NCBI RefSeq assembly: GCF_045037415.1 | Contig: NZ_CP173438.1 | Length of the DNA stretch: 64,000 nt | Source: Escherichia coli | GTDB lineage: Bacteria; Pseudomonadota; Gammaproteobacteria; Enterobacterales; Enterobacteriaceae | Direction: 5' to 3' (one strand) | Part shown: positions 1 to 64,000 of the stretch, piece by piece | Layout of the letters: every line of letters begins with the position of its first letter | Position numbering within the stretch: position 1 is the first letter of the stretch | Notes under the pieces: generated by a model | What the model saw: the letters and a program-made list of their open reading frames with translations, nothing else | What the model was told of the DNA's origin: nothing | Database searches by the model: none | Made by a program: the position numbers and the translations under genes

Positions 1-261
1 GATCACCTGGCGGATATCACAGAGAAAACCAATCCGCTCAGCCCAATAACCGCCCAGACCAACACCACAAATGAGCGGGCGCTCGTCGACGTTCAGTTGC
101 AACATTTTGTCCACTTCTTTGAGCAAATGCTGCATATCATGTTTTGGATGCCGCGTACTGTAGCTTATTAGCCGTACATCCGGGTCAATAAACTGCAATT
201 GTAAGACTTTCTCGTGGTTACCCGGACTGTTAGAGTCAAAACCGTGCAAATAGATAATCAT
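1..261 (-). CDS. ycfP: UPF0227 family putative esterase YcfP, N-terminal part (gene runs off the left edge)
   Basis: Reverse-complement translation from ATG at 259-261 reads [47 protein letters not shown]... with no stop before position 1; sits downstream of nagZ as in E. coli. Confidence 0.8.
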
Positions 262-283
262 CGCTTCCTCACATAAGCCAGGG

Positions 284-2124
<1,841 letters not shown>

Positions 2125-2144
<20 letters not shown>

Positions 2145-2766
2145 CTTTACCTGACCAGATAATTTCGCCCGTCTGCACCAGCATCAGCTGCATTTGTAGG
2201 GTCGGAGCGTTAACGTTGCCAGAGGCGCTGGAGTACAGCACGTAATGAGCGCCAACATTGCGGGCAATGCCTATGGCTTTACTACGGGTGCCTAAACTGT
2301 CCTGCGGCGACAAACCTAATTGTTGCTTAGCCATCGACAGCTGCTGGGCGGAAACCAGGGTAAATTTACCGTTATTAGCCAGCGCATTTCGCAGCGTTTC
2401 GGTCGCTTCTGCGGCATTCAACGAACCGTTAGTACGGTTGTTAACGCTATCAACCAGCAGGACGCTACCCGCAGTCACGCCATCAGCCCCAAGCATCTTA
2501 CTGACCATCGGCTGCATTGCGCCATTCCAGTCATAATGGCGAATATGCGGCGCAGGCGGTGCAGTTTGATCTTCGTGCTCAATTGGGCCTGGCTGCTGCG
2601 GTATCGTCGGCACCGATGGCACTGTGGGGACAGGCTGTTGTGGCTCGGTTGGTTGTTCCGGCGCTGGTTTCACTTCTTCTACCGGTGCAGGTTCACGTTG
2701 CCCCACACACCCGGCAAGAAACATCGCCAGCGCGGTAATCAAGGCGTAGCGACTCATTTTTGTCAT
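2125..2766 (-). CDS. lpoB: outer-membrane lipoprotein activator of PBP1B
   Basis: [24 protein letters not shown]... with lipobox LAGC and Pro/Gln-rich linker; start taken at second Met to give 213 aa (start uncertain by one codon). Confidence 0.9.
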
Positions 2767-2779
2767 CAAGATTCACCCC

Positions 2780-3157
2780 TTACAAATATAGATAAAGTCT
2801 GACTTTGTGCGCCCCCAGAAAATTGGCGCTGCCGTACAGCGTGACCGCCGAATGTGCGGGAATGGTAACGCTGCGTGGCCTTTCCAGAGGATGCATCTCC
2901 AGCCCTCTGGCGTCATACCAGTAAAAACGATAATGAACGGTAACGGGTTCTTGCCTTTCGTTATAAAGCGTTGAGGATGCTGAAGGTTGAATATCAGATG
3001 TCGAAAGGACGGGCTTTTCTGCACTGATGCCCGCAGCCAATAAAGATGACTCCATCACCAGCGATTGCTCATCATTCACCGGAATTTCCGGATGTGAACG
3101 ACAGCCCACCAGCACTAACAACGCCAGAGACACCAGCCCAAAGCATCCTTTTCTCAT
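2780..3157 (-). CDS. ycfL: lipoprotein YcfL
   Basis: 125 aa ORF MRKGCFGLVSLALLVLVGC... with lipobox; synteny between lpoB and hinT. Confidence 0.85.
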   Translation of the reverse strand: MRKGCFGLVSLALLVLVGCRSHPEIPVNDEQSLVMESSLLAAGISAEKPVLSTSDIQPSASSTLYNERQEPVTVHYRFYWYDARGLEMHPLERPRSVTIPAHSAVTLYGSANFLGAHKVRLYLYL

Positions 3158-3159
3158 CG

Positions 3160-3519
3160 TTACAGACCTTTATGCGCCAGCATTGGTCCCAGCGGACGGC
3201 CACCCAACAAGTGCATATGGATGTGGTAAACCTCTTGTCCGCCATGGCGGTTGGTGTTCATGATCAGACGATAGCCATCTTCGGCAATACCTTCTTGCTC
3301 AGCAATTTTTGCCGCTACGGTGATCATGCGTCCCAGCGCCTGCTCATGCTCAGCTGACACGTCGTTCACAGTCGGAATGAGGATATTCGGAATGATCAGA
3401 ATATGCGTTGGCGCTTGCGGCGAAATATCGCGAAACGCCGTTACCAGATCATCCTGGTAGACGATATCGGAGGGGATCTCACGACGAATAATTTTGCTGA
3501 ATATAGTTTCTTCTGCCAC
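3160..3519 (-). CDS. hinT: HIT-family purine nucleoside phosphoramidase
   Basis: ORF contains HIT motif HIHMHLLGG; ORF track begins at a TTG at 3535-3537; I place the start at GTG 3517-3519 ([16 protein letters not shown], 119 aa). Confidence 0.85.
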
Positions 3520-3730
3520 GACATTTTCCTTTTTCAAATAGCCATGCGTTGCGCCATGCTACGCCGCGCCACACTGCGAGTATAGAGTATGGTCGAGTTA
3601 AACCTGCTCTTTCAACCTTAACTCACGATTTCTTAAGCAAAAAACCGTTTTGCTGCCGTATATATCGCCATTATTCCCATTTCTGCCTGCGAATGCGCTG
3701 AAAAGACATTTTCTGTTTGGTTTACACACC

Positions 3731-3770
3731 AAATATGAATGCGTATATTTCTCATTTGCATTTACATACA
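3731..3770 (+). promoter_or_regulatory. candidate Fur operator / promoter region of fhuE
   Basis: AT-rich segment ...atgaatgcgtatatttctcatttgcatttac... about 90-120 bp upstream of the fhuE ATG; partial match to the GATAATGATAATCATTATC iron box; fhuE is a known Fur-repressed gene. Confidence 0.4.
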
Positions 3771-3852
3771 AAATTATTCGCACACTAAATATAACCGCTC
3801 ATCACCCTGCTCCGGCATGAGCCTGACGCCAACATAAACCAAGAGATTTCAA

Positions 3853-6042
3853 ATGCTTTCGACACAATTTAACAGGGATAATCAACATCAAGCCATCATC
3901 AAACCGTCACTCCTTGCCGGTTGCATAGCACTGGCACTATTACCTTCCGCCGCTTTTGCTGCACCAGCCACTGAAGAAACGGTGATTGTTGAGGGTTCAG
4001 CCACAGCCCCAGATGATGGCGAAAATGATTACAACGTAACGTCTACCTCTGCGGGTACAAAAATGCAGATGACTCAACGTGATATTCCTCAGTCGGTCAC
4101 TATTGTTAGCCAGCAGCGGATGGAAGATCAGCAGTTACAAACGCTGGGCGAAGTGATGGAAAACACGCTGGGGATCAGCAAAAGTCAGGCGGATTCCGAT
4201 CGTGCTCTTTATTATTCCCGCGGATTCCAGATCGATAACTATATGGTTGATGGTATCCCCACCTATTTTGAATCGCGCTGGAATCTGGGCGACGCACTTT
4301 CTGATATGGCACTGTTTGAACGCGTAGAAGTAGTGCGTGGCGCGACAGGCCTCATGACCGGGACGGGTAATCCATCTGCGGCAATTAATATGGTTCGAAA
4401 ACACGCGACCAGTCGTGAATTTAAAGGCGATGTCTCGGCGGAATACGGTAGCTGGAACAAAGAACGGTATGTGGCGGATTTACAAAGCCCACTCACCGAA
4501 GACGGTAAAATCCGCGCACGAATTGTCGGCGGCTACCAGAATAACGACTCATGGCTGGACCGCTACAACAGTGAAAAGACCTTCTTCTCCGGCATTGTCG
4601 ATGCTGATTTAGGCGATCTTACGATGCTTTCAGCCGGTTACGAATATCAGCGTATTGATGTTAATAGCCCAACCTGGGGCGGTTTACCGCGCTGGAATAC
4701 TGATGGCAGCAGCAACAGTTACGATCGCGCACGCAGTACCGCACCTGACTGGGCGTACAACGATAAAGAGATCAACAAGGTCTTTATGACCCTGAAGCAG
4801 CGGTTTGCTGATACCTGGCAAGCGACGCTGAATGCCACCCACTCTGAAGTCGAATTTGACAGCAAAATGATGTATGTCGATGCCTATGTAAACAAAGCGG
4901 ATGGTATGCTGGTTGGGCCATACAGTAATTATGGCCCTGGTTTTGATTATGTCGGAGGCACCGGTTGGAACAGCGGCAAACGTAAAGTTGATGCGCTGGA
5001 TCTGTTCGCTGACGGTAGTTATGAATTGTTTGGTCGTCAGCACAATTTAATGTTTGGTGGCAGTTACAGCAAACAAAACAATCGTTACTTCAGTTCATGG
5101 GCCAACATTTTCCCGGATGAAATTGGCAGTTTCTACAACTTTAATGGCAATTTCCCACAAACCGACAGGTCACCACAGAGTCTGGCGCAGGACGATACCA
5201 CACATATGAAATCGTTATATGCTGCCACTCGTGTCACCCTTGCCGATCCGCTGCATCTGATCCTCGGCGCACGTTATACCAAGTGGCGGGTTGATACGCT
5301 GACTTACAGCATGGAGAAAAACCACACCACGCCTTATGCTGGACTGGTGTTTGACATCAATGATAACTGGTCGACCTACGCCAGCTATACCTCTATTTTT
5401 CAGCCGCAAAATGATCGTGACAGTTCAGGCAAATATCTGGCACCAATCACCGGTAACAACTACGAGCTGGGTCTGAAATCGGACTGGATGAATAGCCGTC
5501 TGACCACCACGTTAGCCATCTTCCGTATTGAGCAGGATAATGTCGCTCAGTCCACCGGTACACCTATCCCCGGCAGCAACGGCGAAACCGCCTATAAAGC
5601 GGTGGATGGGACAGTCAGTAAAGGTGTGGAATTTGAACTCAACGGCGCAATTACCGACAACTGGCAGCTGACGTTTGGCGCAACGCGCTATATTGCAGAG
5701 GATAACGAAGGAAACGCCGTTAATCCTAATCTGCCACGCACCACGGTTAAAATGTTCACCAGCTATCGGTTGCCTGTCATGCCAGAGTTGACGGTCGGCG
5801 GTGGTGTTAACTGGCAAAATCGCGTGTATACCGACACCGTGACACCGTATGGCACCTTCCGCGCCGAGCAAGGTAGCTACGCGCTGGTGGATCTCTTCAC
5901 CCGCTACCAGGTGACGAAAAACTTCTCGTTACAGGGGAACGTCAATAACCTGTTCGACAAAACCTACGATACCAACGTGGAAGGTTCTATTGTCTACGGC
6001 GCACCGCGTAATTTAAGCATTACCGGCACGTATCAATTCTGA
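3853..6042 (+). CDS. fhuE: TonB-dependent outer-membrane receptor for ferric coprogen / rhodotorulic acid
   Basis: 729 aa ORF with signal peptide, TonB box-like N-terminus and C-terminal aromatic residue (…TGTYQF) typical of TonB-dependent receptors. Confidence 0.95.
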   Translation: MLSTQFNRDNQHQAIIKPSLLAGCIALALLPSAAFAAPATEETVIVEGSATAPDDGENDYNVTSTSAGTKMQMTQRDIPQSVTIVSQQRMEDQQLQTLGEVMENTLGISKSQADSDRALYYSRGFQIDNYMVDGIPTYFESRWNLGDALSDMALFERVEVVRGATGLMTGTGNPSAAINMVRKHATSREFKGDVSAEYGSWNKERYVADLQSPLTEDGKIRARIVGGYQNNDSWLDRYNSEKTFFSGIVDADLGDLTMLSAGYEYQRIDVNSPTWGGLPRWNTDGSSNSYDRARSTAPDWAYNDKEINKVFMTLKQRFADTWQATLNATHSEVEFDSKMMYVDAYVNKADGMLVGPYSNYGPGFDYVGGTGWNSGKRKVDALDLFADGSYELFGRQHNLMFGGSYSKQNNRYFSSWANIFPDEIGSFYNFNGNFPQTDRSPQSLAQDDTTHMKSLYAATRVTLADPLHLILGARYTKWRVDTLTYSMEKNHTTPYAGLVFDINDNWSTYASYTSIFQPQNDRDSSGKYLAPITGNNYELGLKSDWMNSRLTTTLAIFRIEQDNVAQSTGTPIPGSNGETAYKAVDGTVSKGVEFELNGAITDNWQLTFGATRYIAEDNEGNAVNPNLPRTTVKMFTSYRLPVMPELTVGGGVNWQNRVYTDTVTPYGTFRAEQGSYALVDLFTRYQVTKNFSLQGNVNNLFDKTYDTNVEGSIVYGAPRNLSITGTYQF

Positions 6043-6052
6043 ATAACGCCTG

Positions 6053-6079
6053 TAAAAAAGGCAGCCATCTGGCTGCCTT
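6053..6079 (-). terminator. rho-independent terminator downstream of ptsG
   Basis: Stem aaggcagcc/ggctgcctt (6058-6079) preceded on the plus strand by an A-run, i.e. hairpin followed by U-run on the ptsG (minus) transcript. Confidence 0.7.
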
Positions 6080-6101
6080 AGTCTCCCCAACGTCTTACGG
6101 A

Positions 6102-7535
6102 TTAGTGGTTACGGATGTACTCATCCATCTCGGTTTTCAGGTTATCGGATTTAGTACCGAAAATCGCCTGAACACCAGAACCAGCAACCACTACGCCCGC
6201 TGCGCCCAGTTTCTTCAGGCCAGCCTGATCCACTTTAGACACATCAGCAACGCTGACGCGCAGACGGGTAATACATGCGTCGAGGTTAGTAATGTTTTCT
6301 TTACCACCAAATGCAGCAACCAGAGCCGGTGCCATTTCGCTGGTACCTGTCGCTTTTGCGTCTTCAGTCGCGTCTTCACGACCCGGCGTTTTCAGATCCA
6401 GTGCTTTAATCAGCACGCGGAAGATGGTGTAGTAAACAATGGCATAACCGATACCGACGATCGGGAACAGCCACAGTTTGCTGCTGTTACCAGACAGAAC
6501 GATGAAGTCGATCAGACCGTGCGAGAACGACGTACCGTCACGCATCCCCAGAAGAATACAGATTGGGAATGCCAGGCCTGCCAGAATCGCGTGGATGATG
6601 TACAGGATCGGCGCAACGAACATGAAGGAGAACTCGATCGGCTCGGTGATACCGGTCAGGAACGAGGTCAGCGCCGCGGAGATCATAATACCGCCCACTT
6701 TCGCGCGGTTTTCTGGTTTAGCAGAGTGCCAGATAGCAATTGCGGCAGCTGGCAGACCGTACATTTTGAACAGGAAGCCACCAGACAGTTTACCCGCAGT
6801 CGGGTCACCCGCCATATAACGCGGAATGTCGCCGTGGAAAACCTGACCTGCTGCGTTGGTGTATTCACCAATCTGCATCTGGAAAGGTACGTTCCAGATG
6901 TGGTGCAGACCAAACGGTACCAGGCAACGTTCGATGAAACCGTAAATGCCAAACGCAACTACCGGGTTCTGGTAAGCAGCCCACTGAGAGAAGGTCTGGA
7001 TTGCAGAGCCAATAGGCGGCCAAATGAAGGACAGCACAACGCCAGTAAAGATGGCAGTCAGGCCTGAAATGATCGGCACAAAGCGTTTACCGGCAAAGAA
7101 GCCAAGATACTCAGGCAGCTTAATACGGTAGAAACGGTTAAACATGTACGCTGCGATCGCACCGGAGATAATCCCCCCGAGTACGCCAGTATCCGCCAGG
7201 TGTTTAGAGGCGATTTCTTCAGCAGGTAAATGCAGTACCAGTGGCGCAACCACGGCCATGGTTTTAACCATGATGCCATAGGCAACAACTGCGGCCAGCG
7301 CGGATACGCCATCGTTATTGGTAAAGCCGAGGGCGACACCGATCGCAAAAATCAGTGGCATGTTTGCAAAGACGGAACCGCCTGCTTCTGCCATAACATG
7401 CGATACAACGGCGGGCAGCCAGCTGAAATTCGCGGAACCGACGCCCAGCAGAATACCTGCGATAGGCAGTACGGATACCGGCAGCATCAGCGATTTACCG
7501 ACCTTTTGCAGGTTAGCAAATGCATTCTTAAACAT
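6102..7535 (-). CDS. ptsG: glucose-specific PTS enzyme IICB
   Basis: 477 aa [36 protein letters not shown]... with EIIC membrane domain and C-terminal EIIB (…[11 protein letters not shown]…). Confidence 0.97.
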
Positions 7536-7640
7536 AATTGAGAGTGCTCCTGAGTATGGGTGCTTTTTTTACGTTCTCACGCGTGGCAAGGGGGGAGTGC
7601 CTCGCCGTGTACAGGGCATCTAAGCGCCCTTTATTTATTA
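7536..7640 (-). promoter_or_regulatory. ptsG 5' UTR including the ribosome-binding region targeted by sRNA SgrS
   Basis: Reverse complement reads ...AAAGCACCCATACTCAGGAGCACTCTCAATT-ATG, the ptsG leader known to pair with SgrS. Confidence 0.7.
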
Positions 7641-7655
7641 CACAGAGTAAAATAA
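7631..7655 (-). promoter_or_regulatory. candidate Mlc (NagC-family) operator of the ptsG promoter
   Basis: Near-palindrome TTATTTATTACACAGAGTAAAATAA with TTATTT...AAATAA arms, located about 100 bp upstream of the ptsG ATG. Confidence 0.5.
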
Positions 7656-7829
7656 TTCAGTGCCGATTTGTTTGACGGCTATCACGTTTCAACTTCAGAT
7701 CATTGGAGAAGTTGCACATTTTGACAAAACATATGTCACAATATTTCAAACGTGGTTATTCACCGCCCGATTTTCGGCGGTGAACTTTACTCGTTTTAGC
7801 CATTAATTACGAGCTTTAAAAAAACTCAT

Positions 7830-8627
7830 TCAACGGATGGATTGAAGGCGGGAAGCATCGATGTGAAACAGACGGGCGAAGTTATCGGTGGTTACCTGCG
7901 CCAGTTCTTCAACGGCAACACCTTTCAACACAGCCATGTATTCTGCAACGTCACGAACCATCGCAGGTTGATTCTCTTTTCCTCGATGCGGTACTGGCGC
8001 AAGGTAAGGTGAGTCAGTTTCCACCAGTAACCGATCCAGGGGGACATAACGCGCAGCATCGCGCAGTTGCTCCGCATTACGGAAGGTCACAATGCCGGAA
8101 AAGGAGATGTAAAATCCGAGATCCAGTAATTTACCCGCCGTTTCTCTGTCCTCTGTAAAACAGTGTAGTACGCCACCGCAATCCGTCACTTTTTCTTCGC
8201 GCAGAATTGCCAGCGTATCGGCGCGGGCGTCACGGGTGTGGACGATAACCGGCTTGTTCAGTTCACGACCAATCTGGATATGATGGATGAAGGACTCTTG
8301 CTGACGTACTTTAGTTTCCGGCGTGTAATAATAATCCAGCCCGGTTTCACCCAGCGCTACAACGCCCTCTTCTGCCGCCAGACGACGTAAATCTTCTACA
8401 TCGTAGGGATCATTCTGGTTGAGTGGATGCACGCCACAAGAAAATACGACGTTGTCGCGTTCGCCTACCAGATCCCGCATGTGTAAATAACCCGGTAATG
8501 TTGTGGCGACTGCCAGACAAAATTTCACATCGCGTGCGGCGGCTTTCGCCAGAACGTCATCCACGTCCTTATGCAAAGATTCATAATCCAGACCATCGAG
8601 ATGGCAGTGTGAGTCGACTAAAAACAT
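7830..8627 (-). CDS. ycfH: TatD-family metal-dependent DNase
   Basis: ORF with [11 protein letters not shown]... start (ATG at 8625-8627, 265 aa); the upstream extension in the ORF track is not supported. Confidence 0.9.
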
Positions 8628-8637
8628 GATGTCTCTC

Positions 8638-9642
8638 TTAAAGATGAGGAACCGGTAGCACAACGCCCGGTTGCAGGTAATGCTCAATACGCAGTAAAAG
8701 ATCGGTGATGAGAAGCTCGCGGTTGATACCTGTGACAGACATTAACTGTTCACGAATGTGGCAAACATCCCCCAGTATAGCCTGCAGGCGCGAGGGAGAA
8801 AGATGGTTTGCCAGTTCGACGACCAGCCCCGGCACATCAACATTGGTCACGTGCGCAGCGCCATAATGGCGTTTTAGCGCATCCATCAGCAACGTTGCCA
8901 GCCAGTGTAAACGCGCCGGAGCTTGTTCATTATTAAGGGCCGCTAGCAGCGAATACCAGTCGCCCGATTGCACGCCATATGCCAGCGCCTGACACAATGT
9001 TTCACGAGCCTGCCAGTTATCTCCCTGAAACAACGCCAGTGCCGCCCCAGGCGAACCGGCGCTTAAGCGCAATGCGGCAAGTAGTGCATCCTGTGACATT
9101 GTCACTTCGCGTGAAAGCCAGGTCACGGCGTACTGTTCCGGCGGCGGCGCAAGGTAATGTAACCGACAACGACTACGTAATGTTGCCAGTAAACGTTCTG
9201 GCTCGCGGGTAGCAAGGAAAAACCACGTCTCTGCTGGTGGCTCTTCAAGCGTTTTCAGCAATGCGTTAGCCGCGGCGTCGGTTAGTAAGGCAGCATCGGT
9301 TACCCAGACAACTTTCGCACCACCTAAGCGTGCGTGCTCATTCAGCTTTTCGGTGACCTCACGTACCGCATCAATGCCCAGCGCATTTTTCCCTTTTTCG
9401 GGAGCCAGGGTGTAGTAATCGGGATGTGTGCCAGCCTGCATCAACTGACATCCACGACAGTGACCGCAACTTTTGTGGCCCTGCGGTTGTTGGCAGAGTA
9501 AATAACGGCTCAGGGCGTAGATTAAAGCATCATCGCCCATGCCCGGTAACGCCTGAATGAGTAGCGCATGGTGACCTCTTCCGGCCTGATAGCTGGCTAC
9601 CAGTTTTTCGAAATCAGGTCGTAACCATGGATACCATCTCAT
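8638..9642 (-). CDS. holB: DNA polymerase III delta-prime subunit
   Basis: [40 protein letters not shown]...; clamp-loader AAA+ fold with Cys-rich zinc module (CGHCRGC); start ATG overlaps tmk stop (ATGA). Confidence 0.95.
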
Positions 9643-10280
9643 GCGTCCAACTCCTTCACCCAATTGGTCACGGTAGTGCGGATTGCATCCATCACGGCCT
9701 CCAGCGGCTGGGTGGCATCAATGGTATGAATGCTTTTATCTTGTGCTGCCAGTTCCAGATAGCGGGCGCGGGTGCGATTAAAGAAATCGAATGACTCTTG
9801 CTCAATACGATCCAGCTCACCACGGGCGCGAGCACGTTTTAAGCCGACCTCTGGGGTGACATCAAGATAAAGCGTTAAGTCAGGGCGAAAATCCCCGAGA
9901 ACAGCATCACGCAGTGTTGCCAGCATATGTTGGTCAATACCACGTCCTCCACCCTGATAGGCTTGAGTGGAGAGATCGTGGCGATCGCCAATCACCCAGG
10001 TGCCGTTAGCCAGCGCAGGTTTGATGACCGTTTCTACCAGTTGAACGCGCGCGGCATAAAACATCAAAACTTCGGCTTTATCGGTAATGACTTCATCGCC
10101 TACCGATTTGATATCCAGCACCAGGCTTCTTAACTTTTCGGCAAGTTGCGTACCGCCAGGTTCCCGAGTGAAAACCATGTCGCGGATACCCAGTTGCTCA
10201 AGCGTCTCAACCACCACGTTACGCGCGGTAGTTTTGCCTGCGCCTTCCAGCCCCTCAATGACGATATACTTACTGCGCAT
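9639..10280 (-). CDS. tmk: thymidylate kinase
   Basis: 213 aa [21 protein letters not shown]... with P-loop. Confidence 0.97.
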
Positions 10281-11292
10281 TTTTTTCCTTAAGCACTTTC
10301 AGATAATCCTGCACAGACTTGTTATGACTGGCAAGATTGGTATTAAACGTGTGACCACCTTTACCATCGGCCACAAAATAGAGATACGGCGTTTTTGCCG
10401 GATGCGCAGCAGCCTTCAGCGAATCCGCCCCCGGCGTCGCTATCGCACCTGGCGGCAGACCGGTAATGGTATAGGTGTTATACGCTGTCGGCGTTTCCAG
10501 GTCTGCACGAGAAAGTTTGCCATTATAACGCTCTCCCATCCCGTAAATCACGGTCGGGTCGGTCTGCAGGCGCATACCAATGCGTAAACGGTTGATAAAT
10601 ACTGAGGCAACCTGATCGCGTTCACTGGCAACGGCGGTTTCTTTTTCGATAATTGATGCCATCGTCACCAACTGGTTTTTATCTTTATAAGGCAGACCGT
10701 CCGCACGCCCTTCCCAGGCGCTATCGACCGCTTTCACCATTTTCTTGTGCGCTCGTTTGAGTAACGCGACATCGGTGGTATTGGCGGTATACATCCAGGT
10801 GTCTGGCCAGAACCAACCTTCAATCCACTCCGGGTTTTCCAGTTCAAGTGCCTGCGCTACGGTGGCGTACTTATCGTCGCTCAGCGTGTGCTTGATATAC
10901 GGAGCCTCACGCAATTGCTTGAGGTAGTCGCTCAGACGCATCCCTTCTACCAGTCGCAGCGGGAACTGTGCTTCTTTACCGCTTTCCAACAATTTCAGCA
11001 TCTCGCGCACGGTCATCTGCGGTGTAAAGCGGTAAGTCCCGGCTTTAAAGTGAGAAAGATCCGGTTCGATACGCAGCAGCCATTGGAAAACCCGTGGGCG
11101 ATTGATGATCTTATCGGCATAAAGCTGTTCACCGAGCGCCAGACGTCCGGTCCCTGGCTTCAGGGTAAATATCGTCTCTTCTTTGATAAGCAATTTGCTG
11201 TCGGCAAGATGGCGAACCTTCCAGACGCCCACACCAGCGGCGATACCCAGTACCACCAGCAATAACAAGATTATCAATAACACTTTTTTCAT
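10270..11292 (-). CDS. mltG: endolytic murein transglycosylase (YceG/MltG family)
   Basis: 340 aa ORF with N-terminal transmembrane helix [20 protein letters not shown]... and YceG-like domain. Confidence 0.92.
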
Positions 11293-11294
11293 GA

Positions 11295-12104
11295 CTAATT
11301 CGGGCGCTCACAAAGTGGGGCTAAATATTCATATAACGTTGCTGACGAAAAGGAGACATCGCCACAGGCACGTACGGGCATCACTGGCATTAACGCATTA
11401 CAAATAACCATCTCATCTGCCTGCAACGCCTCTTCCAGAGAGGCTTGCACTTCGACAAGCTGATAAGAGGATTGTGCCAGCAAACGGATACAGAATTGTC
11501 GCATAATGCCGTTAACACCTGCCTGATCCAGTCGCGGCGTATAAACTACGTTGCCCTTCCGCCAGAACAAATTAGCCGCACAGCATTCCGTAACCCACCC
11601 TTCGCTGTCAAGGACCAGCGCCTCATCAGCGTTTGTCTGCTCAAGATGAGAGCGGATCAATACTTGCTCAAGCCGATTAAGATGTTTAATACCTGCAAGA
11701 TGAGGATTGCGCCCCAGCCGCACCGGGCTTAGCGCCAACGTCATCCCTTCGTTACGCAAACGGTCGTAATGTGCAGGATAAGCCGTAACGGAGAGAATCC
11801 GCGTTGCCGGTCCACTGTTCAATGTGCTGTACCCTCGCCCGCCACTACCGCGACTGATCACGACTTTCAGTACACCATTTTGCTGTTCTGCTGCCAGCGT
11901 TTTCATCTCTTGTTCAAGCTGAGGCCAGAAGTCACAGGAAATCATCAACCGCTGACAAGCATCCTGTAGTCGCTGGATATGCGCCGATAACAAACTGACT
12001 TTACCGTCGATAACTCTGGCGGTGGTAAAACAACCATCACCAAACTGCGTTGCCCGATCGCTTACTGCCAGCGATTCCTGCTTATGACCGTTAATTAAGA
12101 ACAT
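11295..12104 (-). CDS. pabC: aminodeoxychorismate lyase
   Basis: 269 aa [31 protein letters not shown]...; class IV aminotransferase fold; synteny. Confidence 0.92.
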
Positions 12105-12223
12105 ACCGGCTCCTTATCAGAGAATTGTTAGTGTGGCAGCATGTTCACTACGGAACAAGTCGGAATAAAAGCTAAGAAAAAAGGCCCGCAAGCGGACCTT
12201 TTATAAGGGTGGAAAATGACAAT

Positions 12224-13495
<1,272 letters not shown>

Positions 13496-13502
13496 CTAGT
13501 GG

Positions 13503-13540
13503 GACAAAAAGATAAAACTCAGGCGGTCGAACGACCGCCT
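13503..13540 (-). terminator. hairpin with U-run between acpP and fabF (partial terminator / attenuator)
   Basis: Stem aggcggtcg/cgaccgcct (13521-13540) followed on the minus strand by a U-rich run (plus-strand A-run 13505-13520). Confidence 0.6.
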
Positions 13541-13552
13541 GGAGATGTTCAC

Positions 13553-13789
13553 TTACGCCTGGTGGCCGTTGATGTAATCAATGGCAGCCTGAACGGTGGT
13601 GATTTTCTCAGCTTCTTCGTCCGGAATCTCAGTATCAAACTCTTCTTCCAGAGCCATTACCAGCTCAACGGTGTCAAGAGAATCCGCGCCCAGGTCTTCA
13701 ACGAAAGAAGCATTGTTGGTAACTTCTTCCTGCTTAACGCCCAGCTGTTCGCCGATAATTTTCTTAACGCGTTCTTCGATAGTGCTCAT
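13553..13789 (-). CDS. acpP: acyl carrier protein
   Basis: 78 aa [54 protein letters not shown]... with DSLD phosphopantetheine attachment site. Confidence 0.99.
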
Positions 13790-13999
13790 ACTCTTAAATT
13801 TCCTATCAAAACTCGCTTTCGCGATGGTTTTCGTAGTGTATAAAATGTTGAAAAATTTGCAACTAAATCCCGGCAGGTCTTACCACGATTTTACGTTATT
13901 TTGAGGCCTTACCCCCCAATAACGCAAATCATTTTGCACTAATTATTACTCATAACCACGCAGACTGCGCGCAACATGAGCATTTTGTGCAAATCGCGG

Positions 14000-25381: not shown

Positions 25382-27025
25382 TTAGCGAATGTTAATCAGC
25401 GCATCAAAAATCGCGTTTGCCGTCTGCAGAACCTGCGCATTCGCGAGGTAATACTGCTGAAAACGTTGCAGATTTCCGTACTCCTCATCGAGATTGACAC
25501 CGGAAATCGACTGCTGCTGATTGGAAAGCTGCGTCACCACATTACCTTGAGTGGTGCTACTGGTTTTCAACGTCGCGGTTTTATTACCGATATCACTCAC
25601 TAACGAGGCATAAGCGTCGTTAAAGGATTTCGCACCGCCCACCGTTTTACTGTTGCTTTGCAGATCGAGCAGGGCCTGACCGTTGCGGTTGTCGCTATCA
25701 CCCGCATCTTCTGCGCTCGCCATGGCGATTTTCGCTTCGTCGGTGATTAATACATCCATGTTGACGATGGCGTCACTTACCGGTTTCAGCGTGAAGCTGT
25801 CGTTAACGGCAGGCGTTCCTGTAAACGTCAACTCCAGACCATCAAATGCCACTTTACCGTTGGCATCCGGCGTCACCGTAAAAGTGGTATTGCTGGCAAG
25901 GCGGGTGACCTGCCACTGATTATTATCGAACGAGATTTTGTAATCTGTCGCCAGTACCGCGGAGGTATCAGTTACCGTTGCACCGATCGCAACGTCACCT
26001 TTGTTTTTCGTGTTTTGCAGAACCGCGGGCTTACCGATAGCAAAGAAATCTTCACCGGCATCGCCGTTAGCATCAAATCCGGCTTTGTGTTGGGTGTTGA
26101 AAGCCTCGGCAAATGCCAGCGCCAGTTGTCCAAGCGTATTACGCGTCTGGTCCAGATCCTGAGAACGGAATGTCAGAATGCCGCCCAGCGACCCGGTATT
26201 CAGTAATTTCTCCGGGATCTCAATATTGCCTGCCGTCCCATCAACATAAGCGACAGTCGTACGAGAAGGGTCGGCGCTGGAAGGAACTGCCGCAAGTTGC
26301 CGCGCCGTACTTCCCTGAACCAGTGAGTAGCCATTGGCCATCGTGATGTTATAAGTGCCACCATCCTGAACACTGACTTCTACGCCAACAATCTGGTTTA
26401 ATTCGCTCACCAGTTGATCGCGTTGATCCAGCAGATTGTTAGGTGACGCCCCTGCCCCCACGCCTGTCAGGCGGGAGATCTGATCGTTCAGGCTGGCGAT
26501 TTGTTTAGCGTAATTGTTGATCTGATCAACACTGGCACCTATCGCGATATTGACCTGTTTGTCCTGGTCGCGCAGATATTGATCGGTGGTTTTAAACTGA
26601 TTCACCAACCCTTCTGATTTCCCAATCAGCGCCTGGCGCGCTGCCGGATCTTCCGCGTTACTCACCAGCGTTTGCAGGCTGGTGAAGAAATCCTGCATCT
26701 GTGTTGCCAGCGAAGAGGTACTGGTGGAGAGCATATTGTCGATTTTCGACATCTGCTCATAGCGGGCAGTCAGGCCGCTACTTTGCGTCTGCGCCGCACG
26801 TAACTGGTTGGTAATAAACGCATCATACTCACGCTGCACACCAGAAACGTAGACGCCATTGCCAACCCAGCCGCCAGCGCCCAACGTGCTATTGGCCTGC
26901 GCCATAATAGTGGTTTGGCGGGTATATCCGGCAACGTTATAGCTGGAGATATTATTACTTGCCGTATTTAACGCCGCCTGGGCCGCGTTCAGTCCGCTCA
27001 TGGCGTTATTGATCAAGCTGGACAT
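25382..27025 (-). CDS. flgK: flagellar hook-filament junction protein 1
   Basis: 547 aa ORF MSSLINNAMSGLNAAQAALNTASNNISSYNVAGYTRQ... Confidence 0.95.
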   Translation of the reverse strand: MSSLINNAMSGLNAAQAALNTASNNISSYNVAGYTRQTTIMAQANSTLGAGGWVGNGVYVSGVQREYDAFITNQLRAAQTQSSGLTARYEQMSKIDNMLSTSTSSLATQMQDFFTSLQTLVSNAEDPAARQALIGKSEGLVNQFKTTDQYLRDQDKQVNIAIGASVDQINNYAKQIASLNDQISRLTGVGAGASPNNLLDQRDQLVSELNQIVGVEVSVQDGGTYNITMANGYSLVQGSTARQLAAVPSSADPSRTTVAYVDGTAGNIEIPEKLLNTGSLGGILTFRSQDLDQTRNTLGQLALAFAEAFNTQHKAGFDANGDAGEDFFAIGKPAVLQNTKNKGDVAIGATVTDTSAVLATDYKISFDNNQWQVTRLASNTTFTVTPDANGKVAFDGLELTFTGTPAVNDSFTLKPVSDAIVNMDVLITDEAKIAMASAEDAGDSDNRNGQALLDLQSNSKTVGGAKSFNDAYASLVSDIGNKTATLKTSSTTQGNVVTQLSNQQQSISGVNLDEEYGNLQRFQQYYLANAQVLQTANAIFDALINIR

Positions 27026-27039
27026 GGAGGTTCCTTATA

Positions 27040-27080
27040 AGCCTTCAATTACAGAGTATTATCGGCAGCGACCCGCCGGA
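27040..27080 (-). promoter_or_regulatory. candidate sigma-28 (class 3) promoter of flgKL
   Basis: GCCGATAA -10 element on the minus strand (plus-strand ttatcggc at 27049-27056) just upstream of flgK; the -35 match is weaker. Confidence 0.45.
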
Positions 27081-27090
27081 CTTGAGTTAT

Positions 27091-28032
27091 TCAGAACAGA
27101 TTATCAATGTTCATGCTGTAGGTTTTGCTCACCTTGTCGCTTATCGATTTCATCTGCTGAATCATGTTGGTGAGTTTGCGGGCATAGTGAGGATCGGTGG
27201 CATAGCCCGCGTCCTGTAGGGCCTGCGCCCCCTGCTCCGCACTCGCGGCGGTCGTCACGGCGGCGTAGCGCGGGTTACGCGTTAACAGCCCAACGTAATC
27301 CGACAATGCTTCCAGATACGAGCTGTAGACCCGAAACTTCGCTTTTACTTTCTTCGCTTCGCCATTTTCATATTCAGTCGTGGTGATTTCAGTGACTGGC
27401 CCTTTCCAGTTGCCAGAGGCTTTGACACCAAACAGGTTATAGCTCGGCTCGCCGTTTTCACGGCGGATTTGCCGTTGTCCCCAGCCAGATTCCAGCGCCG
27501 CCTGAGCGAGGATCAAATGATGTGGCACACCACTTTGCTGGCTTGCCAGTTGGGCGGGCAGCGAGAGTTGCGCGAGGAATGCTTTACTGTCACCCGGCAG
27601 CGAATCATCGTAGTTACGTGGTACGGCCTTTTGCACCAGCTGCGAAAGCGTCTGATTTTGATAACGCACCACGGTTTCGAGCGGGAATTTTATCGGTGCT
27701 GCTGGCGTGGACTCCTCTGGCAATGGTTGTTCTGGCGTCATCTGTTTAACCATCATCTCTGCCAGCCCCAGACCTTTGCCCGCCGTCATCTGTTGGGCAA
27801 TCTGCTGGTCATACATACTGGTATACAGGCGAGTGTGCTCGCTGCTGAACAGGCCATCTTTTGGTAAAGCGTCGCGCATGCTTTTCAACATCATCTGCAC
27901 GAACATCCCTTCCACCTGGCGGGCCACCGGACGGATATTTGCCGCTGGATCTTCGCCCGCTTTCGCCTTTAGTTCGTTGAGTGATTGCGCATCCCAGGCC
28001 GCACTTGCCAGTAGTTTGCTGTCGCTGATCAT
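27091..28032 (-). CDS. flgJ: flagellar rod-assembly protein / peptidoglycan hydrolase
   Basis: ORF with [26 protein letters not shown]... start (ATG 28030-28032, 313 aa) and C-terminal glucosaminidase domain. Confidence 0.93.
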   Translation of the reverse strand: MISDSKLLASAAWDAQSLNELKAKAGEDPAANIRPVARQVEGMFVQMMLKSMRDALPKDGLFSSEHTRLYTSMYDQQIAQQMTAGKGLGLAEMMVKQMTPEQPLPEESTPAAPIKFPLETVVRYQNQTLSQLVQKAVPRNYDDSLPGDSKAFLAQLSLPAQLASQQSGVPHHLILAQAALESGWGQRQIRRENGEPSYNLFGVKASGNWKGPVTEITTTEYENGEAKKVKAKFRVYSSYLEALSDYVGLLTRNPRYAAVTTAASAEQGAQALQDAGYATDPHYARKLTNMIQQMKSISDKVSKTYSMNIDNLF

Positions 28033-29129
28033 CAGATGATTTCCAGTTTTGCCCGCAGACATCCCGCACTTTGCATTGATTGCAGTATGGACATCAGATC
28101 CATCGGCGTAGCGCCCAGCGCATTGAGCGCACGCACCACGTTATTGAGGCTGGCGCTGGAACGTACGCTTTGCAGCGAACCGCCGCTCTGGCGTAAATCG
28201 ATCTGCGTTTGTGGAGTAACCACAGTCTGCCCACCACCAAACGGTGTATCTGGCTGGCTGACATTGGCCTGACGATTAACTGTTACTGAGAGATTCCCCT
28301 GCGCTACCGCGCAGCTGTCGAGGGTCACTTCGCGATTCATCACCACCGAACCAGTGCGCGAGTTAATCACTACTTTAGCGTCCTGCGGGGTGACATTAAC
28401 CTGCATATTCTGGATATCGGCAAGGAAACGGACCTGGGAACTGTTGCCACTTGGTACGCGCACCTGAATAGTCCGCGCATCTAACGCGGTGGCGCTGCCA
28501 TATCCACGCACGCGGTTGATGGTGTCAGCGATTTGCTGCGCCATACTGAAATCTTCGTCGTTAAGTTGCAAATTAAGGGTATTCCCGACGCCAAACTGGC
28601 TGGGCAATTCACGTTCAATAACCGCACCATTGGTGATCCGTCCACCGTTCAGTTGATTCACCTGAACACTGCTACCGCCAGCGGAGGCCCCTGCGCCGCC
28701 AACCAGAATATTGCCCTGCGCCAGCGCATACACCTGACTGTCAACGCCCTTAAGCGGTGTCATCAATAACGTACCGCCACGCAGACTTTTGGCATTTCCC
28801 ATGGAAGAAACCACCACGTCAATGGTTTGCCCCTGACGTCCAAACGGTGGAAGTGACGCTGTCACCATAACCGCAGCGACGTTTTTTAGCTGCATATTAG
28901 TGCCCGTCGGAACGGTAATTCCCAGCTGTGAGAGCATGTTATTAAGCGTTTGTGTGGTAAACGGCGTCTGAGTTGTCTGGTCACCTGTACCATCAAGCCC
29001 CACCACCAGGCCATAGCCAATCAGTGAGTTTTGCCTTACCCCCTGAACACTGGTGAGATCGCGAATACGCTCAGCCTGAGCCGCCGTGGTAACCAGTAAA
29101 AGAATTAATGCAGAGAGAAATTTAATCAC
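28032..29129 (-). CDS. flgI: flagellar P-ring protein
   Basis: ORF (M)[24 protein letters not shown]...; first codons are GTG GTG, start assigned to the second GTG (365 aa). Confidence 0.93.
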
Positions 29130-29140
29130 CACAGCCTCAC

Positions 29141-29839
29141 TTACATTGGCGACAGGTTAAGGAAGAAACGCTGCAACCAGCCCATATTTTGCGCTTCGTT
29201 AATGTAGCCATTGCCTACGTATTCAATGCGCGCATCTGCCACCTGAGTAGACGGTACGGTATTGCTGCCGCTGATAGTGCGTGGATTAACCACCCCAGAG
29301 AAGCGAATAAATTCGGTACCCTGATTAATGGCGATCTGTTTTTCACCCACCACATGCAGGTTGCCGTTGACCAGTACCTGGTCAACCGTCACCGTCAACG
29401 TACCGCTAAAGGTATTGCTGGCATTGGCCCCGCCTTTTCCGTTGAACGTGTTACCACCGGAGGCTTCGACATCGGCACGAGCGTTACCAAACAACCCCTG
29501 CAAATAGCGCGGCACAGTATCAAAGCCAAAATTAGTTTTACCGTCACGGCTGGCATTCGCAGAGGAGCTTTTGCTGGCGCTGACGTTCTCCTGCAACACG
29601 ATAGTCAGCGTATCGCCAATATTGCGTGGTCGACGATCTTCAAACAGCGGTTGATAGCCATAGTTAATCGGCTGAGCAGACTGGAAAATAGACCCGTTGG
29701 CGACGGGCGTCGGACCGGGAACCGGTTGTGCACTGGTCGCCCCCTGTACCAGCGGCGTGGAGGGTATCCAGGCGCAGCCGGTTAGTGAAAGCGCCAACAA
29801 GCTGGAAATGGCATAAGTATGCGCAGCGTTTTTTTGCAT
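29141..29839 (-). CDS. flgH: flagellar L-ring lipoprotein
   Basis: ORF with [22 protein letters not shown]... (lipobox LTGC), 232 aa from ATG 29837-29839. Confidence 0.93.
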
Positions 29840-29892
29840 GGCTATCATCTTCAAAAATCAGTAAACCGGTGAACCTGCCCACCGGTTAAGCC

Positions 29893-30693
<801 letters not shown>

Positions 30694-30720
30694 TTAGTGA
30701 CAAAGTGCATATGTCTTCTT

Positions 30721-30755
<35 letters not shown>

Positions 30756-30846
30756 AGAGCTCGCAAAATCGATAAATTGCGATTGCCCCCATAGACCCGA
30801 TAAACTTGCGCATAGGGCAACTTATACTTGTCATGTATCCTTTCAA

Positions 30847-31602
30847 TTAACTCATCGACAGCAGTTGGTTGGCACGGCCTGCGTTATCATCGACGCTGCT
30901 GATCACCTTCATCTGCATTTCAAAACGCCGTGCGCTGGCAATCATGTCGCTCATTGCCGCAACGGCATTGACGTTACTGCCTTCCAGAACCCCCGACATC
31001 ACACGCAAGGTTGGATCTGCCTGCAGTACCGGCCCACGCGTAGCCTGGCTTTCTGCGCTTAAACGAAAAATGCCATCGTCACCGCGCTGGACTTCGCTGC
31101 CCGTGGCTTTCACCAGCTTCAGACGCCCCACTGGCGCAACCGTATTTGCCGGATCGCCCGGATTCAGCGCCGAGATTGTGCCATCGGCAGCAATAGTGAT
31201 TTCCGCCCCTTCCGGCACAGCAATTGGCCCCGCCTCGCCTACCACCGGATGTCCCTGAATTGTCAGTTGCCCGGTGGGATCAACCTGAATGCTGCCATTA
31301 CGCGTATACCCTTCACTGCCGTCAGCGGTCTGCACGACCAGCCAACCATCCTGCTGCAACGCAACGTCCAGCGGGCGCGAGGTGTAATCCATCTTGCCGG
31401 GCGTCATGTCTGCACCCGGTGTTGACGCCGTTACCAGCGTGCGCGTGGGCAGTGAAAGCCCTTCCACCGGCACTGCGCGCAAGGCGTTTAACTGCGCGCG
31501 AAAACCGGGCGTAGAGGCATTGGCCAGATTACTGGCGGTTACCGCCTGTTGATTCAGCGTCTGGCTGGCTGCTCCCATCGCGGTATAAATTGCGTGATCC
31601 AT
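30847..31602 (-). CDS. flgF: flagellar proximal rod protein
   Basis: 251 aa ORF MDHAIYTAMGAASQTLNQQAVTASNLANASTPGFRAQ... Confidence 0.96.
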   Translation of the reverse strand: MDHAIYTAMGAASQTLNQQAVTASNLANASTPGFRAQLNALRAVPVEGLSLPTRTLVTASTPGADMTPGKMDYTSRPLDVALQQDGWLVVQTADGSEGYTRNGSIQVDPTGQLTIQGHPVVGEAGPIAVPEGAEITIAADGTISALNPGDPANTVAPVGRLKLVKATGSEVQRGDDGIFRLSAESQATRGPVLQADPTLRVMSGVLEGSNVNAVAAMSDMIASARRFEMQMKVISSVDDNAGRANQLLSMS

Positions 31603-31621
31603 TGAGCTATCCCGTCAGCGA

Positions 31622-32827
31622 TTAGCGTAAGTTAACCAGCGTATTGAGGATCTGGTCCTGGGTTTTGATGGTCTGGGCGTTAGACTGATAGTTACGCTGG
31701 GCAACGATCATATTGACCAGTTCTTTACTGAGATCGACGTTGGACGCTTCCAGCGCACCGTTGGTCAGGGTGCCAAAGTTGCCCGTCCCGGCTGTCCCCA
31801 ACAGCGCCACGCCAGAAGATTGCGTAGCGGACCAGACGTTGTCGCCTTCGGATGCCAGACCTTCGTTGTTGGCAAAGTTCGCCAGTACAATCTGCCCCAG
31901 CAGTTGGGTTTGTTCGTTGGAATAGTTGCCGACAACCGTACCGTCATCATTGATTTGATAACTCACCAGATCGCCCGGTTTGTAGCCGTTCTGGGTGGTT
32001 GCCACAATGTTGTTAGCGCCGGTATTTTGCTGCATGGAGTTGAGGAAGCTCAGGCTAAACGTGGCGGGATCTGCGCCGTTAATTGCGCCGGTGGTAATAT
32101 CCTTTGTTGGATCTGAGGTCAGAACGCCATTGGCATTAAACACCAGCGTCGTTGCAGGGTTAGCTGTGCCTGTTGGATCACTGCTATCCAGGGTGTAAAC
32201 ATCCCAGTTATTATCCCCGGTCTTCACAAAGTAGACGCTCATGTCATGAGCATTACCCTGACTATCGAAAACAGTCACCGAACCTTTTTTGTTATAGCTA
32301 TCCGCATTGCTGGCATCAAATGCGTTAACAGAGGGAAGCGAATCACTGGAATTCAGGTTGATCTGCATCGACGCCGTGGTGGTAGTTTTCGCTGCCATCA
32401 GGGTATTCGGAATCGAAATATTGGTCGGATTCGCCCCTTGCTGAATAGTCGGCGGCGTACCGGTTGCCGGGTAACCCGTCAGCTGTAAACCTTGCATATT
32501 CACCAGGTTACGGTTTTCATCCAGCTTAAATTGTCCGTTACGGCTGTAGAATACCGAACCATTGCTGTCTACCAGACGGAAAAAACCGTTCTGGCTGATA
32601 GCAACGTCCAGACCACGCCCGGTGTTGGTGGTCGTGCCATCGGTAAAGTCCTGAGTGATACCAGCAACTTTTACCCCCAGTCCCACTTTCGAACCGGCAA
32701 ACATATCGGCAAAAGAGGCCGTGCCTGATTTAAAGCCGTAGGTGGCGGAGTTGGCGATATTGTTGCCAATAACATCGAGGTTGGTGGCGGCAGCGTTTAA
32801 TCCGCTAACCGCTTGAGAAAAGGCCAT
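31622..32827 (-). CDS. flgE: flagellar hook protein
   Basis: 401 aa ORF MAFSQAVSGLNAAATNLDVIGNNIANSATYGFKSG... with conserved termini and variable central domain. Confidence 0.96.
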   Translation of the reverse strand: MAFSQAVSGLNAAATNLDVIGNNIANSATYGFKSGTASFADMFAGSKVGLGVKVAGITQDFTDGTTTNTGRGLDVAISQNGFFRLVDSNGSVFYSRNGQFKLDENRNLVNMQGLQLTGYPATGTPPTIQQGANPTNISIPNTLMAAKTTTTASMQINLNSSDSLPSVNAFDASNADSYNKKGSVTVFDSQGNAHDMSVYFVKTGDNNWDVYTLDSSDPTGTANPATTLVFNANGVLTSDPTKDITTGAINGADPATFSLSFLNSMQQNTGANNIVATTQNGYKPGDLVSYQINDDGTVVGNYSNEQTQLLGQIVLANFANNEGLASEGDNVWSATQSSGVALLGTAGTGNFGTLTNGALEASNVDLSKELVNMIVAQRNYQSNAQTIKTQDQILNTLVNLR

Positions 32828-32851
32828 GACTGACTCCTGAAATGTGAAGGC

Positions 32852-33547
32852 TTAAATTATCTGCCGTACTTCGTCGAGGGTAGTGGTGCCGTAAGTGCCA
32901 AGATCCAGCGTATTACCGTTGTTGCCGCGGATCACCCCCTGCACCAGAGCAAACTGCAGCGGTTGGGCAACCAGTTGTGTACCACCGTTACTGGCGCTAA
33001 TCGCTACATTGTAAGAACCGTTCGGCGCAGTGCTGCCGTCAGTCAACGTACCGTCCCAGGTGAAACTGTGGACTCCGGCAGTCAGTTCACCGATATCAAT
33101 GGTACGGACGACCGCGCCGTTTTTATCGGTGATGGTGGCCGTCACTTTGTCTGCTGCCTGTTGCAACTCAACACCAAACGGCGTGGTCGTGGTCACAGCC
33201 CCTTCTTCACTGCCGGTTCCCGCAAGAACTGTGGTACCGGGGATCATCACGCCGTGACCGATAAGGTTACTGGCCTGTAACGACTGACTGTTATCAATCT
33301 GTCCGGAAATAGATCCGAGCGTGGTATTGAGTTTTTCAATCCCACTGACCGTGCTGATTTGTGCCAATTGCGACGTCAGCTCGTTGTTTTCCATTGGATT
33401 GGTCGGGTCCTGGTTTTTCAGCTGCGCCACCAACAAAGTCAGAAAACTGCTTTGTAAATCTGCGGCGTTGCTGCCCGTGAGCGAACTACTGCTGGTGGTA
33501 CTGACGCCGGTATTCGTCGGATCGGTGGTGGTTACCGCAATAGACAT
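32852..33547 (-). CDS. flgD: flagellar hook-capping (scaffold) protein
   Basis: 231 aa ORF MSIAVTTTDPTNTGVSTTSSSSLTGSNAADLQSSFLTLLVAQLKNQDPTNP... Confidence 0.95.
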   Translation of the reverse strand: MSIAVTTTDPTNTGVSTTSSSSLTGSNAADLQSSFLTLLVAQLKNQDPTNPMENNELTSQLAQISTVSGIEKLNTTLGSISGQIDNSQSLQASNLIGHGVMIPGTTVLAGTGSEEGAVTTTTPFGVELQQAADKVTATITDKNGAVVRTIDIGELTAGVHSFTWDGTLTDGSTAPNGSYNVAISASNGGTQLVAQPLQFALVQGVIRGNNGNTLDLGTYGTTTLDEVRQII

Positions 33548-33558
33548 AGCTTTCTCCT

Positions 33559-33963
33559 TTATTGACCGAGCGTAAGGGTTTTCAGCATCATGCTTTTCAC
33601 CGTGTTGAGCACTTCAACATTGGCCTGATAACTGCGTGACGCCGACATGGTGTTAACCATCTCCCCGACGACATCAACGTTTGGCATTTTCACGTAGCCC
33701 TTTGCATCCGCCAGCGGATTACCCGGTTCATAAACCAGTTTGTCCGGGGCCTGACTTTCTATAACATCGGCAACCTTTACGCCGCCTGTCGCAGCACCTG
33801 GTGCAGCGTTAACCTGGAATACCACCTGTTTTGCCCGATATGGCTGTCCATCGGGACCGGTCACGCTATCAGCATTCGCCAGATTACTGGCCGCCACGTT
33901 CAGACGCTGGGACTGGGCAGTTAACGCCGACCCGGCGATATCAAAAATATTCAGCAGTGCCAT
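33559..33963 (-). CDS. flgC: flagellar proximal rod protein
   Basis: 134 aa [37 protein letters not shown]... Confidence 0.96.
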
Positions 33964-33966
33964 CCG

Positions 33967-34383
33967 TTAATTTCCGCTCTGTAAAACGTTCATCATGCCT
34001 TTAATTTGCCCGCTCAACGCGCTAAGGCTCATCTGGTATTGCAGGCTGTTATCGGCAAACTGGGTGCGTTCGCGATCCATATCGACAGTATTACCGTCAA
34101 GCGAAGGCTGGTCCGGAATACGGTATTGCAGTTCTGCGGAAGGAGGCGTCAGCGCCTGCGCCGGAATGTGTTGCGTTGAGGTCATCGTCAGAGCAACCAC
34201 ACTGGTTGCATCCCGTCCACGTTGCATGACTTTTTTAAGTTCACTGGCAAAATCGATATCGCGCGCCTGATAACCAGGGGTATCGGCATTGGCGATGTTT
34301 GCTGCCAGCACTTCCTGACGCTGGGCGCGCAGATTGAGCGCCTCTTGTTGAAAACGTAAGGCGGCGTCGAGCTTATCGAGCAT
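33967..34383 (-). CDS. flgB: flagellar proximal rod protein
   Basis: 138 aa [48 protein letters not shown]... Confidence 0.96.
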
Positions 34384-34537
34384 ATCTCCTCCGCAGGTAT
34401 CAAAATTCTGCCATCAGCTTAAATGCCTTTACGCGCGCGTTATCGGCGGAATAAACGCAAAATGGGTCGCTATTTATGCCGTTGATGGTCATTGCGGACA
34501 GGTACAATTCACGTTGTAGAAATGGCTGGGGGCGAAA
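34384..34537. promoter_or_regulatory. divergent flgB / flgA promoter region (FlhDC-dependent class 2 promoters expected)
   Basis: 154 bp gap between divergently oriented flgB and flgA; contains a GCCGATAA-like element reading toward flgB (plus-strand ttatcggc near 34440). Confidence 0.6.
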
Positions 34538-35197
34538 ATGCTGACAATAAAACGTAGCGTGGCGATCATCGCGATACTCTTCAGTCCGTTAAGTACGGCG
34601 AGCAATCTCACATCGCAATTGCACAACTTTTTTAGCGCCCAACTCGCGGGGGTAAGTGATGAGGTTCGTGTTTCTATTCGTACAGCGCCCAATCTGCTAC
34701 CGCCGTGCGAGCAGCCATTGCTTTCGATGAGCAATAATTCCCGCCTGTGGGGCAATGTGAATGTGTTGGCACGCTGCGGTAACGACAAACGATATTTACA
34801 GGTTAATGTACAGGCCACAGGAAATTATGTGGTTGCCGCGATGCCCATTGTGCGTGGAGGAAAGCTGGAAGCTGGCAATGTCAAACTGAAACGCGGACGG
34901 CTGGATACCTTGCCACCGCGTACGGTGCTGGATATCAATCAACTTGTTGATGCCGTTAGCCTGCGCGATCTATCACCCGATCAACCTATCCAGTTAACCC
35001 ACTTTCGCCAGGCATGGCGGGTAAAAGCGGGACAACGCGTCAACGTTATCGCCAGCGGTGATGGGTTTAGCGCCAACGCAGAAGGTCAGGCGCTGAACAA
35101 TGCAGCCGTCGCACAGAATGCGCGGGTGCGCATGATATCGGGACAAGTGGTCAGCGGCGTTGTTGATGCAGATGGGAATATTCTTATAAACCTGTAA
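34538..35197 (+). CDS. flgA: flagellar P-ring assembly chaperone
   Basis: 219 aa ORF MLTIKRSVAIIAILFSPLSTASNLTSQ... with signal peptide. Confidence 0.93.
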   Translation: MLTIKRSVAIIAILFSPLSTASNLTSQLHNFFSAQLAGVSDEVRVSIRTAPNLLPPCEQPLLSMSNNSRLWGNVNVLARCGNDKRYLQVNVQATGNYVVAAMPIVRGGKLEAGNVKLKRGRLDTLPPRTVLDINQLVDAVSLRDLSPDQPIQLTHFRQAWRVKAGQRVNVIASGDGFSANAEGQALNNAAVAQNARVRMISGQVVSGVVDADGNILINL

Positions 35198-35202
35198 GCT
35201 GT

Positions 35203-35229
35203 TAAAGATTACCCGTCCCTTGCCGATAA
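35203..35229 (+). promoter_or_regulatory. sigma-28 (class 3) promoter of flgMN
   Basis: TAAAGATT (35203-35210) - 11 nt - GCCGATAA (35222-35229): near-perfect match to TAAAGTTT-N11-GCCGATAA, about 45 bp upstream of flgM. Confidence 0.8.
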
Positions 35230-35272
35230 ATAAGCAACACATGATAAAAGCGCCCTCAATGAGGAATAAACC

Positions 35273-35566
35273 ATGAGTATTGATCGCACTTCGCCTCTGA
35301 AGCCAGTAAGCACCGTTCAACCGCGCGAAACCACTGACGCGCCGGTAACAAACACCCGAGCGGCAAAAACAACAGCCTCCACCAGCACCAGTGTGACGTT
35401 AAGCGACGCGCAAGCAAAACTGATGCAACCCGGCAGCAGTGATATCAATCTTGAACGTGTCGAAGCGTTAAAGCTGGCGATTCGTAACGGTGAACTAAAA
35501 ATGGACACTGGCAAAATTGCCGATGCGCTGATCAACGAAGCGCAGCAAGACTTGCAGAGTAATTGA
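35273..35566 (+). CDS. flgM: anti-sigma-28 factor
   Basis: 97 aa [39 protein letters not shown]... Confidence 0.96.
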
Positions 35567-35570
35567 TCGT

Positions 35571-35987
35571 ATGACGCGTCTTGCAGAGATCCTCGACCAG
35601 ATGTCCGCTGTGCTTAACGATCTCAAAACGGTAATGGATCAAGAGCAGCAACATCTCTCTATGGGGCAGATCAACGGCAGCCAGTTGCAATGGATTACAG
35701 AACAAAAAAGCTCACTGCTGGCGACGCTGGATTACCTCGAACAGTTACGCAGGAAAGAACCCAATACAGCAAATAGCGTTGATATTAGTCAACGCTGGCA
35801 GGAAATTGCTGTGAAAACGCAGCAACTACGCCAAATGAATCAACATAACGGCTGGTTACTGGAAGGACAGATTGAGCGCAATCAACAGGCGCTGGAAATG
35901 TTGAAACCGCATCAGGAACCGACGCTGTATGGGGCGAACGGTCAGACCTCAACCCCCTATCGCGGCAGTAAAAAGATTTCGATCTGA
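35571..35987 (+). CDS. flgN: flagellar export chaperone for FlgK/FlgL
   Basis: 138 aa ORF MTRLAEILDQMSAVLNDLKTVMDQEQQHLSMGQ... Confidence 0.95.
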   Translation: MTRLAEILDQMSAVLNDLKTVMDQEQQHLSMGQINGSQLQWITEQKSSLLATLDYLEQLRRKEPNTANSVDISQRWQEIAVKTQQLRQMNQHNGWLLEGQIERNQQALEMLKPHQEPTLYGANGQTSTPYRGSKKISI

Positions 35988-35997
35988 AGATTATCTC

Positions 35998-36018
35998 CGG
36001 CCTGCACTGCAGGCCGGA
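35998..36018. terminator. inverted repeat between convergent flgN and murJ
   Basis: ccggcctgcactgcaggccgg, a perfect GC-rich palindrome in a 39 bp convergent gap; no clear U-run. Confidence 0.55.
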
Positions 36019-36026
36019 ATGTATCG

Positions 36027-37649
<1,623 letters not shown>

Positions 37650-37671
37650 CTACCGCCAGATGTTACAGGGT

Positions 37672-38595
37672 TTATTCACTCATCGCATCGCGCCAGATCT
37701 TGTCAACGATACGTTGCGCCAGCACGGCCTGTTCGCCGGCTGTTTGCGGAACTGTCTGATTTTGCACGCATTCAATGAAGTGCCGCGCACAGTCGACAAA
37801 TCCACGTTGCTCAAGCGTACTCTGCCAACCAGGAATCGGTTTATGCACTACGCCCTGCCCGCGCTCCTCACGCCATTCGCGCATATCCGTAATGTCGATC
37901 AGCGCACCATCAGTCACGGCCTGCACGGTTTCACGCTGACTTCCGGCCCGGCGATGCATACAGGTGGTGATCTGCAAAGGACCAGCCGAAAAATGGTGCT
38001 CGGCAAACAGCATTTCGCCGGACTCATTGGTCAGCAACGTACCGCTTTCGAGAGTTGCATTGCCGCCAGACAACCACAGCGCGGTATCAACCACATGCAA
38101 ATAATCATCCAGCAATGTGAAATAAAGATCGTGTGGCCCGACGCTATTGGTACGATGTTTATCCATTCTTAGCGAGGACGCGGTGGCGAGTTGCGTTTTT
38201 AACTCACCGTAGAGTGGTGCGAAACGACGGTTAAAACCGACCATCAACGTCAGTTTTTTCCGCGCCGCCAGTTCCACCAGCCGTTCAGCATCGCGCAGAT
38301 TTTCTGCCAGCGGTTTATCGACACAGACATGTACCCCCGCATTGAGTAACGTACTGACCACGCCAAAGTGGCTGGCGGTGCTGGAATGCACAAAAACCGC
38401 ATCGCAACTGGCGGCAAGGCTGGATAACGAATCAGCATAAGGAATGCGCCAGCTGTCACAAATTGGCAGGGCTTTGGCGCGCGTAGGCGACCAGGCACCT
38501 TGTAACGTCCAGTCAGACGCTGCCGCCAGCACCGGTAACCACGCTTTTTGCGCGATGCCGCCTAACCCCACTACGCCGATACGTAATTTTTTCAC
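37672..38595 (-). CDS. mviM: Gfo/Idh/MocA-family oxidoreductase
   Basis: ORF with (M)KKLRIGVVGLGGIAQKAW... Rossmann motif; start assigned to GTG 38593-38595 (307 aa). Confidence 0.88.
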   Translation of the reverse strand: MKKLRIGVVGLGGIAQKAWLPVLAAASDWTLQGAWSPTRAKALPICDSWRIPYADSLSSLAASCDAVFVHSSTASHFGVVSTLLNAGVHVCVDKPLAENLRDAERLVELAARKKLTLMVGFNRRFAPLYGELKTQLATASSLRMDKHRTNSVGPHDLYFTLLDDYLHVVDTALWLSGGNATLESGTLLTNESGEMLFAEHHFSAGPLQITTCMHRRAGSQRETVQAVTDGALIDITDMREWREERGQGVVHKPIPGWQSTLEQRGFVDCARHFIECVQNQTVPQTAGEQAVLAQRIVDKIWRDAMSE

Positions 38596-38596
38596 T

Positions 38597-39839
<1,243 letters not shown>

Positions 39840-40074
39840 TCTATACCTACTCCTTCCCGTAACGTCTTTAATACGCTGTAAGTATTACTATACCTGCGCA
39901 ACCAGACCCTGTGAAAAGTCCAGAATGCCATTTTCTGCATTATTCACATATTTGATAAAAACTCTCTATCAAAGCGACGTTTTGATAAAAAAATATTGTC
40001 CCCGAAGTGATGGGAAAAGTCTTAGCGGCAATGCAGAATAGAAAGTGCTCATCTTTTATTTCCCGGGAGGGGAA

Positions 40075-41283
40075 ATGTCCCGCGTGTCGCAGGCGAGGAA
40101 CCTGGGTAAATATTTCCTGCTCATCGATAATATGCTGGTCGTGCTGGGGTTCTTTGTTGTCTTCCCGCTGATCTCTATCCGCTTCGTTGATCAAATGGGC
40201 TGGGCCGCCGTCATGGTCGGTATTGCCCTCGGTCTACGCCAGTTTATTCAGCAAGGTCTGGGTATTTTCGGCGGCGCAATTGCCGACCGCTTTGGTGCCA
40301 AACCGATGATTGTCACCGGTATGCTGATGCGTGCCGCCGGATTCGCCACAATGGGTATCGCCCACGAACCGTGGCTACTGTGGTTTTCATGCCTGCTTTC
40401 GGGACTCGGCGGCACGTTGTTTGATCCTCCGCGTTCGGCGCTGGTGGTGAAACTAATCCGTCCACAACAGCGTGGTCGTTTTTTCTCGCTGTTGATGATG
40501 CAGGACAGTGCCGGTGCGGTCATTGGCGCATTGTTGGGGAGCTGGCTGTTGCAATACGACTTTCGCCTGGTCTGCGCCACAGGGGCAGTTTTGTTTGTGC
40601 TGTGTGCGGCGTTCAATGCGTGGTTGTTACCAGCATGGAAACTCTCCACCGTACGCACGCCCGTTCGCGAAGGCATGACCCGCGTGATGCGCGACAAGCG
40701 TTTTGTCACCTATGTCCTGACGCTGGCGGGTTACTACATGCTGGCTGTACAAGTGATGCTGATGCTGCCAATTATGGTCAACGACGTGGCTGGCGCGCCC
40801 TCTGCCGTTAAATGGATGTATGCCATTGAAGCGTGTCTGTCGTTAACGTTGCTCTACCCTATCGCCCGCTGGAGTGAAAAGCATTTTCGTCTGGAACACC
40901 GGTTAATGGCTGGGCTGTTGATAATGTCATTAAGCATGATGCCAGTGGGCATGGTCAGCGGCCTGCAACAACTTTTCACCCTGATTTGTCTGTTTTATAT
41001 CGGGTCGATCATTGCCGAGCCTGCGCGTGAAACCTTAAGTGCTTCGCTGGCAGACGCAAGAGCTCGCGGCAGCTATATGGGATTTAGCCGTCTGGGTCTG
41101 GCGATTGGCGGCGCTATTGGTTATATCGGTGGCGGCTGGCTGTTTGACCTGGGCAAATCGGCGCACCAGCCAGAGCTTCCGTGGATGATGCTGGGCATTA
41201 TTGGCATCTTCACTTTCCTTGCGCTGGGTTGGCAGTTTAGCCAGAAACGCGCCGCGCGTCGTTTGCTTGAACGCGACGCCTGA
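40075..41283 (+). CDS. mdtH: MFS multidrug efflux transporter
   Basis: ORF with [27 protein letters not shown]... start at ATG 40075 (402 aa); 12-TM MFS profile. Confidence 0.92.
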
Positions 41284-41346
41284 TTTGATACTCCCCCCTG
41301 ACTCCTCCATACTGAAAGAGAACTGACAGCCAAATGGAGGAGTCAC

Positions 41347-41994
41347 GTGAAGCTATACATTTACGATCACTGCCCTTACTGCCTCAAAGCCCGCATGATT
41401 TTCGGCCTGAAAAATATCCCCGTCGAATTACATGTTCTGCTCAACGACGACGCAGAAACACCCACCCGGATGGTCGGTCAAAAACAGGTTCCCATTCTGC
41501 AAAAAGATGACAGCCGCTATATGCCAGAAAGCATGGACATCGTTCACTATGTCGATAAACTCGACGGCAAACCGTTACTGACCGGCAAACGTTCCCCTGC
41601 CATTGAAGAGTGGCTGCGCAAGGTCAATGGCTACGCCAACAAACTGCTGTTGCCGCGTTTTGCCAAATCGGCATTTGATGAGTTTTCTACTCCTGCCGCG
41701 CGCAAATATTTCGTCGACAAGAAAGAGGCCAGCGCGGGTAATTTTGCCGACCTGCTGGCCCACTCTGACGGTCTGATTAAGAATATCAGCGATGATTTAC
41801 GTGCGCTGGACAAACTGATCGTCAAACCGAACGCCGTGAATGGCGAACTTTCGGAAGATGATATTCAGCTATTTCCGCTCCTGCGTAATCTGACGCTAGT
41901 AGCCGGAATCAACTGGCCAAGCCGCGTTGCTGATTACCGCGATAATATGGCGAAACAGACACAAATCAATTTGTTATCATCAATGGCGATTTAA
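41347..41994 (+). CDS. grxB: glutaredoxin 2
   Basis: 215 aa ORF (GTG start) MKLYIYDHCPYCLKARMIFG... with CPYC active site. Confidence 0.95.
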   Translation: MKLYIYDHCPYCLKARMIFGLKNIPVELHVLLNDDAETPTRMVGQKQVPILQKDDSRYMPESMDIVHYVDKLDGKPLLTGKRSPAIEEWLRKVNGYANKLLLPRFAKSAFDEFSTPAARKYFVDKKEASAGNFADLLAHSDGLIKNISDDLRALDKLIVKPNAVNGELSEDDIQLFPLLRNLTLVAGINWPSRVADYRDNMAKQTQINLLSSMAI

Positions 41995-42004
41995 TCCTGA
42001 CCCG

Positions 42005-42050
42005 TCGCGGCAGCCTGTATTCGCGGGTTGCCGCCGTTTTCAGTTTTTTC
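42005..42050 (+). terminator. probable terminator after grxB
   Basis: Imperfect GC-rich stem (cggcagcc...ggttgccg) followed by two T-runs (42037-42050). Confidence 0.5.
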
Positions 42051-42126
42051 TGCTGGCGCGTTATCGCTGGTGACACATGCTGCGTTGTGTCAGGATATTG
42101 ACGCAGATTTCATGTCGAGGACTACC

Positions 42127-42687
42127 ATGAACAAGTTTTTATTTGCCGCTGCATTGATCGTCAGTGGCCTGCTCGTTGGCTGTAATCAACTCACCCAATA
42201 CACCATCACCGAACAAGAAATTAACCAGTCGCTTGCGAAACATAATAATTTCTCAAAAGATATCGGTTTACCCGGCGTGGCTGACGCCCATATCGTTCTG
42301 ACAAACCTGACCAGCCAAATTGGTCGCGAAGAGCCGAATAAGGTTACCCTAACCGGAGACGCCAATCTGGACATGAACTCCCTGTTCGGTAGCCAGAAAG
42401 CGACCATGAAACTGAAGCTGAAAGCGCTGCCCGTGTTTGATAAAGAAAAAGGCGCGATCTTCCTGAAAGAGATGGAAGTGGTCGATGCGACGGTACAACC
42501 GGAAAAAATGCAAACGGTGATGCAAACGTTGCTTCCCTATTTAAACCAGGCATTACGCAATTACTTTAACCAGCAACCTGCTTACGTCCTGCGCGAAGAT
42601 GGCAGCCAGGGCGAAGCAATGGCGAAGAAACTGGCGAAAGGCATTGAAGTGAAGCCAGGCGAAATTGTCATTCCGTTTACTGATTAA
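42127..42687 (+). CDS. yceB: lipoprotein YceB (DUF1439)
   Basis: ORF with MNKFLFAAALIVSGLLVGC... start at ATG 42127 (186 aa); lipobox LVGC. Confidence 0.9.
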   Translation: MNKFLFAAALIVSGLLVGCNQLTQYTITEQEINQSLAKHNNFSKDIGLPGVADAHIVLTNLTSQIGREEPNKVTLTGDANLDMNSLFGSQKATMKLKLKALPVFDKEKGAIFLKEMEVVDATVQPEKMQTVMQTLLPYLNQALRNYFNQQPAYVLREDGSQGEAMAKKLAKGIEVKPGEIVIPFTD

Positions 42688-42692
42688 TCACG

Positions 42693-42718
42693 AGGGCGCA
42701 TTCGCGCCCTTTATTTTT
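42693..42718 (+). terminator. rho-independent terminator of yceB
   Basis: Stem agggcgc/gcgccct with 4-nt loop followed by TTTATTTTT. Confidence 0.85.
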
Positions 42719-42724
42719 CGTGCA

Positions 42725-42741
42725 AAGGAAAACGTTTCCGC
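42725..42741 (+). promoter_or_regulatory. candidate PurR operator upstream of pyrC
   Basis: Palindrome aGGAAAACGTTTCCgc centred on AAACGTTT, about 60 bp upstream of the pyrC ATG; pyrC is a known PurR-regulated gene. Confidence 0.6.
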
Positions 42742-42792
42742 TTATCCTTTGTGTCCGGCAAAAACATCCCTTCAGCCGGAGCATAGAGATTA

Positions 42793-43836
42793 ATGACTGC
42801 ACCATCCCAGGTTTTAAAGATCCGCCGCCCAGACGACTGGCACCTTCACCTCCGCGATGGCGACATGTTAAAAACTGTCGTGCCGTATACCAGCGAAATT
42901 TATGGACGGGCTATCGTAATGCCCAATCTGGCTCCGCCCGTGACCACCGTAGAGGCTGCCGTGGCGTATCGCCAGCGTATTCTTGACGCCGTACCTGCCG
43001 GGCACGATTTCACCCCGCTGATGACCTGTTATTTAACAGATTCGCTGGATCCTAATGAGCTGGAGCGCGGATTTAACGAAGGCGTGTTCACCGCTGCAAA
43101 ACTTTATCCGGCAAATGCAACCACTAACTCCAGCCACGGCGTTACGTCAGTTGACGCAATCATGCCGGTACTTGAGCGCATGGAAAAAATCGGTATGCCG
43201 CTACTGGTGCATGGTGAAGTAACACATGCAGATATCGACATTTTTGATCGTGAAGCGCGCTTTATAGAAAGCGTGATGGAACCGCTGCGCCAGCGCCTGA
43301 CCGCGCTGAAAGTCGTTTTTGAGCATATCACCACCAAAGACGCTGCCGACTATGTCCGTGACGGAAATGAACGGCTGGCTGCCACCATCACTCCGCAGCA
43401 TCTGATGTTTAACCGCAACCATATGCTGGTTGGTGGTGTGCGTCCGCACCTGTATTGTCTACCCATCCTCAAACGCAATATCCACCAACAGGCATTGCGT
43501 GAACTGGTCGCCAGCGGTTTTAATCGTGTATTCCTCGGAACGGATTCTGCGCCACATGCACGTCATCGCAAAGAGAGCAGCTGCGGCTGCGCGGGCTGTT
43601 TCAACGCCCCAACCGCGCTGGGCAGTTACGCTACCGTCTTTGAAGAGATGAATGCTTTGCAGCACTTTGAAGCATTCTGTTCTGTAAACGGCCCGCAGTT
43701 CTATGGCTTGCCGGTCAACGACACATTCATCGAACTGGTACGTGAAGAGCAACAGGTTGCTGAAAGCATCGCACTGACTGATGACACGCTGGTGCCATTC
43801 CTCGCCGGAGAAACGGTACGCTGGTCCGTTAAATAA
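42793..43836 (+). CDS. pyrC: dihydroorotase
   Basis: 347 aa [38 protein letters not shown]... with metal-binding HxH motif. Confidence 0.97.
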
Positions 43837-43873
43837 TAAAAATCGTAGCTTCCTGTTGTCATTAGGTTATTTT

Positions 43874-43893
43874 ACCTGTATAAATAACCAGTA
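43874..43893 (+). promoter_or_regulatory. LexA (SOS) box of dinI
   Basis: ACCTGTATAAATAACCAGTA: CTGT-N8-CCAG, close to the LexA consensus CTGT-N8-ACAG, 20 bp upstream of the dinI ATG. Confidence 0.85.
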
Positions 43894-43912
43894 TATTCAA
43901 CAGGGGGCTATT

Positions 43913-44158
43913 ATGCGAATTGAAGTCACCATAGCGAAAACTTCTCCATTGCCAGCTGGGGCTATTGACGCCCTGGCTGGCGAACTTTCCCGCCGTATTC
44001 AGTATGCGTTTCCTGATAATGAAGGCCACGTATCGGTACGTTATGCCGCAGCAAATAATTTATCGGTTATTGGCGCGACAAAAGAAGATAAACAGCGCAT
44101 TAGCGAAATTCTCCAGGAGACGTGGGAAAGCGCCGATGACTGGTTTGTCAGCGAATAA
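43913..44158 (+). CDS. dinI: DNA damage-inducible protein I
   Basis: 81 aa ORF MRIEVTIAKTSPLPAGAIDALAGELSRRIQYAFPDNEGHVSVRYAAANN... from ATG 43913; the upstream extension in the ORF track is not supported. Confidence 0.95.
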   Translation: MRIEVTIAKTSPLPAGAIDALAGELSRRIQYAFPDNEGHVSVRYAAANNLSVIGATKEDKQRISEILQETWESADDWFVSE

Positions 44159-44179
44159 TATGCAGTGATTTTTGTTTTT

Positions 44180-44205
44180 GCCGGGTCGCCCCGGCTTTTT
44201 TATTT
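44180..44205 (+). terminator. rho-independent terminator of dinI
   Basis: Stem gccggg/cccggc around tcgc loop followed by TTTTTTATTTT. Confidence 0.85.
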
Positions 44206-44446
44206 TACTTGCGAATTGTGAGTACAAAATTTCTACACTTACTCAAAATAATTGCACAATATGCTAAAAAAATATGAATGACATGCTGTTTTATTGTTCA
44301 TATAAATCTTAAAAGCAGAAATTTATCTGTTCCCCCTTTAAAAATTCGGTGAATACCCTTACTTATTGGTATACTGAAGTTGCTTCAGATAAAAACGCAT
44401 TGAACCTCGAATAACGTTGTCTAGTAACACGAATTAGGGGGCCATG

Positions 44447-44701
44447 ATGGAAAAAAATAATGAAGTCATTCAGACTCATCCGCTCGTAGGGTGGGACATC
44501 AGCACCGTTGATAGCTATGATGCGCTGATGTTGCGTTTGCACTACCAGACCCCAAATAAGTCCGAGCAGGAAGGGACTGAAGTTGGTCAGACGCTCTGGT
44601 TAACCACTGATGTTGCCAGACAATTTATTTCGATATTAGAAGCAGGAATCGCCAAAATTGAATCCGGTGATTTCCAGGTAAACGAGTATCGGCGTCATTA
44701 A
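44447..44701 (+). CDS. bssS: biofilm regulator BssS
   Basis: ORF (M)MEKNNEVIQTHPLVGWDISTVDSYDALMLRLHYQ...; start taken at second ATG (84 aa), could be 44444. Confidence 0.88.
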   Translation: MEKNNEVIQTHPLVGWDISTVDSYDALMLRLHYQTPNKSEQEGTEVGQTLWLTTDVARQFISILEAGIAKIESGDFQVNEYRRH

Positions 44702-44815
44702 CATGACATGACCATCCACCCAAAAGGCACCTCACCGGTGCCTTTACCATTTCTGGGTTGTATATCTGCATTCAGTTAATTACTCTGCTTAAACCATGAG
44801 AGCAGAGAGAAAAAA

Positions 44816-45934
44816 ATGAAATACGATCTCATCATTATTGGCAGCGGTTCCGTAGGCGCTGCCGCCGGGTATTATGCAACCCGCGCCGGTTTAAACGTGC
44901 TAATGACCGACGCCCATATGCCACCGCATCAACACGGCAGCCACCACGGCGATACGCGATTAATTCGCCATGCTTATGGTGAAGGCGAAAAGTATGTCCC
45001 GCTGGTCCTCCACGCGCAAATGCTGTGGGATGAACTTTCCCGCCACAACGAAGATGATCCCATTTTTGTACGCTCTGGTGTCATTAACCTCGGTCCGGCT
45101 GACTCCGCATTTCTCGCCAACGTCGCCCACAGCGCCGACCAGTGGCAACTCAACGTTGAAAAGCTCGACGCGCAAGGGATTATGGCCCGCTGGCCAGAAA
45201 TACGCGTCCCGGACAACTACATCGGTTTATTTGAAACTGATTCCGGTTTTTTGCGCAGCGAACTGGCGATTAAAACCTGGATCCAACTGGCGAAGGAAGC
45301 GGGCTGTGCGCAGCTGTTCAACTGCCCGGTCACCGCAATTCGTCATGACGATGATGGCGTAACTATTGAAACGGCAGACGGTGAGTATCAGGCGAAAAAA
45401 GCGATTGTCTGCGCGGGAACATGGGTAAAAGACCTACTCCCGGAGCTGCCTGTCCAGCCCGTACGCAAAGTATTTGCCTGGTATCAGGCCGATGGCCGCT
45501 ATAGCGTGAAGAATAAATTCCCGGCATTTACCGGTGAGCTGCCCAATGGCGATCAATATTATGGTTTTCCGGCAGAAAACGACGCGTTGAAGATTGGCAA
45601 ACATAACGGAGGCCAGGTTATCCATTCAGCGGATGAACGTGTTCCGTTTGCGGAAGTGGCCAGCGATGGTTCGGAAGCCTTCCCGTTCTTGCGCAATGTG
45701 TTGCCGGGTATCGGTTGCTGCCTGTACGGCGCTGCCTGCACCTATGATAATTCGCCTGACGAAGATTTTATTATCGATACCCTACCCGGCCACGATAATA
45801 CACTGCTCATTACCGGCCTGAGTGGGCACGGTTTTAAATTTGCGTCAGTTTTAGGGGAAATAGCTGCCGATTTTGCGCAAGACAAAAAAAGCGATTTTGA
45901 TTTGACGCCATTCAGGCTTTCCCGCTTCCAATAA
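44816..45934 (+). CDS. solA: N-methyl-L-tryptophan oxidase
   Basis: 372 aa [28 protein letters not shown]... with FAD-binding GxGxxG and covalent-flavin Cys region. Confidence 0.95.
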
Positions 45935-45943
45935 TCATCATTA

Positions 45944-45969
45944 CGGCCTCCAGAATGAGGCCGTTTTTA
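45944..45969 (+). terminator. rho-independent terminator of solA
   Basis: Stem cggcctc/gaggccg followed by TTTTT. Confidence 0.75.
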
Positions 45970-45981
45970 CAGGAGTATTTA

Positions 45982-46095
45982 ATGCGTCGACTGTTGCACT
46001 ATCTCATCAATAATATTCGCGAGCATCTGATGCTTTATCTTTTTCTCTGGGGATTGTTGGCAATTATGGATCTGATCTATGTGTTTTATTTTTAG
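45982..46095 (+). CDS. yceO: small hydrophobic protein (YceO-like)
   Basis: 37-codon [40 protein letters not shown] preceded by aggag; not in ORF track (too short); position matches yceO in E. coli. Confidence 0.6.
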
Positions 46096-46355
46096 TTTTC
46101 CGCACTGACATAAACTGACAAATATTTAATCTCCCTTTCATTTAGCGTGAAAAATTGAATGAGATTCTTCCTGCCTCTACAGCACTCACTAGACCTTCCA
46201 GATGCTTAACCCACTAAACTTATGAAGATTCTTTCATTATTAATTCAAAATTATTGAAATAAAAATAAATATCATTCAATTTGTTATTTTTGTGTTGCAA
46301 TTCATTCTCCGACACGCCATTTTCTTTCTCTCGCAAATTCGTTTTGGATGTACTT

Positions 46356-46922
46356 ATGTCATTCACAAATACCCCTGAACGCTATGGTGTTATATCTGCG
46401 GCCTTACATTGGCTAAGCGCAATTATTGTCTACGGCATGTTTGCTTTAGGTCTGTGGATGGTCACGCTCAGTTATTACGATGGCTGGTATCACAAAGCAC
46501 CCGAACTGCATAAAAGCATCGGTATTTTGTTAATGATGGGGCTGGTTATTCGCGTTCTGTGGCGTGTCATATCTCCACCGCCGGGTCCGCTGCCGAGTTA
46601 TTCGCCCATGACTCGTCTTGCAGCAAAAGCTGGACATCTCGCATTGTACCTATTGCTGTTCGCCATCGGCATCAGCGGCTATCTGATCTCAACTGCCGAT
46701 GGTAAACCGATCAGCGTTTTTGGCTGGTTTGACGTCCCCGCGACCCTCTCCGACGCTGGCGCACAGGCTGACTTTGCCGGTGCCCTGCATTTTTGGCTCG
46801 CGTGGAGCGTTGTAGTACTGTCCGTTATGCACGGATTTATGGCCCTGAAGCATCATTTCATCGATAAAGACGACACTCTGAAGCGCATGCTGGGAAAGTC
46901 GTCATCTGACTATGGAGTATAA
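46356..46922 (+). CDS. yceJ: cytochrome b561 family protein
   Basis: ORF with MSFTNTPERYGVISAALHWLSAIIVYGMFALG... start at ATG 46356 (188 aa); four TM helices with conserved His. Confidence 0.9.
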   Translation: MSFTNTPERYGVISAALHWLSAIIVYGMFALGLWMVTLSYYDGWYHKAPELHKSIGILLMMGLVIRVLWRVISPPPGPLPSYSPMTRLAAKAGHLALYLLLFAIGISGYLISTADGKPISVFGWFDVPATLSDAGAQADFAGALHFWLAWSVVVLSVMHGFMALKHHFIDKDDTLKRMLGKSSSDYGV

Positions 46923-46925
46923 AAA

Positions 46926-47501
46926 ATGAAAAAAAGCCTGCTTGGTTTAACCTTCGCTTCCTTGATGTTCTCTGCCGGTTCAGCGGTTGCCGCCGATTAC
47001 AAAATTGACAAAGAAGGTCAGCACGCCTTTGTTAACTTCCGAATCCAGCATCTTGGCTATAGCTGGTTATATGGCACCTTCAAAGATTTCGACGGTACTT
47101 TTACCTTTGATGAAAAAAATCCAGCTGCCGATAAAGTGAATGTGACAATTAACACCACCAGCGTCGATACTAATCACGCCGAACGCGATAAACATCTTCG
47201 CAGTGCGGATTTCCTCAATACCGCAAAATATCCACAGGCAACATTCACCTCCACCAGCGTGAAGAAAGACGGTGACGAACTGGATATTACCGGCAATCTG
47301 ACGCTGAATGGTGTAACCAAGCCCGTCACACTGGAAGCGAAATTAATTGGTCAGGGTGACGACCCGTGGGGCGGTAAACGTGCAGGCTTTGAGGCCGAAG
47401 GCAAAATTAAGCTCAAAGACTTCAATATCAAGACAGATTTAGGTCCAGCGTCTCAGGAAGTGGATCTGATTATTTCAGTGGAAGGCGTACAGCAGAAGTA
47501 A
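46926..47501 (+). CDS. yceI: periplasmic YceI-family polyisoprenoid-binding protein
   Basis: 191 aa [41 protein letters not shown]... with signal peptide. Confidence 0.93.
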
Positions 47502-47511
47502 GAGTGAAATG

Positions 47512-47536
47512 TTGCCGGATGGCACGCATCCGGCAA
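47512..47536. terminator. palindrome between convergent yceI and yceA (REP-like, likely bidirectional terminator)
   Basis: ttgccggatg-gcacg-catccggcaa perfect 10-bp arms. Confidence 0.7.
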
Positions 47537-47542
47537 TGATAT

Positions 47543-48595
47543 TTATTCTGTTGGATCAGGAATGCCCAGTGTTGTATTCAGACGTCCACGAGACTTATTA
47601 AAGATCTTATTGCCATTTTCACGTCCTGCCCGACGGCGTCGCTGTTCCTCTGGCGGTAACGCGCTTTCTTCGCAGCAAATCTCACTACAACAACCTTTGT
47701 ATTTTTCCGCACATACTGGACACTGAATAAACAGCAGATGGCAGCCATCATTTTTACAGTTGGTATGGCTGTCGCACGGCGCACCGCACTGGTGGCAGTG
47801 CGCGATAATCTCATCAGATATACGTTCGCCCATCCGCTCGTCAAAAACAAAATTTTTGCCAATAAAACGCACCGGCAAGCCCTGCTCGCGCGCCTTACGG
47901 GCGTATTCAATAATTCCGCCCTCGATATGCCAGACTTTGTTGAATCCGTTATGTTTCATCCAGGCACTGGCCTTTTCACAACGAATGCCGCCGGTGCAGT
48001 ACATGACGATTTTTTTATCTTTATGTGCCTGCATCATCTCAACTGCTTTTGGCAGCTGCTCACGGAAGGTATCTGCCGGTATTTCCAGCGCGTTTTCAAA
48101 GTGCCCCACTTCATACTCATAGTGGTTACGCATGTCGATAAACAATGCATCGGGATCGTCAAGCATGGCGTTCACTTCCGCCGCTTGCAGATACTCACCA
48201 ACATTGCTGGCATCAAAGTGAGGATCGTCAATACCGTCGGCAACAATGCGATCGCGTACCTTCATACGCAGTACCCAGAAGGATTTCCCGTCATCATCCA
48301 ACGCGATATTCAGGCGTAAACCCTCTAAAGCCGGATCGAAGGCATAGAGCTGTGCGCGAAATGTTTCAACATTGCTCGCAGGTACGCTGATTTGCGCGTT
48401 AATGCCCTCATGCGCCAGATACACTCGCCCAAAAACATTCAGCGCGGTAAACAGTTGATATAAAGCGTCACGGGTCACCTTAGGATCGGCAATGTGGAAA
48501 TACTTATAAAACGAAATGGTGGTTCGCGGTTCGCTCTCAGCCAACATTTTGGCTTTTAACGCGTCGTTGGAAATGCGGTTGTGTAACACTGGCAT
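47543..48595 (-). CDS. yceA: rhodanese-domain tRNA uridine(34) hydroxylase
   Basis: ORF with [33 protein letters not shown]... start (ATG 48593-48595, 350 aa); rhodanese CTGGIRC motif and Cys-rich C-terminus. Confidence 0.9.
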
Positions 48596-48819
48596 GGTGT
48601 ACGGTTCCTGCGAGATGGGAAAGTAAAAATCCGCGGCATGATATAGCAATTATCGATAATTAACATCCACACATTTTACGCTACATTTTAGCATTAAAAA
48701 TTATTTGTTATTTACAAGCGCGGCAATTTCGCCCAGTCTTCAGTCACAAATTTTGGTTGCGGACGAAAAAATGCGACAATACATACAATTGCCCGTATAG
48801 GTTGAAAAACAGGATTGAT

Positions 48820-49740
48820 ATGACGAATCTACCCAAGTTCTCCACCGCACTGCTTCATCCGCGTTATTGGTTAACCTGGTTGGGTATTGGCGTACTTTGG
48901 TTGGTCGTGCAATTGCCCTACCCGGTTATCTACCGCCTCGGTTGTGGATTAGGAAAACTGGCGTTACGTTTTATGAAACGACGCGCAAAAATTGTGCATC
49001 GCAACCTGGAACTGTGCTTCCCGGAAATGAGCGAACAAGAACGCCGTAAAATGGTGGTGAAGAATTTCGAATCCGTTGGCATGGGCCTGATGGAAACCGG
49101 CATGGCGTGGTTCTGGCCGGACCGCCGAATCGCCCGCTGGACGGAAGTGATCGGCATGGAACACATTCGTGACGTGCAGGCGCAAAAACGCGGCATCCTG
49201 TTAGTTGGCATCCATTTTCTGACACTGGAGCTGGGTGCGCGGCAGTTTGGTATGCAGGAACCGGGGATTGGCGTTTACCGCCCGAACGATAATCCACTGA
49301 TTGACTGGCTACAAACCTGGGGCCGTTTGCGCTCAAATAAATCGATGCTCGACCGCAAAGATTTAAAAGGCATGATTAAAGCCCTGAAAAAAGGCGAAGT
49401 GGTCTGGTACGCACCGGATCATGATTACGGCCCGCGCTCAAGCGTTTTCGTCCCGTTGTTTGCCGTTGAGCAGGCTGCGACCACGACCGGAACCTGGATG
49501 CTGGCACGGATGTCCGGCGCATGTCTGGTGCCCTTCGTTCCACGCCGTAAGCCAGATGGCAAAGGGTATCAGTTGATTATACTGCCGCCAGAGTGTTCTC
49601 CGCCGCTGGATGATGCCGAAACTACCGCCGCGTGGATGAACAAAGTGGTCGAAAAATGCATCATGATGGCACCAGAGCAGTATATGTGGTTACACCGTCG
49701 CTTTAAAACACGCCCGGAAGGCGTTCCTTCACGCTATTAA
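48820..49740 (+). CDS. lpxL: lipid A lauroyl acyltransferase
   Basis: ORF with [34 protein letters not shown]... start at ATG 48820 (306 aa). Confidence 0.93.
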
Positions 49741-49911
49741 ATCTTCCATGCTGGATGCTTCAGAATGGCATCCGGCATTACCACAGAAAATCCCCCTGAT
49801 TTAGCGATAAAAGCTCTCTGGATTGCGCCCCCTGGAAGTCGGGCGCATAATTAGTGTGCTTATCTTTTCTTCTTATGTTCACCGCGCCTGGCGCACCAAC
49901 AGCGGATTGCT

Positions 49912-51138
49912 ATGTCACCCTGTGAAAATGACACCCCTATAAACTGGAAACGAAACCTGATCGTCGCCTGGCTAGGCTGTTTTCTTACCGGTGCCGCCTT
50001 CAGCCTGGTAATGCCCTTCTTACCCCTCTACGTTGAGCAGCTTGGCGTTACCGGCCACTCCGCCCTGAATATGTGGTCCGGTATTGTCTTCAGCATTACA
50101 TTTTTATTTTCGGCCATCGCCTCACCGTTTTGGGGTGGACTCGCCGATCGTAAAGGCCGAAAACTCATGCTATTACGCTCTGCTCTCGGCATGGGCATCG
50201 TGATGGTGTTGATGGGACTGGCACAAAATATCTGGCAGTTTTTGATCCTGCGGGCGCTTCTTGGTTTACTTGGCGGATTTGTCCCCAACGCTAATGCTCT
50301 TATCGCCACACAAGTACCGCGTAATAAAAGCGGCTGGGCGCTGGGTACGCTCTCCACAGGCGGCGTTAGCGGCGCGTTGCTCGGCCCAATGGCTGGCGGT
50401 TTGCTCGCCGATAGCTACGGCTTACGTCCGGTATTCTTTATTACCGCCAGTGTGCTCATACTCTGCTTTTTCGTCACCCTGTTTTGCATCAGAGAAAAAT
50501 TCCAGCCGGTCAGCAAAAAAGAGATGCTGCACATGCGGGAAGTGGTGACATCACTTAAAAACCCGAAACTGGTACTCAGCCTGTTTGTCACCACGTTAAT
50601 CATCCAGGTGGCGACGGGCTCAATTGCCCCCATTCTGACGCTGTATGTCCGCGAACTGGCGGGTAACGTCAGTAACGTCGCCTTTATCAGTGGCATGATC
50701 GCCTCGGTGCCAGGCGTGGCGGCTCTGCTAAGTGCACCACGACTCGGCAAACTTGGCGATCGAATCGGACCCGAAAAGATCCTGATTACGGCGCTGATCT
50801 TTTCTGTACTGCTGTTGATCCCAATGTCTTACGTTCAGACGCCATTGCAACTTGGGATTTTACGTTTTTTGCTCGGTGCCGCCGATGGTGCACTACTCCC
50901 CGCCGTACAGACACTATTAGTTTATAACTCGAGCAACCAGATCGCCGGGCGTATCTTCAGCTATAACCAATCGTTTCGTGATATTGGCAACGTTACCGGA
51001 CCATTGATGGGAGCAGCGATTTCAGCGAACTACGGTTTTAGGGCGGTATTTCTCGTCACCGCTGGCGTAGTGTTATTCAACGCAGTCTATTCATGGAACA
51101 GTCTACGTCGTCGTCGAATCCCCCAGATATCGAACTGA
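49912..51138 (+). CDS. mdtG: MFS multidrug efflux transporter
   Basis: 408 aa [44 protein letters not shown]... Confidence 0.93.
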
Positions 51139-51220
51139 TTTTTCGCCTTTCATACTTGCAAAAGCGGAGAATCAGCTATCCTTTTCCCTGAAACCTCATC
51201 AACTCAAAGGGAGAATCGTG

Positions 51221-51595
51221 ATGACCATGTACGCAACGCTTGAAGAAGCCATTGACGCTGCACGCGAAGAATTTCTTGCAGACAACCCCGGCATCGACGC
51301 CGAAAACGCGAATGTGCAACAGTTCAATGCCCAAAAATACGTTTTGCAGGACGGCGACATCATGTGGCAAGTTGAGTTTTTTGCCGACGAAGGGGAAGAA
51401 GGTGAATGTTTACCCATGCTTAGCGGTGAAGCTGCGCAAAGTGTCTTTGACGGCGACTATGATGAGATAGAGATCCGCCAGGAGTGGCAAGATGAGAATA
51501 CATTACATGAATGGGACGAGGGGGAATTTCAGCTTGAGCCACCGCTGGATACCGAGGAAGGACGCACAGCAGCTGATGAGTGGGATGAACGTTAA
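51221..51595 (+). CDS. msyB: acidic protein MsyB
   Basis: ORF (M)MTMYATLEEAIDAAREEFLADNPGID..., extremely acidic; start taken at ATG 51221 (124 aa). Confidence 0.9.
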   Translation: MTMYATLEEAIDAAREEFLADNPGIDAENANVQQFNAQKYVLQDGDIMWQVEFFADEGEEGECLPMLSGEAAQSVFDGDYDEIEIRQEWQDENTLHEWDEGEFQLEPPLDTEEGRTAADEWDER

Positions 51596-51823
51596 TCACT
51601 CATACGGGCCATGATGAATGTCGATCGGCAGCAGTAAGGTATCGAAAACCAGGGAGAATGGCAGATCAAGGATCGTGACGTAACGCCAGGCGGAGTCACG
51701 CACGTCCCATTGCACACCGGGATAATATTGGTTGCCATGCCCCTGCCCCGGTATAGTGCGACTAATGATGCTGCCACAGCCACTCAGCAAGGTCACCATT
51801 ATGCTCACCACAATTAAACGCAT
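51596..51823 (-). CDS. yceK: lipoprotein YceK
   Basis: ORF with MRLIVVSIMVTLLSGC... (lipobox LSGC), 75 aa; longer upstream extension in ORF track not supported. Confidence 0.85.
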   Translation of the reverse strand: MRLIVVSIMVTLLSGCGSIISRTIPGQGHGNQYYPGVQWDVRDSAWRYVTILDLPFSLVFDTLLLPIDIHHGPYE

Positions 51824-51840
51824 TTGATACCTCTTCCGTA

Positions 51841-51870
51841 AAAAATACCGGCATAACGCCGGTATTTTTA
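51841..51870. terminator. bidirectional rho-independent terminator (ends opgGH transcript)
   Basis: aaaaataccggc-ataac-gccggtattttta: stem flanked by A-run and T-run. Confidence 0.8.
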
Positions 51871-51884
51871 TTGGCTCGTTGTTT

Positions 51885-51990
51885 TTGCCGGATGCGGCGT
51901 GAACGCCTTGCCAGACCCACAAAATCTTGCAAAATCAATAAATTGCAGGAACGATGTAGGCCTGATAAGCGTAGCGCATCAGGCAACTAC
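51885..51990. repeat. REP / BIME cluster downstream of opgH
   Basis: gccggatgcggcgtgaacgcc... and gtaggcctgataagcgtagcgcatcaggc, typical REP palindromes. Confidence 0.8.
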
Positions 51991-51994
51991 GTTT

Positions 51995-56177
<4,183 letters not shown>

Positions 56178-56459
56178 TCAGCACACTGGCTCATGGATTA
56201 AGCACCTGATTGCAACCGTTTTCACTTTCCGTGCTTCTCCTAAAGACAGAAGCATCGACTTCGTGTAGGGTTTGCCAGCAAATTTATTTATCAACCGTCT
56301 TACAGACGCTTCCATTCTGGTTAGTGGTAGCGATGATGCTATGCATAAAAACCTTGAAGCCTGCGCCTGGCGCGGTCAGGTCGGTGTCACTATGGCAACA
56401 AGCCTAAAGGCATAACCCGACAGGGATAAGACGAAAAATCTGAGATCAGTTAACCATAT

Positions 56460-57617
56460 ATGAATCCAGTACCCGCGCAACGTGAATATTTCCTCGACTC
56501 CATCCGCGCCTGGCTGATGTTGTTAGGGATCCCTTTTCATATTTCTTTAATCTATTCGAGCCATACATGGCATGTGAATAGCGCCGAGCCGTCATTGTGG
56601 CTGACCCTTTTTAATGACTTCATCCACTCGTTCCGCATGCAGGTGTTTTTCGTTATATCCGGGTACTTTTCCTACATGCTTTTTTTACGCTATCCCTTGA
56701 AAAAATGGTGGAAAGTACGTGTCGAACGTGTAGGTATCCCGATGTTAACAGCCATCCCCTTACTGACATTGCCGCAATTTATTATGCTGCAATACGTCAA
56801 AGGCAAAGCGGAAAGTTGGCCTGGGCTGTCATTGTATGACAAATATAATACGTTGGCCTGGGAATTAATATCACACCTGTGGTTTTTACTGGTGTTAGTG
56901 GTCATGACGACGCTGTGCGTATGGATATTTAAACGCATCAGAAATAATTTAGAAAATTCTGATAAAACGAATAAAAAATTCTCGATGGTAAAATTATCGG
57001 TGATTTTTTTGTGCCTCGGCATCGGTTATGCGGTAATAAGAAGAACGATTTTTATTGTGTATCCACCCATTCTGAGTAACGGCATGTTCAATTTTATTGT
57101 CATGCAAACGTTATTTTATTTGCCGTTCTTTATCCTCGGCGCACTGGCTTTCATTTTCCCTCATCTTAAAGCCTTGTTTACCACGCCTTCTCGTGGCTGT
57201 ACCCTTGCAGCAGCATTGGCGTTTGTCGCTTATTTACTCAACCTGCGCTATGGCAGTGGCGATGCCTGGATGTATGAAACCGAGTCGGTGATCACCATGG
57301 TCCTCGGTCTGTGGATGGTGAATGTGGTCTTCTCCTTTGGCCACCGTTTGCTTAACTTCCAGTCAGCGCGGGTGACTTATTTTGTTAACGCATCGCTGTT
57401 TATCTATCTGGTTCACCACCCGTTAACGCTGTTTTTCGGCGCATACATTACACCACACATCACCTCCAACTGGCTTGGTTTTCTCTGTGGCCTGATATTC
57501 GTAGTAGGGATTGCGATAATTCTGTATGAAATTCATTTACGCATCCCATTATTGAAGTTTTTGTTCTCTGGTAAACCGGTTGTTAAGCGTGAGAACGATA
57601 AAGCACCTGCCCGTTAA
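56460..57617 (+). CDS. opgC: OPG succinyltransferase (acyltransferase-3 family membrane protein)
   Basis: 385 aa polytopic [36 protein letters not shown]... Confidence 0.92.
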
Positions 57618-57624
57618 GCCGCGT

Positions 57625-59115
57625 TTACAATAACCATTCCACGGGCAATATCGACGCCAGTTTGACCATAACCCGCTTCCAGAAACTGGTGGCGGGTTCT
57701 TTTTTGAGAATAATCTCTTTCTTTGCATGACGATCAACCCAGTTGATCCGTCCCCACCTGTCCAGACGGAGCTGCCAGGCCGCATCATACTGGCTCTGAA
57801 TAAAGCGTTTATCAATTAACTGTGCCAGCGTTTCGCTCTCTATCACGAAGCCCATTTCAGTATTGAGCAATGTTGAACGCGGATCGAAATTGAAAGAGCC
57901 AATAAACACCGTTTTACCATCGATGCTAAAGGTTTTAGCATGCAGGCTGGCACCGGAATTACCGGTTATACCGCGATCGTGTAATGTACTACTTTGTTCA
58001 CGCGTCGGCTTGAGTTCATATAATTCCACCCCATAGCGAAGCAATTTTTTGCGCCAGCGCGCGTATCCGGCATGGACGACAGCAACATCGTTAGCGGCAA
58101 GAGAATTGGTTAGGATCGCAATCTTTACCCCTTTTCTCACCATCCGTAAGAGTTGCGCCACACCTGCACGTGTCGGTACAAAATAGGAAGAGATAATATC
58201 GATGCGTTCACTGGGTGAGCCCATGATATCGAACAGGCGCTGCGGTAACAGTGAATGCCGTTTTGCCTTGCCCTCCCCTTTCGCCGGATCATCACTTAAT
58301 AAACATGTTTTCGCCCAGATAAGCGGCAACGTTCCATCAACCAGATGATGTATAAACGGACTGGATTCCATTTTGCGTAAGTAACGATGCGTCATGACAT
58401 CGTTATGCCAGGAGGCGGGTAACTCGATGTGATCCGCCATTTCACCTTCCGGGACATCCAGCACCTGCTGTAAGGGGGAAACCGATTTGCAATACCAGTA
58501 GCGGGCGAAATCATCGGCAACGTCCTCTACCACGGGTCCTATTGCCATGACATCTAAATCCGAAAAAAGTGGCTCTTCCCCTGCCCCAAAATAGGCATCA
58601 CCAATATTTCGTCCTCCCACCAGCGTCACCACGCCATCGACAGTGAAACTTTTATTGTGCATACGGCGATTGAGACGGGAAAAGTCGGTGATATAACCAA
58701 GCGGACGTAGCAAACGAAACGAGAAAGGATTAAAAAGCCGGACTTCAATGCGTGGATGGCTGTCAAGCAAGCGTAAAATGTCATCAAGTCCGGGCGTATT
58801 GTTGTCGTCCAGCAACAAACGGACGCGAACGCCACGCTTTGCTGCGGCTAACAGGGCGGAAAACAGTAACCGACCCGACATATCGTCCTGCCAGATGTAA
58901 TACTGAACATCCAGCGTATGCTCTGCCATTTCAGCCAGACGATACCGGGCGGCAAACGCATCCAGACTTTTCTCCAGAGGAAAAAGTCCACACTGACCGG
59001 GATGTTGCGAACACAGTGGCAGCACCGCGCTCGCCAGCCGAGGCAAATCATTCATCTCCTTGTTGGGTAAGGAGTCTTTCGTAGAGGTGGGCGTTTTCTT
59101 CATCATAACAGACAA
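57625..59115 (-). CDS. clsC: cardiolipin synthase C (PLD superfamily); start codon uncertain
   Basis: ORF with two HxK(x)4D-type PLD motifs (…[11 protein letters not shown]… and …HAKTFSIDG…); maximal ORF given; a start at ATG 59053-59055 ([11 protein letters not shown]...) is an alternative. Confidence 0.88.
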
Positions 59116-59581
59116 AGTATACCTGTTCGGGTAAAGCGTGACGGGTAATAAATTCTGAAACGGTTTTTACTGCGATTTCAGCCGCTGCCGCACGGGGATA
59201 ACCATAAACCCCAGTACTGATTGCAGGAAAAGCCACTGACGTATAGCTGTTTGCCGCCACCAGTCGTAGGCTATTGAGATAGGCATCCTGCAAAAGCTGG
59301 TCTTCGTTTTGTTCACCACCACGCCAGACTGGCCCGACGGTGTGCACTACGGCTTTAGCGGGAAGATCGCCTGCAAGCGTAATAACGGCATGCCCCGTAG
59401 GGCAATCGCCCTGCTGCTGCCTGACTTTTAAACAGGCATCCAGCAGGGCCGGACCCGCTGCGCGATGAATGGCCCCATCGACGCCGCCGCCTCCCATTAA
59501 TGACGGATTAGCCGCATTCACAATCACATCAACGGCCAGTTTGGTAATATCACCCTGCACAACATGAATACGCGTTTTCAT
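59048..59581 (-). CDS. ymdB: macrodomain O-acetyl-ADP-ribose deacetylase
   Basis: 177 aa [46 protein letters not shown]... macro domain. Confidence 0.93.
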
Positions 59582-59675
59582 AACGCCTCCTTACACCTTC
59601 TTGTTTCCTAAGTGTACAGCAGGCTTTTTAGTTAAATCGCATTTTTCTGCTTAGCAACGTGAGTTGTTCAGAAAC

Positions 59676-60078
<403 letters not shown>

Positions 60079-60079
60079 G

Positions 60080-60440
<361 letters not shown>

Positions 60441-60499
60441 ATTCTTCTCCCGAAAAAAAAACAGGGCTTACGCCCTGTTTCTTTCATACAGATGATGTA

Positions 60500-60958
60500 T
60501 TAGTACTGATGAGCGGTCGCGTTGTTACCAAAGCCAACCTGAGTGACGTTAACGCTGGAGTTAGATGCAGTCTGGTCAACAGCAGCACCGTTACCGCCAC
60601 CGAACTGTTTAACAGTCATAGTAGAATCTTTACCATTCCACTGATCAAGAGTAGCGCTGTTGCCGAAACCACGCTGAGTCAGATCGATTGAGCTGTCATC
60701 AGAACCTTGGCCAACATCTGCACCATTACCGCCGCCGTGCTGGGTAATGGTCAGATCAGAGTTGCGGGCGTCAGCTTGCAGAGCAAGAGCAGAGTTACCG
60801 CCACCGTACTGGTAAATATTCAGCTCTGAATTCGGGCCGCTGTTATTACCGCCACCACCGTGGTTGCCGCCACCGCCGCCGTACTGAGGAACAACACCTG
60901 CCAGAGCGCTACCGGAGAATACGATTGCTGCAATTGCTGCTACTTTTAAAAGTTTCAT
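60500..60958 (-). CDS. csgA: major curlin subunit
   Basis: 152 aa ORF with signal peptide and five imperfect repeats of the S-x5-Q-x-G-x-G-N-x-A-x3-Q type. Confidence 0.97.
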   Translation of the reverse strand: MKLLKVAAIAAIVFSGSALAGVVPQYGGGGGNHGGGGNNSGPNSELNIYQYGGGNSALALQADARNSDLTITQHGGGNGADVGQGSDDSSIDLTQRGFGNSATLDQWNGKDSTMTVKQFGGGNGAAVDQTASNSSVNVTQVGFGNNATAHQY

Positions 60959-60998
60959 GTAAAACCCCCATCGGATTGATTTAAAAGTCGAATGGAAA

Positions 60999-61454
60999 TT
61001 AACGTTGTGTCACGCGAATAGCCATTTGCGACTGTCTCTGCACTACAATTGCCGTTTTTTGAGTACCATACTGTGTAATATTTGCTTTATTACCAGAACC
61101 TTTCTGGATAATCATCGCAGTATTACCATAAGCACCTTGCGAAATACTGGCATCGTTGGCACTGCCCGCCTGATCAATATATGCAAGGTTATAATCTCCT
61201 GTCTGGTCAATCTTTGCCCGGTTGCTACTACCTTCTTGCGCAACAACCGCCAAAAGTTTTGAGCCTCCCTGCCGTAACTGAGCACTATTATTAGTCCCAG
61301 CTTGACCAATTATGGCTGCCTGATTAAATGAAGACTTACTCAATTCATTTACCGCAAAGTTATATTCTGAATTAGCTAAATCATAACCTGCTGCGGCTGC
61401 AATCCCAGGCGCACCCAGTATTGTTAACATCATAAATAACAATTTGTTTTTCAT
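60999..61454 (-). CDS. csgB: minor curlin subunit / nucleator
   Basis: ORF with MKNKLLFMMLTILGAPGIAAA... start (ATG 61452-61454, 151 aa) and curlin repeats. Confidence 0.95.
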   Translation of the reverse strand: MKNKLLFMMLTILGAPGIAAAAGYDLANSEYNFAVNELSKSSFNQAAIIGQAGTNNSAQLRQGGSKLLAVVAQEGSSNRAKIDQTGDYNLAYIDQAGSANDASISQGAYGNTAMIIQKGSGNKANITQYGTQKTAIVVQRQSQMAIRVTQR

Positions 61455-62206
61455 GTTGTCACCCTGGACCTGGTCGTACATTTAAGAAATTAAATCATTT
61501 CAACTTGGTTGTTAACGCAACCCGTATTTTGTTAACGCTGCGTTACGATGGAAAGTATGTCTGCGGAAATATTTTTAATAACTCACCCGCGCGTTGTATT
61601 TTTCTTTTTTTGTTCATACCAAAGTATTAAAACCCACGTAAATACGCTGTTATCTACGCAAAAAATATTTTGTTTTCTTTTAAATCTCCGTTTTCCGCTA
61701 TCAAAAATCACCAGACAGTCATTCTTCTTGCCCGTCGCTGATTGCTGCGATATGTCTTGCGCACAAGCCGTGACAAACCTCGTCTTTTTGCAGTAAAAAA
61801 TTGTCCACGGTGGTATGGAGAAAAAACAAGAACGTTTTACATGACGAAAGGACTACAGCGAAATATTTTTTATATGCATTATTAGTAAGTTAGCACCATT
61901 TGTATGATTTTTTAAAATTGTGCAATAAAAACCAAATGTACAACTTTTCTATCATTTCTAAACTTAATAAAACCTTAAGATTAACATTTTAATATAACGA
62001 GTTACATTTAGTTACATGTTTAACACTTGATTTAAGATTTGTAATGGCTAGATTGAAATCAGATGTAATCCATTAGTTTTATATTTTACCCATTTAGGGC
62101 TGATTTATTACTACACACAGCAGTGCAACATCTGTCAGTACTTCTGGTGCTTCTATTTTAGAGGCAGCTGTCAGGTGTGCGAACAATAAAAAAGCGGGGT
62201 TTCATC
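61455..62206. promoter_or_regulatory. csgBAC / csgDEFG divergent intergenic regulatory region
   Basis: 752 bp strongly AT-rich non-coding gap between divergent csgB and csgD; in E. coli it is known to hold the csgB and csgD promoters, many regulator binding sites and the long csgD 5' UTR. Confidence 0.85.
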
Positions 62207-62857
<651 letters not shown>

Positions 62858-62861
62858 AGCC

Positions 62862-63251
62862 ATGAAACGTTATTTACGCTGGATTGTGGCGGCAGAATTT
62901 CTGTTCGCCGCAGGGAATCTTCATGCCGTTGAGGTAGAAGTCCCGGGATTGTTAACTGACCATACTGTTTCATCTATTGGCCATGATTTTTACCGAGCCT
63001 TTAGTGATAAATGGGAAAGTGACTATACGGGTAACTTAACGATTAATGAAAGGCCCAGTGCACGATGGGGAAGTTGGATCACTATAACGGTCAATCAGGA
63101 CGTTATTTTCCAGACTTTTTTATTTCCGTTGAAAAGAGACTTCGAGAAAACTGTCGTCTTTGCACTGATTCAAACTGAAGAAGCACTAAATCGTCGCCAG
63201 ATAAACCAGGCGTTATTAAGTACGGGCGATTTGGCGCATGATGAATTTTAA
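62862..63251 (+). CDS. csgE: curli secretion specificity factor
   Basis: 129 aa [47 protein letters not shown]... Confidence 0.95.
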
Positions 63252-63275
63252 ATAATAAATTGTTCGGAGGCTGCA

Positions 63276-63692
63276 ATGCGTGTCAAACATGCAGTAGTTC
63301 TACTCATGCTTATTTCGCCATTAAGTTGGGCTGGATCCATGACTTTCCAGTTCCGTAATCCAAACTTTGGTGGTAACCCAAATAATGGCGCTTTTTTGTT
63401 AAATAGCGCTCAGGCACAAAACTCTTATAAAGATCCGAGCTATAACGATGACTTTGGTATTGAAACGCCATCAGCGTTAGATAACTTTACTCAGGCCATC
63501 CAGTCACAAATTTTGGGTGGGCTACTGTCGAATATTAATACCGGTAAACCGGGCCGCATGGTGACCAACGATTATATTGTTGATATTGCTAACCGCGATG
63601 GTCAATTGCAGTTGAACGTGACAGATCGTAAAACCGGACAAACCTCGACCATCCAGGTTTCGGGTTTACAAAATAACTCAACCGATTTTTAA
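63276..63692 (+). CDS. csgF: curli assembly component
   Basis: 138 aa [46 protein letters not shown]... Confidence 0.95.
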
Positions 63693-63718
63693 GCCCCAGC
63701 TTCATAAGGAAAATAATC

Positions 63719-64000
63719 ATGCAGCGCTTATTTCTTTTGGTTGCCGTCATGTTACTGAGCGGATGCTTAACCGCCCCGCCTAAAGAAGCCGCCAGACCGA
63801 CATTAATGCCTCGTGCTCAGAGCTACAAAGATTTGACCCATCTGCCAGCGCCGACGGGTAAGATCTTTGTTTCGGTATACAACATTCAGGACGAAACCGG
63901 ACAATTTAAACCCTACCCGGCAAGTAACTTCTCCACTGCTGTTCCGCAAAGCGCCACGGCAATGCTGGTCACGGCACTGAAAGATTCTCGCTGGTTTATA
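63719..64000 (+). CDS. csgG: curli secretion channel lipoprotein, N-terminal part (gene runs off the right edge)
   Basis: ATG at 63719 then MQRLFLLVAVMLLSGCLTAPPKEAARPTLMPRAQSYKDLTHLPAPTGKIFVSVYNIQDETGQF... (lipobox LSGC); no stop before window end. Confidence 0.93.
   Translation, partial: MQRLFLLVAVMLLSGCLTAPPKEAARPTLMPRAQSYKDLTHLPAPTGKIFVSVYNIQDETGQFKPYPASNFSTAVPQSATAMLVTALKDSRWFI

Follow-up and report, generated by a model that had tools for sequence, protein, structure and literature searches.

Genomic context of the fhuE upstream region

The window analysed here, a stretch of 64,000 nucleotides, is part of the Escherichia coli chromosome; its segment 3100-4300 has matches of 95-100% identity in 5,425 of 5,426 complete E. 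coli genomes, where the annotated features are fhuE, hinT, and ycfL. The coding sequence of fhuE, the regulated gene, which specifies a siderophore receptor, was found in the list of open reading frames at 3853-6042 on the plus strand and encodes 729 amino acids; it corresponds to b1102 of strain MG1655, agrees with RefSeq at 100% identity and is named fhuE by RefSeq in 5,425 of the 5,426 complete genomes. The hinT gene lies on the minus strand and is divergent from fhuE, the two genes being separated by an intergenic region of 315 bp (3538-3852).

A preliminary description of this DNA had pointed to an AT-rich segment upstream of fhuE, within 3731-3770, as a candidate Fur box. Fur is a repressor that senses iron. 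Such a segment is present at 3735-3765, where the sequence atgaatgcgtatatttctcatttgcatttac is located 88-118 bp upstream of the fhuE ATG. The fhuE spacer of the window aligns to that of MG1655 without gaps and with nine scattered differences (3646, 3711, 3727-3729, 3767, 3795, 3810, and 3830), and 3730-3766 is identical in the two strains. Since the alignment is gapless, coordinates can be converted linearly from the fhuE ATG (NC_000913.3 1161551).

Predicted promoter and leader

A consensus promoter scan revealed a single plus-strand promoter with 10 of 12 matches and a spacer of 17 nt, a predicted sigma-70 promoter of fhuE composed of the -35 hexamer TTTACA (3721-3726) and the -10 hexamer TATATT (3744-3749). 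Transcription would start near 3756; literature searches for an experimental transcription start or promoter study of fhuE gave nothing useful. The leader of approximately 96 nt was considered as the seat of an RNA element and this was rejected, as it has no match in Rfam and folds like shuffled sequences (z = 0.08).

A direct repeat, TTTACACACCAAAT and TTTACATACAAAAT, is found at 3721-3734 and 3761-3774, 40 bp apart, such that a -35-like hexamer is duplicated just 3' of the segment described below. A second promoter starting from the repeated TTTACA (3761-3766) was discarded, as no -10 hexamer at an acceptable spacing was seen by eye and the scan returned one plus-strand promoter.

Fur motif searches

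Compared with the classic 19-bp iron box GATAATGATAATCATTATC, the segment agrees at no more than 11 of 19 positions, a value reached at both 3735-3753 and 3741-3759. The match had been called imperfect in the preliminary description, which is correct: 308 window positions score 11/19 or better, so that the resemblance to the classic consensus is at chance level. The classic 19-bp consensus is a historical description and not a requirement for a Fur box; the Fur sites of tonB and exbB match it as poorly as the fhuE segment does.

A Fur weight matrix was trained on the promoter regions of 15 further operons of MG1655 under Fur control (fhuA, fepA-fes, fepD-entS, fepB-entC, fiu, tonB, sufA, cirA, nrdH, exbB, nfeF, feoA, ryhB, sodA, and fhuF), with fec and yncE left out and fhuE not used in training. 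With the matrix in the classic register, the maximum in the fhuE spacer is 6.0 bits, a score that ranks 50th in the window, compared to 11.9-23.4 bits for the training sites; the best four matches of the spacer all lie in 3731-3765 and three of them are in 6-bp phase. When the matrix was re-centred on the 7-1-7 unit of a single dimer (44 training sites), two overlapping matches were detected: site A, AATGCGTATATTTCTCATT, corresponding to one dimer at 3738-3756 with its centre at 3747 (11.65 bits, rank 4 of 63,982 window positions), and site B, TATATTTCTCATTTGCATT, at 3744-3762 with its centre at 3753, 6 bp from site A (12.08 bits, rank 2 of 63,982). A further weak site in 6-bp phase with A and B is centred at 3741. 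Both sites include the predicted -10 hexamer and span the likely start, so that the Fur sites overlap the predicted core promoter; the part of the site B region outside the -10 hexamer, 3750-3762, reads TCTCATTTGCATT. The fhuE scores fall in the lower quarter of the single-dimer training range (7.9-23.3 bits, median 15.9), and the best of them would rank second-lowest among the top sites of the 16 promoters. The matrix scan that had been put forward as a check of the interval thus has an outcome that depends on the matrix: it is positive in the single-dimer register, with two phased matches of about 12 bits, and below threshold with the classic 19-bp register, be it matrix or consensus.

When the 315-bp intergenic region was shuffled 20,000 times with its dinucleotides preserved, the fhuE single-site score was reached in 4.2% of the shuffles and an equally good pair in 6-bp phase arose in 0.23%. 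Sequence statistics by themselves are therefore suggestive of a Fur site, giving it moderate and not conclusive support. In a rival reading, the segment would serve as core promoter only, its likeness to a Fur box having arisen by chance and Fur acting on fhuE indirectly or via another site; this agrees with the chance-level consensus match, with the position of TATATT in the middle of the block and with the single-site shuffle probability of about 0.04; the in vivo binding data and the extent of conservation given below speak against it.

Just downstream, at 3768-3782, the sequence ACAAAATTATTCGCA has 10 of 13 matches to the Fur consensus of Gao 2023, but its matrix score is only 5-6.6 bits. 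Being conserved within Escherichia only and not covered by the ChIP-exo footprint, it may represent a weak accessory site.

Elsewhere in the window, the top match to the Fur matrix is AATAAAAATAAATATCATT at 46258-46276 (20.25 bits), 80-98 bp upstream of yceJ in the yceJ-yceI operon. In E. coli W, KO11, and further strains, Fur ChIP-exo peaks have been reported for yceJ/yceI under iron-replete conditions, while the MG1655 data of the same study contain no such peak and both genes barely respond to fur deletion (Gao 2023). In the very AT-rich csgB-csgD intergenic region, a match of 11.84 bits at 61862-61880 is accompanied by a phased neighbour of 8.0 bits; this is likely to be a compositional false positive, as no ChIP-exo peak is listed there for MG1655 (Gao 2023).

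Published Fur binding and expression data

A Fur site of 12.4 bits has been predicted by information theory for fhuE at U00096.2 coordinate 1160880 (Chen 2007). U00096.2 and NC_000913.3 numbering differ by +777 in the fhuE part of the chromosome, a shift supported by the ChIP-exo peaks of fiu, fepD-entS, and entC, which then coincide with clusters of matrix matches. Following this conversion the predicted coordinate falls on 3747 of the window, the exact centre of site A, and the published 12.4 bits agree with the scores obtained here; by the same conversion logic, the exbB coordinate of Chen 2007 (3150076 + 1978 = 3152054) is exactly the centre of the exbB matrix match.

Regarding binding in vivo, Fur ChIP-exo of MG1655 yielded an intergenic peak assigned to fhuE, P31, at 1160863-1160895 (U00096.2 numbering), which is found under iron-replete conditions only and is marked as present in the earlier dataset of Seo et al. 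as well (Gao 2023). Converted to the window, this footprint covers 3732-3764, which is the union of three 19-mers in 6-bp phase starting at 3732, 3738, and 3744, the extent that would be expected if the helix were wrapped by two or three dimers of Fur. In strain W3110, peak P41 of the same study, given explicitly in NC_007779.1 numbering as 1163221-1163233 and likewise restricted to iron-replete conditions, falls on 3748-3760 of the window when converted from the W3110 fhuE ATG at 1163128. In the ChIP-exo file covering nine strains, fhuE occurs eight times (Gao 2023). ChIP-exo in two K-12 strains thus places Fur on exactly the bases in question, and only when iron is replete, which is difficult to reconcile with a segment that acts solely as core promoter.

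The only other nearby peak, P32 of the MG1655 data, corresponds to 3429-3462 within the hinT coding sequence and was assigned to hinT. It is present under iron-replete as well as iron-starved conditions, no Fur-matrix match above 4 bits was detected in or near 3429-3462, and hinT expression is unchanged in the fur deletion; this peak is probably non-specific, and an iron-independent peak lacking a motif offers a poor alternative site from which Fur could act on fhuE. In the MG1655 sheet of supplementary file 3 of Gao 2023, gene labels seem to slip by one row after P36, so that for instance acnA is the label given to 1309033-1309056, a peak at the tonB promoter; the coordinates in this part of the sheet are usable and the labels are not.

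Expression of fhuE depends on Fur. The log2 fold changes of fhuE in fur deletion mutants relative to wild type are 5.02, 6.15, 6.14, 3.89, 5.61, 5.29, 8.38, and 3.02 in eight strains by RNA-seq (Gao 2023), equivalent to an 8- to 330-fold derepression. [quoted passage not shown] Neither an in vitro Fur footprint nor a gel shift on fhuE DNA was found in the literature searched, and the oligonucleotides gel-shifted by Chen 2007 did not include that of fhuE.

Conservation of the element across Enterobacterales

Scanning one genome per species identified 54 fhuE loci from genera of the Enterobacterales that include Escherichia, Citrobacter, Kluyvera, Klebsiella, Raoultella, Enterobacter, Leclercia, Lelliottia, Buttiauxella, Mangrovibacter, Pantoea, and Rahnella, with FhuE identities from 97% down to 55%. 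The same element is present in every one of the 51 loci that were scanned, roughly 80-170 bp upstream of the start codon, and in 49 of the 51 it is among the two best matrix matches. When 52 distinct upstream regions from approximately 20 genera are aligned, there are two blocks in which the same base is present in at least 90% of the sequences, 3721-3726 (the -35 hexamer, 6 of 6 positions) and 3738-3762 (22 of 25 positions, including all six of the -10 hexamer); outside these blocks this level is reached only at two single positions, 3715 and 3732. Between the blocks the spacer differs in sequence from locus to locus and in length by 1 nt in either direction, so that the -35 and -10 hexamers are 16-18 nt apart, and the region downstream of 3763 is not alignable. 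This two-block pattern is the textbook phylogenetic footprint of a promoter and an operator.

Part of the 3738-3762 block is needed for the -10 hexamer in any case, and its conservation is therefore not purely evidence for Fur. Relative to the -10 hexamer, the block nevertheless reaches 6 bp further on the upstream side and 13 bp further on the downstream side, which exceeds what a promoter needs, and together with the iron-dependent occupancy of these bases this makes it very unlikely that the segment is a core promoter and nothing else. The decisive support for a Fur site at fhuE comes from the published ChIP-exo data and this cross-genus conservation.

The same pattern bears on another idea, in which the block would belong to a small protein-coding gene or to an RNA element and would not be a protein-binding site. 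A minus-strand open reading frame of 61 codons (3598-3783) does overlap the block, and one RefSeq genome has a hypothetical protein annotated in the spacer. Conservation limited to two short blocks with a spacer of variable length between them and unalignable flanks led to the rejection of this small open reading frame, and the lack of an Rfam match and the shuffle-like folding of the leader, noted above, offer nothing for an RNA; this explanation as a whole can be given hardly any credence.

In the group of Citrobacter, Enterobacter, and Leclercia a G replaces the T at 3752, and the matrix scores fall to 8.9 and 7.2 bits. Several Citrobacter loci (L023, L025, L026, L028, L029, and L065) have an extra Fur-like site, AATATTAATAATTATCAAG, of 14.9 bits, close to the ribosome-binding region and with its centre 19 bp upstream of the start codon of fhuE. 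This extra site may compensate for the main operator, which is weaker in these species owing to the change from T to G at the equivalent of 3752.

A partly conserved inverted repeat at 3698-3715 precedes the -35 hexamer by approximately 10-25 bp. Its sequence is GAAAA-GACA-TTTTC in E. coli; in Citrobacter, Enterobacter, Leclercia, and Buttiauxella (L021-L030 and L044-L057) it is TGAAACAnnATTTCA. The repeat could be a candidate site for another regulator.

This repeat may enter into a further explanation, a composite operator in which Fur and a second factor, or a special constraint of the promoter, read the same 25 bp, perhaps together with the inverted repeat upstream of the -35 hexamer. Such an arrangement would account for the near-invariance across genera of the non-consensus bases GCG (3741-3743) and TTTGC (3756-3760), for the high conservation of the block even where FhuE identity is down to 55%, and for a site that stays weak and shows no drift around the Fur consensus. 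Against this, variants of the AATGCAAAT type recur in the Fur sites of fepA-fes, cirA, tonB, and exbB, so that the non-consensus bases are perhaps tolerated variants; one paper lists fhuE among the regulons under the control of Fur only, and no second motif was identified. The strict conservation of the non-consensus bases is partly explained by the embedded -10 hexamer and partly by the recurring AATGCAAAT-type hexamers, and nothing found here requires a second reader of the fhuE operator DNA. A composite operator is considered unlikely.

Proposed regulation of fhuE

Taken together, the segment 3732-3764, with its core at 3738-3762, is very probably the Fur operator of the fhuE promoter. Under iron-sufficient conditions, Fe2+-Fur dimers would occupy the two overlapping sites centred 6 bp apart at 3747 and 3753, and possibly the weak third site centred at 3741 as well; dimers in these positions would cover both the -10 hexamer and the presumed start at about 3756, and RNA polymerase would thereby be blocked. 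When iron is scarce, Fur would leave the DNA and the sigma-70 promoter (TTTACA, 17 nt, TATATT) would transcribe fhuE with its unstructured leader. The motif matches, the occupancy restricted to iron-replete cells, the Fur-dependent expression and the cross-genus conservation are direct observations, made here or in published data mapped here, while we infer where exactly transcription starts, how many dimers bind and that repression works by occlusion.

The Fur box that had been suggested in the fhuE promoter is hence borne out by the pair of matrix matches, the Chen 2007 coordinate, the ChIP-exo peaks, and the derepression in fur deletions along with the lacZ fusion. It is an already known, documented site and not a new one, and its importance beyond annotation is small; reading of the sequence alone had placed a real regulatory site within a few bases. 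Of more general use is that the classic 19-bp consensus overlooks weak Fur operators such as those of fhuE and tonB, which a single-dimer matrix combined with 6-bp phasing finds, and that the limits of the operator (3738-3762) come out as sharp from cross-genus footprinting as from ChIP-exo.

Comparison with known Fur-regulated systems

The documented Fur site of fhuE in E. coli K-12 (Chen 2007; P31 of Gao 2023) is the same locus as that described here, its coordinates translating to 3747 and 3732-3764 of the window. Nothing of substance differs between the two; the window derives from another E. coli strain, and the nearby substitutions are confined to the flanks (3727-3729 and 3767).

The closest analogue in style is the operator of the tonB promoter, which is likewise weak and non-canonical and contains the same variant hexamers. 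The 11-mer ATTTGCATTTA of fhuE site B is shared with the tonB promoter, where it adjoins the best Fur-matrix match of tonB, and ATATGA(A/T)TGC is also common to both operators. The tonB operator has matches of 15.4 and 12.2 bits at 6-bp phasing and an iron-replete ChIP-exo peak, P37. It differs from that of fhuE in that the latter contains approximately 10 extra bp (GTATATTTCT, bearing the -10 hexamer) between the shared parts, and in the type of gene controlled, an outer-membrane receptor gene in the case of fhuE and the energy transducer in the case of tonB.

The strong, canonical Fur boxes of entC-fepB, sodA, fhuF, and ryhB resemble fhuE in having overlapping sites in 6-bp phase over the core promoter and in being bound under iron-replete conditions; these boxes, however, score 21-23 bits and are close to the 19-bp consensus, whereas the fhuE operator scores about 12 bits and matches the consensus at 11 of 19 positions.

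Follow-up and report, generated by a model that had tools for sequence, protein, structure and literature searches.

Introduction

Which control elements are packed into the 295 bp that separate the stop codon of ycfH from the start codon of ptsG in Escherichia coli, and what can a comparison across related genomes still add to a region of this kind? The control of ptsG is a textbook example of a link of sugar transport to gene expression, and it operates in two ways: the transporter itself sequesters its own repressor, and sugar-phosphate stress leads to silencing of the mRNA by a small RNA. The regulators assigned to ptsG include Mlc, cAMP-CAP, ArcA, SoxS, Fis, sigma32, sigmaS and SgrRST (PMC3901232). 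The region is among the best-characterised control regions in E. coli; it is already known, and there is nothing new in its occurrence. An early sequence-only reading of the spacer, which recognised an SgrS target and an Mlc-type operator upstream of ptsG, proved accurate in this recognition, and the residual value of the present analysis lies in comparative observations, namely a constant operator spacing, a covarying hairpin over what is probably a promoter start, and the conserved C-rich loop of a hairpin in the leader. Taken jointly, the assignments of P1, the CRP and Mlc sites, P2, the SgrS target and the hairpin make it very probable that positions 7536-7829 comprise the regulatory spacer of ptsG in E. 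coli in its entirety.

Identity of the locus and comparative sample

The window, i.e., the whole stretch of 64 kb that was analysed, carries the locus on its minus strand. A segment of 551 bases around the region was matched in 5,424 of the complete E. coli genomes, which number 5,426, and in many of these the identity is 100%. Since ptsG and ycfH are the genes annotated in RefSeq under these 100%-identical matches, the identity of the region is settled: positions 7536-7829 are the whole ycfH-ptsG intergenic region of E. coli. The distance of 295 bp from the ycfH stop codon to the ptsG ATG is the same as in MG1655, and K-12 coordinates were mapped onto the window position w by w = 7830 - (K-12 coordinate - 1157574). 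The features of the spacer are compiled in Table 1.

For the comparative part, 120 genome loci were found with a degenerate DNA pattern for the N-terminus of PtsG, of which 112, all from Enterobacterales/Vibrio genomes, have at least 330 nt of upstream sequence. In all 107 loci with enough flank, the upstream gene is co-directional and encodes a YcfH homologue. A search of positions 5500-10500 against Rfam returned no match at E <= 1. Elsewhere in the window, matches above the gathering threshold were obtained for the rne 5' UTR element (20676-21012), the sRNAs SraB (18647-18815), ES056 (62061-62152) and ES036 (51921-51963), and the PyrC leader (42743-42792), all of which are consistent with an E. 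coli chromosomal context.

Table 1. Features of the ycfH-ptsG spacer, listed from the ptsG start codon upstream (window coordinates)
Feature	Coordinates	Strand	Description
ptsG start codon ATG	7533..7535	-	CDS 7535..6102, 477 aa; from ORF list, RefSeq name ptsG; K-12 1157869 = window 7535
SgrS pairing site on ptsG mRNA	7543..7564	-	rank 1 in RNAduplex; core of 8 bp, AUACUCAG, at 7557..7550 with SgrS nt 174-181
Shine-Dalgarno AGGAG	7547..7551	-	11 nt before ATG; CAGGAG at same position in 110/112 orthologous upstream regions
A-tract AAAAAAA	7564..7570	-	directly 5' of SgrS site; A-rich run at same place in most aligned leaders
Leader stem-loop SL2 (GGCGAGG-CACUCCCC-CCUUGCC)	7585..7606	-	MFE fold; conserved C-rich loop
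Leader stem-loop SL1 (AGGGCG-CUUAGA-UGCCCU)	7613..7630	-	+9..+26 of P1 transcript; MFE fold
P1 transcription start	7638	-	-103 relative to ATG; probable -10 TACTCT at 7649..7644
Proximal Mlc operator O1, TTATTTTACTCTGTGTAATAAAT	7633..7655	-	rule match; centre 7644, -6 from P1 +1; 7/11 dyad symmetry; corresponds to the near-palindrome of the sequence-only reading
CRP site, CGTGATAGCCGTCAAA	7671..7686	-	8/10 matches to TGTGA-N6-TCACA; class II geometry, with the centre at -40.5 relative to P1
Conserved GC-rich hairpin	7759..7784	-	9-bp stem UUCACCGCC/GGCGGUGAA, 8-nt loop, 6 G-C pairs
-10-like hexamer TAAAGT, probable P2 -10	7784..7789	-	directly 5' of hairpin stem; conserved TAnnnT
Distal Mlc operator O2, TTTTTTTAAAGCTCGTAATTAAT	7802..7824	-	strict rule match; centre 7813, -175 from P1, at about -35 of putative P2
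ycfH stop codon TGA	7830..7832	-	ORF 7830..8687; annotated ycfH

Mlc operators, promoter P1 and the CRP site

[quoted passage not shown] A scan of the window with the strict rule WWWWWTT-N9-AAWWWWW gave four matches against 0.63 expected, and two of the four fall inside the 295-bp spacer. The proximal one coincides with the near-palindrome TTATTTATTACACAGAGTAAAATAA, which the sequence-only reading had proposed as an Mlc operator and which is found exactly where it had been placed, at 7631-7655, with its centre 109 nt upstream of the ATG. The proposal stands: the site agrees with the published Mlc/NagC definition in every sequence feature, extends over the P1 start and shows conservation among the Enterobacterales. 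Judged by its sequence, the near-palindrome is the Mlc operator O1 of promoter P1. In both O1 and the distal site O2, all ten flanking positions are A/T and +/-11 is T/T, and the T at both +/-11 positions of O1 marks the Mlc type rather than the NagC type (for the distinction, see PMC4288165).

Of the 112 species, 104 have a proximal site that obeys the rule at the corresponding position, and 76 have both sites; shuffled upstream regions average only 0.012 rule matches each. The right arm of O2, CTCGTAATTAAT, is nearly invariant. The spacing of the two centres is kept within 167-169 bp in 63 of the 76 species with a mode of 168 (40/76); in E. coli it amounts to 169 bp, about 16 helical turns, and in Vibrio it is 162. 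The constant spacing of 167-169 bp suggests that the two operators are phased on the same face of the helix, with possible looping by tetrameric Mlc.

The third match to the strict rule, AATTATTCGCACACTAAATATAA at 3772-3794 (+), lies about 60 bp upstream of a 729-aa ORF that starts at 3853 and is probably fhuE; this match may be plain AT-rich promoter or Fur-box sequence. The fourth, at 56974-56996 (+) inside a 385-aa ORF (56460..57617), is most likely a chance occurrence. With these two further matches, one of them within an ORF, the strict rule alone is not specific.

Plumbridge and Kimata are both said to have reported in 1998 Mlc binding and Mlc-dependent repression at ptsG, and the Mlc footprints attributed to these studies agree with O1 at -6 and O2 at -175. 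On the other hand, by ChIP-qPCR in MG1655 neither Mlc nor Fis was enriched at ptsG under the conditions used (PMC8846999). No evidence was found that contradicts the Mlc, CRP or SgrS assignments.

The position of P1 follows from the work of Urban and Vogel, who cloned the ptsG 5' UTR from -103 (PMC1807950, Table 1); this puts +1 at 7638 and thereby the centre of O1 at -6. The hexamer TACTCT is the probable -10 element of P1, and TAC(T/C)CT is conserved in the aligned leaders. Further upstream, the CRP site falls within the class II definition, a TGTGA-N6-TCACA-like site near -41.5/-40.5, and 97 of 104 species carry a CRP-like site with at least 8/10 matches whose distance to the centre of O1 is likewise -34.5. 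As a description of the whole control region, the sequence-only reading was borne out for O1 and the SgrS site; it had missed O2, the CRP site and the probable -10 box of P2.

The SgrS target at the ribosome-binding site

SgrS nucleotides 168-187 are complementary to the ptsG leader, and nucleotides 168-181 are enough for repression (PMC7870926, PMC2760806). The pairing core consists of eight contiguous base pairs that adjoin and overlap the ribosome-binding site, with G176 and G178 being critical, as regulation is lost when they are mutated (PMC2760806, PMC7870926). SgrS represses a ptsG fusion that begins at -103 (PMC1807950), and Hfq-dependent repression in vivo together with decay by RNase E has been documented for the SgrS-ptsG pair (PMC1807950, PMC7870926, PMC2760806).

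The string AAAGCACCCATACTCAGGAGCACTCTCAATT, which the sequence-only reading had singled out in front of the ptsG ATG as the region targeted by SgrS, is present as the reverse complement of 7536-7566 and ends right before the start codon; the range 7536-7570 then given for it adds four A's (AAAAAAAGCA...). The pairing was predicted with the authentic SgrS sequence, taken from the K-12 gene (NC_000913.3, 77367-77593), whose 20-nt single-stranded seed (nt 168-187) was run in RNAduplex against all 30-nt windows from either strand of the 64 kb. The best duplex, at 7564..7543 with -27.1 kcal/mol, ranks first among 25,315 distinct ones and stands about 5.8 sd from the mean of the background (-9.84 +/- 2.96). 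A duplex is thus predicted at the ribosome-binding site, as the sequence-only reading had anticipated, and the K-12 seed pairs here better than elsewhere in the window. It comprises blocks of 5, 8 and 4 bp in this order, with one mismatch between the first two, and has G176 of SgrS opposite C7552 and G178 opposite C7554. The core (7557..7550) overlaps the AG of the Shine-Dalgarno sequence (7551..7547), and the duplex reaches to 7543, 8 nt from the ATG. The sequence ACTCAGGAG is conserved in 103 of the 112 orthologous upstream regions. The gene for SgrS was not found within the 64-kb window; it is encoded elsewhere in the genome.

The outcome depends on the choice of the 20-nt seed. When SgrS was used at full length on the leader, RNAduplex paired everything and the structure was meaningless, and with a 34-nt SgrS segment against 40-nt windows the ptsG site was not top-ranked; a specific result came from the 20-nt seed only. 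A second contact was considered as well, formed by a perfect 9-nt complement, CCCCCUUGC / GCAAGGGGG, between 7594..7586 (-) in the 3' half of SL2 and nt 7-15 in the 5' hairpin of SgrS. It was rejected because chance alone yields as much (in 152 of 2000 shuffles, i.e., 7.6% of shuffled leaders) and because both partners are buried in their own stems.

One may ask whether the operator and SgrS matches are nothing but coincidental AT-rich or complementary sequence without any regulatory role. The Mlc rule is indeed degenerate, with two unrelated matches in 64 kb, and a complement to the SgrS 8-mer is expected about twice per 128 kb, a further one occurring at 7107 (+). Yet the first-ranking SgrS duplex sits exactly at the ribosome-binding site, two Mlc-rule matches share one 295-bp spacer with position and spacing kept in more than 70 species, and published genetics exists both for the SgrS-ptsG pairing and for the TT/AA positions of the Mlc operator. 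In view of the conservation data and the published mutational work, coincidence is refuted and retains a practically negligible probability.

Structure of the ptsG leader

The 103-nt leader is modular and conserved, its elements following one another in the order SL1, SL2, small GC hairpin, A-tract, and SgrS site with the Shine-Dalgarno sequence. RNAalifold, applied to 95 leaders, retains no helix other than SL1, whose four remaining pairs show GC/AU and CG/UA exchanges. SL2 and SL3 are lost by RNAalifold through indel misalignment, and SL2 was analysed by anchor instead: 85 of the 95 leaders have a hairpin of at least 5 bp in the SL2 zone. The 5' arms of these hairpins come in 60 distinct sequences, whereas the C-rich motif YCUCCCC is nearly constant, being present in the loop in 71 of the 95. 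SL2 is conserved across Enterobacterales with freely varying stems, and its loop resembles an anti-Shine-Dalgarno sequence (CUCC), which could contact the ptsG Shine-Dalgarno sequence or bind some factor. A description of this C-rich loop was not found in the accessible literature. The A-tract is a candidate for an A-rich element that is possibly bound by Hfq.

Two terminator-like matches on the plus strand, at 7613-7630 and 7540-7567, correspond to SL1 and the SgrS-site region, respectively, read on the opposite strand; they are regarded as incidental, because no plus-strand gene reads into them. In the Term-seq data of Adams et al. (2021), RNA 3' ends are located inside the ptsG ORF at window positions 7487 and 7447 (K-12 1157917 and 1157957), i.e., at +48 and +88 of the coding sequence, and the latter is marked 'Yes' in a column taken to mean Rho dependence. 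Such ends might arise by premature termination or by decay of the leader and the early part of the ORF.

The hairpin between ycfH and ptsG and the putative promoter P2

The second palindrome noted early on, TTCACCGCC-CGATTTTC-GGCGGTGAA, is present and perfect and lies at 7759-7784, two nucleotides away from the 7757-7782 first ascribed to it. It had been suggested to be either the terminator of ycfH or a further regulator site. It begins 45 nt downstream of the ycfH stop codon, always follows ycfH in the genomes compared, and is unique in the 64-kb window. The RNA of the ptsG/ycfH strand, with flanks, folds at -21.5 kcal/mol (z = -4.5), and none of 200 shuffles folds as well.

The pairing was followed in a gapless 65-column alignment of 63 distinct sequences that took O2 as its anchor, without selection for the hairpin. 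The stem is paired in 81% of cells, compared to 34-49% when the partner is slid, and eight of the nine stem pairs change on both sides, e.g., from A-U to U-A or from G-C to C-G; none of 500 shuffles reaches either the observed covariation score or the percentage paired. The hairpin is thus real and, as far as the covariation in the alignment goes, selected for pairing. Being a perfect 9+9 inverted repeat with an operator on either side, in a promoter region under dense regulation, the element could also be taken for a double-stranded DNA site of a dimeric regulator instead of an RNA structure, and an action on ptsG has been reported for ArcA, Fis, SoxS and Cra. In a protein site the sequence itself would be conserved, however, whereas here the stem differs between genera with the pairing kept, including the double changes at eight of nine pairs, and the loop is variable too. 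Since pairing is maintained while the stem sequence changes, a folded single strand is favoured over a protein-binding DNA palindrome, which we regard as a quite improbable reading. Of the two functions originally suggested, the covariation argues for the one at the level of RNA or single strand over the protein site, and the terminator function in turn encounters the missing canonical U-tract in E. coli.

An intrinsic terminator combines a GC-rich stem-loop after the stop codon, which is found here, with a U-tract directly 3' of the stem, which is not found in E. coli. The E. coli tail UAACCACGUUUGAAAU has no adjacent U-tract, with a maximum of 4 T in any 8-nt window, the richest of which begins 8 nt after the stem, and in a terminator scan of the minus strand the hairpin with its tail UAACCACGUUUG was not called. 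In many genera a T-rich run does follow the stem (in 43 of 66 with at least 5 T per 8-nt window within 16 nt), and some genera carry canonical terminators, such as the Pantoea-type AGCCCTG...CAGGGCTGCTTTTTT. No ycfH 3' end is among the entries listed from the thresholded Term-seq tables of Adams et al. 2021 (PMC7815308); ycfH is weakly expressed. The accessible literature holds no documented role for the ycfH-ptsG hairpin and does not mention ycfH together with ptsG.

Directly at the 5' arm lies the -10-like hexamer, which is probably the -10 element of a second promoter, P2. In alignment A1 (63 sequences) its hallmark positions are T26 in 57, A27 in 58 and T31 in 58 sequences, and the hexamers include TAAAGT (32), TAATGT (13), TAGAGT (5) and TACAGT (3). 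A -35 candidate, TCGTAA at 7812..7807 inside O2, is weak, with 3/6 matches at a spacing of 17 bp. The P2 start is predicted at about 7778-7777, some 7 nt downstream of the -10 hexamer and inside the 5' arm of the hairpin. A start near this position would lie about 140 bp upstream of P1, where Plumbridge reportedly mapped P2 in 1998. The only match of a promoter scan, TTGTCA-17-AATGAT at 7727..7699, was disregarded, as it fits no known start and one such match compares to 0.9 expected by chance. A further helix, GCTCGT/ACGAGT (7814..7809 with 7794..7789), is paired in 91% but nearly invariant, with a single pair showing double changes, and is uninformative; it probably just mirrors the conservation of the operator and the -10 hexamer.

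The vicinity of P2 raises the question of whether the hairpin belongs mainly to this promoter, as a GC-rich discriminator or initial transcribed region, or constitutes the 5' structure of a longer P2 transcript, and is not a ycfH terminator at all. Such an assignment would fit the conserved -10-like hexamer that abuts the 5' arm, the want of a canonical U-tract in E. coli and the absence of a ycfH 3' end from the Term-seq entries listed. A discriminator role, however, leaves the covariation between the 3' and 5' arms unexplained, a transcript starting at about 7778-7777 would have lost the greater part of the 5' arm and with it the ability to form the hairpin, and in several genera a clear T-run follows the equivalent hairpin. 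A role mainly as part of P2 or its transcript is considered unlikely. With moderate confidence, the hairpin is most likely a weak terminator or insulator of ycfH that is escaped by P2 transcripts.

Regulatory scheme

The elements can be combined into a scheme in which the main promoter P1 is activated by cAMP-CRP bound at -40.5 (7686..7671), and Mlc on O1 (7655..7633) represses P1, its -10 region and start site being covered. O2 (7824..7802), 169 bp upstream of O1, would overlap the -35 region of the minor upstream promoter P2. Upon glucose transport, dephosphorylated PtsG sequesters Mlc at the membrane, and both operators are vacated. Under glucose-phosphate stress, SgrS together with Hfq pairs at 7564..7543, blocks ribosome binding and triggers decay by RNase E. 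The hairpin, on the other hand, would form in read-through RNA from ycfH and end or insulate that transcription just before the ptsG promoters, while transcripts from P2 would begin inside its 5' arm and hence be unable to form it. The action of Mlc, CRP and SgrS in this scheme comes from published work, and the present analysis contributes the sequence matches, the rank of the SgrS duplex, the conservation with its spacing and the covariation of the stem; P2, looping by Mlc and the function of the hairpin are inferred.

A more far-reaching version, tentatively put forward here as a possibility that we would not rate as probable, treats the hairpin as an insulator embedded in a promoter, which would halt or destabilise read-through from the holB-ycfH operon with P2 transcripts being immune, and adds looping by tetrameric Mlc over about 168 bp, or 16 turns, to enclose both the hairpin and the CRP site. 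Neither a promoter-embedded insulator nor Mlc looping at ptsG was found described in the accessible literature.

Comparison with known systems

The closest relative is the ptsG promoter/operator region of K-12 itself (ptsGp1/p2 with Mlc, CRP, Fis, ArcA and SoxS), with which the present region shares the locus, the 295-bp spacer, P1 at -103, the start covered by an Mlc operator, and the CRP site centred at -40.5; there is no difference, the region being a strain copy of the known one. The same applies to the SgrS-ptsG pairing system, Hfq-dependent and acting through occlusion of the ribosome-binding site and RNase E decay: the complementarity, the core over the Shine-Dalgarno sequence and the partners of G176 and G178 are all retained, again without any difference. 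With intrinsic (Rho-independent) terminators between co-directional genes, the hairpin has in common the GC-rich stem-loop after a stop codon and, in many genera, the T-runs that follow; it differs in that the U-tract beside the stem is missing in E. coli and Citrobacter and in that its 5' arm overlaps a probable promoter start. Finally, the two-operator promoters of the ROK-family regulators NagC and Mlc, e.g., nagE-nagB, manX and hilE P3, likewise carry 23-bp TT-N9-AA quasi-palindromes, two per promoter and one of them over the start (PMC1874608, PMC4288165). The operators of ptsG stand apart from these by their spacing, which is about 168 bp as compared to about 98 nt cited for other two-site Mlc promoters (PMC1874608).

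Follow-up and report, generated by a model that had tools for sequence, protein, structure and literature searches.

The window analysed here, a stretch of 64,000 nucleotides of Escherichia coli (contig NZ_CP173438.1, assembly GCF_045037415.1), carries on its minus strand a tightly packed gene string reading pabC-mltG-tmk-holB-ycfH, in which the end of tmk and the beginning of holB share four bases (Table 1). Both tmk and holB are genuine, adjacent coding genes on the same strand, scoring above the cutoffs of their NCBIfam equivalog profiles and being annotated accordingly in RefSeq. HolB aligns over its full length with its profile (residues 1-334 against profile positions 1-334) and closely matches the PDB chains 1a5t_A and 8val_E; its alignment to the latter shows about ten substitutions. 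The gene identities, the stop and start codons and the mltG-tmk-holB-ycfH string given in a preliminary description of this DNA agree with the NCBIfam equivalogs and with RefSeq. A consensus scan of the minus strand found no sigma-70-like promoter and no intrinsic terminator pattern between tmk and holB, regional counts of such patterns equalling the expectation from shuffled sequence; the lack of both patterns is consistent with tmk and holB lying on one transcript, and an overlap of four nucleotides would leave no room for either element.

Table 1. Position, strand and supporting evidence of the features of the tmk-holB region and of other features of the 64,000-nt window.
Feature	Position	Strand	Evidence or remark
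pabC, at the head of the gene string	11295..12104	-	NF004761 equivalog; 2 nt from mltG start
mltG (yceG), upstream of tmk	10270..11292	-	NF007619 equivalog; 11-nt overlap with tmk start (10270..10280)
tmk, dTMP kinase, 213 aa	9639..10280	-	TIGR00041 equivalog, 234.3 bits (cutoff 83.25); RefSeq
holB, DNA polymerase III subunit delta-prime, 334 aa	8638..9642	-	NF005941 equivalog, 632.5 bits (cutoff 477)
ycfH, TatD-family hydrolase, downstream of holB	7830..8627	-	NF008075 equivalog; 10-nt spacer (8628..8637) after holB stop
ATGA stop/start overlap, 4 nt	9639..9642	-	sequence; RefSeq; conservation
holB Shine-Dalgarno AAGGAG, inside tmk Lys-Glu codons	9651..9656	-	8 nt upstream of ATG; core GGAG 9651..9654
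holB codon 2, AGA (Arg)	9637..9639	-	first base is last base of tmk stop
Rejected alternative holB start TTG, in frame, 7 codons upstream	9661..9663	-	unconserved
thiK/lpoB overlap, 20 nt	2125-2144	same strand	annotation
flgJ/flgI overlap, 1 nt	28032	same strand	annotation
mdoG/mdoH overlap, 8 nt	54532-54539	same strand	annotation
clsC/ymdB overlap, 59 nt	59049-59107	same strand	annotation
RNase E 5' UTR element	20676-21012	+	Rfam, above gathering score
SraB sRNA	18647-18815	-	Rfam, above gathering score
ES056 sRNA, upstream of csgD	62061-62152	+	Rfam, above gathering score
PyrC leader	42743-42792	+	Rfam, above gathering score
ES036 sRNA	51921-51963	+	Rfam, above gathering score

Among the 54 same-strand gene pairs of the window, tmk/holB is the only one with an overlap of four nucleotides (written -4 in the following, with gaps as positive numbers); five other same-strand pairs overlap, by 1, 8, 11, 20 and 59 nt, and sixteen are separated by gaps of 15 nt or less. 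The five Rfam matches in the window are all expected for this region of the E. coli genome.

Read directly from the window, positions 9639-9642 are TCAT on the plus strand and hence ATGA on the minus strand, with the tmk stop TGA at 9641..9639 and the holB start ATG, where the translation of HolB opens, at 9642..9640. The preliminary description had placed the shared bases at a tmk TGA (9639-9641) and a holB ATG (9640-9642); these coordinates are right as plus-strand positions, the strand having been left unstated. Over 1.7 kb the window is 100% identical to E. coli strain SK1144, whose RefSeq annotation contains the identical 4-nt overlap (holB 2539..3543 and tmk 3540..4181 of locus L001). 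The tetranucleotide in itself is unremarkable: ATGA occurs 534 times on both strands of the whole window, where about 500 occurrences are expected. Its fixation precisely at the stop/start of tmk and holB, by contrast, goes beyond chance.

The overlap exists only if holB begins at this codon, and a better-supported start, named earlier as the observation that would speak against it, was therefore looked for; none exists and the ATG at 9642 stands. Immediately after the ATG, the motif M[KR]WYPWLR is invariant in 79 sequences, whereas the upstream translation in the holB frame is unconserved, and no conserved in-frame start lies within 30 codons downstream in the same 79 sequences. The NCBIfam profile opens at the same Met, as do the delta-prime chains in the PDB (1a5t, 334 aa, and 26 other entries), which, being recombinant, show the accepted start rather than the native N-terminus. 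The cloning papers of 1993 reportedly included an N-terminal sequence of the purified delta-prime protein. The four shared bases are the true stop of tmk and the true start of holB.

The preliminary description had suggested looking at the conservation of the junction across Enterobacteriaceae, and this bore out its constancy. Scanning one genome per species yielded 80 holB loci with 65-95% HolB identity, from Escherichia, Citrobacter, Enterobacter, Klebsiella, Kosakonia, Kluyvera, Lelliottia and other genera, a sample from which Salmonella and E. coli proper are absent. All 78 loci with enough upstream sequence contain ATGA, and the -4 geometry is found in each of the 77 loci with a traceable tmk stop; neither GTGA nor TTGA occurs at the junction in any of the 78 loci, though both would preserve the start as well as the stop. 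Within E. coli itself, a 30-mer centred on ATGA was matched exactly over 28 nt or more in 5386 of 5426 complete genomes (99.3%). Any match of this length must span ATGA, so that the count is a lower bound for genomes with an intact junction. The pabC/mltG junction of the same genomes, serving as internal control, is variable (-4, +1, +2, +7, +8). The mltG/tmk junction equals the ATGA junction in rigidity, with -11 in 74 of 74 Enterobacteriaceae loci, and the spacer between holB and ycfH measures 10 nt in 72 of the 80 loci.

Two apparent exceptions were rejected. The assembly of C. koseri NCTC10786 (L021) carries a frameshift in tmk about 25 codons before the end of the gene, with the junction itself intact; read in the shifted frame, the tail of tmk still terminates ...WIKEQGA* at ATGA. 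In E. coli RM9245 (NZ_CP044314.1), about 880 nt of G/T-rich sequence of low complexity (L002 3239-4118, corresponding to window positions 9338-10214) stand where most of tmk and the 5' portion of holB would be; this sequence matches no other E. coli genome and is an assembly artefact, and RefSeq records holB there as a partial pseudogene. Five of 5424 E. coli matches to the tmk-holB region fall on records designated as plasmids, probably through mislabelling of replicons, tmk and holB being essential genes of the chromosome.

Outside the Enterobacteriaceae, eight representatives of HolB clusters (L085-L094) with 34-61% identity were examined. Seven of these have tmk immediately upstream of holB, within -4 to +5 nt, the individual junctions being -1 (TAATG), -1 (TGATG), +1, +2, +2, +5 and -4; the eighth, from a reduced genome of 1.08 Mb, has no tmk upstream of holB. 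Judging from these eight sequences, the deeply conserved feature appears to be the very tight juxtaposition of tmk and holB, with ATGA as the state that became fixed in Enterobacteriaceae and recurs elsewhere.

The sequence preceding the junction is constrained as well. The GGAG core of the holB Shine-Dalgarno, at -12 to -9, shows no variation among the 78 loci. It covers two third-codon positions, both with an entropy of zero, while the remaining third positions from -45 to -3 (Trp codon excluded) range from 0.68 to 1.95 bits. At the first of the two invariant wobble positions, the G persists even though the amino acid of its codon varies (Lys, Gln, Ala, Glu, Arg); G makes up 32% of the third positions elsewhere in the same segments. 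The second belongs to a Glu codon that is GAG in 79 of 79 sequences, as compared to 39% GAG elsewhere in these segments. This pattern clearly points to selection on the RNA sequence beyond that on the protein. The predicted pairing with the 3' end of 16S rRNA amounts to -8.3 kcal/mol in the window, where it ranks in the top 4.5% of all 17-nt windows inside tmk, and to a mean of -7.1 kcal/mol across species. The junction thus has a Shine-Dalgarno inside the upstream gene at functional spacing, as is found in the -4 class of gene pairs.

A further consequence of the overlap is seen in the second codon of holB. The A of TGA is also the first base of this codon, which must therefore be ANN, and the forced leading A accounts for the rare Arg codon AGA in E. 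coli holB; AAA is found in 70 and AGA in 9 of 79 sequences, and relatives with a junction other than ATGA have Q, D, E, H or V as residue 2 of HolB. This constraint has been met in practice: recoding of AGA to CGU was described to cause a Stop214Cys change in Tmk with an extension of 14 amino acids (bioRxiv 10.1101/069385), and recomputing the TGA to TGC change in our window likewise adds 14 residues to Tmk, in agreement with Napolitano et al.

Regarding function, we infer coupling of tmk and holB, and consider termination-reinitiation assisted by the Shine-Dalgarno, probably mixed with some fresh initiation, to be the most likely mechanism and a fairly probable one. One polycistronic message, pabC-mltG-tmk-holB-ycfH, would be transcribed from the minus strand; on finishing tmk, a ribosome would terminate at UGA, the AUG of holB lying just one base further back, and the AAGGAG sequence 8 nt upstream would hold the post-termination ribosome or its 30S subunit. 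Translation of holB would in this way be tied to that of tmk through termination-reinitiation, and fresh 30S subunits loading at the same Shine-Dalgarno would probably contribute some of the product. Of five native ATGA pairs studied in E. coli, four were coupled by termination-reinitiation, and removal of the Shine-Dalgarno lowered reinitiation in four of five tested pairs (PMC6728339). Reinitiation collapses at a distance of about 20 nt (PMC10666635), and all natural tmk/holB junctions seen here, together with both engineered ones (see below), lie within the permissive distance. Our literature search found no published experiment on the coupling of tmk and holB.

The preliminary description had concluded from the overlap that translation is coupled within the gene string. 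For tmk/holB this is reasonable in view of the invariant junction, the invariant Shine-Dalgarno and the four coupled pairs out of five published ones; the overlap by itself does not imply coupling, however, as bioBF, another E. coli ATGA pair, is uncoupled (PMC6728339), which makes an ATGA overlap insufficient as proof for tmk/holB. The extension of coupling to ycfH is weaker, the 10-nt spacer between holB and ycfH belonging to a class assigned to independent initiation or other mechanisms (PMC10666635).

The strongest competing explanation is that holB is translated independently, with new 30S subunits binding the Shine-Dalgarno inside tmk and starting at the ATG regardless of whether tmk is being translated. 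The overlap would then merely be compact and mutationally easy to reach, serving no coupling function, and would be frozen because every change would damage the stop, the start or codon 2. The Shine-Dalgarno is indeed strong, invariant and unburied, no conserved occluding structure is present, and bioBF, also an ATGA pair of E. coli, sets a precedent by initiating solely de novo (PMC6728339); moreover, the exact geometry can be replaced, both in nature (-1, +1, +2, +5) and in the laboratory. Every one of these natural or engineered variants nonetheless stays at a very short distance at which reinitiation is efficient, none separating the two genes, and most of the tested ATGA pairs are coupled (PMC6728339). 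As a Shine-Dalgarno also promotes reinitiation, its conservation fails to discriminate between the two models. On balance, we regard purely independent initiation as somewhat unlikely, although it is the alternative to be taken most seriously.

A more far-reaching proposal would extend coupling upstream instead: the invariant overlaps of 11 nt (mltG/tmk) and 4 nt (tmk/holB) could form a translationally linked chain throughout the family, placing a cell-wall enzyme, a kinase for a dTTP precursor and a clamp-loader subunit on one ribosome flux, thereby coordinating growth and replication, with the AGA at codon 2 also tuning reinitiation. We consider this doubtful and put it forward as speculation.

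Coupling could alternatively operate by unfolding, a structure sequestering the ribosome-binding site of holB and being melted by ribosomes translating tmk. According to a proposal by Huber et al., a structure that blocks de novo initiation is required for strict coupling in E. coli (PMC6728339), and this also weighs against coupling by termination-reinitiation at tmk/holB, where the Shine-Dalgarno is not buried. In the E. coli window alone, the accessibility of the site is 0.25 as compared to 0.42 ± 0.11 in flank-shuffled controls, but this difference amounts to about 1.6 standard deviations, and across 79 sequences the mean accessibility is 0.445 against 0.400 in the controls, with 35 of the 79 lying below their own control. 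The consensus fold reaches -1.8 kcal/mol and places no helix over the ribosome-binding site, and the single-sequence fold of 120 nt has a z-score of -0.74 against shuffles. None of the three approaches (single-sequence fold, accessibility in 79 sequences, consensus fold) thus revealed a conserved RNA structure occluding the holB ribosome-binding site, and coupling by unfolding is very improbable.

That holB starts at a different codon, so that no stop/start overlap would exist, has a negligible probability: in E. coli, the 26 codons ahead of the ATG are free of stops in the holB frame, but the only start-like codon there is the TTG at 9663, which has no Shine-Dalgarno ahead of it and whose position is occupied by CTG (not a start) in 31, GTG in 30, ATG in 11 and TTG in 7 of 79 sequences, an in-frame stop cutting it off from the ATG in six loci, and the invariant residues after the ATG and the profile and PDB starts given above argue for the latter. 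The NTG pattern at this position reflects the tmk frame, in which N is simply the third base of the codon preceding an invariant Trp. The same open stretch (window positions 9643-9720, minus strand) makes Tmk-HolB fusion reading frames possible, and four such proteins of 538-547 aa (P0004-P0007) were encountered, each a singleton and each with a different frameshift point in the tail of tmk; natural fusion or programmed frameshifting was rejected as their explanation, indels or sequencing errors being most likely.

For annotation, our results mean that the start of holB is confirmed and that the junction is under strong constraint. For recoding, codon 2 of holB and about the last five codons of tmk should not be considered freely changeable, since these contain the stop of tmk and the Shine-Dalgarno of holB. 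Beyond correct annotation the finding matters little: the overlap of tmk and holB is confirmed as real, it is ordinary, and it is already known.

The same four bases at the same locus were described in E. coli by Napolitano et al. (2016, bioRxiv 10.1101/069385), who noted that the AGA codon of holB (nucleotide 4) overlaps the tmk stop. In that study the overlap was handled as a constraint on recoding and coupling was not measured; the solution adopted was an insertion of 3 nt carrying a stop, which reduced the overlap and left the genes tightly juxtaposed. In Pseudomonas putida, the overlap of tmk and holB was regarded as a predicted architecture of translational coupling and their adjacency as typical of gamma-proteobacteria (mBio 2023, PMC10653934). 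P. putida KT2440 differs from our locus in that its tmk is split by a genomic island, and an engineered TGATG junction with an overlap of 1 nt kept holB functional (PMC10653934).

More generally, tmk/holB resembles the -4 ATGA class (Huber et al. 2019, PMC6728339; 2023, PMC10666635) in its same-strand orientation, its shared ATGA and its normally spaced Shine-Dalgarno within the 3' end of the upstream gene. Of all configurations among the 2,987 E. coli gene pairs that share a strand, this is the commonest (PMC10666635). Subunits of heteromeric complexes are over-represented in the class. Since Tmk and HolB do not belong to a common complex, the usual stoichiometry argument for overlaps does not extend to them; a link between the supply of dTTP and the replication machinery would be a plausible rationale for their pairing. 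The three strictly coupled E. coli pairs (PMC6728339) have a predicted structure at the ribosome-binding site, whereas none is predicted at tmk/holB. The bioB/bioF pair shares with tmk/holB an ATGA overlap within a native E. coli operon and, unlike the coupled pairs, relies fully on de novo initiation (PMC6728339). If coupling of tmk and holB holds true, the pair would add one more case of the commonest coupling arrangement, mildly unusual in that its two products do not belong to the same complex.

Follow-up and report, generated by a model that had tools for sequence, protein, structure and literature searches.

The window, a 64-kb stretch of Escherichia coli DNA, carries acpP and fabF on its minus strand, the coding strand of both genes, separated by a spacer of exactly 87 bp (13466–13552). 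Its acpP is 100% identical to the gene annotated as acpP in E. coli genomes and corresponds to positions 1151615–1151851 of K-12 MG1655, into whose numbering window coordinates were converted as MG1655 = 1151851 + (13553 − window coordinate). Across the 2-kb stretch around the site, the window and MG1655 show 8 differences per 2000 positions. A 221-nt query spanning the hairpin site was matched in 5424 of 5426 complete E. coli genomes, in 5423 of them at an identity of at least 99%. The features of the junction are as follows:

13553–13789, minus strand: acpP coding sequence, 78 amino acids plus the TAA stop codon (13555–13553), from the open reading frame list
13542–13552, minus strand: 11-nt linker from the acpP stop codon to the stem, GUGAACAUCUC
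13520–13541, minus strand: predicted terminator stem-loop, a perfect 9-bp stem with 7 G-C pairs and a 4-nt loop
13541–13533, minus strand: 5' arm of the stem, CAGGCGGUC
13532–13529, minus strand: loop, GUUC
13528–13520, minus strand: 3' arm of the stem, GACCGCCUG
A13519 and G13518, minus strand: AG separating the stem from the U tract
13517–13506, minus strand: interrupted U-rich tract, UUUUAUCUUUUU, 10 U of 12
13516, minus strand: mapped acpP RNA 3' end, MG1655 1151888 (Term-seq in three conditions; SMRT-Cappable-seq at 1151888 and 1151887)
13466–13505, minus strand: fabF leader, in read-through transcripts only, with the Shine-Dalgarno sequence GGAGG at 13476–13472
12224–13465, minus strand: fabF coding sequence, 413 amino acids, GUG (GTG) start, reached by read-through
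12176–12198, minus strand: fabF terminator, GGUCCG-CUUG-CGGGCC followed by U6, where most read-through transcripts end

Read on the minus strand, the spacer runs GUGAACAUCUC-CAGGCGGUC-GUUC-GACCGCCUG-AG-UUUUAUCUUUUU-G... The initial annotation had described a GC-rich stem followed by a U-rich run in the 87-bp acpP–fabF spacer, and this description is exact; the range that it assigned, 13503–13540, takes in the loop, the U tract, and the rest of the stem and misses only the first stem base, 13541. The NCBI RefSeq record leaves terminators unannotated, and the spacer thus appears empty there.

Stability of the hairpin within the window

Two sequence features by which intrinsic terminators are recognized occur together at the site: a GC-rich stem-loop on the transcribed strand (stem of about 5–14 bp, loop of 3–8 nt) and a U-rich tract of about 7–9 nt directly 3' of the stem. 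The tract is suboptimal, being both offset by 2 nt from the stem and interrupted (AG-UUUU-A-UC-UUUUU), and 5 of the first 8 nt 3' of the stem are U. In the minimum free energy (MFE) fold, CUC of the linker pairs with GAG, which lengthens the stem, and GUGAA of the linker pairs with the U tract.

The hairpin is far more stable than expected from dinucleotide composition. A 46-nt segment at the site folds at −18.6 kcal/mol, compared with −6.9 ± 1.9 kcal/mol for dinucleotide shuffles (z = −6.2), and none of 200 shuffles was as stable. The whole spacer likewise folds better than its shuffles (z = −3.8), with the hairpin retained in both the MFE and the centroid folds. When both strands of the 64 kb were scanned strictly for a perfect 9-bp stem with at least 7 GC pairs, a loop of 3–8 nt, and at least 5 T in 8 nt, the acpP–fabF hairpin was the only site in the window; 30 dinucleotide shuffles yielded 0.03 sites on average. 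A consensus terminator scan also calls the site, as 9 pairs, 7 of them GC, with a loop of 4. A looser, generic terminator pattern is not enriched between 9 and 18 kb (8 found versus 10 expected), and the argument therefore rests on the strength and position of the hairpin rather than on a pattern match alone.

Membership in a dispersed repeat family (REP or BIME) was considered and rejected: a search of the 64-kb window for the 22-mer, allowing up to 3 mismatches, found no copy besides the original, and the 221-nt query has a single place per E. coli genome. No Rfam family matched in the spacer even at E values up to 10, and three chance-level matches were found elsewhere in 12000–15000. At 12171–12231 on the minus strand, a segment covering the fabF stop codon and terminator gave a sub-threshold match to the Salmonella sRNA STnc390 (16.6 bits against a gathering threshold of 50; E = 4.8), which probably represents chance or terminator-like similarity.

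Transcript 3' ends and read-through in published data

Transcriptome-wide mapping places RNA 3' ends exactly at this hairpin. In the Term-seq data of Adams et al. 2021 (eLife, supplementary file 1), an end is recorded at 1151888 on the plus strand of MG1655, classed as "primary, acpP", with scores of 385988 in LB at OD 0.4, 90555 in LB at OD 2.0, and 104281 in M63 glucose; the flanking sequence given for it is the hairpin sequence itself. In window coordinates this end falls at 13516, on the second U of the tract. In vivo 3' ends therefore fall within the U tract, as expected of an intrinsic terminator, although the distance of 4 nt past the stem is shorter than the usual 7–9 nt; the in vivo end need not be the point of release and could reflect processing and trimming. 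The mapped fabF end (1153228, window 12176) lies 7 nt beyond its own hairpin; in the conditions in which it was called, its scores are 4708 and 969 (Adams et al. 2021). The acpP end scores 82-fold higher than the fabF end in LB at OD 0.4 and 108-fold higher in M63, ratios that describe steady-state 3' ends and not termination efficiency. In the thresholded bicyclomycin DirectRNA-seq table of the same study, no Rho-termination region is listed at 11518xx–11519xx, and the nearest one, at 1152434, lies inside fabF (window ~12970, minus strand; Rho score 3.14, p = 5.8e-39). Read-through transcripts may thus meet a second partial termination within fabF.

Long-read sequencing of primary transcripts by SMRT-Cappable-seq (Yan et al. 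2018, Supplementary Data 1) also reports termination at 1151887/8, labelled "terminator, b1094, centre 1151873". The centre, taken from RegulonDB, is window 13531, within the loop; the hairpin and the annotated K-12 acpP terminator are the same element, with no difference between them. Four 5'-triphosphate start sites upstream of acpP are paired with the ends at 1151887/8. For each, the first sheet of the data file gives reads ending at the site, reads passing through, and reads ending at most 50 bp downstream, in that order (Yan et al. 2018):

Start site 1150933: 55 / 25 / 2
Start site 1151052: 10 / 8 / 8
Start site 1151511: 17 / 47 / 6
Start site 1151575: 81 / 123 / 9

The start sites near acpP and those within fabG therefore give rise both to RNAs that stop at the hairpin and to RNAs that continue through fabF. 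Those running from 1150933 to 1153228 and from 1151511 or 1151575 to 1153229 span both genes (b1094|b1095), and a figure in the same study shows acpP–fabF transcripts running on into pabC and mltG (Yan et al. 2018). It is important to note that the libraries were size-selected for 1–6 kb, so that acpP-only RNAs of 314–377 nt are under-counted (Yan et al. 2018); the least size-biased estimate, from the 956-nt species starting at 1150933, is about 70% termination and 30% read-through. Columns 7 and 8 of the second sheet seem inconsistent (98 reads reach 1153229, against 1 counted as passing and 156 as "within 50 bp") and were not used quantitatively. The supplements of Ettwiller 2016 and of TERMITe hold no entries at the hairpin coordinates.

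Both lines of evidence bear on one of the two roles that the initial annotation had proposed, namely a leaky terminator that would reveal itself by 3' ends at the hairpin and by unequal coverage across the spacer. The strong acpP end found by Term-seq in all three conditions supplies the former, and long reads that stop at 1151887/8 while others pass to 1153228/9 supply the latter.

A further hairpin was noted in the 5' part of plsX (16713–17783). At 17700–17725 on the minus strand lies a perfect 11-bp hairpin, CAGUGCCUGCA-GCAU-UGCAGGCACUG, with no U run after it. A strong 3' end is mapped nearby at MG1655 1147708 (window 17696), classed as "internal plsX" with a score of 79571 in LB at OD 0.4 (Adams et al. 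2021), and the site is a "novel" termination site of yceD-rpmF transcripts in SMRT-Cappable-seq (Yan et al. 2018).

Whether fabF is also transcribed from a promoter of its own bears on how many of its transcripts must cross the hairpin. SMRT-Cappable-seq lists no start sites at 11516xx–11521xx, which covers the interior of acpP and the spacer, indicating that every primary transcript with fabF in that data set had started before acpP and run across the hairpin. A promoter scan returned no site in the spacer. One −10-like hexamer, TAGAAT at 13498–13493, was discarded because it has no acceptable −35 element on inspection and is not conserved. A literature search for "fabF promoter" together with acpP found nothing. 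RegulonDB gives acpP, acpP-fabF, fabG-acpP, and fabD-fabG-acpP as transcription units, and a fabF-only unit as well. Laing et al., citing Zhang and Cronan, state that fabF also has an internal promoter, and secondary sources citing Zhang and Cronan 1996 describe acpP as transcribed "alone or with fabF". A weak fabF promoter in the spacer is thus conceivable.

Conservation of the hairpin and of the fabF start region

To place the element in a wider context, AcpP was used as the query in a comparative scan with one genome per species, which yielded 80 gammaproteobacterial loci; stems were aligned for 17 Enterobacterales/Orbales sequences. Within the Enterobacterales the hairpin is homologous and follows the form [C/U]AGGCGGUC-NNUC-GACCGCCU[G/A]. 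Pairing is kept in all 153 of the 153 stem cells of the 17 sequences, compared with only 12–38% when the 3' arm was slid by 1–3 columns as a control. Three of the nine pairs show compensatory change: C-G/U-A at the stem base in 8 sequences, and G-C/A-U together with C-G/U-A in a Pantoea symbiont. The three one-sided changes all produce G·U on the acpP-sense strand and none produces A·C, a pattern that favors a structure formed by the sense-strand RNA over a symmetric DNA site. Among relatives, structure is therefore kept more than sequence, a further property of intrinsic terminators. The first four U of the tract are invariant in 15 Enterobacterales, and the quality of the tract varies between species, from U8 in Yersinia and Pectobacterium to UUUCUG in Photorhabdus; because of this variation, leak rates probably differ between lineages. 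The distance from the acpP stop codon to the stem also changes, from 11 nt in the window to 26 nt in two Yersinia species and about 27 nt in Pseudomonas.

Strong structure after acpP extends well beyond these families. For the first 70 nt past the acpP stop codon, the median folding z is −4.0 and 79% of the 80 loci lie below −2, compared with 9% (median z −0.7) for a control region upstream of acpP. Outside the Enterobacterales the sequences are unrelated, yet the equivalent place carries a strong hairpin that in most cases has a U tract; examples of such non-homologous hairpins come from Pseudomonas (AAAACCGCAC...GUGCGGUUUUUU), Marinobacterium, Stutzerimonas, Halomonas, and the Xanthomonadales. 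These elements share with the one in E. coli the position after acpP and upstream of fabF and the strong GC-rich stem. They differ in sequence and in their longer spacers, of up to 316 nt, and are known here from sequence alone. In many of them the U tract is mirrored by an upstream A tract, an arrangement of greater symmetry and probably greater strength.

A second conserved feature of the spacer lies at the fabF translation start. The block UUUCCCUCCCUGGAGGAC..CGUG (13466–13490, minus strand) is invariant except for a few positions in 15 Enterobacterales of several families, and the rest of the spacer varies. The block sets an anti-Shine-Dalgarno-like CCCUCC directly before GGAGG, variation in the start region being confined to the two C that precede UGGAGG (CC, CU, or UU). 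The Aeromonas locus (L057) and the Oceanisphaera locus (L064) likewise have C-rich runs before the Shine-Dalgarno sequence. The GUG start of fabF (window 13463–13465) is found in 16 of the 16 Enterobacterales/Orbales loci with a mapped start, in most Pseudomonas, and in the Aeromonas locus, and this conserved non-AUG start would be consistent with selection for low translation initiation.

Structural control of the fabF start was considered and set aside. Sequestration of the Shine-Dalgarno sequence by a second helix (UUUGUCC..CUAG with CUGG.AGGACAAA) pairs in 82.5% of cells, with many gaps and no real covariation, and the fabF leader folds no better than its shuffles (z = −0.77 and 0.00). Past the U tract, a GUCCCAC motif (13496–13505, minus strand) is moderately conserved in many Enterobacterales; neither the alignment nor the folds support its predicted pairing with the fabF Shine-Dalgarno sequence.

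Probable partial termination after acpP and its alternatives

Based on these data, the hairpin is very probably the intrinsic (Rho-independent) terminator of E. coli acpP, acting with partial efficiency. As such it is a known element, catalogued in RegulonDB and mapped by experiment; the identification is correct and ordinary. A simple model would begin with RNA polymerase pausing on the weak rU:dA hybrid, which would allow the hairpin to fold in the RNA exit channel and the transcript to be released. Release would be incomplete, and some polymerases would read through, because the U tract starts 2 nt past the stem, after AG, and is broken by A and C. The released acpP mRNA would retain the hairpin at its 3' end, where it would block 3'-to-5' exonucleases after they had trimmed a few nucleotides, and such trimming up to the hairpin would explain why the mapped end is just 4 nt from the stem. 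The expected result would be plentiful monocistronic acpP mRNA and far less acpP–fabF mRNA, and the GUG start together with the Rho-dependent region inside fabF would probably cut FabF output further. Leakiness of this kind has precedent. Most E. coli terminators leak, as a general finding, and poly-U tracts are better defined at sites with low read-through (Yan et al. 2018). The intra-operon read-through terminators of dapA-bamC and prs-dauA resemble the acpP element: the hairpin is canonical, the poly-U tract is less well defined, and the genes on either side are, here as there, co-transcribed at unequal levels (Yan et al. 2018). At dapA-bamC, in contrast, a predicted upstream attenuator structure affects read-through (Yan et al. 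2018), and none was found at acpP–fabF.

A different account of the same RNA ends would make the hairpin mainly a processing and stability element: read-through would be nearly complete, RNase E or RNase P would cut in the spacer, and 3' exonucleases would trim back to the hairpin, generating the end at 1151888 and a stable acpP mRNA. RNase E prefers A/U-rich single-stranded RNA, and the spacer 3' of the hairpin is A/U-rich and predicted to be single-stranded; the end 4 nt from the stem also fits exonuclease trimming, although trimming after true termination accounts for it equally well. Popella et al. [quoted passage not shown] However, the half-lives of acpP and fabF mRNA that they report for Salmonella are similar, at about 3 min, so that stability alone would not yield a large difference in abundance. 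Moreover, the element has every sequence hallmark of an intrinsic terminator and is filed as one in RegulonDB, and in other Gammaproteobacteria the equivalent place is taken by hairpins of unrelated sequence that have U or A/U-flanked tracts; a pure stability hairpin needs no U tract, and the conserved U tracts would be left unexplained. We therefore consider a mainly processing role improbable, while processing may add to termination, so that the "processing site" offered by the initial annotation as the alternative to a leaky terminator may hold as a minor addition.

Two further proposals would give the palindrome a regulatory task, and the comparative data weigh on both. In a model of regulated attenuation, the hairpin would be toggled by a trans-acting factor, a terminating ribosome, or an alternative structure, and the FabF:ACP ratio would thereby be tuned to conditions. 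The long-read data do give different read-through fractions for different start sites and for the two media, and condition- and start-site-dependent read-through is reported at other terminators (Yan et al. 2018), but the apparent dependence on start site at acpP is confounded by the size selection against short RNAs. According to a review, RIL-seq found that the sigma-E sRNA MicL/SlrA has the mRNAs of acpP and fabF among its base-pairing targets. Because just 11 nt separate the acpP stop codon from the stem, a terminating ribosome could reach the base of the hairpin; this spacing varies between lineages, however, and its range of 11 to about 27 nt led to the rejection of ribosome occlusion as a conserved control. 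Neither the MFE nor the centroid fold contains a competing anti-terminator helix, and the spacer is without an Rfam match. Regulated attenuation is accordingly very improbable. The perfect 9+9 inverted repeat just upstream of fabF might instead be a DNA site for a dimeric fabF regulator, and what looks like RNA covariation can arise from symmetric changes in such a palindrome. However, the three one-sided changes are all G·U on the sense strand, which in a symmetric DNA site would amount to an A·C mismatch; other lineages keep the structure at the equivalent place with unrelated sequence, RNA 3' ends map exactly at the repeat, and downstream of it no promoter was detected on which a regulator could act. 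A DNA operator is hardly credible on this evidence.

With partial intrinsic termination as the preferred reading, the junction offers a textbook route to unequal output from one promoter, namely a leaky terminator between two genes. ACP is among the most abundant proteins of E. coli, and FabF is needed at much lower levels. A wider proposal is that the partial terminator is a stoichiometry-setting device under selection across the Gammaproteobacteria, rebuilt from unrelated sequences in each order, with its leak rate tuned, possibly in a condition-dependent manner, to keep FabF far below ACP. We think this proposal unlikely in its full form, though less so than the rival accounts above: conservation covers position and structure, the quality of the U tract varies (U8 in Yersinia, UUUCUG in Photorhabdus), and selection on the leak rate, or its regulation, is conjecture. 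In the Enterobacterales the terminator may act together with the invariant CCCUCCC-GGAGG-GUG translation start region of fabF. More generally, the junction illustrates that a functional terminator can be recognized from the DNA sequence by itself, since published 3'-end mapping and coverage of the spacer agree with the prediction, and the occurrence of an equivalent hairpin after acpP in most Gammaproteobacteria represents a modest extension of known biology.

Follow-up and report, generated by a model that had tools for sequence, protein, structure and literature searches.

FliA is held inactive by FlgM and is freed when FlgM is exported, which happens once the hook-basal body is complete (introduction of PMC4183435). 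In Salmonella, flgKL is served both by a FliA promoter of its own and by the flgB operon (Kutsukake and Ide 1995 and Wozniak et al. 2010, as cited in PMC4183435), and the text citing those reports describes the same dual class 2 and class 3 logic for the flgKL genes of Salmonella and of E. coli. For E. coli MG1655 the class 3 promoter of flgKL is represented in a table of FliA ChIP-seq peaks (Fitzgerald et al. 2014, Table 2; PMC4183435) by a peak assigned to flgKL, with the motif TCAAGTCCGGCGGGTCGCTGCCGATAAT and a fold-above-threshold of 47, the 10th strongest of the 52 listed. When reconstituted FliA holoenzyme was used for genomic SELEX in vitro, the spacer between flgJ and flgK gave the second-highest peak, 27.2 (Shimada et al. 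2017; PMC5493296). The sigma-28 promoter of aer has the same octamer architecture, TAAAGATA-N11-GCCGACAT; mutations in its CCGA core or in its -35 element abolish activity, and its mapped start lies 6 bp past the octamer (PMC2859248). It differs in its dependence on CRP bound at -49.5, whereas a flgKL fragment gave no clear CRP binding (Hollands et al. 2010; PMC2859248).

The DNA considered here, called the window below, is a stretch of 64,000 nucleotides from E. coli (contig NZ_CP173438.1), and the element of interest lies on its minus strand between flgJ and flgK. An initial annotation, made from the letters alone, had proposed a sigma-28 class 3 promoter for flgKL at this place, a proposal in agreement with the sequence, with its conservation and with experiments published for identical DNA. 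The element is almost certainly the class 3 (FliA, sigma-28-dependent) promoter of the E. coli flgKL operon. This promoter is an already known and ordinary feature, and the one in the window is not merely similar to the published one but is that one: the locus is the same, there is no difference from MG1655 within the promoter, and the 28-mer of the window corresponds letter for letter to the flgKL entry of the ChIP-seq table (PMC4183435). For this very sequence there are published data on FliA holoenzyme binding, and FliA-dependent expression has been published as well.

The 65-nt flgJ-flgK spacer is non-coding and identical in the window and in K-12 MG1655; over the 121 nt compared there are two single-base differences, both in the flanking coding sequence of flgJ and flgK. 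A 2-kb piece around the flgK promoter has a match in 5,425 of 5,426 complete E. coli genomes, several strains matching at 100%, and in two stretches checked the window is colinear with E. coli strain SK1144, with 14000 of 14000 and 25997 of 26001 bases identical. By our own coordinate conversion, for which the offset between two MG1655 releases is taken to be about 777-778, consistent with the flgM entry, the centre of the FliA ChIP-seq peak falls at about 27060 of the window, within the -10 octamer.

The search of E. coli genomes also turned up one complete genome without any flgJ-flgK match, and five of the approximately 5,430 places matching the region are in records labelled plasmids. In NZ_AP024560.1 the match covers the first 33 nt of a 141-nt flgJ-flgK query and no more.

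Architecture of the promoter and its transcript

The gene order on the minus strand is flgB-C-D-E-F-G-H-I-J-K-L, flgAMN are on the plus strand, and rne is convergent with flgL. From the flgJ stop onward, the minus strand reads ATAAC TCAAGTCC GGCGGGTCGCT GCCGATAA TACTCTGTAATTGAAGGCTTATAAGGAACCTCC ATG. The features of the transcription unit, in the direction of transcription, and those of the flgM promoter used for comparison, are as follows.

27093..27091, minus strand: flgJ stop codon TGA, read directly; flgJ ends at 27091
27078..27085, minus strand: -35 octamer TCAAGTCC, 5 of 8 positions matching the sigma-28 consensus TAAAGTTT; it starts 5 nt past the flgJ stop
27067..27077, minus strand: 11-nt spacer GGCGGGTCGCT between the octamers, read directly
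27059..27066, minus strand: -10 octamer GCCGATAA, 8 of 8 positions matching the sigma-28 consensus, with the CGA core; found by exact search
27051..27053, minus strand: predicted transcription start, T-G-T, with G at 27052 likeliest, by analogy with the aer promoter
27032..27036, minus strand: Shine-Dalgarno sequence AAGGA, 6 nt ahead of the flgK ATG, read directly; invariant in an alignment of 19 genera
25382..27025, minus strand: flgK coding sequence, 547 aa, hook-filament junction protein 1; start codon ATG with its A at 27025
24417..25370, minus strand: flgL coding sequence, 317 aa, second gene of the operon
24340..24416, minus strand: flgL 3' UTR, where the transcription unit ends at an intrinsic terminator with a 12-bp stem (24375..24347) followed by a T run
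35203-35229, plus strand: flgM promoter, TAAAGATT-N11-GCCGATAA, just past the flgA stop

All the features by which a sigma-28 class 3 promoter is recognized at the level of sequence, namely the -10 element, the -35 element, the spacer, the strand and distance to the gene, and the matrix score, are found here. The 28-mer spans 27085..27058 of the minus strand, the CGA core of the -10 element occupies 27064-27062, and 33 nt on the sense strand separate the last A of the octamer from the flgK ATG, a distance that the initial annotation had put at about 25 bp. That annotation was right in seeing the octamer on the minus strand but placed it at 27049-27056, where the minus strand reads CTCTGTAA; the position was off by exactly 10, and the octamer still falls within the span of 27040-27080 for which it was reported.

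The flgMN class 3 promoter is like that of flgK in its sigma factor, in its -10 octamer and in its 11-nt spacer, and like it overlaps a class 2 transcription unit, in this case flgAMN. It is the stronger of the two, with a -35 element TAAAGATT that matches the consensus at 7 of 8 positions as against 5 of 8, and with a matrix score of 24.4 as against 18.3 bits, so that a weaker -35 match at flgK, as had been claimed, is indeed seen. At the second position of the flgK -35 element there is a C (27084), and an A there would give TAAAGTCC. The flgMN 28-mer, TAAAGATTACCCGTCCCTTGCCGATAAA (35203-35230, plus strand), is the top matrix match of the window and is identical to its ChIP-seq entry, which has a fold-above-threshold of 48.

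Because the start of the aer sigma-28 transcript lies 6 bp past its -10 octamer, the flgK transcript is predicted to start near 27052, some 6-8 nt past the -10 element, which would give a 5' UTR of about 26-28 nt. This predicted leader together with the start of flgK folds no better than shuffled sequences (z = -0.19). The supplements of Kim 2012 (PMC3415461) and Cho 2014 (PMC3923258) hold no entry for flgK or for the expected coordinate, a full-text search for a flgK transcription start determined by dRNA-seq returned unrelated organisms only, and flgK is unmentioned in the text of the bioRxiv version of Fitzgerald 2018.

At the other end of the unit, the flgL 3' UTR, from the flgL stop to the terminator hairpin, corresponds approximately to FlgO, a sigma-28-dependent sRNA: it is Hfq-bound, is about 75 nt long, is processed from the flgL 3' UTR and is significantly decreased in a fliA deletion (Melamed et al. 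2023; PMC10578931). A search of Rfam found no family at the promoter site or in the flgL 3' UTR, and FlgO is absent from Rfam 15. A second terminator, at 24241-24264 on the plus strand, ends rne, and so the convergent rne and flgL each have a terminator of their own. Elsewhere in the window there are gathering-level Rfam matches, all expected for this region of E. coli, to the rne 5' UTR element (20676-21012, plus), SraB sRNA (18647-18815, minus), the PyrC leader (42743-42792, plus), ES036 (CssrF) sRNA (51921-51963, plus) and ES056 sRNA (62061-62152, plus).

Conservation across Enterobacteriaceae

Loci for comparison were fetched with a degenerate DNA pattern for the FlgK N-terminus YNVAGYTRQT, which gave 80 loci at one genome per species. 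About 20 genera are represented, among them Citrobacter, Salmonella, Enterobacter, Kosakonia, Leclercia, Lelliottia, Kluyvera, Cedecea, Atlantibacter, Siccibacter, Trabulsiella and Yokenella; Yersinia, Serratia, Proteus and Erwinia lie outside the reach of the pattern. At the same position, TCAAGTNN-N11-NNCGATA is present in 78 of the 79 usable species, and in as many upstream regions the best matrix match has the form TCAAGT[CT][CT]-N11-[GT][CT]CGATA[AC], one Citrobacter having TCAAGTAC. The octamer GCCGATAA is found unchanged in 65 of the 79 species, and 78 of them share CGATA. Those 78 all have a spacer of 11 nt, the sequence of which is nearly random from one genus to the next, without any compensatory pattern between the conserved blocks. 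In a motif-anchored alignment, in which the core columns are invariant by construction for the 78 passing sequences, the information content per column is 1.75 bits in the -35 element and 1.86-1.88 in the -10 element as against 0.46 in the spacer, 0.6-0.75 in the downstream flank and 0.77-0.88 over 40 nt on the upstream side, partly made up of the 3' end of flgJ.

Since anchoring fixes the core columns in this way, an unanchored MAFFT alignment was made with one sequence for each of 19 named genera, and its invariant blocks are CTCAAGT, CGATA, AAGGA and ATG. The -35 element starts 4-7 nt past the flgJ stop in most species, so coding constraint does not explain its conservation. That the octamers and their spacing are kept while the spacer is saturated with changes shows, as judged from the alignments, purifying selection on the promoter itself. 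The footprint across genera is thus a clean illustration of a promoter of this type, with two conserved octamers and between them a spacer fixed at 11 nt but free in sequence.

Salmonella (S. enterica subsp. arizonae and diarizonae; L050 and L064) is a case in point. Its flgK promoter has the same -35 octamer, TCAAGTCC, the same -10 octamer, GCCGATAA, the same 11-nt spacing and the same position after flgJ, but the spacer is wholly different, ACGTCGTAGCT compared with GGCGGGTCGCT in E. coli, and the leader is 1 nt shorter.

The sole exception among the usable species, L034, is a Buttiauxella metagenome-assembled genome in which the region upstream of flgK is longer and the best match scores 3.2 bits, 98 nt from the ATG. 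Upstream of flgK it has a GC-rich inverted repeat, GCGCCAGCGCCATCC...GGATGGCGCTGGCGC, that resembles a REP-like or terminator element inserted there. Leader length also varies: outside Escherichia, Citrobacter, Salmonella, Yokenella and Kluyvera, most genera have a flgK leader longer by about 10 nt (L004, L016, L018, L023, L052 and others), and some 10-30 nt past the -10 octamer these loci have a conserved CAGGACTC[AG]TGTCTGAA, with a possible 4-bp hairpin GGAC-N4-GTCT, that is missing in E. coli.

Of the other loci, 10 extend as far as flgM. There the flgM promoter retains TAAAGA, and flgK in the same genomes retains TCAAGT; each of the two promoters is, in these comparisons, seen to conserve its own -35 variant. 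TCAA variants of the -35 element occur in 5 of the 52 published FliA sites. What appears mildly new is that the non-consensus flgK -35 element, CTCAAGT, with C in place of A at position 2 and a fixed preceding C, is invariant across the genera aligned; it is the only observation of this analysis that we have not seen stated.

Read-through and other accounts of the conserved blocks

Scans of 26700-27500 gave no terminator-like site. With no terminator between flgJ and flgK, transcripts of the flgB operon can run into flgKL, and RT-PCR across the flgJ-flgK boundary gave an FlhD-dependent signal, evidence of read-through into flgKL from the FlhDC-dependent flgB operon (PMC4183435). The lack of a terminator before the class 3 promoter is what an operon under dual class 2 and class 3 control ('class 3a') calls for. 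To the initial reading as a class 3 promoter it should be added that read-through from the FlhDC-dependent flgB operon transcribes flgKL too.

How much the promoter adds to read-through is where an alternative has some hold. On this account, which is possible though we incline away from it, the FliA-binding site is largely redundant, flgKL comes mainly from flgB (class 2) read-through, and the class 3 promoter would matter only under special circumstances, filament regrowth or swarming for example. At mid-log phase in LB, deletion of fliA lowered flgK RNA from 318 to 138, a change not called significant, while deletion of flhDC affected the dual-regulated genes more than 100-fold, and the authors concluded that these genes are then transcribed mostly from the FlhDC-dependent promoter (PMC4183435). 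In Salmonella, swarming and the repair of sheared flagella are reported to require the class 3 promoters of flgKL and fliDST (Wozniak 2010, as cited in PMC4183435), which would suit such a restricted role. Against it stand the strict conservation of octamers and spacing over about 20 genera, around a spacer saturated with changes, the significant decrease of FlgO in the absence of fliA (PMC10578931), and the expression data from MOPS minimal medium, in which deletion of fliA reduced flgK 5.5-fold and flgL 4.9-fold (Zhao et al. 2007; PMC1935009). In the same study, 5 min after induction of FliA, flgK was up 2.2-fold and flgL 1.8-fold, and in a strain lacking FlhD overexpression of fliA brought flgK back to the wild-type level or higher (PMC4183435). 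Given the modest fall from 318 to 138 in LB, the share of the class 3 promoter relative to read-through depends on conditions, being small at mid-log phase in LB and larger in minimal medium. Redundancy so understood refines the identification of the element as the class 3 promoter of flgKL rather than excluding it.

It is far less probable, and we give it very little weight, that the conserved blocks are not a promoter but an RNA-level signal, such as a processing site or an element coupling flgK translation, in the read-through transcript of the flgB operon. The region is transcribed within the long flgB-L mRNA (PMC4183435), RNase E cleavage sites are reported for the region of the Salmonella flgK 5' UTR (in the second-hand account of PMC12399333), and neither the invariant C before the -35 element nor the invariant non-consensus C inside it is obviously required for recognition by FliA. 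The blocks nevertheless match the FliA consensus and the fixed spacing of 11 nt exactly, the sequence between them varies freely and without compensatory pattern, the E. coli leader has no significant fold, and direct binding of the holoenzyme is documented by ChIP-seq (PMC4183435) and SELEX (PMC5493296).

The matrix scan that had been suggested as a check bears on whether the motif could have arisen by chance. For a non-circular comparison the matrix was built from 50 published E. coli FliA sites with flgKL and flgMN left out; with it the flgK site scores 18.3 bits and ranks second of about 128,000 positions in the window, behind flgM, and a score of 18.3 bits is reached by 1 in 200 random 64-kb sequences. 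With a matrix from the 23 strongest sites the flgK site scores 16.2 bits and ranks fourth, a score that 13.5% of random 64-kb sequences reach. The matrix alone is thus suggestive, not decisive, for a flgKL promoter.

Two look-alikes score in the same range. One, TACAGAATTGTCGCATAATGCCGTTAAC (18.0 bits; 11489-11516, plus), is antisense in pabC, and the other, TCAACAATTTATCAGGCTGGCCGATGAC (17.0 bits; 1350-1377, minus), is in the sense direction in thiK. Both are absent from the 52 published FliA ChIP-seq sites; they may be either spurious or intragenic sites of very low strength. What separates the flgKL site from them is its position, published binding and phylogenetic footprinting, and not a matrix scan alone.

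Nor is the octamer GCCGATAA by itself rare in the window, with 8 copies against 2.5 expected from shuffles. Five of the eight are in coding sequence with -35 matches of 0-3, and a usable -35 element accompanies only the flgK and flgM copies. With flgM excepted, the other seven copies were rejected as FliA promoters, their -35 matches being just 0-4 of 8. One of them (34440-34447, minus) lies in the divergent flgA-flgB spacer on the sense strand of flgB, 56 nt before the flgB ATG (34383); its -35 counterpart CCCATTTT is poor, 4 of 8, and the ChIP-seq table has no FliA peak there. FlhDC-dependent class 2 promoters have -10 regions that resemble the sigma-28 -10 element.

The abundance of the octamer, which frequent codons would make common and which mostly falls within genes without a -35 element, and the equal-scoring matches in pabC and thiK outside the ChIP-seq list, could be taken to mean that the flgK copy is a chance occurrence without promoter function, an idea that hardly survives the following: the copy is in a non-coding spacer of 65 nt, on the correct strand and with a 5 of 8 -35 element at exactly 11 nt, the expectation for a sense-strand octamer in that spacer with a -35 match of at least 5 of 8 at the exact spacing being about 3e-5, and the site is bound in vivo (PMC4183435) and in vitro (PMC5493296) and conserved in 78 of 79 species. 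Just as improbable is transcription of flgK from a sigma-70 rather than a sigma-28 promoter in the spacer, in favour of which no point was found, a consensus scan giving 0 sigma-70-like sites in 26700-27500 and flgK responding to FliA even without FlhD (PMC4183435). For the class 3 promoter of flgKL itself, what weighs against it, besides the modest effect of fliA deletion in LB, is that its -35 element matches at only 5 of 8 positions and that its score with the 23-site matrix is met by chance in 13.5% of random sequences, and the motif alone would not be decisive.

The promoter in flagellar assembly

RNA polymerase carrying FliA recognizes TCAAGTCC (27085..27078) and GCCGATAA (27066..27059), 11 nt apart on the minus strand, and transcription would begin about 6-8 nt downstream, probably near 27052. 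The transcript would consist of an unstructured leader of about 27 nt, flgK, flgL and the 3' UTR with the terminator and FlgO. In keeping with established knowledge of the flagellar hierarchy, the release of FliA after completion of the hook-basal body would allow the promoter to boost the hook-filament junction proteins late in assembly. Read-through from the FlhDC-dependent flgB promoter also yields these genes, and because the class 3 promoter directly follows the flgJ stop with no terminator between, flgKL is under dual class 2 and class 3 control.

In E. coli strains U12A-U15A the match to 26000-28000 of the window falls into two pieces with some 776 bp between them, for which the annotation gives an IS1 family transposase, and flgJ is annotated as two parts; the IS1 appears to break flgJ just upstream of the flgKL promoter. 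In these strains flgKL could rely on the class 3 promoter alone.

The discovery value is small, as this is a textbook class 3 promoter that has been mapped in E. coli by ChIP-seq, SELEX and expression and earlier in Salmonella. Its value is rather one of calibration, a genuine sigma-28 promoter having been recognized from raw sequence despite a counting error of 10 bases. That the flgK promoter is kept deliberately sub-consensus, by selection on a promoter-specific -35 variant, is a doubtful proposition for the present, and any cause is speculation. If true, the -35 variant could do more than keep FliA binding intact: it could set how strongly or when flgKL is expressed within class 3, or could fit a second, overlapping signal.

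Follow-up and report, generated by a model that had tools for sequence, protein, structure and literature searches.

Organisation of the divergent flgB-flgA control region of Escherichia coli: one FlhD4C2 box and a probable superimposed sigma-28/MarA layer

Described control regions and the flgB-flgA locus

A single CRP site driving two divergent promoters was reportedly described by El-Robh and Busby in 2002, and CRP at such promoters occupies one symmetric site of 22 bp, equidistant between the back-to-back promoters. The region between flgB and flgA of Escherichia coli is laid out in a like manner, the difference being that its activator is the FlhD4C2 heterohexamer and its site a 42-bp one centred near -53. 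The promoters of fliA and fliL resemble it in another respect: 56-63 bp separate the end of the FlhDC box from the start codon, and the same operon also has a sigma-28 promoter. However, at fliA and fliL the sigma-28 28-mer begins 8 bp downstream of the box, scores 15-19 bits and is positive in FliA ChIP-seq, whereas the flgA/flgB gap has its sigma-28 elements within the box, the arms serving as -10 and the centre as -35; they score 8-10 bits, gave no FliA ChIP-seq signal and are subject to occlusion by FlhD4C2. This contrast between placement inside and downstream of the box may help to reconcile the negative FliA ChIP-seq result with the positive in vitro data.

The gap between flgA and flgB is the well-studied E. 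coli class 2 flagellar control region and is already known in detail. We examined it in the window, by which we mean the whole 64-kb stretch of DNA analysed here. The flgAp/flgBp region of K-12 (Stafford et al. 2005; Klimova et al., NAR 2026, PMC12781870) comprises the same 154 bp, with 0 differences between MG1655 and the window, and all published oligonucleotides and box sequences map onto the gap. Since the gap sequence equals that of K-12, the published K-12 experiments apply directly to the window; over 451 bp the strain is 99.3% identical to K-12, and the differences all lie outside the gap. On identical sequence, others have shown experimentally that FlhDC binds in vivo and in vitro, that both operons depend on FlhDC, that sigma-28 polymerase transcribes in vitro, and that MarA leaves footprints and activates flgBP2. 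The consequence for genome annotation is therefore small, the region being a textbook one whose fine structure has been dissected experimentally on identical sequence; what is new here is the mapping onto window coordinates, the statistics and the restriction of the sigma-28 octamers to Escherichia.

An earlier note on this DNA had described divergent flgBCDEFGHIJ and flgAMN operons lying 154 bp apart, and its coordinates proved exact when compared with the open reading frame list and the RefSeq annotation. In the same list flgM and then flgN follow flgA, and flgA and flgB with a 154-bp gap recur in the RefSeq annotation of matching E. coli genomes. A scan of the whole window with Rfam gave no RNA family within the gap. 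Elsewhere in the window the matches above the gathering score were the rne 5' UTR element (20676-21012, plus strand), the SraB sRNA (18647-18815, minus), the PyrC leader (42743-42792, plus), ES056 (62061-62152, plus) and ES036 (51921-51963, plus).

Taking all lines of evidence together, we consider it highly probable that the gap is a divergent class 2 region with one FlhD4C2 site and a weaker sigma-28/MarA layer superimposed on it (Table 1). We propose that one FlhD4C2 complex on the palindrome would activate sigma-70 polymerase at both divergent promoters, flgBP1 (TAAGCT, start at ~34410) and flgAP1 (TACAAT, start at ~34516), each with a conserved -10, no usable -35 and a distance of ~53 bp from the box centre. 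In the weaker second layer the outer arms of the box would double as sigma-28 -10 elements, GCCGATAA toward flgB and GCCGTTGA toward flgA, with a central -35-like element common to flgBP2 and flgAP2. Because these P2 promoters lie inside the box they would be occluded by FlhD4C2, and MarA at 34448-34462 would distort the -11 base pair (34443), thereby letting sigma-28 polymerase open flgBP2. For the exact flgA starts and the weight that the sigma-28 layer carries in the cell, the model states what we infer.

Table 1. Features of the flgB-flgA region in window coordinates
Feature	Position	Strand	Basis
flgB coding sequence, first of flgBCDEFGHIJ	33967..34383	-	ORF list and RefSeq annotation of identical DNA
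flgB start codon ATG	34383->34381	-	Feature string check
flgB-flgA intergenic regulatory region, 154 bp	34384..34537	.	Equals K-12 MG1655 NC_000913.3 1130864-1131017
flgB Shine-Dalgarno GGAGGAG	34392->34386	-	Feature string check
flgBP1 (sigma-70, class 2) start	34407..34410	-	In vivo 34410; in vitro transcript offset 34407
flgBP1 -10 hexamer TAAGCT	34416..34421	-	Conserved T-A..C-T block, 18-species alignment
flgBP2 (sigma-28) start, in vitro definition	34432	-	Mismatch oligonucleotide base 34443 = -11; marbox consistent
GCCGATAA, flgBP2 -10 element and flgB-side outer arm of FlhDC box	34440..34447	-	Exact match; mutagenic primer
Single FlhD4C2 box, 42-bp imperfect palindrome	34442..34483	.	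Consensus scan, gSELEX table, ChIP-seq, 80-species conservation
MarA binding site (marbox), -16 to -30 of flgBP2	34448..34462	.	Position from PMC12781870
Shared -35-like element of flgAP2 and flgBP2	34459..34466	AAAATGGG plus, CCCATTTT minus	Placed by 28-mer geometry
GCCGTTGA, flgAP2 -10 (sigma-28) and flgA-side outer FlhDC arm	34478..34485	+	Mutagenic primer
flgAP2 start, estimated, +/-2 nt	34493	+	Analogy with flgBP2 -11 position
flgAP1 -10 hexamer TACAAT	34503..34508	+	TAnAnT at fixed offset, invariant alignment columns
flgAP1 (sigma-70, class 2) start, estimated, +/-2 nt	34516	+	23 nt downstream of flgAP2; fits TACAAT
flgA coding sequence, first of flgAMN	34538..35197	+	ORF list and RefSeq annotation

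The FlhD4C2 box and the sigma-70 promoters on its two sides

We scanned the whole window against the FlhDC consensus AAYGSSNNAAATAGCG-N10-12-CGCTATTTNNSSCRTT, which has 28 specified positions (quoted in PMC9962212). The best match in the 64 kb is the box between flgB and flgA, which agrees at 24/28 positions, 14/14 in the flgA-side half and 10/14 in the flgB-side half, with a spacer of 10 bp; its inner half-sites are AAATAGCG and CGTTTATT, and its outer arms are GCCGATAA on the flgB side and GCCGTTGA on the flgA side. A 22/28 match is the same box read with an 11-bp spacer, the next-best locus in the window reaches 21/28, and the maxima of 20 window shuffles are 19-21, so that the box is clearly non-random. 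Table 1 of the gSELEX study (PMC9962212) gives the identical 42 bases for the FlhDC box of flgA/flgB. Because the MEME-derived 'boxes' in that gSELEX table fit the consensus poorly, we rescanned the other E. coli class 2 promoters, among which the flgA/flgB box is the best match to the consensus (24/28 versus 19-20).

Occupancy and function of this box are established for K-12. The FlhD/FlhC ChIP-seq peak of Fitzgerald et al. is centred at 1130152 (NC_000913.2), which falls at approximately 34473 in the window, within the box, when the two coordinate systems are aligned through the flgM FliA motif, which both contain. In RNA-seq of flhD and flhC deletions from the same study, loss of flhD lowered flgA expression from 319 to 3 and flgB expression from 2664 to 9. 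Gel-shift (EMSA) and transcription assays in PMC12781870 show FlhD4C2 binding one site and activating both flgAP1 and flgBP1 in vitro. A further FlhDC ChIP-seq site reported by Fitzgerald et al., 1104400 (NC_000913.2), lies in csgC, upstream of ymdA, at ~60200 in the window; near it the consensus scan gave nothing above 19/28, the nearest match being 60893-60935, which fits the remark of those authors that the FlhDC motif is degenerate.

Class 2 promoters toward both genes, as the earlier note had expected, are borne out by the box together with conserved -10 hexamers on both of its sides. A scan for sigma-70 -35/-10 consensus pairs found none in the gap, its sole match (34541-34569) being inside flgA; the missing pair is as expected for activator-dependent promoters, which such a scan does not serve to locate, and what is found in the gap is the class 2 arrangement of recognisable -10 hexamers (TAAGCT, TACAAT) lacking a functional -35. 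The box is centred at 34462/34463 (34462.5), at a distance of 52.5 bp to the flgB transcription start and 53.5 bp to that of flgA. Counted from the in vivo flgB start it covers -32 to -73, and counted from the estimated flgA start -33 to -74; at flgBP1 and flgAP1 alike it adjoins the core promoter on the upstream side (roughly -30 to -75). The original mapping of these two promoters is attributed to Stafford and colleagues (2005).

SMRT-Cappable-seq gives a single start for b1073-b1077, at NC_000913.3 1130991, which corresponds to 34410 in the window and lies 5-6 nt downstream of TAAGCT. The in vitro transcripts reported in PMC12781870 measure 154 nt for flgAP2 versus 131 nt for flgAP1, and 141 nt for flgBP2 versus 116 nt for flgBP1; the transcript lengths put the flgBP1 start at 34407, a difference of 3 nt relative to the in vivo position. 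Comparison with mapped starts, as the earlier note had suggested, places the flgB start inside the gap; the Cappable-seq supplements and that of Romero et al. contain no flgA/flgB entries and yielded no in vivo start for flgA, and the flgA start in Table 1 is therefore an estimate.

The expectation of FlhD4C2-dependent promoters on both strands could also be read as calling for two boxes, one for each divergent promoter, and 154 bp does offer physical room for two 42-bp sites. We regard such an arrangement as extremely improbable. The scan gives one locus in the gap, the other matches in the window being at most 21/28 and within the shuffle range; the box is palindromic and equidistant from both starts; PMC12781870 has FlhD4C2 at a single site; and the cross-species alignment contains one conserved box, flanked directly by both -10 hexamers. 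What stands of the expectation is FlhDC-dependent control toward both genes; a separate box for each promoter gives way to one shared site.

Sigma-28 elements and the MarA site inside the box

A GCCGATAA-like element reading toward flgB had been noticed earlier as plus-strand ttatcggc near 34440. It lies at 34440-34447 and goes beyond mere likeness, being an exact GCCGATAA on the minus (flgB) strand and the same as the published -10 of flgBP2, to which the oligonucleotides of PMC12781870 match exactly. There, a mutagenic primer for the flgBP2 -10, TTGCGTTTATTCCGCGGCATAACGCGCGCGTAA, targets GCCGATAA, one for the flgAP2 -10, beginning GGTCGCTATTTATGCGGCTTGATGG, targets GCCGTTGA, and a mismatch oligonucleotide alters the base at 34443 in the window, its position -11. 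As described in that paper, the divergent sigma-28 promoters flgAP2 and flgBP2 share one -35, which at flgBP2 is 'particularly poor' in the words of the authors, and are repressed by FlhD4C2; sigma-28 polymerase transcribes both in vitro, and this is lost on mutation of the -10. Against the sigma-28 -10 GCCGATAA, flgBP2 matches at 8/8 positions and GCCGTTGA of flgAP2 at 6/8, and against the sigma-28 -35 TAAAGTTT the shared element, which lies 11 bp from either octamer, falls short in both directions, with 4/8 for CCCATTTT (flgBP2) and 3/8 for AAAATGGG (flgAP2). The coordinates of this shared -35 and of the flgA starts are our reconstruction from geometry and transcript lengths.

For scoring, a sigma-28 weight matrix was built from the 52 FliA ChIP-seq motifs of Fitzgerald et al. 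It recovers the class 3 promoters of flgM(N) (35203-35230, plus strand, 25.4 bits) and flgK(L) (27085->27058, minus strand, 20.0 bits), both identical to motifs in Table 2 of that study. By the same matrix flgBP2 reaches 9.8-10 bits and flgAP2 7.7-8 bits, neither exceeding the fifth-lowest value among the 52 bound sites, for which the median is 16.7. Of random 160-nt pieces drawn from the window, 3.5% have a best site of 10 bits or more. The 8-mer GCCGATAA has 8 occurrences in the window and is, taken alone, not beyond chance. As an arm of the box, chance origin of GCCGATAA can be rejected, since the box to which the octamer belongs is conserved and highly significant; for its sigma-28 likeness, chance origin is not fully rejected. 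A second exact GCCGATAA lies at 34049-34056 on the minus strand, in sense orientation inside flgB, within TCGCGAACGCACCCAGTTTGCCGATAAC (28-mer 34075->34048); it scores 12.2 bits, more than flgBP2, and is absent from the 52 FliA ChIP-seq sites. Likewise absent from the FliA ChIP-seq list are sigma-28-like matches at 11489-11516 (plus, 17.8 bits) and 1377->1350 (minus, 16.6 bits).

The classical marbox consensus is reportedly AYNGCACNNWNNRYYAAAY, from work by Martin and colleagues in 1999. Against this form the region matches at 9/14 positions at 34445-34463 (plus strand), a level that about 2.5% of window positions reach, and the gap contains two further places with a score of 10. The classical consensus thus does not single out the MarA site, and we discarded it as a means of locating it; the identity of the site rests on the published DNase I and KMnO4 footprints (PMC12781870). 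In that account MarA sits between the -10 and the -35 of flgBP2 and unpairs the -11 base pair, leading to promoter opening, and salicylate/MarA raises expression of flgB::lacZ, in plasmid lacZ fusions, only when flgBP2 is intact. Class I and class II marboxes are positioned upstream of a sigma-70 core promoter, whereas this site lies inside a sigma-28 promoter, at -16..-30, and the authors describe the action of MarA there as a different mechanism. The regulator is placed within a core promoter spacer whose length is already optimal, and on the account of PMC12781870 it unpairs the -11 base pair and does not realign the hexamers.

The P2 promoters are real in vitro; their use in vivo is contested and the literature conflicts. 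One reading holds that GCCGATAA functions only as an arm of the FlhDC box, its sigma-28 likeness being incidental and the P2 promoters making no meaningful contribution in living cells. It draws on the FliA ChIP-seq of Fitzgerald et al., which has no peak in the flgA-flgB gap, on matrix scores within the lowest ~8% of bound sites, on the 3.5-8% of random 160-nt pieces that attain a comparable best score, on the exact octamers being missing outside Escherichia while the box is conserved everywhere, and on the single in vivo flgB start on record, which speaks against the sigma-28 part of our own model as well. However, the in vitro transcription from both P2 promoters, abolished by the -10 mutations, and the need for intact flgBP2 in the salicylate/MarA effect speak against this reading, and Klimova et al. 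(PMC12781870) ascribe the negative ChIP result to occlusion by FlhD4C2. Furthermore, the flgB-side arm leaves the FlhDC consensus (SSCRTT) precisely at the base that perfects the sigma-28 -10: its FlhDC-consensus form would be GCCGTTAA, which differs from GCCGATAA at 34443 and lacks A-11. On balance we judge the box-arm explanation rather unlikely.

The opposite reading, in which flgA and flgB are driven in the cell chiefly by sigma-28, following the older dual FlhDC/FliA model of class 2 operons, finds some backing in a network model that assigns every class 2 gene to an FlhDC/FliA feed-forward loop and in the existence of the P2 promoters in vitro. Yet expression drops ~100-fold or more without FlhDC and FliA does not restore it, overexpression of FliA in an flhD deletion failing to rescue flgA or flgB expression (Fitzgerald et al., Fig. 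S6 legend). [quoted passage not shown] RNA-seq statements on a fliA deletion name only flhBAE, fliE and fliFGHIJK as unchanged, and not flgB. A leading role for sigma-28 is very improbable, and we retain the model of a single activating FlhD4C2 site with a subordinate sigma-28/MarA layer.

Conservation across Enterobacterales and within E. coli

We then compared FlgB-anchored loci from 80 species of Enterobacterales (81 sequences in the offset counts). The FlhDC box is present in all 80 species, agreeing with the consensus at 19-24 of 28 positions, and in most of them it ends 56-63 bp before the flgB ATG. An alignment of 18 species contains three conserved blocks, namely the flgAP1 -10, the box and the flgBP1 -10. 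On the flgA side a TAnAnT hexamer occurs at a fixed offset from the inner half-site in 79/81 sequences; on the flgB side TAAGCT or TATGCT does so in 48/81, most of the others being one-base shifts.

The flgA-flgB regions of Salmonella, Citrobacter, Enterobacter and other Enterobacterales likewise have one box, whose distance to the flgB ATG is nearly constant, and sigma-70 hexamers at fixed offsets on both sides, but differ from Escherichia in outer arms that lack an exact GCCGATAA or GCCGTTGA. Both exact octamers occur only in three Escherichia sequences, the window, the E. coli representative genome and E. albertii (E. fergusonii, E. marmotae and E. ruysiae are not among the 80 loci compared). 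Outside Escherichia the outer arms read GGCGATAA or GTCGATAA on the flgB side and TGCGTTGA on the flgA side, and sigma-28 scores mostly stay under 6.5 bits on the flgB side and under zero on the flgA side. Exceptions are Cedecea, where the flgBP2 position scores 11.2 bits, and a few loci of Yersinia and the Pantoea group, in which the best sigma-28 site (10.3-10.9 bits) is at a different position.

Based on this distribution we tentatively suggest, as a possibility somewhat short of an even chance, that the sigma-28/MarA layer of flgBP2 and flgAP2 is an Escherichia-specific addition that arose via 1-2 base changes in the arms of an ancient box. GGCGATAA or GTCGATAA would have become GCCGATAA, and TGCGTTGA would have become GCCGTTGA, with FlhDC control kept throughout. 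If so, the stress-linked control of hook-basal-body genes by MarA would be a recent regulatory gain and not a general enterobacterial feature. The presence of the octamers in Escherichia only, set against the conserved spacing of box and hexamers, bears in any case on the generality of the MarA/sigma-28 mechanism.

Within E. coli, 5425/5426 complete genomes match a 451-bp probe around the flgA/flgB gap, and a 54-bp core is free of mismatches in at least 5324/5425. In the blood isolate AF22 a G->T change at the equivalent of window position 34469 converts the FlhDC inner half-site CGCTATTT, otherwise perfect, into CTCTATTT; this genome has further changes at the equivalents of 34396 and 34409 and one extra G in the G-run before flgA. 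In E. coli Ecol_448 (NZ_CP015076.1, locus ~2790-5290) the match to the window stops at ~34539, the start of flgA, and is followed by Mu-like prophage genes (Mor activator, gp16 family), which suggests insertion of a transposable phage where flgA begins. Five plasmid-labelled records carry the flgA/flgB locus; among these the 'plasmid' p94_0962-1 (NZ_CP074792.1, 154,743 bp) holds flgI-flgB, flgAMN, murJ, rimJ and mdtH in chromosomal order and probably represents a piece of the chromosome that was wrongly labelled or excised.

Follow-up and report, generated by a model that had tools for sequence, protein, structure and literature searches.

The motif at positions 35203-35229 of the window (the whole 64,000-nucleotide stretch of DNA that was analysed) is almost certainly the class 3 (FliA/sigma-28) promoter of the Escherichia coli flgMN operon, a core component of the flagellar checkpoint. 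Both this promoter and its regulatory reading are already known and are textbook material, and the finding is in that respect an ordinary one: the role of the promoter was established decades ago in Salmonella and E. coli, a genome-wide map followed in 2014, and the sequence of another E. coli genome adds nothing to either. What the present analysis contributes is a corrected position, in which the promoter is intergenic and adjoins the flgA stop codon, together with a quantitative picture of its conservation in about 100 species. An AT-rich tract upstream of the -35 element is the sole mildly new point, and here the sequence evidence is suggestive. The motif, its strength, its identity with the published ChIP site, its conservation and its position were established here, while the feedback logic, the occupancy of the site by FliA and the dependence on FliA are taken from the literature.

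The core promoter and its recognition by FliA

The -35 element TAAAGATT (35203-35210) agrees with the consensus octamer TAAAGTTT at seven of eight positions and is followed, after the 11-nt spacer ACCCGTCCCTT (35211-35221), by the -10 element GCCGATAA (35222-35229), which agrees at all eight positions including the CGA core. Over both octamers the match to the sigma-28 consensus as quoted in the literature, TAAAGTTT-N11-GCCGATAA, is therefore 15 of 16. All three elements lie on the + strand, as does flgM, whose ATG (35273) is separated from the end of the -10 octamer by 43 nt. An earlier sequence-only reading of this DNA had described a near-consensus sigma-28 motif about 45 bp upstream of flgM; the motif was borne out in its exact coordinates, its match and its strand, and the distance was a fair estimate. 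When the 64 kb were searched with the consensus pattern, allowing up to three mismatches, two sites only were returned, the flgM promoter (one mismatch) and the flgKL promoter (three mismatches). With equal base frequencies assumed, the 16-position pattern with no more than one mismatch is expected by chance about 0.0015 times per 128,000 positions.

The same reading had proposed a scan with a FliA position weight matrix as a check, and this was carried out with a matrix built from 23 published FliA ChIP-seq sites from which both sites of the window had been left out. The flgM promoter scored 27.1 bits (the -35 part giving 10.8 bits and the -10 part 14.5), which is the top score of the window, with the next 9 bits lower, and it ranks second by matrix score among all 52 published FliA sites. 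In 200 shuffled windows the maximum score per 64 kb was 14.7 +/- 2.0 bits and the largest was 22.6, so that none reached the score of the flgM promoter.

Three other candidate FliA sites in the window were considered and rejected. Two matrix hits of about 18 bits each, TCAACAAT...GCCGATGAC on the minus strand at 1350-1377 and TACAGAAT...GCCGTTAAC on the + strand at 11489-11516, fall within the range of the shuffle maxima, are absent from the FliA ChIP list and are likely to be chance matches. The third, a perfect sigma-28-type -10 element, GCCGATAAC, is found at 34439-34447 in the region between the divergent genes flgA and flgB, on the minus strand and directed toward flgB. It is unaccompanied by a -35 element (the -35 part scores -1.0 bits and the total is 10.9), just four of 92 relatives carry the exact octamer and the site coincides with no published FliA peak. 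This element probably belongs to the class 2 promoter region rather than forming a FliA promoter.

The window is E. coli chromosome, and of 5426 complete genomes 5425 contain the 1.8-kb region around the promoter. Binding of FliA has been demonstrated in MG1655, where the 28-mer TAAAGATTACCCGTCCCTTGCCGATAAA was reported as the FliA ChIP-seq motif for flgMN, with a fold-above-threshold value of 48 and a peak centred 25 nt downstream of the motif (Fitzgerald et al., 2014; PMC4183435). That study gives 1129409 in NC_000913.2 as the centre of the motif, which maps by way of locus L001 to position 35216 of the window, and this agreement validates the coordinate offset that was used to place the FlhDC peak discussed below. 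The same study showed that overexpression of fliA in a flhD deletion restores flgM expression (PMC4183435).

Two sources of flgM transcript

The start of the class 3 transcript can be placed from the description of a reporter. A flgM::gfp fusion given as ‘nucleotides +1 to 105’ ends after codon 23 (PMC7549644), which implies a 5' UTR of 36 nt, hence a start at A35237 on the + strand and a gap of 7 nt from the -10 octamer to +1. From the arithmetic of this one construct A35237, some 7-8 nt past the -10 octamer, is the most likely start, and it agrees with the earlier suggestion that transcription begins about 7 nt after GCCGATAA. In the accessible part of an E. coli Cappable-seq supplement no class 3 5' end of flgM is present at the expected coordinates of either MG1655 version; the culture used was probably non-motile. 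The 5' UTR so defined (35237-35272, + strand) contains a Shine-Dalgarno sequence, GAGGA, at 35261-35265. Its folding is no more stable than that of shuffled sequences (z = +1.1), which gives no indication of a regulatory RNA structure in the leader, and no match to an Rfam family was found in 34000-36500. Post-transcriptional control by OmrA/B has been described and is directed at the first flgM codons, not at the promoter.

Downstream of the leader lie flgM itself, encoding the anti-sigma-28 factor of 97 aa (35273-35566, + strand; TIGR03824, E = 7e-20, and RefSeq annotation), and flgN, which encodes the export chaperone of FlgK and FlgL and is co-transcribed with flgM (35571-35987, + strand; NF012003, E = 8.9e-84). 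Beyond flgN, and convergent with it, murJ ends at 36027 on the minus strand, while flgB, flgC and flgD lie to the left of flgA in divergent orientation; these neighbours were identified by NCBIfam models and RefSeq annotation. Between flgN (stop codon 35985-35987) and murJ there is a GC-rich inverted repeat, CCGGCCTGCA-C-TGCAGGCCGG, at 35997-36017. The repeat is a candidate bidirectional terminator; it is without a clear T-run and was not called by the terminator scan.

A second supply of flgM transcript comes from further upstream. The divergent flgA/flgB control region (34384-34537) contains the class 2 (FlhDC, sigma-70) promoter of flgA and carries an FlhDC ChIP peak; the published peak for flgAMN/flgBCDEFGHIJ falls at about position 34473 of the window (PMC4183435). 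The terminator scan found no + strand terminator-like site in 34300-36100 and hence none between flgA and flgM. Competing sigma-70 promoters and terminators were also sought near the site, and their consensus-level matches occurred at chance frequency, with none on the + strand between the two genes. With flgA upstream on the same strand and no terminator intervening, the locus has the arrangement of a dual class 2 and class 3 operon, flgAMN/flgMN. These overlapping operons are backed by ChIP-seq and RNA-seq (PMC4183435), and the two-promoter arrangement of flgM and its negative feedback are treated in reviews and modelling papers. The sequence-only reading had proposed both that the anti-sigma factor is transcribed by the very sigma factor which it inhibits and that read-through from flgA adds a class 2 contribution. 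The first of these is correct and established in the literature; the second is likewise correct, given the published overlapping operons and the lack of a terminator between the genes.

The known regulatory logic fits these elements as follows. RNA polymerase carrying FliA binds TAAAGATT at -35 and GCCGATAA at -10, held apart by the fixed 11-nt spacer, and transcription, most likely from A35237, yields a flgM-flgN mRNA with its 36-nt leader. Since FlgM binds and inactivates FliA, the promoter closes a negative feedback loop in which FliA activity is self-limiting. On completion of the hook-basal body FlgM is exported and FliA freed, and the freed FliA then transcribes the late genes and at the same time replenishes FlgM and the chaperone FlgN. 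Earlier in assembly, the source of flgM transcript is read-through that starts at the FlhDC-dependent promoter of flgA.

The relative size of the two contributions has been reported differently in different studies. It could be argued that the site binds FliA holoenzyme and yet contributes little flgM expression in E. coli: class 2 read-through would then account for most of the flgMN transcript, and the class 3 promoter would become important only under particular circumstances, for example during flagellar repair or when FliA is high. In motile MG1655, under one laboratory condition, deletion of fliA lowered flgM RNA from 451 to 318, a change that was not significant, and deletion of flhD caused a far larger drop in the dual-regulated genes; the authors attribute most transcription under their conditions to the FlhDC-dependent promoters (PMC4183435). 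An array study, however, found that flgM fell 6.9-fold when fliA was deleted and rose 2.0-fold with FliA induction (PMC1935009), and in E. coli reporter work the class 2 signal was near background and the class 3 promoter was treated as the main source. For Salmonella, the class 3 share is reported to be about 80% of flgM transcription. The near-perfect consensus and the strict conservation described below also argue for strong selection on the promoter. A minor role of the class 3 promoter in E. coli is on this evidence rather unlikely. The class 3 share of flgM expression is nonetheless condition-dependent, as the small effect of the fliA deletion in one condition indicates, and the identity of the element as the class 3 promoter is unaffected by this.

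Position beside flgA and conservation in the Enterobacterales

The sequence-only reading had located the promoter inside the 3' end of flgA, and this is refuted by the reading frame. The flgA gene (219 aa; 34538-35197, + strand), recognised as an ORF, by an NCBIfam model and in the RefSeq annotation, ends with a TAA stop codon at 35195-35197, leaving a gap of 5 nt before the -35 element. The entire core promoter thus lies within the 75-bp spacer between flgA and flgM. The -35 and -10 elements overlap no annotated ORF and do not form an intragenic FliA promoter, and in RefSeq E. coli (5425 genomes) the spacer contains no annotated feature. The overlap with the last flgA codons is confined to the AT-rich DNA that precedes the -35 element.

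To place the promoter in a wider context, species-representative genomes were scanned with a pattern for the FlgM N-terminus, MSIDRT.PL.PV, that is independent of the promoter. The scan returned 120 loci of which 119 are true flgM starts, in genera that include Escherichia, Salmonella, Citrobacter, Enterobacter, Cedecea, Buttiauxella, Kosakonia, Leclercia, Pantoea, Erwinia, Brenneria and Yersinia. The sole match that is not flgM (locus L058) is a 17-aa ORF in an archaeon, Haloterrigena salina, and is due to chance; a single such match in 120 shows the pattern to be specific. Counts of conservation refer to the 97 other Enterobacterales loci with sufficient upstream sequence.

Between the flgA stop codon and the -35 element there are 4-6 nt in 84 of the 97 relatives, both Salmonella loci among them, 15-31 nt in a further 11 and 132 nt in one, with one locus having no callable flgA stop. 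The stretch that separates the -10 octamer from the flgM ATG varies far more. It measures 43 nt in Escherichia and about 60 nt in the majority of Enterobacteriaceae; Pantoea and Erwinia have about 71-74 nt here, and Brenneria and most Yersinia have 96-121 nt. The flgM leader accordingly ranges from 36 to about 115 nt over the relatives. As the junction of the promoter with flgA is fixed, changes in length gather only in the leader.

These distances bear directly on whether the promoter should be regarded as intragenic, that is, as embedded in the coding end of flgA with coding and promoter constraints both shaping its sequence. The DNA just 5' of the -35 element is AT-rich, at synonymous sites too, and spans the last flgA codons and the stop codon, and in Entomohabitans (L049), the only such locus, the -35 element overlaps the flgA stop codon by 3 nt. 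Against this, the frame of flgA closes before the -35 element begins, the spacer is free of annotated features in 5425 genomes, and the -35 element follows the stop at 4-6 nt in most relatives and farther away in 11 more. In addition, the ChIP-seq study sets the names of intragenic FliA sites in parentheses and lists this one, without parentheses, simply as ‘flgMN’, giving it as intergenic (PMC4183435). An intragenic promoter is therefore very improbable, and the core promoter is best described as intergenic and adjoining the flgA stop.

The AT-rich DNA in front of the -35 element forms a 22-nt tract (35179-35200, + strand) that takes in roughly the last six flgA codons and the stop codon. It is 73% AT in the window and, on the assumption that transcription starts at 35237, would extend from about -58 to -37, the usual place of an UP element. 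Over 98 loci the tract averages 74% AT vs 41% in the body of flgA, and in the median locus no 22-mer from the flgA body equals it in AT-richness. The bias extends to synonymous positions: third codon positions are AT with a frequency of 0.63 in the last seven flgA codons and 0.36 in the preceding 150, and of the isoleucine codons at the end of flgA 189 are ATT or ATA and three are ATC. The ends of two control genes show a smaller shift in third-position AT from body to tail, from 0.40 to 0.50 in flgM and from 0.39 to 0.47 in flgN. It is conceivable, though we hold it only tentatively, that the upstream part of the promoter reaches into flgA in this way and that the tract is a UP-like element contacted by the alpha subunit of RNA polymerase; these figures are to be read with the caveats that the C-terminal peptide GNILINL is itself conserved and that the species are related. 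If this were the case, selection for coding and selection for promoter function would act together on the 3' end of a class 2 gene, and nested class 3 promoters would repeatedly use the fixed junction of stop codon and -35 element as a design.

Conservation of the core promoter itself is close to complete. A FliA site was found in the 200 nt before flgM at 97/97 loci, with scores of 17.1-27.8 bits, while the maximum in control windows of the same size, taken inside flgA or on the opposite strand (n=686), was 16.9 bits. An alignment of 92 distinct sequences on the site shows 99-100% conservation of TAAAG and GCCGAT. Information averages 1.64 bits over the -35 octamer and 1.80 over the -10 octamer, compared with 0.59 in the spacer and 0.47-0.63 in the flanks. 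The spacer keeps its length of 11 nt in all 97 relatives and is free in sequence except for its last T, which is 99% conserved. Variability of the spacer between two conserved octamers serves as an internal control, and points to selection on the two elements specifically. Within E. coli, the complete 75-bp flgA-flgM spacer is identical in 5181 of 5425 genomes.

A fortuitous match of AT-rich DNA that does not act as a promoter can be ruled out, for although consensus matches do arise by chance, as the two sub-threshold hits of about 18 bits in the window illustrate, the flgM site exceeds the highest of the 200 shuffle maxima by its score, is occupied by FliA in vivo (PMC4183435) and is invariant over 92 distinct orthologous sequences in which the adjoining bases vary.

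Comparison with known FliA promoters

The promoter of the window is that of MG1655. The 75-bp spacer of the MG1655 flgMN promoter is the same base for base, the 28-mer included, and the flanking genes and distances are also the same; the window differs from MG1655 just at a few synonymous-type positions within flgA, none of them in the promoter.

In Salmonella enterica, PflgM has the same -35 element, TAAAGATT, placed 5 nt after the flgA stop, with an 11-nt spacer and the GCCGAT core, and the dual class 2 and class 3 logic is common to this promoter and E. coli flgMN. Salmonella PflgM was used for the genetic dissection of the class 3 consensus, and its -35 positions are reported to be mutationally important; the CGA core of the -10 element is also cited as critical. 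Salmonella subspecies arizonae and diarizonae differ from E. coli at two points: the -10 octamer ends GCCGATGA, vs GCCGATAA in E. coli, and 59 nt in place of 43 separate it from the ATG, making the leader 16 nt longer.

The promoter of the E. coli tar-tap-cheRBYZ operon, TAAAGTTT-N11-GCCGATAA, which was the consensus promoter used for cryo-EM, has the same architecture and spacer length as that of flgM and scores slightly higher with the matrix (27.9 vs 27.1 bits). The two differ in their regulation, tar being purely class 3, with an expression of 0 in a fliA deletion, whereas flgMN is also fed by class 2 read-through (PMC4183435).

The second FliA promoter of the window, the class 3 promoter of flgKL (TCAAGTCC-N11-GCCGATAA; 27058-27085, minus strand), is a published FliA ChIP-seq site and scores 16.4 bits. 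It shares its -10 element with the flgM promoter and is likewise dually fed by read-through, but its -35 element, TCAAGTCC, is much weaker. This -35 element begins 5 nt beyond the flgJ stop codon (27091-27093), which is the geometry of the flgA/flgM junction, and the gap from the flgJ stop to the flgKL -35 element is 5-8 nt in all ten of the loci in which flgK was captured, the window included.

Follow-up and report, generated by a model that had tools for sequence, protein, structure and literature searches.

The PurR box of Escherichia coli pyrC: a relatively weak operator within a conserved promoter frame

The purine repressor PurR, a homodimer of the LacI family, binds DNA once it carries hypoxanthine or guanine. 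Later work (PMC3159470, PMC6245113) credits Choi & Zalkin 1990 and Wilson & Turnbough 1990 with reporting direct, co-repressor-dependent binding of PurR to pyrC in vitro and a loss of regulation when the operator or purR is mutated. With reference to the same two papers, pyrC is classed as an experimentally determined direct PurR target, and it counts as one of 15 PurR-binding regions characterised through binding in vitro and mutation in vivo (PMC3159470). The fifteen known PurR sites taken from RegulonDB include the sequence GCGGAAACGTTTTCCT (PMC2585596). PurR repression of pyrC is already known, both from the literature since 1990 and from its curation in RegulonDB. In extent it has been likened to the three- to fourfold repression at carAB P1 and placed far below that of the pur genes (PMC6245113), and the PurR response to co-repressors is given as only about 2.5-fold (PMC13056197, citing Choi & Zalkin 1990 among others); the reported repression of pyrC is roughly 2- to 4-fold. 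In the one genome-wide in vivo data set that was found, a ChIP-chip study of strain K-12 with adenine, PurR was not detected at pyrC, one of only two known targets that the experiment failed to detect, and the authors could not explain this result (PMC3159470). The same study places 44% of PurR motifs between the -35 and -10 elements, which is the commonest arrangement (PMC3159470). The pyrC gene is also subject to start-site switching: at a low CTP/GTP ratio transcription starts two bases downstream, with G, while the two extra 5' C residues of the longer transcript enable a hairpin that sequesters the ribosome-binding site (PMC6524683).

The locus analysed here lies in a window of 64,000 nucleotides, by which we mean the whole stretch of DNA that was analysed. 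The succession of yceB (a lipoprotein gene) and pyrC identifies the E. coli chromosomal locus, and many complete E. coli chromosomes match the 1 kb around it with 100% identity. The gene order in the neighbourhood is rne, flg genes, murJ, rimJ, mdtH, grxB, yceB, pyrC, dinI, bssS, solA and, further on, csg. In five of 5,425 E. coli records the yceB–pyrC region is found on a plasmid-labelled record, probably reflecting mislabelled or split assemblies. The stop codon of yceB ends at 42687 and the ATG of pyrC starts at 42793; the RefSeq annotation gives no regulatory feature at this locus. The features of the intergenic region are collected in Table 1.

Table 1. Coordinates of the features at the yceB–pyrC locus, numbered from the first letter of the window.
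Feature	Coordinates	Strand	Evidence
16-bp PurR operator (PUR box) AGGAAAACGTTTCCGC	42726..42741		rank 1 with two matrices; RegulonDB-listed reverse complement; conserved in 16/16 other Enterobacteriaceae loci
Perfect 8-bp palindromic core AAACGTTT, central CpG 42733-42734	42730..42737		axis between C42733 and G42734
yceB intrinsic terminator, stem-loop GAGGGCGC-ATTC-GCGCCCTT plus T-run	42692..42719	+	terminator scan
-35-like GTGCAA (3/6 to TTGACA), 17 bp from -10	42720..42725	+	read from sequence; conservation
-10 hexamer TATCCT of the pyrC promoter	42743..42748	+	(nearly) invariant in Enterobacterales sharing the promoter frame
PyrC leader, Rfam RF02372	42743..42792	+	68.7 bits vs gathering score 50, E = 7.8e-11, full-length model match
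Alternative start sites C, C, G of CCGG, CTP/GTP-sensitive switching	42755..42757	+	PMC6524683 description mapped onto the sequence
pyrC CDS, dihydroorotase, 347 aa, regulated gene	42793..43836	+	ORF list and RefSeq annotation of identical E. coli DNA

The box was scored with two independent matrices, from both of which pyrC was excluded: (i) a matrix of the 28 motif instances under the ChIP-chip peaks in Table 1 of Cho et al. 2011 (PMC3159470; hereafter the ChIP matrix), and (ii) a symmetrised matrix of 14 RegulonDB PurR sites. With the ChIP matrix the pyrC 16-mer scores 16.5 bits and ranks first among 127,970 window positions (the runner-up reaches 14.4 bits), and with the symmetrised matrix it scores 16.6 bits and again ranks first. 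Eight of the 28 known sites fall below the pyrC box in a leave-one-out comparison with the ChIP matrix, as do five of the 14 RegulonDB sites with the symmetrised matrix, while the pur biosynthetic operators in the training set all lie above it (17–25 bits), guaBA excepted. A PurR matrix scan was one of the checks named in the original prediction of a PurR-type operator, and the resulting score is moderate, not poor. From the exact score distribution, p is 1.2e-6 per position; a score of 16.5 bits would arise by chance 0.15 times in the window, 0.0006 times in 250 bp of upstream sequence and ~11 times in an E. coli genome. By itself the matrix score is only suggestive, and the case is carried by position and conservation.

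At the level of single bases, the outer positions A1, G3, C14 and G15 of the box agree with PurR. Positions C8, G9 and T11 are invariant in the 28 ChIP sites, and the pyrC box carries C8 and G9. Its position 13 is C, compared with G in 27 of the 28 ChIP sites, at a penalty of 4.9 bits, and position 16 costs a further 0.5 bits. The GCAA motif is absent from both half-sites (A at position 4, C at position 13), and a single training site out of 28 (gadX), which is also the weakest, lacks it in either half. Since the exact 16-mer is a curated PurR site, the missing GCAA is treated as a marker of operator strength and not as a criterion of membership. The pyrC box is a relatively weak operator.

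Comparison with the documented pyrC operator, which had likewise been proposed as a check, reveals identity: GCGGAAACGTTTTCCT is the exact reverse complement of 42726–42741, and it is listed in the opposite orientation because pyrC lies on the minus strand in K-12. A full-text search with the plus-strand form of the box returned unrelated matches and one Haemophilus influenzae purB prediction only, and a literature search for ChIP-exo data on pyrC yielded no usable result. Rank 1 in the matrix scan and the verbatim reverse complement in the RegulonDB list both support the predicted PurR-type operator, and the segment 42726–42741 is almost certainly the curated PurR operator of E. coli pyrC.

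Several other PurR-like matches are present in the window. Three 16-mers lie on the minus strand at the 3' end of csgD, just before csgE (62600–62615, 62816–62831 and 62832–62847), with scores of 12.2, 14.1 and 14.3 bits. Two of them are directly adjacent, the whole cluster spans less than 250 bp, and together they account for three of the eight best matrix matches in the 64 kb analysed. No ChIP peak is reported there by Cho et al. 2011 (PMC3159470), and the cluster is probably due to chance or to coding-sequence composition. Isolated matches inside or near coding sequence are found at 49436–49451 (inside lpxL, 14.4 bits) and at 21671–21686 (13.4 bits), which are scores at the level that chance predicts for the window.

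The symmetry of the site differs in part from what had been predicted. The sequence GGAAAACGTTTCC is located at 42727–42739, that is, within the predicted interval 42725–42741, and the location therefore holds; its description as a perfect 13-bp palindrome does not, as three positions differ from its own reverse complement and odd-length DNA is never self-complementary. A perfect palindrome is present in the 8-bp core (Table 1). A second, overlapping symmetry is formed by 5-bp arms, GGAAA and TTTCC, flanking the three nucleotides ACG, with an axis on C42733, half a base off. Within the 16-bp PurR frame, five of the eight symmetric pairs match about the PurR axis, and AACGTTT is invariant in an alignment of 15 Enterobacteriaceae sequences. 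The AAACGTTT core occurs three times in the window against 1.87 expected, which is the chance frequency, and we rejected it as stand-alone evidence for that reason. The arm pattern GGAAANNNTTTCC occurs once against 0.09 expected.

The position of the box relative to the pyrC promoter agrees with the prediction. It had been placed about 60 bp upstream of pyrC and just after the yceB terminator; its centre lies 59.5 bp and its end 51 bp from the ATG, and the terminator (stem-loop 42692–42711, T-run up to 42719) ends 7 bp before it. The terminator sequence is conserved only within Escherichia and Citrobacter. A consensus sigma-70 scan of 42600–42900 detected no promoter. Conservation and the published start-site description together suggest the -35 and -10 assignments of Table 1, with GTGCAA as the putative -35 element; the TGCA of this hexamer is invariant across Enterobacterales. 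The box spans -29 to -14 from the C start, which would put its centre at about -21.5, and fills the spacer between GTGCAA and TATCCT, the latter beginning one base past the box, and TCCGG follows 6–9 nt further on.

Downstream of the box, the start sites map to 42755 (C start) and 42757 (G start), and CCGGC is invariant in the Enterobacteriaceae alignment. The leader arm CCGGC (42755–42759) pairs with GCCGG (42775–42779), which overlaps the Shine-Dalgarno sequence GGAG (42778–42781). RNA folding gives a 5-bp stem of -8.7 kcal/mol for the C-start transcript, compared with 3 bp and -4.6 kcal/mol for the G-start transcript. Across Enterobacteriaceae the hairpin has invariant arms, CCGGC/GCCGGAGC, and a loop of ~15 to 40 nt.

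To compare the box across species, one genome per species was scanned with the PyrC protein, which yielded 80 loci, and the 250 bp upstream of each were scored with the ChIP matrix. The box is present in all 16 loci of other Enterobacteriaceae, at 14.7 bits or more and 49–74 bp from the start codon. Both Vibrionaceae loci also carry it: Vibrio hannami has GCGTAAACGTTTGCGT (21.6 bits), which directly abuts a -10-like TATACT, and Photobacterium piscicola has CAGCAAACGATTGCTT (15.3 bits). The stronger, more consensus-like boxes of Vibrionaceae suggest that PurR control of pyrC may be tighter there than in E. coli. By contrast, no box was found at the 18 loci of other Enterobacterales (Yersinia, Rahnella, Serratia, Erwinia, Pantoea, Rosenbergiella, Pectobacterium, Brenneria, Acerihabitans, Photorhabdus, Arsenophonus and Edwardsiella), where the maximum score is 5.7 bits; the -35 and -10 elements are kept and the left half of the box is not.

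Reported PurR orthologs are limited to Enterobacterales, Pasteurellales and Vibrionales (PMC4052901), and the outgroups can therefore be used as negative controls. The box is absent from 43 of the 44 outgroup loci, one of which scores 11.4 bits and the others at most 8.7 bits. The remaining locus, from an Erythrobacter sp. MAG, carries GCGGAAACGCTTTCGT (14.4 bits) 99 bp upstream of pyrC; alphaproteobacteria are reported to be without PurR, and this sequence could be a chance match or the site of another LacI-family regulator. The 18 Enterobacterales loci also lack the box, in an order that is reported to have the protein (PMC4052901).

The Enterobacteriaceae alignment outlines the footprint sharply: there is hardly any change in TGCAAA, the box, TATCCT or CCGGC, and free drift on the terminator side and in the hairpin loop. 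Substitutions within the box occur at position 2 (G/C), position 4 (A/T) and position 16 (C/T), and all of these bases are tolerated by the PurR matrix; position 13 is C or A, never G. In Enterobacter sp. Ag1 the best match (GTGCAAACGATAACGT, 14.7 bits) comes from a frame that begins 5 bp further upstream and takes the invariant -35-like TGCAAAC as a GCAAAC half-site. The same shifted frame was considered as a second site in E. coli and rejected, given CC at its centre and a poor score. Of 5,424 E. coli genomes, 5,359 have an identical 85-bp promoter/leader, and only 1,106 of 5,425 reach 99% identity or more over the 1 kb around it.

To ask whether the promoter alone could account for this conservation, we anchored the Enterobacterales promoters on CTTATCCTT and compared column conservation between Enterobacteriaceae and their sister families. 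Conservation of the -10 region is 0.97 in both groups and that of the -35-like element 0.96 in Enterobacteriaceae and 0.89 in the sister families, while the left half of the box with the CG centre falls from 0.94 to 0.43 and the right half from 0.94 to 0.73. The shared promoter frame thus works in the sister families in the absence of the left half, so that promoter function alone does not explain the conservation of the box. The conserved left half in Enterobacteriaceae calls for a sequence-specific binder.

Families without the full box still retain part of the conservation of the right half, TTT[C/A]CGC, which hints that it may also serve the promoter. Eight loci from Yersinia, Rahnella, Pectobacterium, Brenneria, Acerihabitans and Edwardsiella share the arrangement GATGCAT, ~10 variable bp and TTT[A/C]CG-CTTATCCTT. 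In these promoters, which lie ~60–110 bp upstream of pyrC, the right half of the box is present and the left half and CG centre are absent; their start-site region reads CCCCGCCG, compared with CCCGGC. A promoter role of the right half might be why the PurR-optimal G never occurs at position 13.

From these patterns a composite operator, kept weak on purpose, can tentatively be proposed, although we consider it somewhat less probable than not. Its right half (never TTTGCG) would belong to a promoter core found throughout Enterobacterales (RTGCA, a 16–17 bp spacer and TTT[C/A]CG-CTTATCCTT), its left half and CG centre would be confined to Enterobacteriaceae, and Vibrionaceae would have a separate box of consensus strength at the same spot. 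If this is true, PurR control of pyrC would be a lineage-specific gain or loss within one promoter frame, and operator strength would be capped by the promoter constraint at position 13.

The mechanism of repression can be outlined as follows. PurR represses the pyrC promoter by way of its documented operator, almost certainly 42726–42741. As the box lies in the -35/-10 spacer, we infer that RNA polymerase is excluded: the bound dimer would block open-complex formation, by a steric occlusion to which the position from -29 to -14 points. Repression is modest, and the operator is sub-optimal, with GCAA in neither half-site and C13 in place of a near-invariant G. PurR control overlies the main, pyrimidine control of pyrC, in which the CTP/GTP ratio selects the start within CCGG and the leader hairpin accordingly hides the Shine-Dalgarno sequence or leaves it accessible. 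Two weak half-sites are also a plausible reason why ChIP-chip missed pyrC.

The same weakness raises the question of whether the operator, genuine in vitro, might be physiologically marginal, with low occupancy in vivo and a conservation owed equally to the needs of the promoter. The ChIP-chip result, which pyrC shares with just one other known target (PMC3159470), is in line with this reading, as are the small reported repression, the lack of GCAA in either half-site (otherwise seen only in gadX among the 28 ChIP sites) and the retention of the right half at 0.73 in families without the full box. However, a single negative ChIP-chip experiment with 50-bp tiling is weak evidence of absence, and the literature describes measurable purR-dependent regulation of pyrC (PMC3159470, PMC6245113). 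The contrast between 0.94 and 0.43 for the left half and CG centre in the same promoter frame indicates selection for the complete box, and the substitutions at positions 2, 4 and 16 are all of a kind that the PurR matrix tolerates. Overall, we regard a marginal operator as unlikely.

A second question is whether the site serves mainly a different repressor of the LacI family whose motif is similar and likewise centred on AAACGTTT, such as RbsR or Cra/FruR, its likeness to PurR sites being secondary. The C at position 13 fits the RbsR and Cra consensus, which we take to be GAAACGTTTC; the A found there in other Enterobacteriaceae is presumably unlike either consensus, whereas the bottom-strand GCGTAAAC resembles a PurR half-site. 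The outer positions A1, G3, C14 and G15 fit PurR. PurR arose from RbsR and kept its motif (PMC4052901), but this very 16-mer is a curated PurR site and pyrC offers no sugar-metabolism logic for a regulator of this kind. This makes another repressor as the main ligand very improbable. More improbable still, to the point of being negligible, is a chance palindrome or a mere conserved promoter spacer with no transcription-factor role. The number of AAACGTTT cores in the window is what chance predicts, about 11 sites of such a score are expected per genome, and RefSeq annotates no regulatory feature, all of which would suit that idea; yet the box ranks first in the window and sits inside the promoter spacer of a nucleotide-biosynthesis gene, it is kept in 16 of 16 Enterobacteriaceae and two of two Vibrionaceae loci, whereas the spacer drifts in sister families that share the -35 and -10 elements, and it is a curated experimental site, so that the literature contradicts a chance feature. 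A PurR operator of pyrC remains the preferred reading.

As a discovery the pyrC box carries little weight, PurR repression of pyrC having been known since 1990. A real 16-bp operator that was spotted from sequence alone is nevertheless a useful positive control. The only mildly new element is the lineage pattern of the box inside a conserved promoter frame. This comparative pattern, with the full box in Enterobacteriaceae and Vibrionaceae and the right half only in relatives of Yersinia, Pectobacterium and Edwardsiella, is of modest value for understanding regulon evolution, and it may help to account for the weakness of the operator and for the ChIP-chip miss.

Among known systems, the closest is the E. 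coli pyrC PurR operator itself (RegulonDB GCGGAAACGTTTTCCT): sequence (as the reverse complement), gene and organism are the same, and the box is that site. Orientation of presentation is the only difference found between the strain of the window and K-12. A predicted PurR site at hflD-purB of H. influenzae, AGGAAAACGTTTCCGT, shares 15 of 16 bases with the pyrC box, including the unusual TTTCC right half, although it concerns another gene and organism and is a prediction only, among the lower scores of its list (PMC3739930).

The canonical pur-regulon operators (purF, purL, purHD and purT; consensus ACGNAAACGTTTGCNT) share with the pyrC box the 16-bp frame, the central CpG, the AAAC/GTTT core, G3, C14 and the overlap with the promoter between -35 and -10. 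They differ in that the pyrC box has C13 instead of G, and A4, and hence GCAA in neither half. Its score of 16.5 bits compares with 19–25 bits for most pur-regulon operators in the leave-one-out analysis (17.2 for purMN), its repression is modest compared with about 10-fold for those operators, and it was not seen by ChIP-chip. In function, the PurR boxes of pyrD and carAB are the nearest counterparts, as they too mediate a weak, purine-dependent cross-regulation of pyrimidine synthesis. Unlike the pyrC box, the pyrD box (CGGAAAACGTTTGCGT) has a consensus right half and scores 21 bits, and the carAB box lies far upstream, at -128.5.

Follow-up and report, generated by a model that had tools for sequence, protein, structure and literature searches.

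A LexA operator over the likely promoter of chromosomal dinI in an Escherichia coli genome

Introduction

The SOS box of dinI is already known and belongs to textbook biology; the operator described here is not a new finding. In E. coli, dinI is strongly induced by UV, and Table 4 of the same study gives the exact 20-mer considered below as the LexA motif of dinI (PMC3009722). The gene is induced 49-fold by AZT, with a 39-fold dependence on LexA cleavage (lexA3) (PMC11228462), and ciprofloxacin induces both its transcript and its protein (PMC11002266). The dinI operator of Salmonella enterica lies at the same position, 19 nt from the ATG, and has a heterology index (HI) of 4.00 (PMC8072944). 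In Klebsiella pneumoniae, the dinI box overlaps a transcription start site (TSS) mapped by dRNA-seq and primer extension, and the LexA ChIP signal at the promoter falls after mitomycin C (PMC10907235).

LexA boxes over promoters upstream of DinI-family genes are also a feature of known prophage systems, both lambdoid and P2-like (Gifsy-1/2/3, mEp460 and the phage 186 tum type). The Gifsy-2 box, TACTGTGTTTATATACAGTG, is located 19 nt from the ATG, and in some prophages the dinI homologue is fused to, or stands before, an antirepressor gene through which the prophage is induced (PMC3121763).

Here, a site at dinI that had been picked out from the letters of a 64,000-nt stretch of DNA (the window) is analyzed with respect to its sequence, score, rarity, conservation and geometry relative to the promoter elements. 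LexA dependence and damage-dependent expression in E. coli, as well as ChIP occupancy and TSS overlap in Klebsiella, are taken from the literature.

Results

The window is E. coli chromosome in which the site lies within the gene order pyrC-dinI-bssS-solA, and the wider neighbourhood, mdtH-grxB-yceB-pyrC-dinI-bssS-solA, follows the K-12 order in reverse orientation. Of 5426 complete E. coli genomes, 5425 contain a match to the 601 nt surrounding the site, which are annotated as pyrC and dinI; the identity over these 601 nt reaches 100% in some strains, SK1144 for example. The 76-nt pyrC-dinI spacer of K-12 MG1655 is identical to that of the window, and 4565 complete E. coli genomes carry the same 70-nt promoter stretch, counted as an identity of at least 99% at the best place, which for 70 nt means zero mismatches.

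The downstream gene had been named dinI in the sequence-only reading, and both the RefSeq annotation and the encoded protein agree with that name. The product matches the Pfam DinI profile (PF06183) with E = 2.1e-29 and 102 bits (cutoff 24.2) over profile positions 1–63 of 63, and is 98–99% identical to DinI of E. coli and E. whittamii. A significant profile match in a protein of about 80 aa places it in the DinI family. The hairpin downstream of the gene has 6 G-C pairs followed by TTTTTTATTT in the terminator scan, and it is also present in the MFE fold. The features of the locus are collected in Table 1.

Table 1. Features of the dinI locus, in coordinates of the window.
Feature	Position	Strand	Remarks
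Probable -35 hexamer, TTGTCA	43856..43861	+	5/6 match to TTGACA; sequence inference; 17 nt upstream of TATAAA
LexA (SOS) box, dinI operator, ACCTGTATAAATAACCAGTA	43874..43893	+	leave-one-out HI 4.95
Probable -10 hexamer, TATAAA	43879..43884	+	5/6 match to TATAAT; inside left half of LexA box
Predicted transcription start	43890..43892	+	promoter geometry: 6–8 nt after the -10, right half of box
Shine-Dalgarno of dinI, AGGGGG	43902..43907	+	ends 5 nt before ATG
dinI CDS	43913..44158	+	81 aa, DNA damage-inducible protein I; ATG at 43913; RefSeq dinI
Intrinsic terminator of dinI, GCCGGG-UCGC-CCCGGC then U run	44180..44205	+	terminator scan

Several other elements were observed in the surroundings. 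The 3' UTR of E. coli dinI is only about 45 nt long (44159–44205) and ends at the terminator. A 285-nt AT-rich non-coding stretch (44159–44443) separates dinI from bssS, an ORF at 44444–44701 (+) that matches Pfam BssS (E = 9e-24) and begins with two adjacent ATGs (MMEK...); the RefSeq bssS is the 84-aa form that starts at the second of these. A PyrC leader (Rfam RF02372, 68.7 bits), the known hairpin of pyrimidine-sensitive translational control, is found at 42743–42792 (+), directly upstream of pyrC (42793–43836). Further Rfam matches above the gathering score are the RNase E 5' UTR element rne5 (20676–21012, +) and the sRNAs SraB (18647–18815, -), ES056 (62061–62152, +) and ES036 (CssrF; 51921–51963, +). 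In E. coli d1-7 (NZ_AP040929.1), the match to the dinI region is broken in two by an IS1 transposase, and the annotation has two dinI entries, both 'DinI-like family protein', which suggests an IS1 insertion disrupting the gene. Five plasmid-borne matches to the dinI region were also counted.

The core of the box, CTGTATAAATAACCAG (43876–43891), departs from CTGT-N8-ACAG at a single position, with CCAG in place of ACAG (C for A at core position 13), exactly as had been read from the letters. The CTG and CAG triplets are intact and correctly spaced, as in the 16-bp LexA palindrome. The CCAG variant also occurs in the recN, ruvA, uvrD, cho, uvrB and dinB boxes (PMC3009722). The pattern CTGT-N8-ACAG with at most one mismatch is found 15 times in the window, compared to 19.3 ± 4.5 times in dinucleotide-preserving shuffles. 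The one-mismatch rule is thus at chance level in 64 kb and uninformative when used alone; the HI over all 20 positions is decisive.

HI was calculated over 20 positions with the Berg-von Hippel formula, as used by Lewis et al., from a matrix of 17 experimentally established E. coli LexA boxes (Table 4 of PMC3009722) from which dinI had been left out. The dinI box scores 4.95. Treated in the same leave-one-out manner, the 18 published boxes range from 0.58 (sbmC, umuD) to 12.8 (dinG), and dinI ranks fifth among them. Fernandez de Henestrosa et al. are said to have given, in 2000, an HI of about 6.2 for dinI. A value of 4.8 is given in another source (PMC11228462), and the upper limit for LexA boxes is put at about 15 (PMC11002266), which leaves the box well within the functional range.

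A score of this quality is also rare. No 20-mer on either strand of the window scores better than the dinI box, and the next distinct site, at HI 10.87, is about 6 units worse. Under an iid background, an exact calculation gives 1.3e-8 sites per position with an HI of at most 4.95, or 0.0016 per 64-kb window (both strands) and approximately 0.12 per 4.6-Mb genome. When the window was simulated 300 times with a first-order Markov model, 4.95 was reached once. Imposing the AT-rich composition of the spacer on the whole window still gave an expectation of 0.009 sites, and the score is therefore beyond chance. An HI check had been proposed along with the original identification, which a value well above those of functional boxes would have spoken against; the value obtained falls among those of known boxes. 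The identification of the site as a LexA box consequently stands on its HI and its conservation, whereas the one-mismatch argument originally put forward for it does not carry weight.

Other candidates in the window were considered and rejected. The site with HI 10.87, AACCATATATGAATCCAGTA at 56452–56471 (+), is a weak LexA-like 20-mer consistent with chance, given that 107 of 300 simulated windows contain a site at or below this value; it overlaps the start of a 385-aa ORF, approximately K-12 opgC. A weak LexA-like 20-mer, TGCTGGATATCAAATCGGTA at 10101–10120 (-) with HI 11.18, is likewise consistent with chance and falls in the mltG/tmk coding region, if the window is colinear with K-12 there. 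In Salmonella, a second dinI box has been reported at 42 nt with HI 17.6. In the E. coli spacer, the best other 20-mer has an HI of 19.15 and was rejected as a second upstream box.

Conservation was assessed by scanning species-representative genomes with the DinI protein, which yielded 80 orthologous loci in the Enterobacteriaceae, spread over more than 20 genera (Escherichia, Citrobacter, Salmonella, Enterobacter, Lelliottia, Kosakonia, Kluyvera, Buttiauxella, Leclercia, Atlantibacter, Cedecea, Trabulsiella and others). A LexA box with HI between 0.94 and 5.8 is present within 200 nt upstream in all 80 loci, in the form of 30 distinct sequences. It is located 18–21 nt from the ATG in 76 loci and exactly 19 nt in 65, the distance also found in the window, in agreement with the 20 bp of the sequence-only reading. 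Box positions 3–9, 11 and 16–18 (CTGTATA, A and CAG) are invariant in 80/80. In an alignment of upstream regions (76 distinct sequences), the columns of the box have a mean conservation of 0.93, those of the Shine-Dalgarno region (43901–43907) 0.99 and those of the -35 hexamer (TTGTCA/TTGTAA) 0.84; in the 12 nt that separate the -35 from the box, the mean falls to 0.51. Judged from these alignments, the dinI upstream region is a classic phylogenetic footprint with a conserved box.

The Escherichia box is weaker than most of its orthologues (HI 4.95 vs a median of 2.6) but still well inside the functional range. The weakening comes from a C at box position 2 and a C at position 15, and it is possible that this reflects lineage-specific tuning of the basal level of DinI. 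One E. coli representative carries a box beginning GCCTGT, with HI 5.8, and the boxes of Salmonella arizonae and Kosakonia have HI 0.94.

Two lineages differ in the distance between box and gene. In Buttiauxella gaviniae and B. brennerae (loci L063, 1357–1482, and L081), approximately 126 nt are inserted between the box and promoter on one side and the dinI Shine-Dalgarno on the other, which places the box 145 nt from the ATG. This inserted sequence (…GAATCCCGATGAGCTTACATAGGTAAGTGATTCGGGTGAG…CAACTTGAAGTATGACGGGT) is similar to an ERIC repeat; if it is one, it would be transcribed within the 5' UTR. In Trabulsiella (L034 and L035, about 1440–1500), an insertion of about 42 nt includes a GC-rich, hairpin-like segment (GGGCGAAAGCCGCC) and is accompanied by a different Shine-Dalgarno, and the box is 60–62 nt from the dinI ATG.

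Seven phage DinI paralogues with 33–50% identity were also sampled (Gifsy-2, mEp460, YeP2, Kpn_R1, YYZ-2008, ST15-OXA48phi14.1 and EtG). In each of the seven, a LexA box with HI from 1.1 to 8.9 directly precedes the gene or the short operon to which it belongs. The association between the box and dinI therefore recurs independently of the chromosomal promoter. In two of these phages, tandem boxes 28–29 nt apart were observed over the annotated promoter: mEp460 (L084, 340–387), with HI 5.4 and 2.7, and YYZ-2008 (L087, 339–387), with weaker values of 9.8 and 8.9.

The promoter of dinI was assigned by sequence only. TATAAA is the best sigma-70 -10 candidate within the box, of which it occupies positions 6–11, and it is placed 17 nt after TTGTCA. 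The earlier proposal that the box overlaps the likely -10 region is supported, and both the hexamers and their spacing are conserved: TATAAA is found in 73/80 orthologues, TTGNNN at the 17-nt spacing in 74/80, and TTGTAA or TTGTCA in 54/80. A generic promoter scan did not call TTGTCA-17-TATAAA, as its rule demands a T at position 6 of the -10. The same scan returned two promoter-like matches on the minus strand near the box, which are at chance frequency (2 vs 1.9 expected) and are not regarded as real. No TSS for E. coli dinI was found in the supplementary data published with Cappable-seq and SMRT-Cappable-seq. The box covers the likely -10 and the predicted start, so bound LexA should block RNA polymerase.

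Discussion

These results identify 43874–43893 as the LexA operator of chromosomal E. coli dinI, with a probability of about 97%. In its palindrome, HI, rarity and conservation, the site has the sequence features of an E. coli-type LexA box, and it overlaps a predicted promoter; its physical binding by LexA would be as described in the literature. The description of dinI as an SOS gene in the sequence-only reading likewise agrees with the published AZT induction (49-fold) and dependence on LexA cleavage (39-fold) (PMC11228462).

In the most likely mechanism, which is the standard one, a LexA dimer would bind the two half-sites (CTGTAT... and ...CCAG), covering the -10 TATAAA and the predicted start of the putative sigma-70 promoter TTGTCA-17 nt-TATAAA. 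As long as the cell is undamaged, the bound repressor would thereby keep RNA polymerase off the dinI promoter; we infer both this steric occlusion and the exact start site in E. coli. Upon DNA damage, RecA filaments would trigger LexA self-cleavage, the operator would be vacated and dinI strongly transcribed, with the transcript predicted to end at the intrinsic terminator at 44180–44205. DinI would then modulate RecA filament stability.

An additional role is compatible with this explanation. The site could be an ordinary operator at which bound LexA also acts as a roadblock, insulating dinI from pyrimidine-regulated transcription that reads through from pyrC. This was proposed because the 76-nt pyrC-dinI spacer (43837–43912) has no recognizable intrinsic terminator in the terminator scan. 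The spacer is also without unusual RNA structure (fold z = -0.45), pyrC and dinI are co-oriented in the window, in SK1144 and in K-12, and a match to the pyrC 3' end is found immediately before dinI in the 76 upstream regions aligned from orthologues. Transcripts of pyrC (stop at 43836) may thus reach the dinI promoter and operator unless they are halted by Rho or by bound LexA. However, nothing in the data requires such a role, and the matter could be of no consequence if pyrC transcription is terminated by Rho or its transcript is scarce. We consider the roadblock unlikely. If it were true, dinI expression would depend in part on the activity of the pyrC promoter once LexA is depleted.

It is far less likely that the conservation is due to the sigma-70 promoter only, that is, to the -10 and the discriminator/TSS region, with LexA control being incidental or weak. 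Some of the conservation would indeed be expected without LexA, since box positions 6–11 coincide with the -10 hexamer. However, the triplets that flank the -10, CTG directly before it and CAG 5 nt after it, are each invariant in 80/80; they are LexA contact triplets at the right spacing and not promoter elements, and the promoters of the phage dinI paralogues still carry LexA boxes in different -10 contexts. A promoter acting alone also does not agree with the 39-fold dependence on LexA cleavage in E. coli (PMC11228462) or with the ChIP occupancy in Klebsiella that is lost on mitomycin C (PMC10907235).

The least credible reading is that the site, in an AT-rich intergenic region, resembles the LexA motif by chance and has no regulatory role: the crude pattern (15 observed vs 19.3 expected) and the weak sites of HI near 11 elsewhere in the window do occur as chance predicts, but an HI of 4.95 does not (0.0016 expected per window, 0.009 with the AT-rich composition), and these score statistics together with a box in 80/80 orthologues, with invariant CTG and CAG, exclude it, as do the phage paralogues and the published lexA-dependent induction (PMC11228462).

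On the preferred reading, a LexA operator of dinI, this gene for a modulator of RecA filaments is one of the SOS genes under tight repression and with strong induction, as is already well established. Its value is that of a positive control, in which a canonical SOS operator was recognized from raw sequence. The full 20-position HI combined with a phylogenetic footprint separates the real site cleanly, whereas the one-mismatch core rule does not.

Comparison with known systems shows how closely the locus conforms to them. The LexA box of K-12 dinI (b1061; 1121507–1121526, minus strand) is an identical 20-mer in the same gene order; there is no difference, and the two are the same element in different E. 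coli strains. Compared to Salmonella and Klebsiella, the Escherichia box has two extra deviations (C at positions 2 and 15), the orthologous box of S. enterica arizonae being AACTGTATATATATACAGTA, likewise 19 nt from the ATG. Klebsiella differs from E. coli in having a longer dinI 3' UTR, which is processed to DinR, an Hfq-dependent sRNA that represses ftsZ through a pairing region specific to Klebsiella (PMC10907235). Finally, in contrast to the prophage operons, dinI on the chromosome forms a unit of one gene, with a single box and a terminator of its own.

What the first reader, a model, noticed from the sequence alone, without database searches (positions are those of the whole stretch)
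45982..46095. Short hydrophobic ORF (yceO-like) between solA and yceJ
A 37-codon [40 protein letters not shown], follows the solA terminator and is preceded by aggag. It looks like a single-pass small membrane protein and is missed by the 60-aa ORF cutoff.
Basis: partly seen in the sequence, partly recalled or inferred. Interest (0 to 1): 0.3.

Follow-up and report, generated by a model that had tools for sequence, protein, structure and literature searches.

The report
Known small membrane protein gene yceO
The 37-codon ORF is the already annotated E. coli gene yceO, a real, conserved, very weakly expressed single-helix membrane protein of still unknown function, so the finding is correct but ordinary.

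Summary
The ORF at 45982-46095 (+) exists exactly as described. It sits 47 nt after the solA stop, directly behind the solA terminator hairpin, with AGGAG 6 nt upstream of the ATG. RefSeq annotates precisely these coordinates as 'YceO family protein' (WP_001253418.1), and Pfam DUF2770 matches at 79.9 bits. It is a genuine coding gene. The region is present in 5411 of 5426 complete E. coli genomes. Thirty-eight of 40 species-level loci from about 10 genera keep a 37-codon ORF, one has 36 codons, and the one truncated copy lies in an error-ridden assembly. Median dN/dS is about 0.12, and only this frame is open in all sequences. Published work detects YceO-SPA from the chromosome at very low level and YceO by top-down MS. 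The 37-aa start is conserved in every species. The 46-aa start used by UniProt/K-12 lies inside the terminator hairpin, has no SD and occurs only in some Escherichia. The product is predicted as one helix (pLDDT 95) with a basic N-terminus, an invariant NN[IV]REH motif, a 22-residue hydrophobic segment with an invariant Asp, and a conserved helical face. yceO always follows solA but persists where yceJ-yceI are lost. It is already known and of low interest. The only modest added value is the start-codon correction and the solA linkage.

The parts
45982..46095 (+). yceO coding sequence, 37 codons plus TAG stop (YceO/DUF2770 family small protein)
   Evidence: Searches give the sequence. RefSeq CDS WP_001253418.1 is at the same coordinates. 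Pfam PF10968 scores 79.9 bits against a cutoff of 25. The ORF is conserved at 37 codons in 38 of 40 species loci and at 36 in one, with dN/dS about 0.12.
45971..45975 (+). Shine-Dalgarno-like AGGAG, 6 nt upstream of the ATG at 45982
   Evidence: Read directly from the sequence. GGAG-, GAGG- or GGGG-type motifs lie 4-9 nt upstream of the ATG in many but not all related loci.
45943..45969 (+). solA intrinsic terminator: 8-bp stem ACGGCCTC/GAGGCCGT, loop CAGAAT, then a T-run; it ends 17 nt (stem) or 12 nt (T-run) before the yceO ATG
   Evidence: RNA fold. A comparable hairpin with a T-rich tail is found in the solA-yceO spacer of at least 29 of 44 sequences.
45955..45957 (+). Upstream in-frame ATG, the start of the classical 46-aa YceO (UniProt YCEO_ECOLI); probably not the native start
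   Evidence: It lies in the loop and 3' arm of the terminator hairpin and has no SD. An in-frame start at -9 codons occurs only in Escherichia, as ATG or TTG, and is absent in all other genera. The Pfam profile begins at the second Met.
46009..46026 (+). Codons 10-15, the NNIREH motif at the predicted cytoplasm/membrane boundary
   Evidence: N11, R13 and H15 are invariant, and N10 and E14 are at least 90% conserved, in 37 family sequences.
46027..46092 (+). Codons 16-37, a hydrophobic helix predicted to be a transmembrane segment reaching the C-terminus, with invariant Asp30 (46069-46071)
   Evidence: The maximum 19-residue Kyte-Doolittle window is 2.15, starting at residue 16. AlphaFold2 gives a single helix over residues 2-36 with pLDDT 95.3. 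D30 is invariant. Conservation is concentrated on one helical face, permutation p about 0.01.
44816..45934 (+). solA (N-methyl-L-tryptophan oxidase), the invariant upstream neighbour and probable source of yceO transcription
   Evidence: Annotation. solA lies immediately upstream of yceO in all 40 species loci plus the Klebsiella and Salmonella-type loci. The spacer is 7-133 nt, usually 40-62.
46356..47501 (+). yceJ-yceI (cytochrome b561-type protein and YceI family protein), downstream neighbours 260 nt away; context only, not obligate partners
   Evidence: Annotation. They are absent in E. albertii L005, Buttiauxella L033/L034, L043 and Klebsiella L045/L046, while yceO stays intact there.

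Best explanation
This is the chromosomal core gene yceO of Escherichia coli. It encodes a 37-residue protein, not the 46 residues in UniProt, that forms one continuous alpha-helix. Residues 1-15 are basic and amphipathic (R2, R3, R13) and end in an invariant N-N-[I/V]-R-E-H motif. Residues 16-37 form a hydrophobic segment running to the C-terminus. By the positive-inside rule the protein should sit in the inner membrane as a tail-anchored peptide, N-terminus in the cytoplasm and C-terminus at the periplasmic face (inferred). One face of the helix carries H15, Y19, L22, W23, L26, the membrane-buried D30 and Y33. That face is conserved, so the most likely mode of action is helix-helix packing against a larger inner-membrane protein, or with itself, to modulate that protein's activity or stability, as other E. 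coli small membrane proteins do (inferred; the partner is unknown). The gene has no intergenic space for a promoter of its own. It starts 17 nt after the stem of the solA terminator hairpin (12 nt after its T-run), and in Buttiauxella only 7 nt after the solA stop. It is therefore most likely transcribed from upstream, through a leaky solA terminator or from a promoter inside solA (inferred). That would fit the very low protein level reported. What is shown: the ORF, its annotation, its conservation and purifying selection, the conserved start, and published detection of the protein. What is inferred: topology, partner binding and the transcription route. The confidence given applies to the core claim (known gene yceO, a real 37-aa single-helix small protein). 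The partner-binding and readthrough steps taken alone are about 0.5.
For: Identity: RefSeq CDS 'YceO family protein' lies at the same coordinates. Pfam DUF2770 scores 79.9 bits over profile positions 1-36. The exact peptide occurs on at least 1000 contigs and is named YceO.

Coding: the region is present in 5411 of 5426 complete E. coli genomes and a CDS is annotated in 60 of 60 sampled. Forty species loci in Escherichia, Enterobacter, Lelliottia, Leclercia, Atlantibacter, Buttiauxella, Huaxiibacter, Silvania, Entomohabitans and Pseudenterobacter were examined, with the same ATG in all and 37 codons in 38. Klebsiella, Citrobacter and Cedecea also carry it. Variable columns number 24/13/36 at codon positions 1/2/3, median dN/dS is 0.12, and the other five frames carry stops.

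Protein detected: chromosomal YceO-SPA was seen by immunoblot at very low level, and YceO is listed as detected by top-down MS (PMC12529367).

Start codon.

Structure.

Transcription context: the spacer and hairpins are, and no sigma-70-like site lies between 45183 and the ATG.

Non-essential: the gene lies inside a viable 26.5-kb deletion (PMC8611074).
Against: No experiment available here shows membrane insertion, topology or a binding partner. The conserved-face statistic is modest (p about 0.01 for residues 16-37, about 0.04-0.05 for longer spans). No transcription start-site or 3'-end data could be consulted, so readthrough of the solA terminator is not shown. The Storz-lab constructs and synthetic peptides use the 46-aa form, and the peptide [11 protein letters not shown] was seen when that ORF was overexpressed, so use of the upstream ATG in E. 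coli is not formally excluded. The SD is weak or absent in several genera. The 'acid stress / biofilm' labels come from database names and a secondary table; the primary papers could not be read.
Confidence: 0.85

Rival explanations
1. The native product is the 46-residue protein that starts at ATG 45955, as in UniProt YCEO_ECOLI and the curated K-12 annotation. On this view the 37-codon reading is a truncation.
For: The ORF is open from 45955. The 46-aa form is widely deposited, on at least 1000 contigs, as YCEO_ECOLI. The peptide [11 protein letters not shown] was detected when the 46-aa ORF was expressed from pBAD24.
Against: The ATG at 45955 lies in the loop and 3' arm of a stable hairpin and has no SD. 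An in-frame start at that position exists only in Escherichia, is TTG in three of the Escherichia loci, and is absent in every other genus, while the 45982 ATG is universal. The Pfam family profile starts at the second Met, and PGAP uses the 37-aa form. The pBAD construct supplies its own ribosome-binding site, so it says nothing about native initiation.
Confidence: 0.1
2. The ORF is not translated into a functional protein. On this view the sequence is conserved as RNA or DNA, for example as a solA 3'UTR element, a small RNA, or a regulatory region for yceJ-yceI.
For: Protein abundance is extremely low: it was undetectable by bottom-up MS in wild type and at least 10,000-fold below pBAD levels. 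The ORF sits directly behind a terminator with no promoter of its own.
Against: Substitutions follow codon periodicity (13 variable second positions against 36 third positions). Synonymous sites are saturated between genera while the peptide stays 54-78% identical, and dN/dS is about 0.12. The length is fixed at 37 codons, and natural length variants include in-frame 6-nt and 12-nt insertions and a 6-nt deletion. No Rfam family matches. The tagged protein is detected from the chromosome.
Confidence: 0.03
3. yceO is a leader peptide or accessory subunit dedicated to the downstream yceJ-yceI operon (cytochrome b561-like protein plus a periplasmic YceI protein), by analogy with CydX for cytochrome bd.
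For: yceO lies upstream of yceJ-yceI on the same strand in most genera, with no recognisable terminator in between in E. coli. Small hydrophobic subunits of cytochrome complexes are known; CydX and CydH are mentioned.
Against: A 260-nt AT-rich gap separates the yceO stop from the yceJ start. yceJ-yceI are absent in E. albertii, two Buttiauxella, L043 and Klebsiella, yet yceO remains intact at 37 codons there. The Klebsiella allele is listed in 68,051 blocks of the collection.
Confidence: 0.07
4. yceO is a type I toxin-like small hydrophobic peptide that damages the membrane when expressed and is kept silent by an antisense RNA.
For: It is small and hydrophobic and its native expression is very low. 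A sigma-70-like match on the minus strand (46279-46250) points towards the gene.
Against: It is single-copy, syntenic and vertically inherited as a core gene, unlike the patchy, often multi-copy type I toxins. No Rfam antitoxin or sRNA family matches. The promoter-like count equals the random expectation, 5 against 4.9. The protein was overexpressed from pBAD at up to 0.2% arabinose for MS and immunoblots with no toxicity mentioned in the passages read. There is no PADLOC match.
Confidence: 0.03

Closest known systems
E. coli K-12 yceO (b1058; UniProt YCEO_ECOLI; Pfam DUF2770 / PF10968; RefSeq WP_001253418.1 'YceO family protein')
   Same: It is the same gene. The 37 residues are identical to WP_001253418.1, which is annotated in K-12 MG1655 and in strain SK1144, whose DNA over window 45700-46400 is 100% identical. 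The position between solA and yceJ is the same, and the full-length Pfam match applies.
   Different: Only the start differs. UniProt/K-12 and the Storz-lab constructs use a 46-aa form that starts 27 nt upstream.
Small single-pass inner-membrane regulators of E. coli, such as AcrZ (binds AcrB) and MgtS (stabilises MgtA), and the oxidase subunits CydX and CydH
   Same: It is under 50 aa, consists of a single hydrophobic helix and is chromosomally encoded, with a conserved helical face suited to packing against a larger membrane protein. These proteins are named as such in PMC12529367. That they act by binding larger membrane proteins is established knowledge.
   Different: There is no sequence similarity to any of them. 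No partner is known for YceO, and no solved structure contains a relative. Unlike cydX, yceO is not embedded in the operon of an obvious membrane partner: its constant neighbour, solA, is annotated as an N-methyl-L-tryptophan oxidase with a DAO (FAD-dependent oxidoreductase) Pfam domain.
Type I toxins (Hok, Ldr, Ibs, TisB, ShoB families)
   Same: Both are short hydrophobic peptides with very low basal expression.
   Different: yceO is a core, single-copy, syntenic gene with no antisense RNA family, no evidence of toxicity and strong purifying selection across genera.

Membership tests
YceO / DUF2770 (Pfam PF10968) | Score above the Pfam gathering threshold over the whole profile | tested here: met
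   79.9 bits against a cutoff of 25, E = 1.3e-22, with protein residues 1-36 matching profile positions 1-36 of 36.
YceO / DUF2770 (Pfam PF10968) | About 37 residues with the conserved N-N-[IV]-R-E-H motif and a buried Asp near the C-terminus | tested here: met
   N11, R13, H15 and D30 are invariant in 37 family members, and the window protein has all of them.
YceO / DUF2770 (Pfam PF10968) | Located immediately downstream of solA in Enterobacteriaceae | tested here: met
   solA lies upstream in all 40 species loci and in the Klebsiella and Salmonella-type loci. In the window, solA ends at 45934.
YceO / DUF2770 (NCBIfam model) | Match to an NCBIfam HMM | tested here: not met
   No NCBIfam HMM matches. 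PGAP's name 'YceO family protein' therefore comes from some other kind of evidence than these HMMs. This does not affect Pfam membership.
Bacterial small membrane proteins (50 aa or fewer, single transmembrane helix) | Length of at most 50 aa and one hydrophobic helix long enough to span the membrane | tested here: met
   The protein is 37 aa. Residues 16-37 have GRAVY 2.05, and the best 19-residue window scores 2.15. AlphaFold2 gives a single helix over 2-36 with pLDDT 95.3.
Bacterial small membrane proteins (50 aa or fewer, single transmembrane helix) | The protein is actually synthesised in the cell | not testable with these tools
   Literature only: chromosomal YceO-SPA was detected by immunoblot, and YceO is listed as detected by top-down MS (PMC12529367).
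Bacterial small membrane proteins (50 aa or fewer, single transmembrane helix) | Fractionates with the inner membrane and has a defined topology | not testable with these tools
   No data were accessible. The N-in/C-out orientation is inferred from R2, R3 and R13 preceding the hydrophobic segment.
Type I toxin-antitoxin toxins | Associated antisense or overlapping regulatory RNA | tested here: not met
   There is no Rfam hit above noise in 45600-46500 on either strand. Promoter-like sites are at the chance level. An undescribed RNA cannot be excluded.
Type I toxin-antitoxin toxins | Patchy, often multi-copy or mobile distribution | tested here: not met
   The median is one copy per genome, the region is present in 5411 of 5426 E. 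coli genomes, and synteny is conserved across genera.
Leader peptide or dedicated subunit of the yceJ-yceI operon | Co-occurrence with, and close coupling to, the regulated or partner genes | tested here: not met
   The gap to yceJ is 260 nt. yceJ-yceI are absent from five lineages that keep an intact yceO.

The most novel reading that the evidence does not exclude
yceO forms a conserved two-gene unit with solA. On this reading it is transcribed only through the leaky solA terminator (directly, 7 nt after solA, in Buttiauxella), and its product is the membrane partner of the SolA pathway, for example tethering or modulating the soluble N-methyltryptophan oxidase or a transporter for its substrate. 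That would give both orphan genes a physiological context. The evidence does not exclude this. solA-yceO adjacency is the only invariant linkage across all genera examined, including those that lost yceJ-yceI.
Probability: 0.15. Interest if true: 0.4.

Novelty: already known. Interest (0 to 1): 0.1.

Why it matters
It matters little for discovery, because yceO has been annotated for decades and its protein has been detected experimentally. There are two small practical points. First, the comparative data argue that the reference UniProt/K-12 model, and reagents built on it (46 aa), start 9 codons too early. The conserved protein is 37 aa, which matters for tagging, synthetic peptide standards and mass-spectrometric searches. 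Second, the gene is linked to solA and not to yceJ-yceI, and it has an invariant NN[IV]REH...D motif on one helical face. These give concrete handles for finding the function of a still uncharacterised core small protein.

Tried and rejected
I re-ran it with the 46-aa form, which returned almost only Escherichia/Shigella hits. The wider range came from the HMMER representative search and the genome scan.
- the NCBIfam scan found no model.
- the Rfam, PDB sequence and PADLOC searches found nothing.
- I looked for initiation-profiling evidence. yceO is not mentioned in the main text of the stalled-initiation-complex preprint or of the Mg-starvation small-protein paper, nor in the held supplement of the 2021 smORF preprint. 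The supplements of the stalled-initiation-complex preprint are not held. The acid-stress Ribo-seq paper mentions neither yceO, solA nor yceJ.
- the primary papers (Hemm 2008, Hemm 2010, Hemm 2020 and Hobbs 2010) and an Annual Review of Biochemistry 2014 review cited in PMC12529367 are not held. The biofilm and acid-stress phenotypes could not be verified.
- the search for 'b1058' returned only unrelated reference anchors.
- 'DUF2770' occurs in no held paper.
- the terminator scanner did not flag the solA hairpin, because its tail rule misses it once the stem absorbs one T. Folding and my own scan do flag it.
- A SolA-linker-YceO co-fold was considered and dropped, because the structure tool returns no contacts or PAE, so an interface could not be judged.
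- I tried to map nine frameshift alleles to single-base indels. Only four could be matched on the window's allele background. Two of them are indels in the T4 run at 46084-46087. The rest are on other backgrounds.

Full report
**Observation.** The window holds an ATG at 45982 and a TAG at 46093-46095. Together they enclose 37 codons that translate to [37 protein letters not shown]. AGGAG lies at 45971-45975, 6 nt before the ATG. Immediately after the solA stop (45932-45934) comes an 8-bp GC-rich hairpin (ACGGCCTC / loop CAGAAT / GAGGCCGT, 45943-45964) followed by a T-run. The 66-nt stretch containing it folds to -16.3 kcal/mol, z = -2.5 against shuffles. The description is therefore accurate. 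The purely mechanical ORF is longer, 46 aa from an ATG at 45955. An ORF of this size is not remarkable in itself: 67 ORFs of at least 20 aa overlap the surrounding 4 kb. Its reality has to be judged from other evidence.

**Identity.** The 701-nt region is 100% identical to E. coli SK1144 and 98.6% identical to K-12 MG1655, and it is found in 5424 of 5426 complete E. coli genomes. Some strains carry the label 'DUF2770 family protein' instead. Pfam DUF2770 (PF10968) matches at 79.9 bits against a cutoff of 25, with profile positions 1-36 aligned to residues 1-36 of the 37-aa form. The exact peptide is on at least 1000 contigs in the protein collection. So is the 46-aa version, which is the UniProt entry YCEO_ECOLI. 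The finding is therefore the known gene yceO.

- A scan of one genome per species returned 40 loci from Escherichia, Huaxiibacter, Lelliottia, Atlantibacter, Enterobacter, Leclercia, Entomohabitans, Silvania, Buttiauxella and Pseudenterobacter.
- All 40 have an ATG at the position homologous to 45982. Thirty-eight have exactly 37 codons and one has 36.
- The single truncated copy (L042) lies in an assembly in which dinI, solA, yceI and trhO are all fragmented, so it reflects poor sequence and not a pseudogene.
- Klebsiella, Citrobacter, Cedecea and a Salmonella-labelled genome also carry the family.
- Across 39 distinct 111-nt sequences, variable columns number 24, 13 and 36 at codon positions 1, 2 and 3.
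- Mean pN is 0.17 and mean pS is 0.69. Synonymous sites are saturated between genera, and the median dN/dS over unsaturated pairs is 0.12.
- None of the other five frames is open in all sequences.
- Within E. coli, 60 of 60 evenly sampled complete genomes annotate the CDS, and 5411 of 5426 hold the region.
- Frame-disrupting alleles do exist, but on only 1-5 contigs each.
- Two of them are +1 or -1 T in the T4 run at 46084-46087 and change only the last two or three residues.
- Other natural length variants are in-frame: LY and LYLY insertions, a 2-residue (6-nt) deletion, and stop-loss forms with 6 extra residues.
- No Rfam family accounts for the conservation.

Experimentally, the Storz laboratory detects chromosomally SPA-tagged YceO by immunoblot, at a level at least 10,000-fold below pBAD induction. 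The same paper lists YceO among proteins seen by top-down MS (PMC12529367). The gene is real, translated and under purifying selection.

**Start codon.** The 46-aa start (45955) has its A and T in the hairpin loop and its G as the first base of the 3' arm, and no SD precedes it. An in-frame start 9 codons upstream exists only in Escherichia, as ATG in some species and TTG in others, and is absent elsewhere, whereas the 45982 ATG is universal. The Pfam profile starts at the second Met. The peptide [11 protein letters not shown] was observed only when the 46-aa ORF was expressed from pBAD24, which says nothing about native initiation. The two proteoforms differ by 1178 Da, so a native intact mass would settle the matter.

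**Anatomy of the product.**

- Residues 1-15 are polar and basic (GRAVY -0.63, high hydrophobic moment). Residues 16-37 are strongly hydrophobic (GRAVY 2.05; best 19-residue window 2.15).
- AlphaFold2 on a 37-sequence alignment gives one continuous helix over residues 2-36 with mean pLDDT 95.3.
- N11, R13, H15 and D30 are invariant. M1, N10, E14, Y19, L22 and L26 are at least 90% conserved.
- Within residues 16-37, conservation is concentrated on one helical face (Y19, L22, W23, L26, D30, Y33, in register with H15), with permutation p about 0.01.
- No relative is found in the PDB or in defence-system models.

From the positive-inside rule I infer an N-in, C-out tail-anchored inner-membrane peptide. 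From the conserved polar-studded face I infer packing against another transmembrane helix. This is how AcrZ, MgtS and CydX are known to work, but no partner is known here.

**Genomic context and expression.** The order dinI-bssS-solA-yceO-yceJ-yceI-trhO is conserved in most genera. However, yceJ-yceI are missing in E. albertii (L005), two Buttiauxella (L033, L034), L043 and Klebsiella (L045, L046), and all of these keep an intact 37-codon yceO. That argues against a leader-peptide or dedicated-subunit role for yceJ-yceI. solA, by contrast, is always immediately upstream. The solA-stop to yceO-ATG spacer is 7-133 nt, usually 40-62. At least 29 of 44 sequences have a terminator-like hairpin inside it. 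In Buttiauxella the spacer is only 7 nt with no hairpin. No sigma-70-like site lies between 45183 and the ATG on the plus strand. I therefore infer that yceO is transcribed from upstream, by readthrough of the solA terminator or from a promoter inside solA. That would also explain its very low abundance. This step is not shown.

[quoted passage not shown] It appears in a Tn-seq list for gallium (PMC12548402). It was down-regulated in UPEC intracellular communities (PMC4959519) and mutated in a motility evolution experiment (PMC5289928). It also lies within a viable 26.5-kb deletion (PMC8611074). None of this defines a mechanism, and the primary phenotype papers could not be read.

**Verdict.** The feature is the known gene yceO, so novelty is nil and interest is low. 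The small additions are evidence that the conserved protein is 37 aa and not 46 aa, the invariant NN[IV]REH...D30 face, and the constant linkage to solA. The most novel reading not excluded is a functional solA-yceO unit (probability about 0.15).

Noticed in passing
window 46281-46922: The mechanical ORF for yceJ starts at TTG 46281 (213 aa), but RefSeq starts it at ATG 46356 (188 aa). The 260-nt yceO-yceJ spacer (46096-46355) is very AT-rich, with no recognisable terminator after yceO.
   Followed up: no
E. coli genomes collection, hits to window 45700-46400 and 45935-46110: Five of about 5420 matches to this chromosomal region lie on records classed as plasmids, and a few genomes have two places. 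These could be misassigned replicons, F-prime-like elements or duplications.
   Followed up: no
window 46030-46095 (yceO 3' half); proteins P0036, P0052, P0010, P0130, P0131, P0135, P0136: Natural E. coli alleles vary in length: in-frame LY and LYLY insertions and a 2-residue deletion in the hydrophobic segment, stop-loss forms with 6 extra residues (on 49 and 25 contigs), and +1 or -1 T in the T4 run at 46084-46087 that rewrites only the C-terminal tail. The C-terminal end seems tolerant to extension.
   Followed up: partly
L044 3001-3147 (Salmonella-labelled genome GCA_002156235.1); proteins P0099, P0104, P0167: A 48-aa subfamily has a similar 11-residue C-terminal extension (...SDCFSLTLTDTS / ...SDLSLLTIIDSN) in the same solA-yceJ position. 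This may be a lineage-specific periplasmic tail.
   Followed up: partly
L005, L033, L034, L043, L045, L046: yceJ-yceI have been lost in several lineages (E. albertii, Buttiauxella, an unnamed Enterobacteriaceae genome, Klebsiella). In Klebsiella the convergent trhO gene overlaps the last 15 nt of yceO.
   Followed up: partly
L033 and L034, 2491-2503: In Buttiauxella the solA stop is only 7 nt from the yceO ATG and there is no intervening hairpin, so the two genes are plainly co-transcribed there and possibly translationally coupled.
   Followed up: partly
L042 (Enterobacter sp. EA-1, CP025776.1): Every gene in this locus (dinI, solA, yceI, trhO) is split into several tblastn pieces, and yceO stops at codon 14. 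This looks like an indel-rich, uncorrected long-read assembly and not biology.
   Followed up: no
proteins P0115, P0120: Some predicted proteins fuse the C-terminus of SolA to YceO in one reading frame (87 and 145 aa). These are probably frameshifted or mis-called models, but they show how close the two ORFs are.
   Followed up: no
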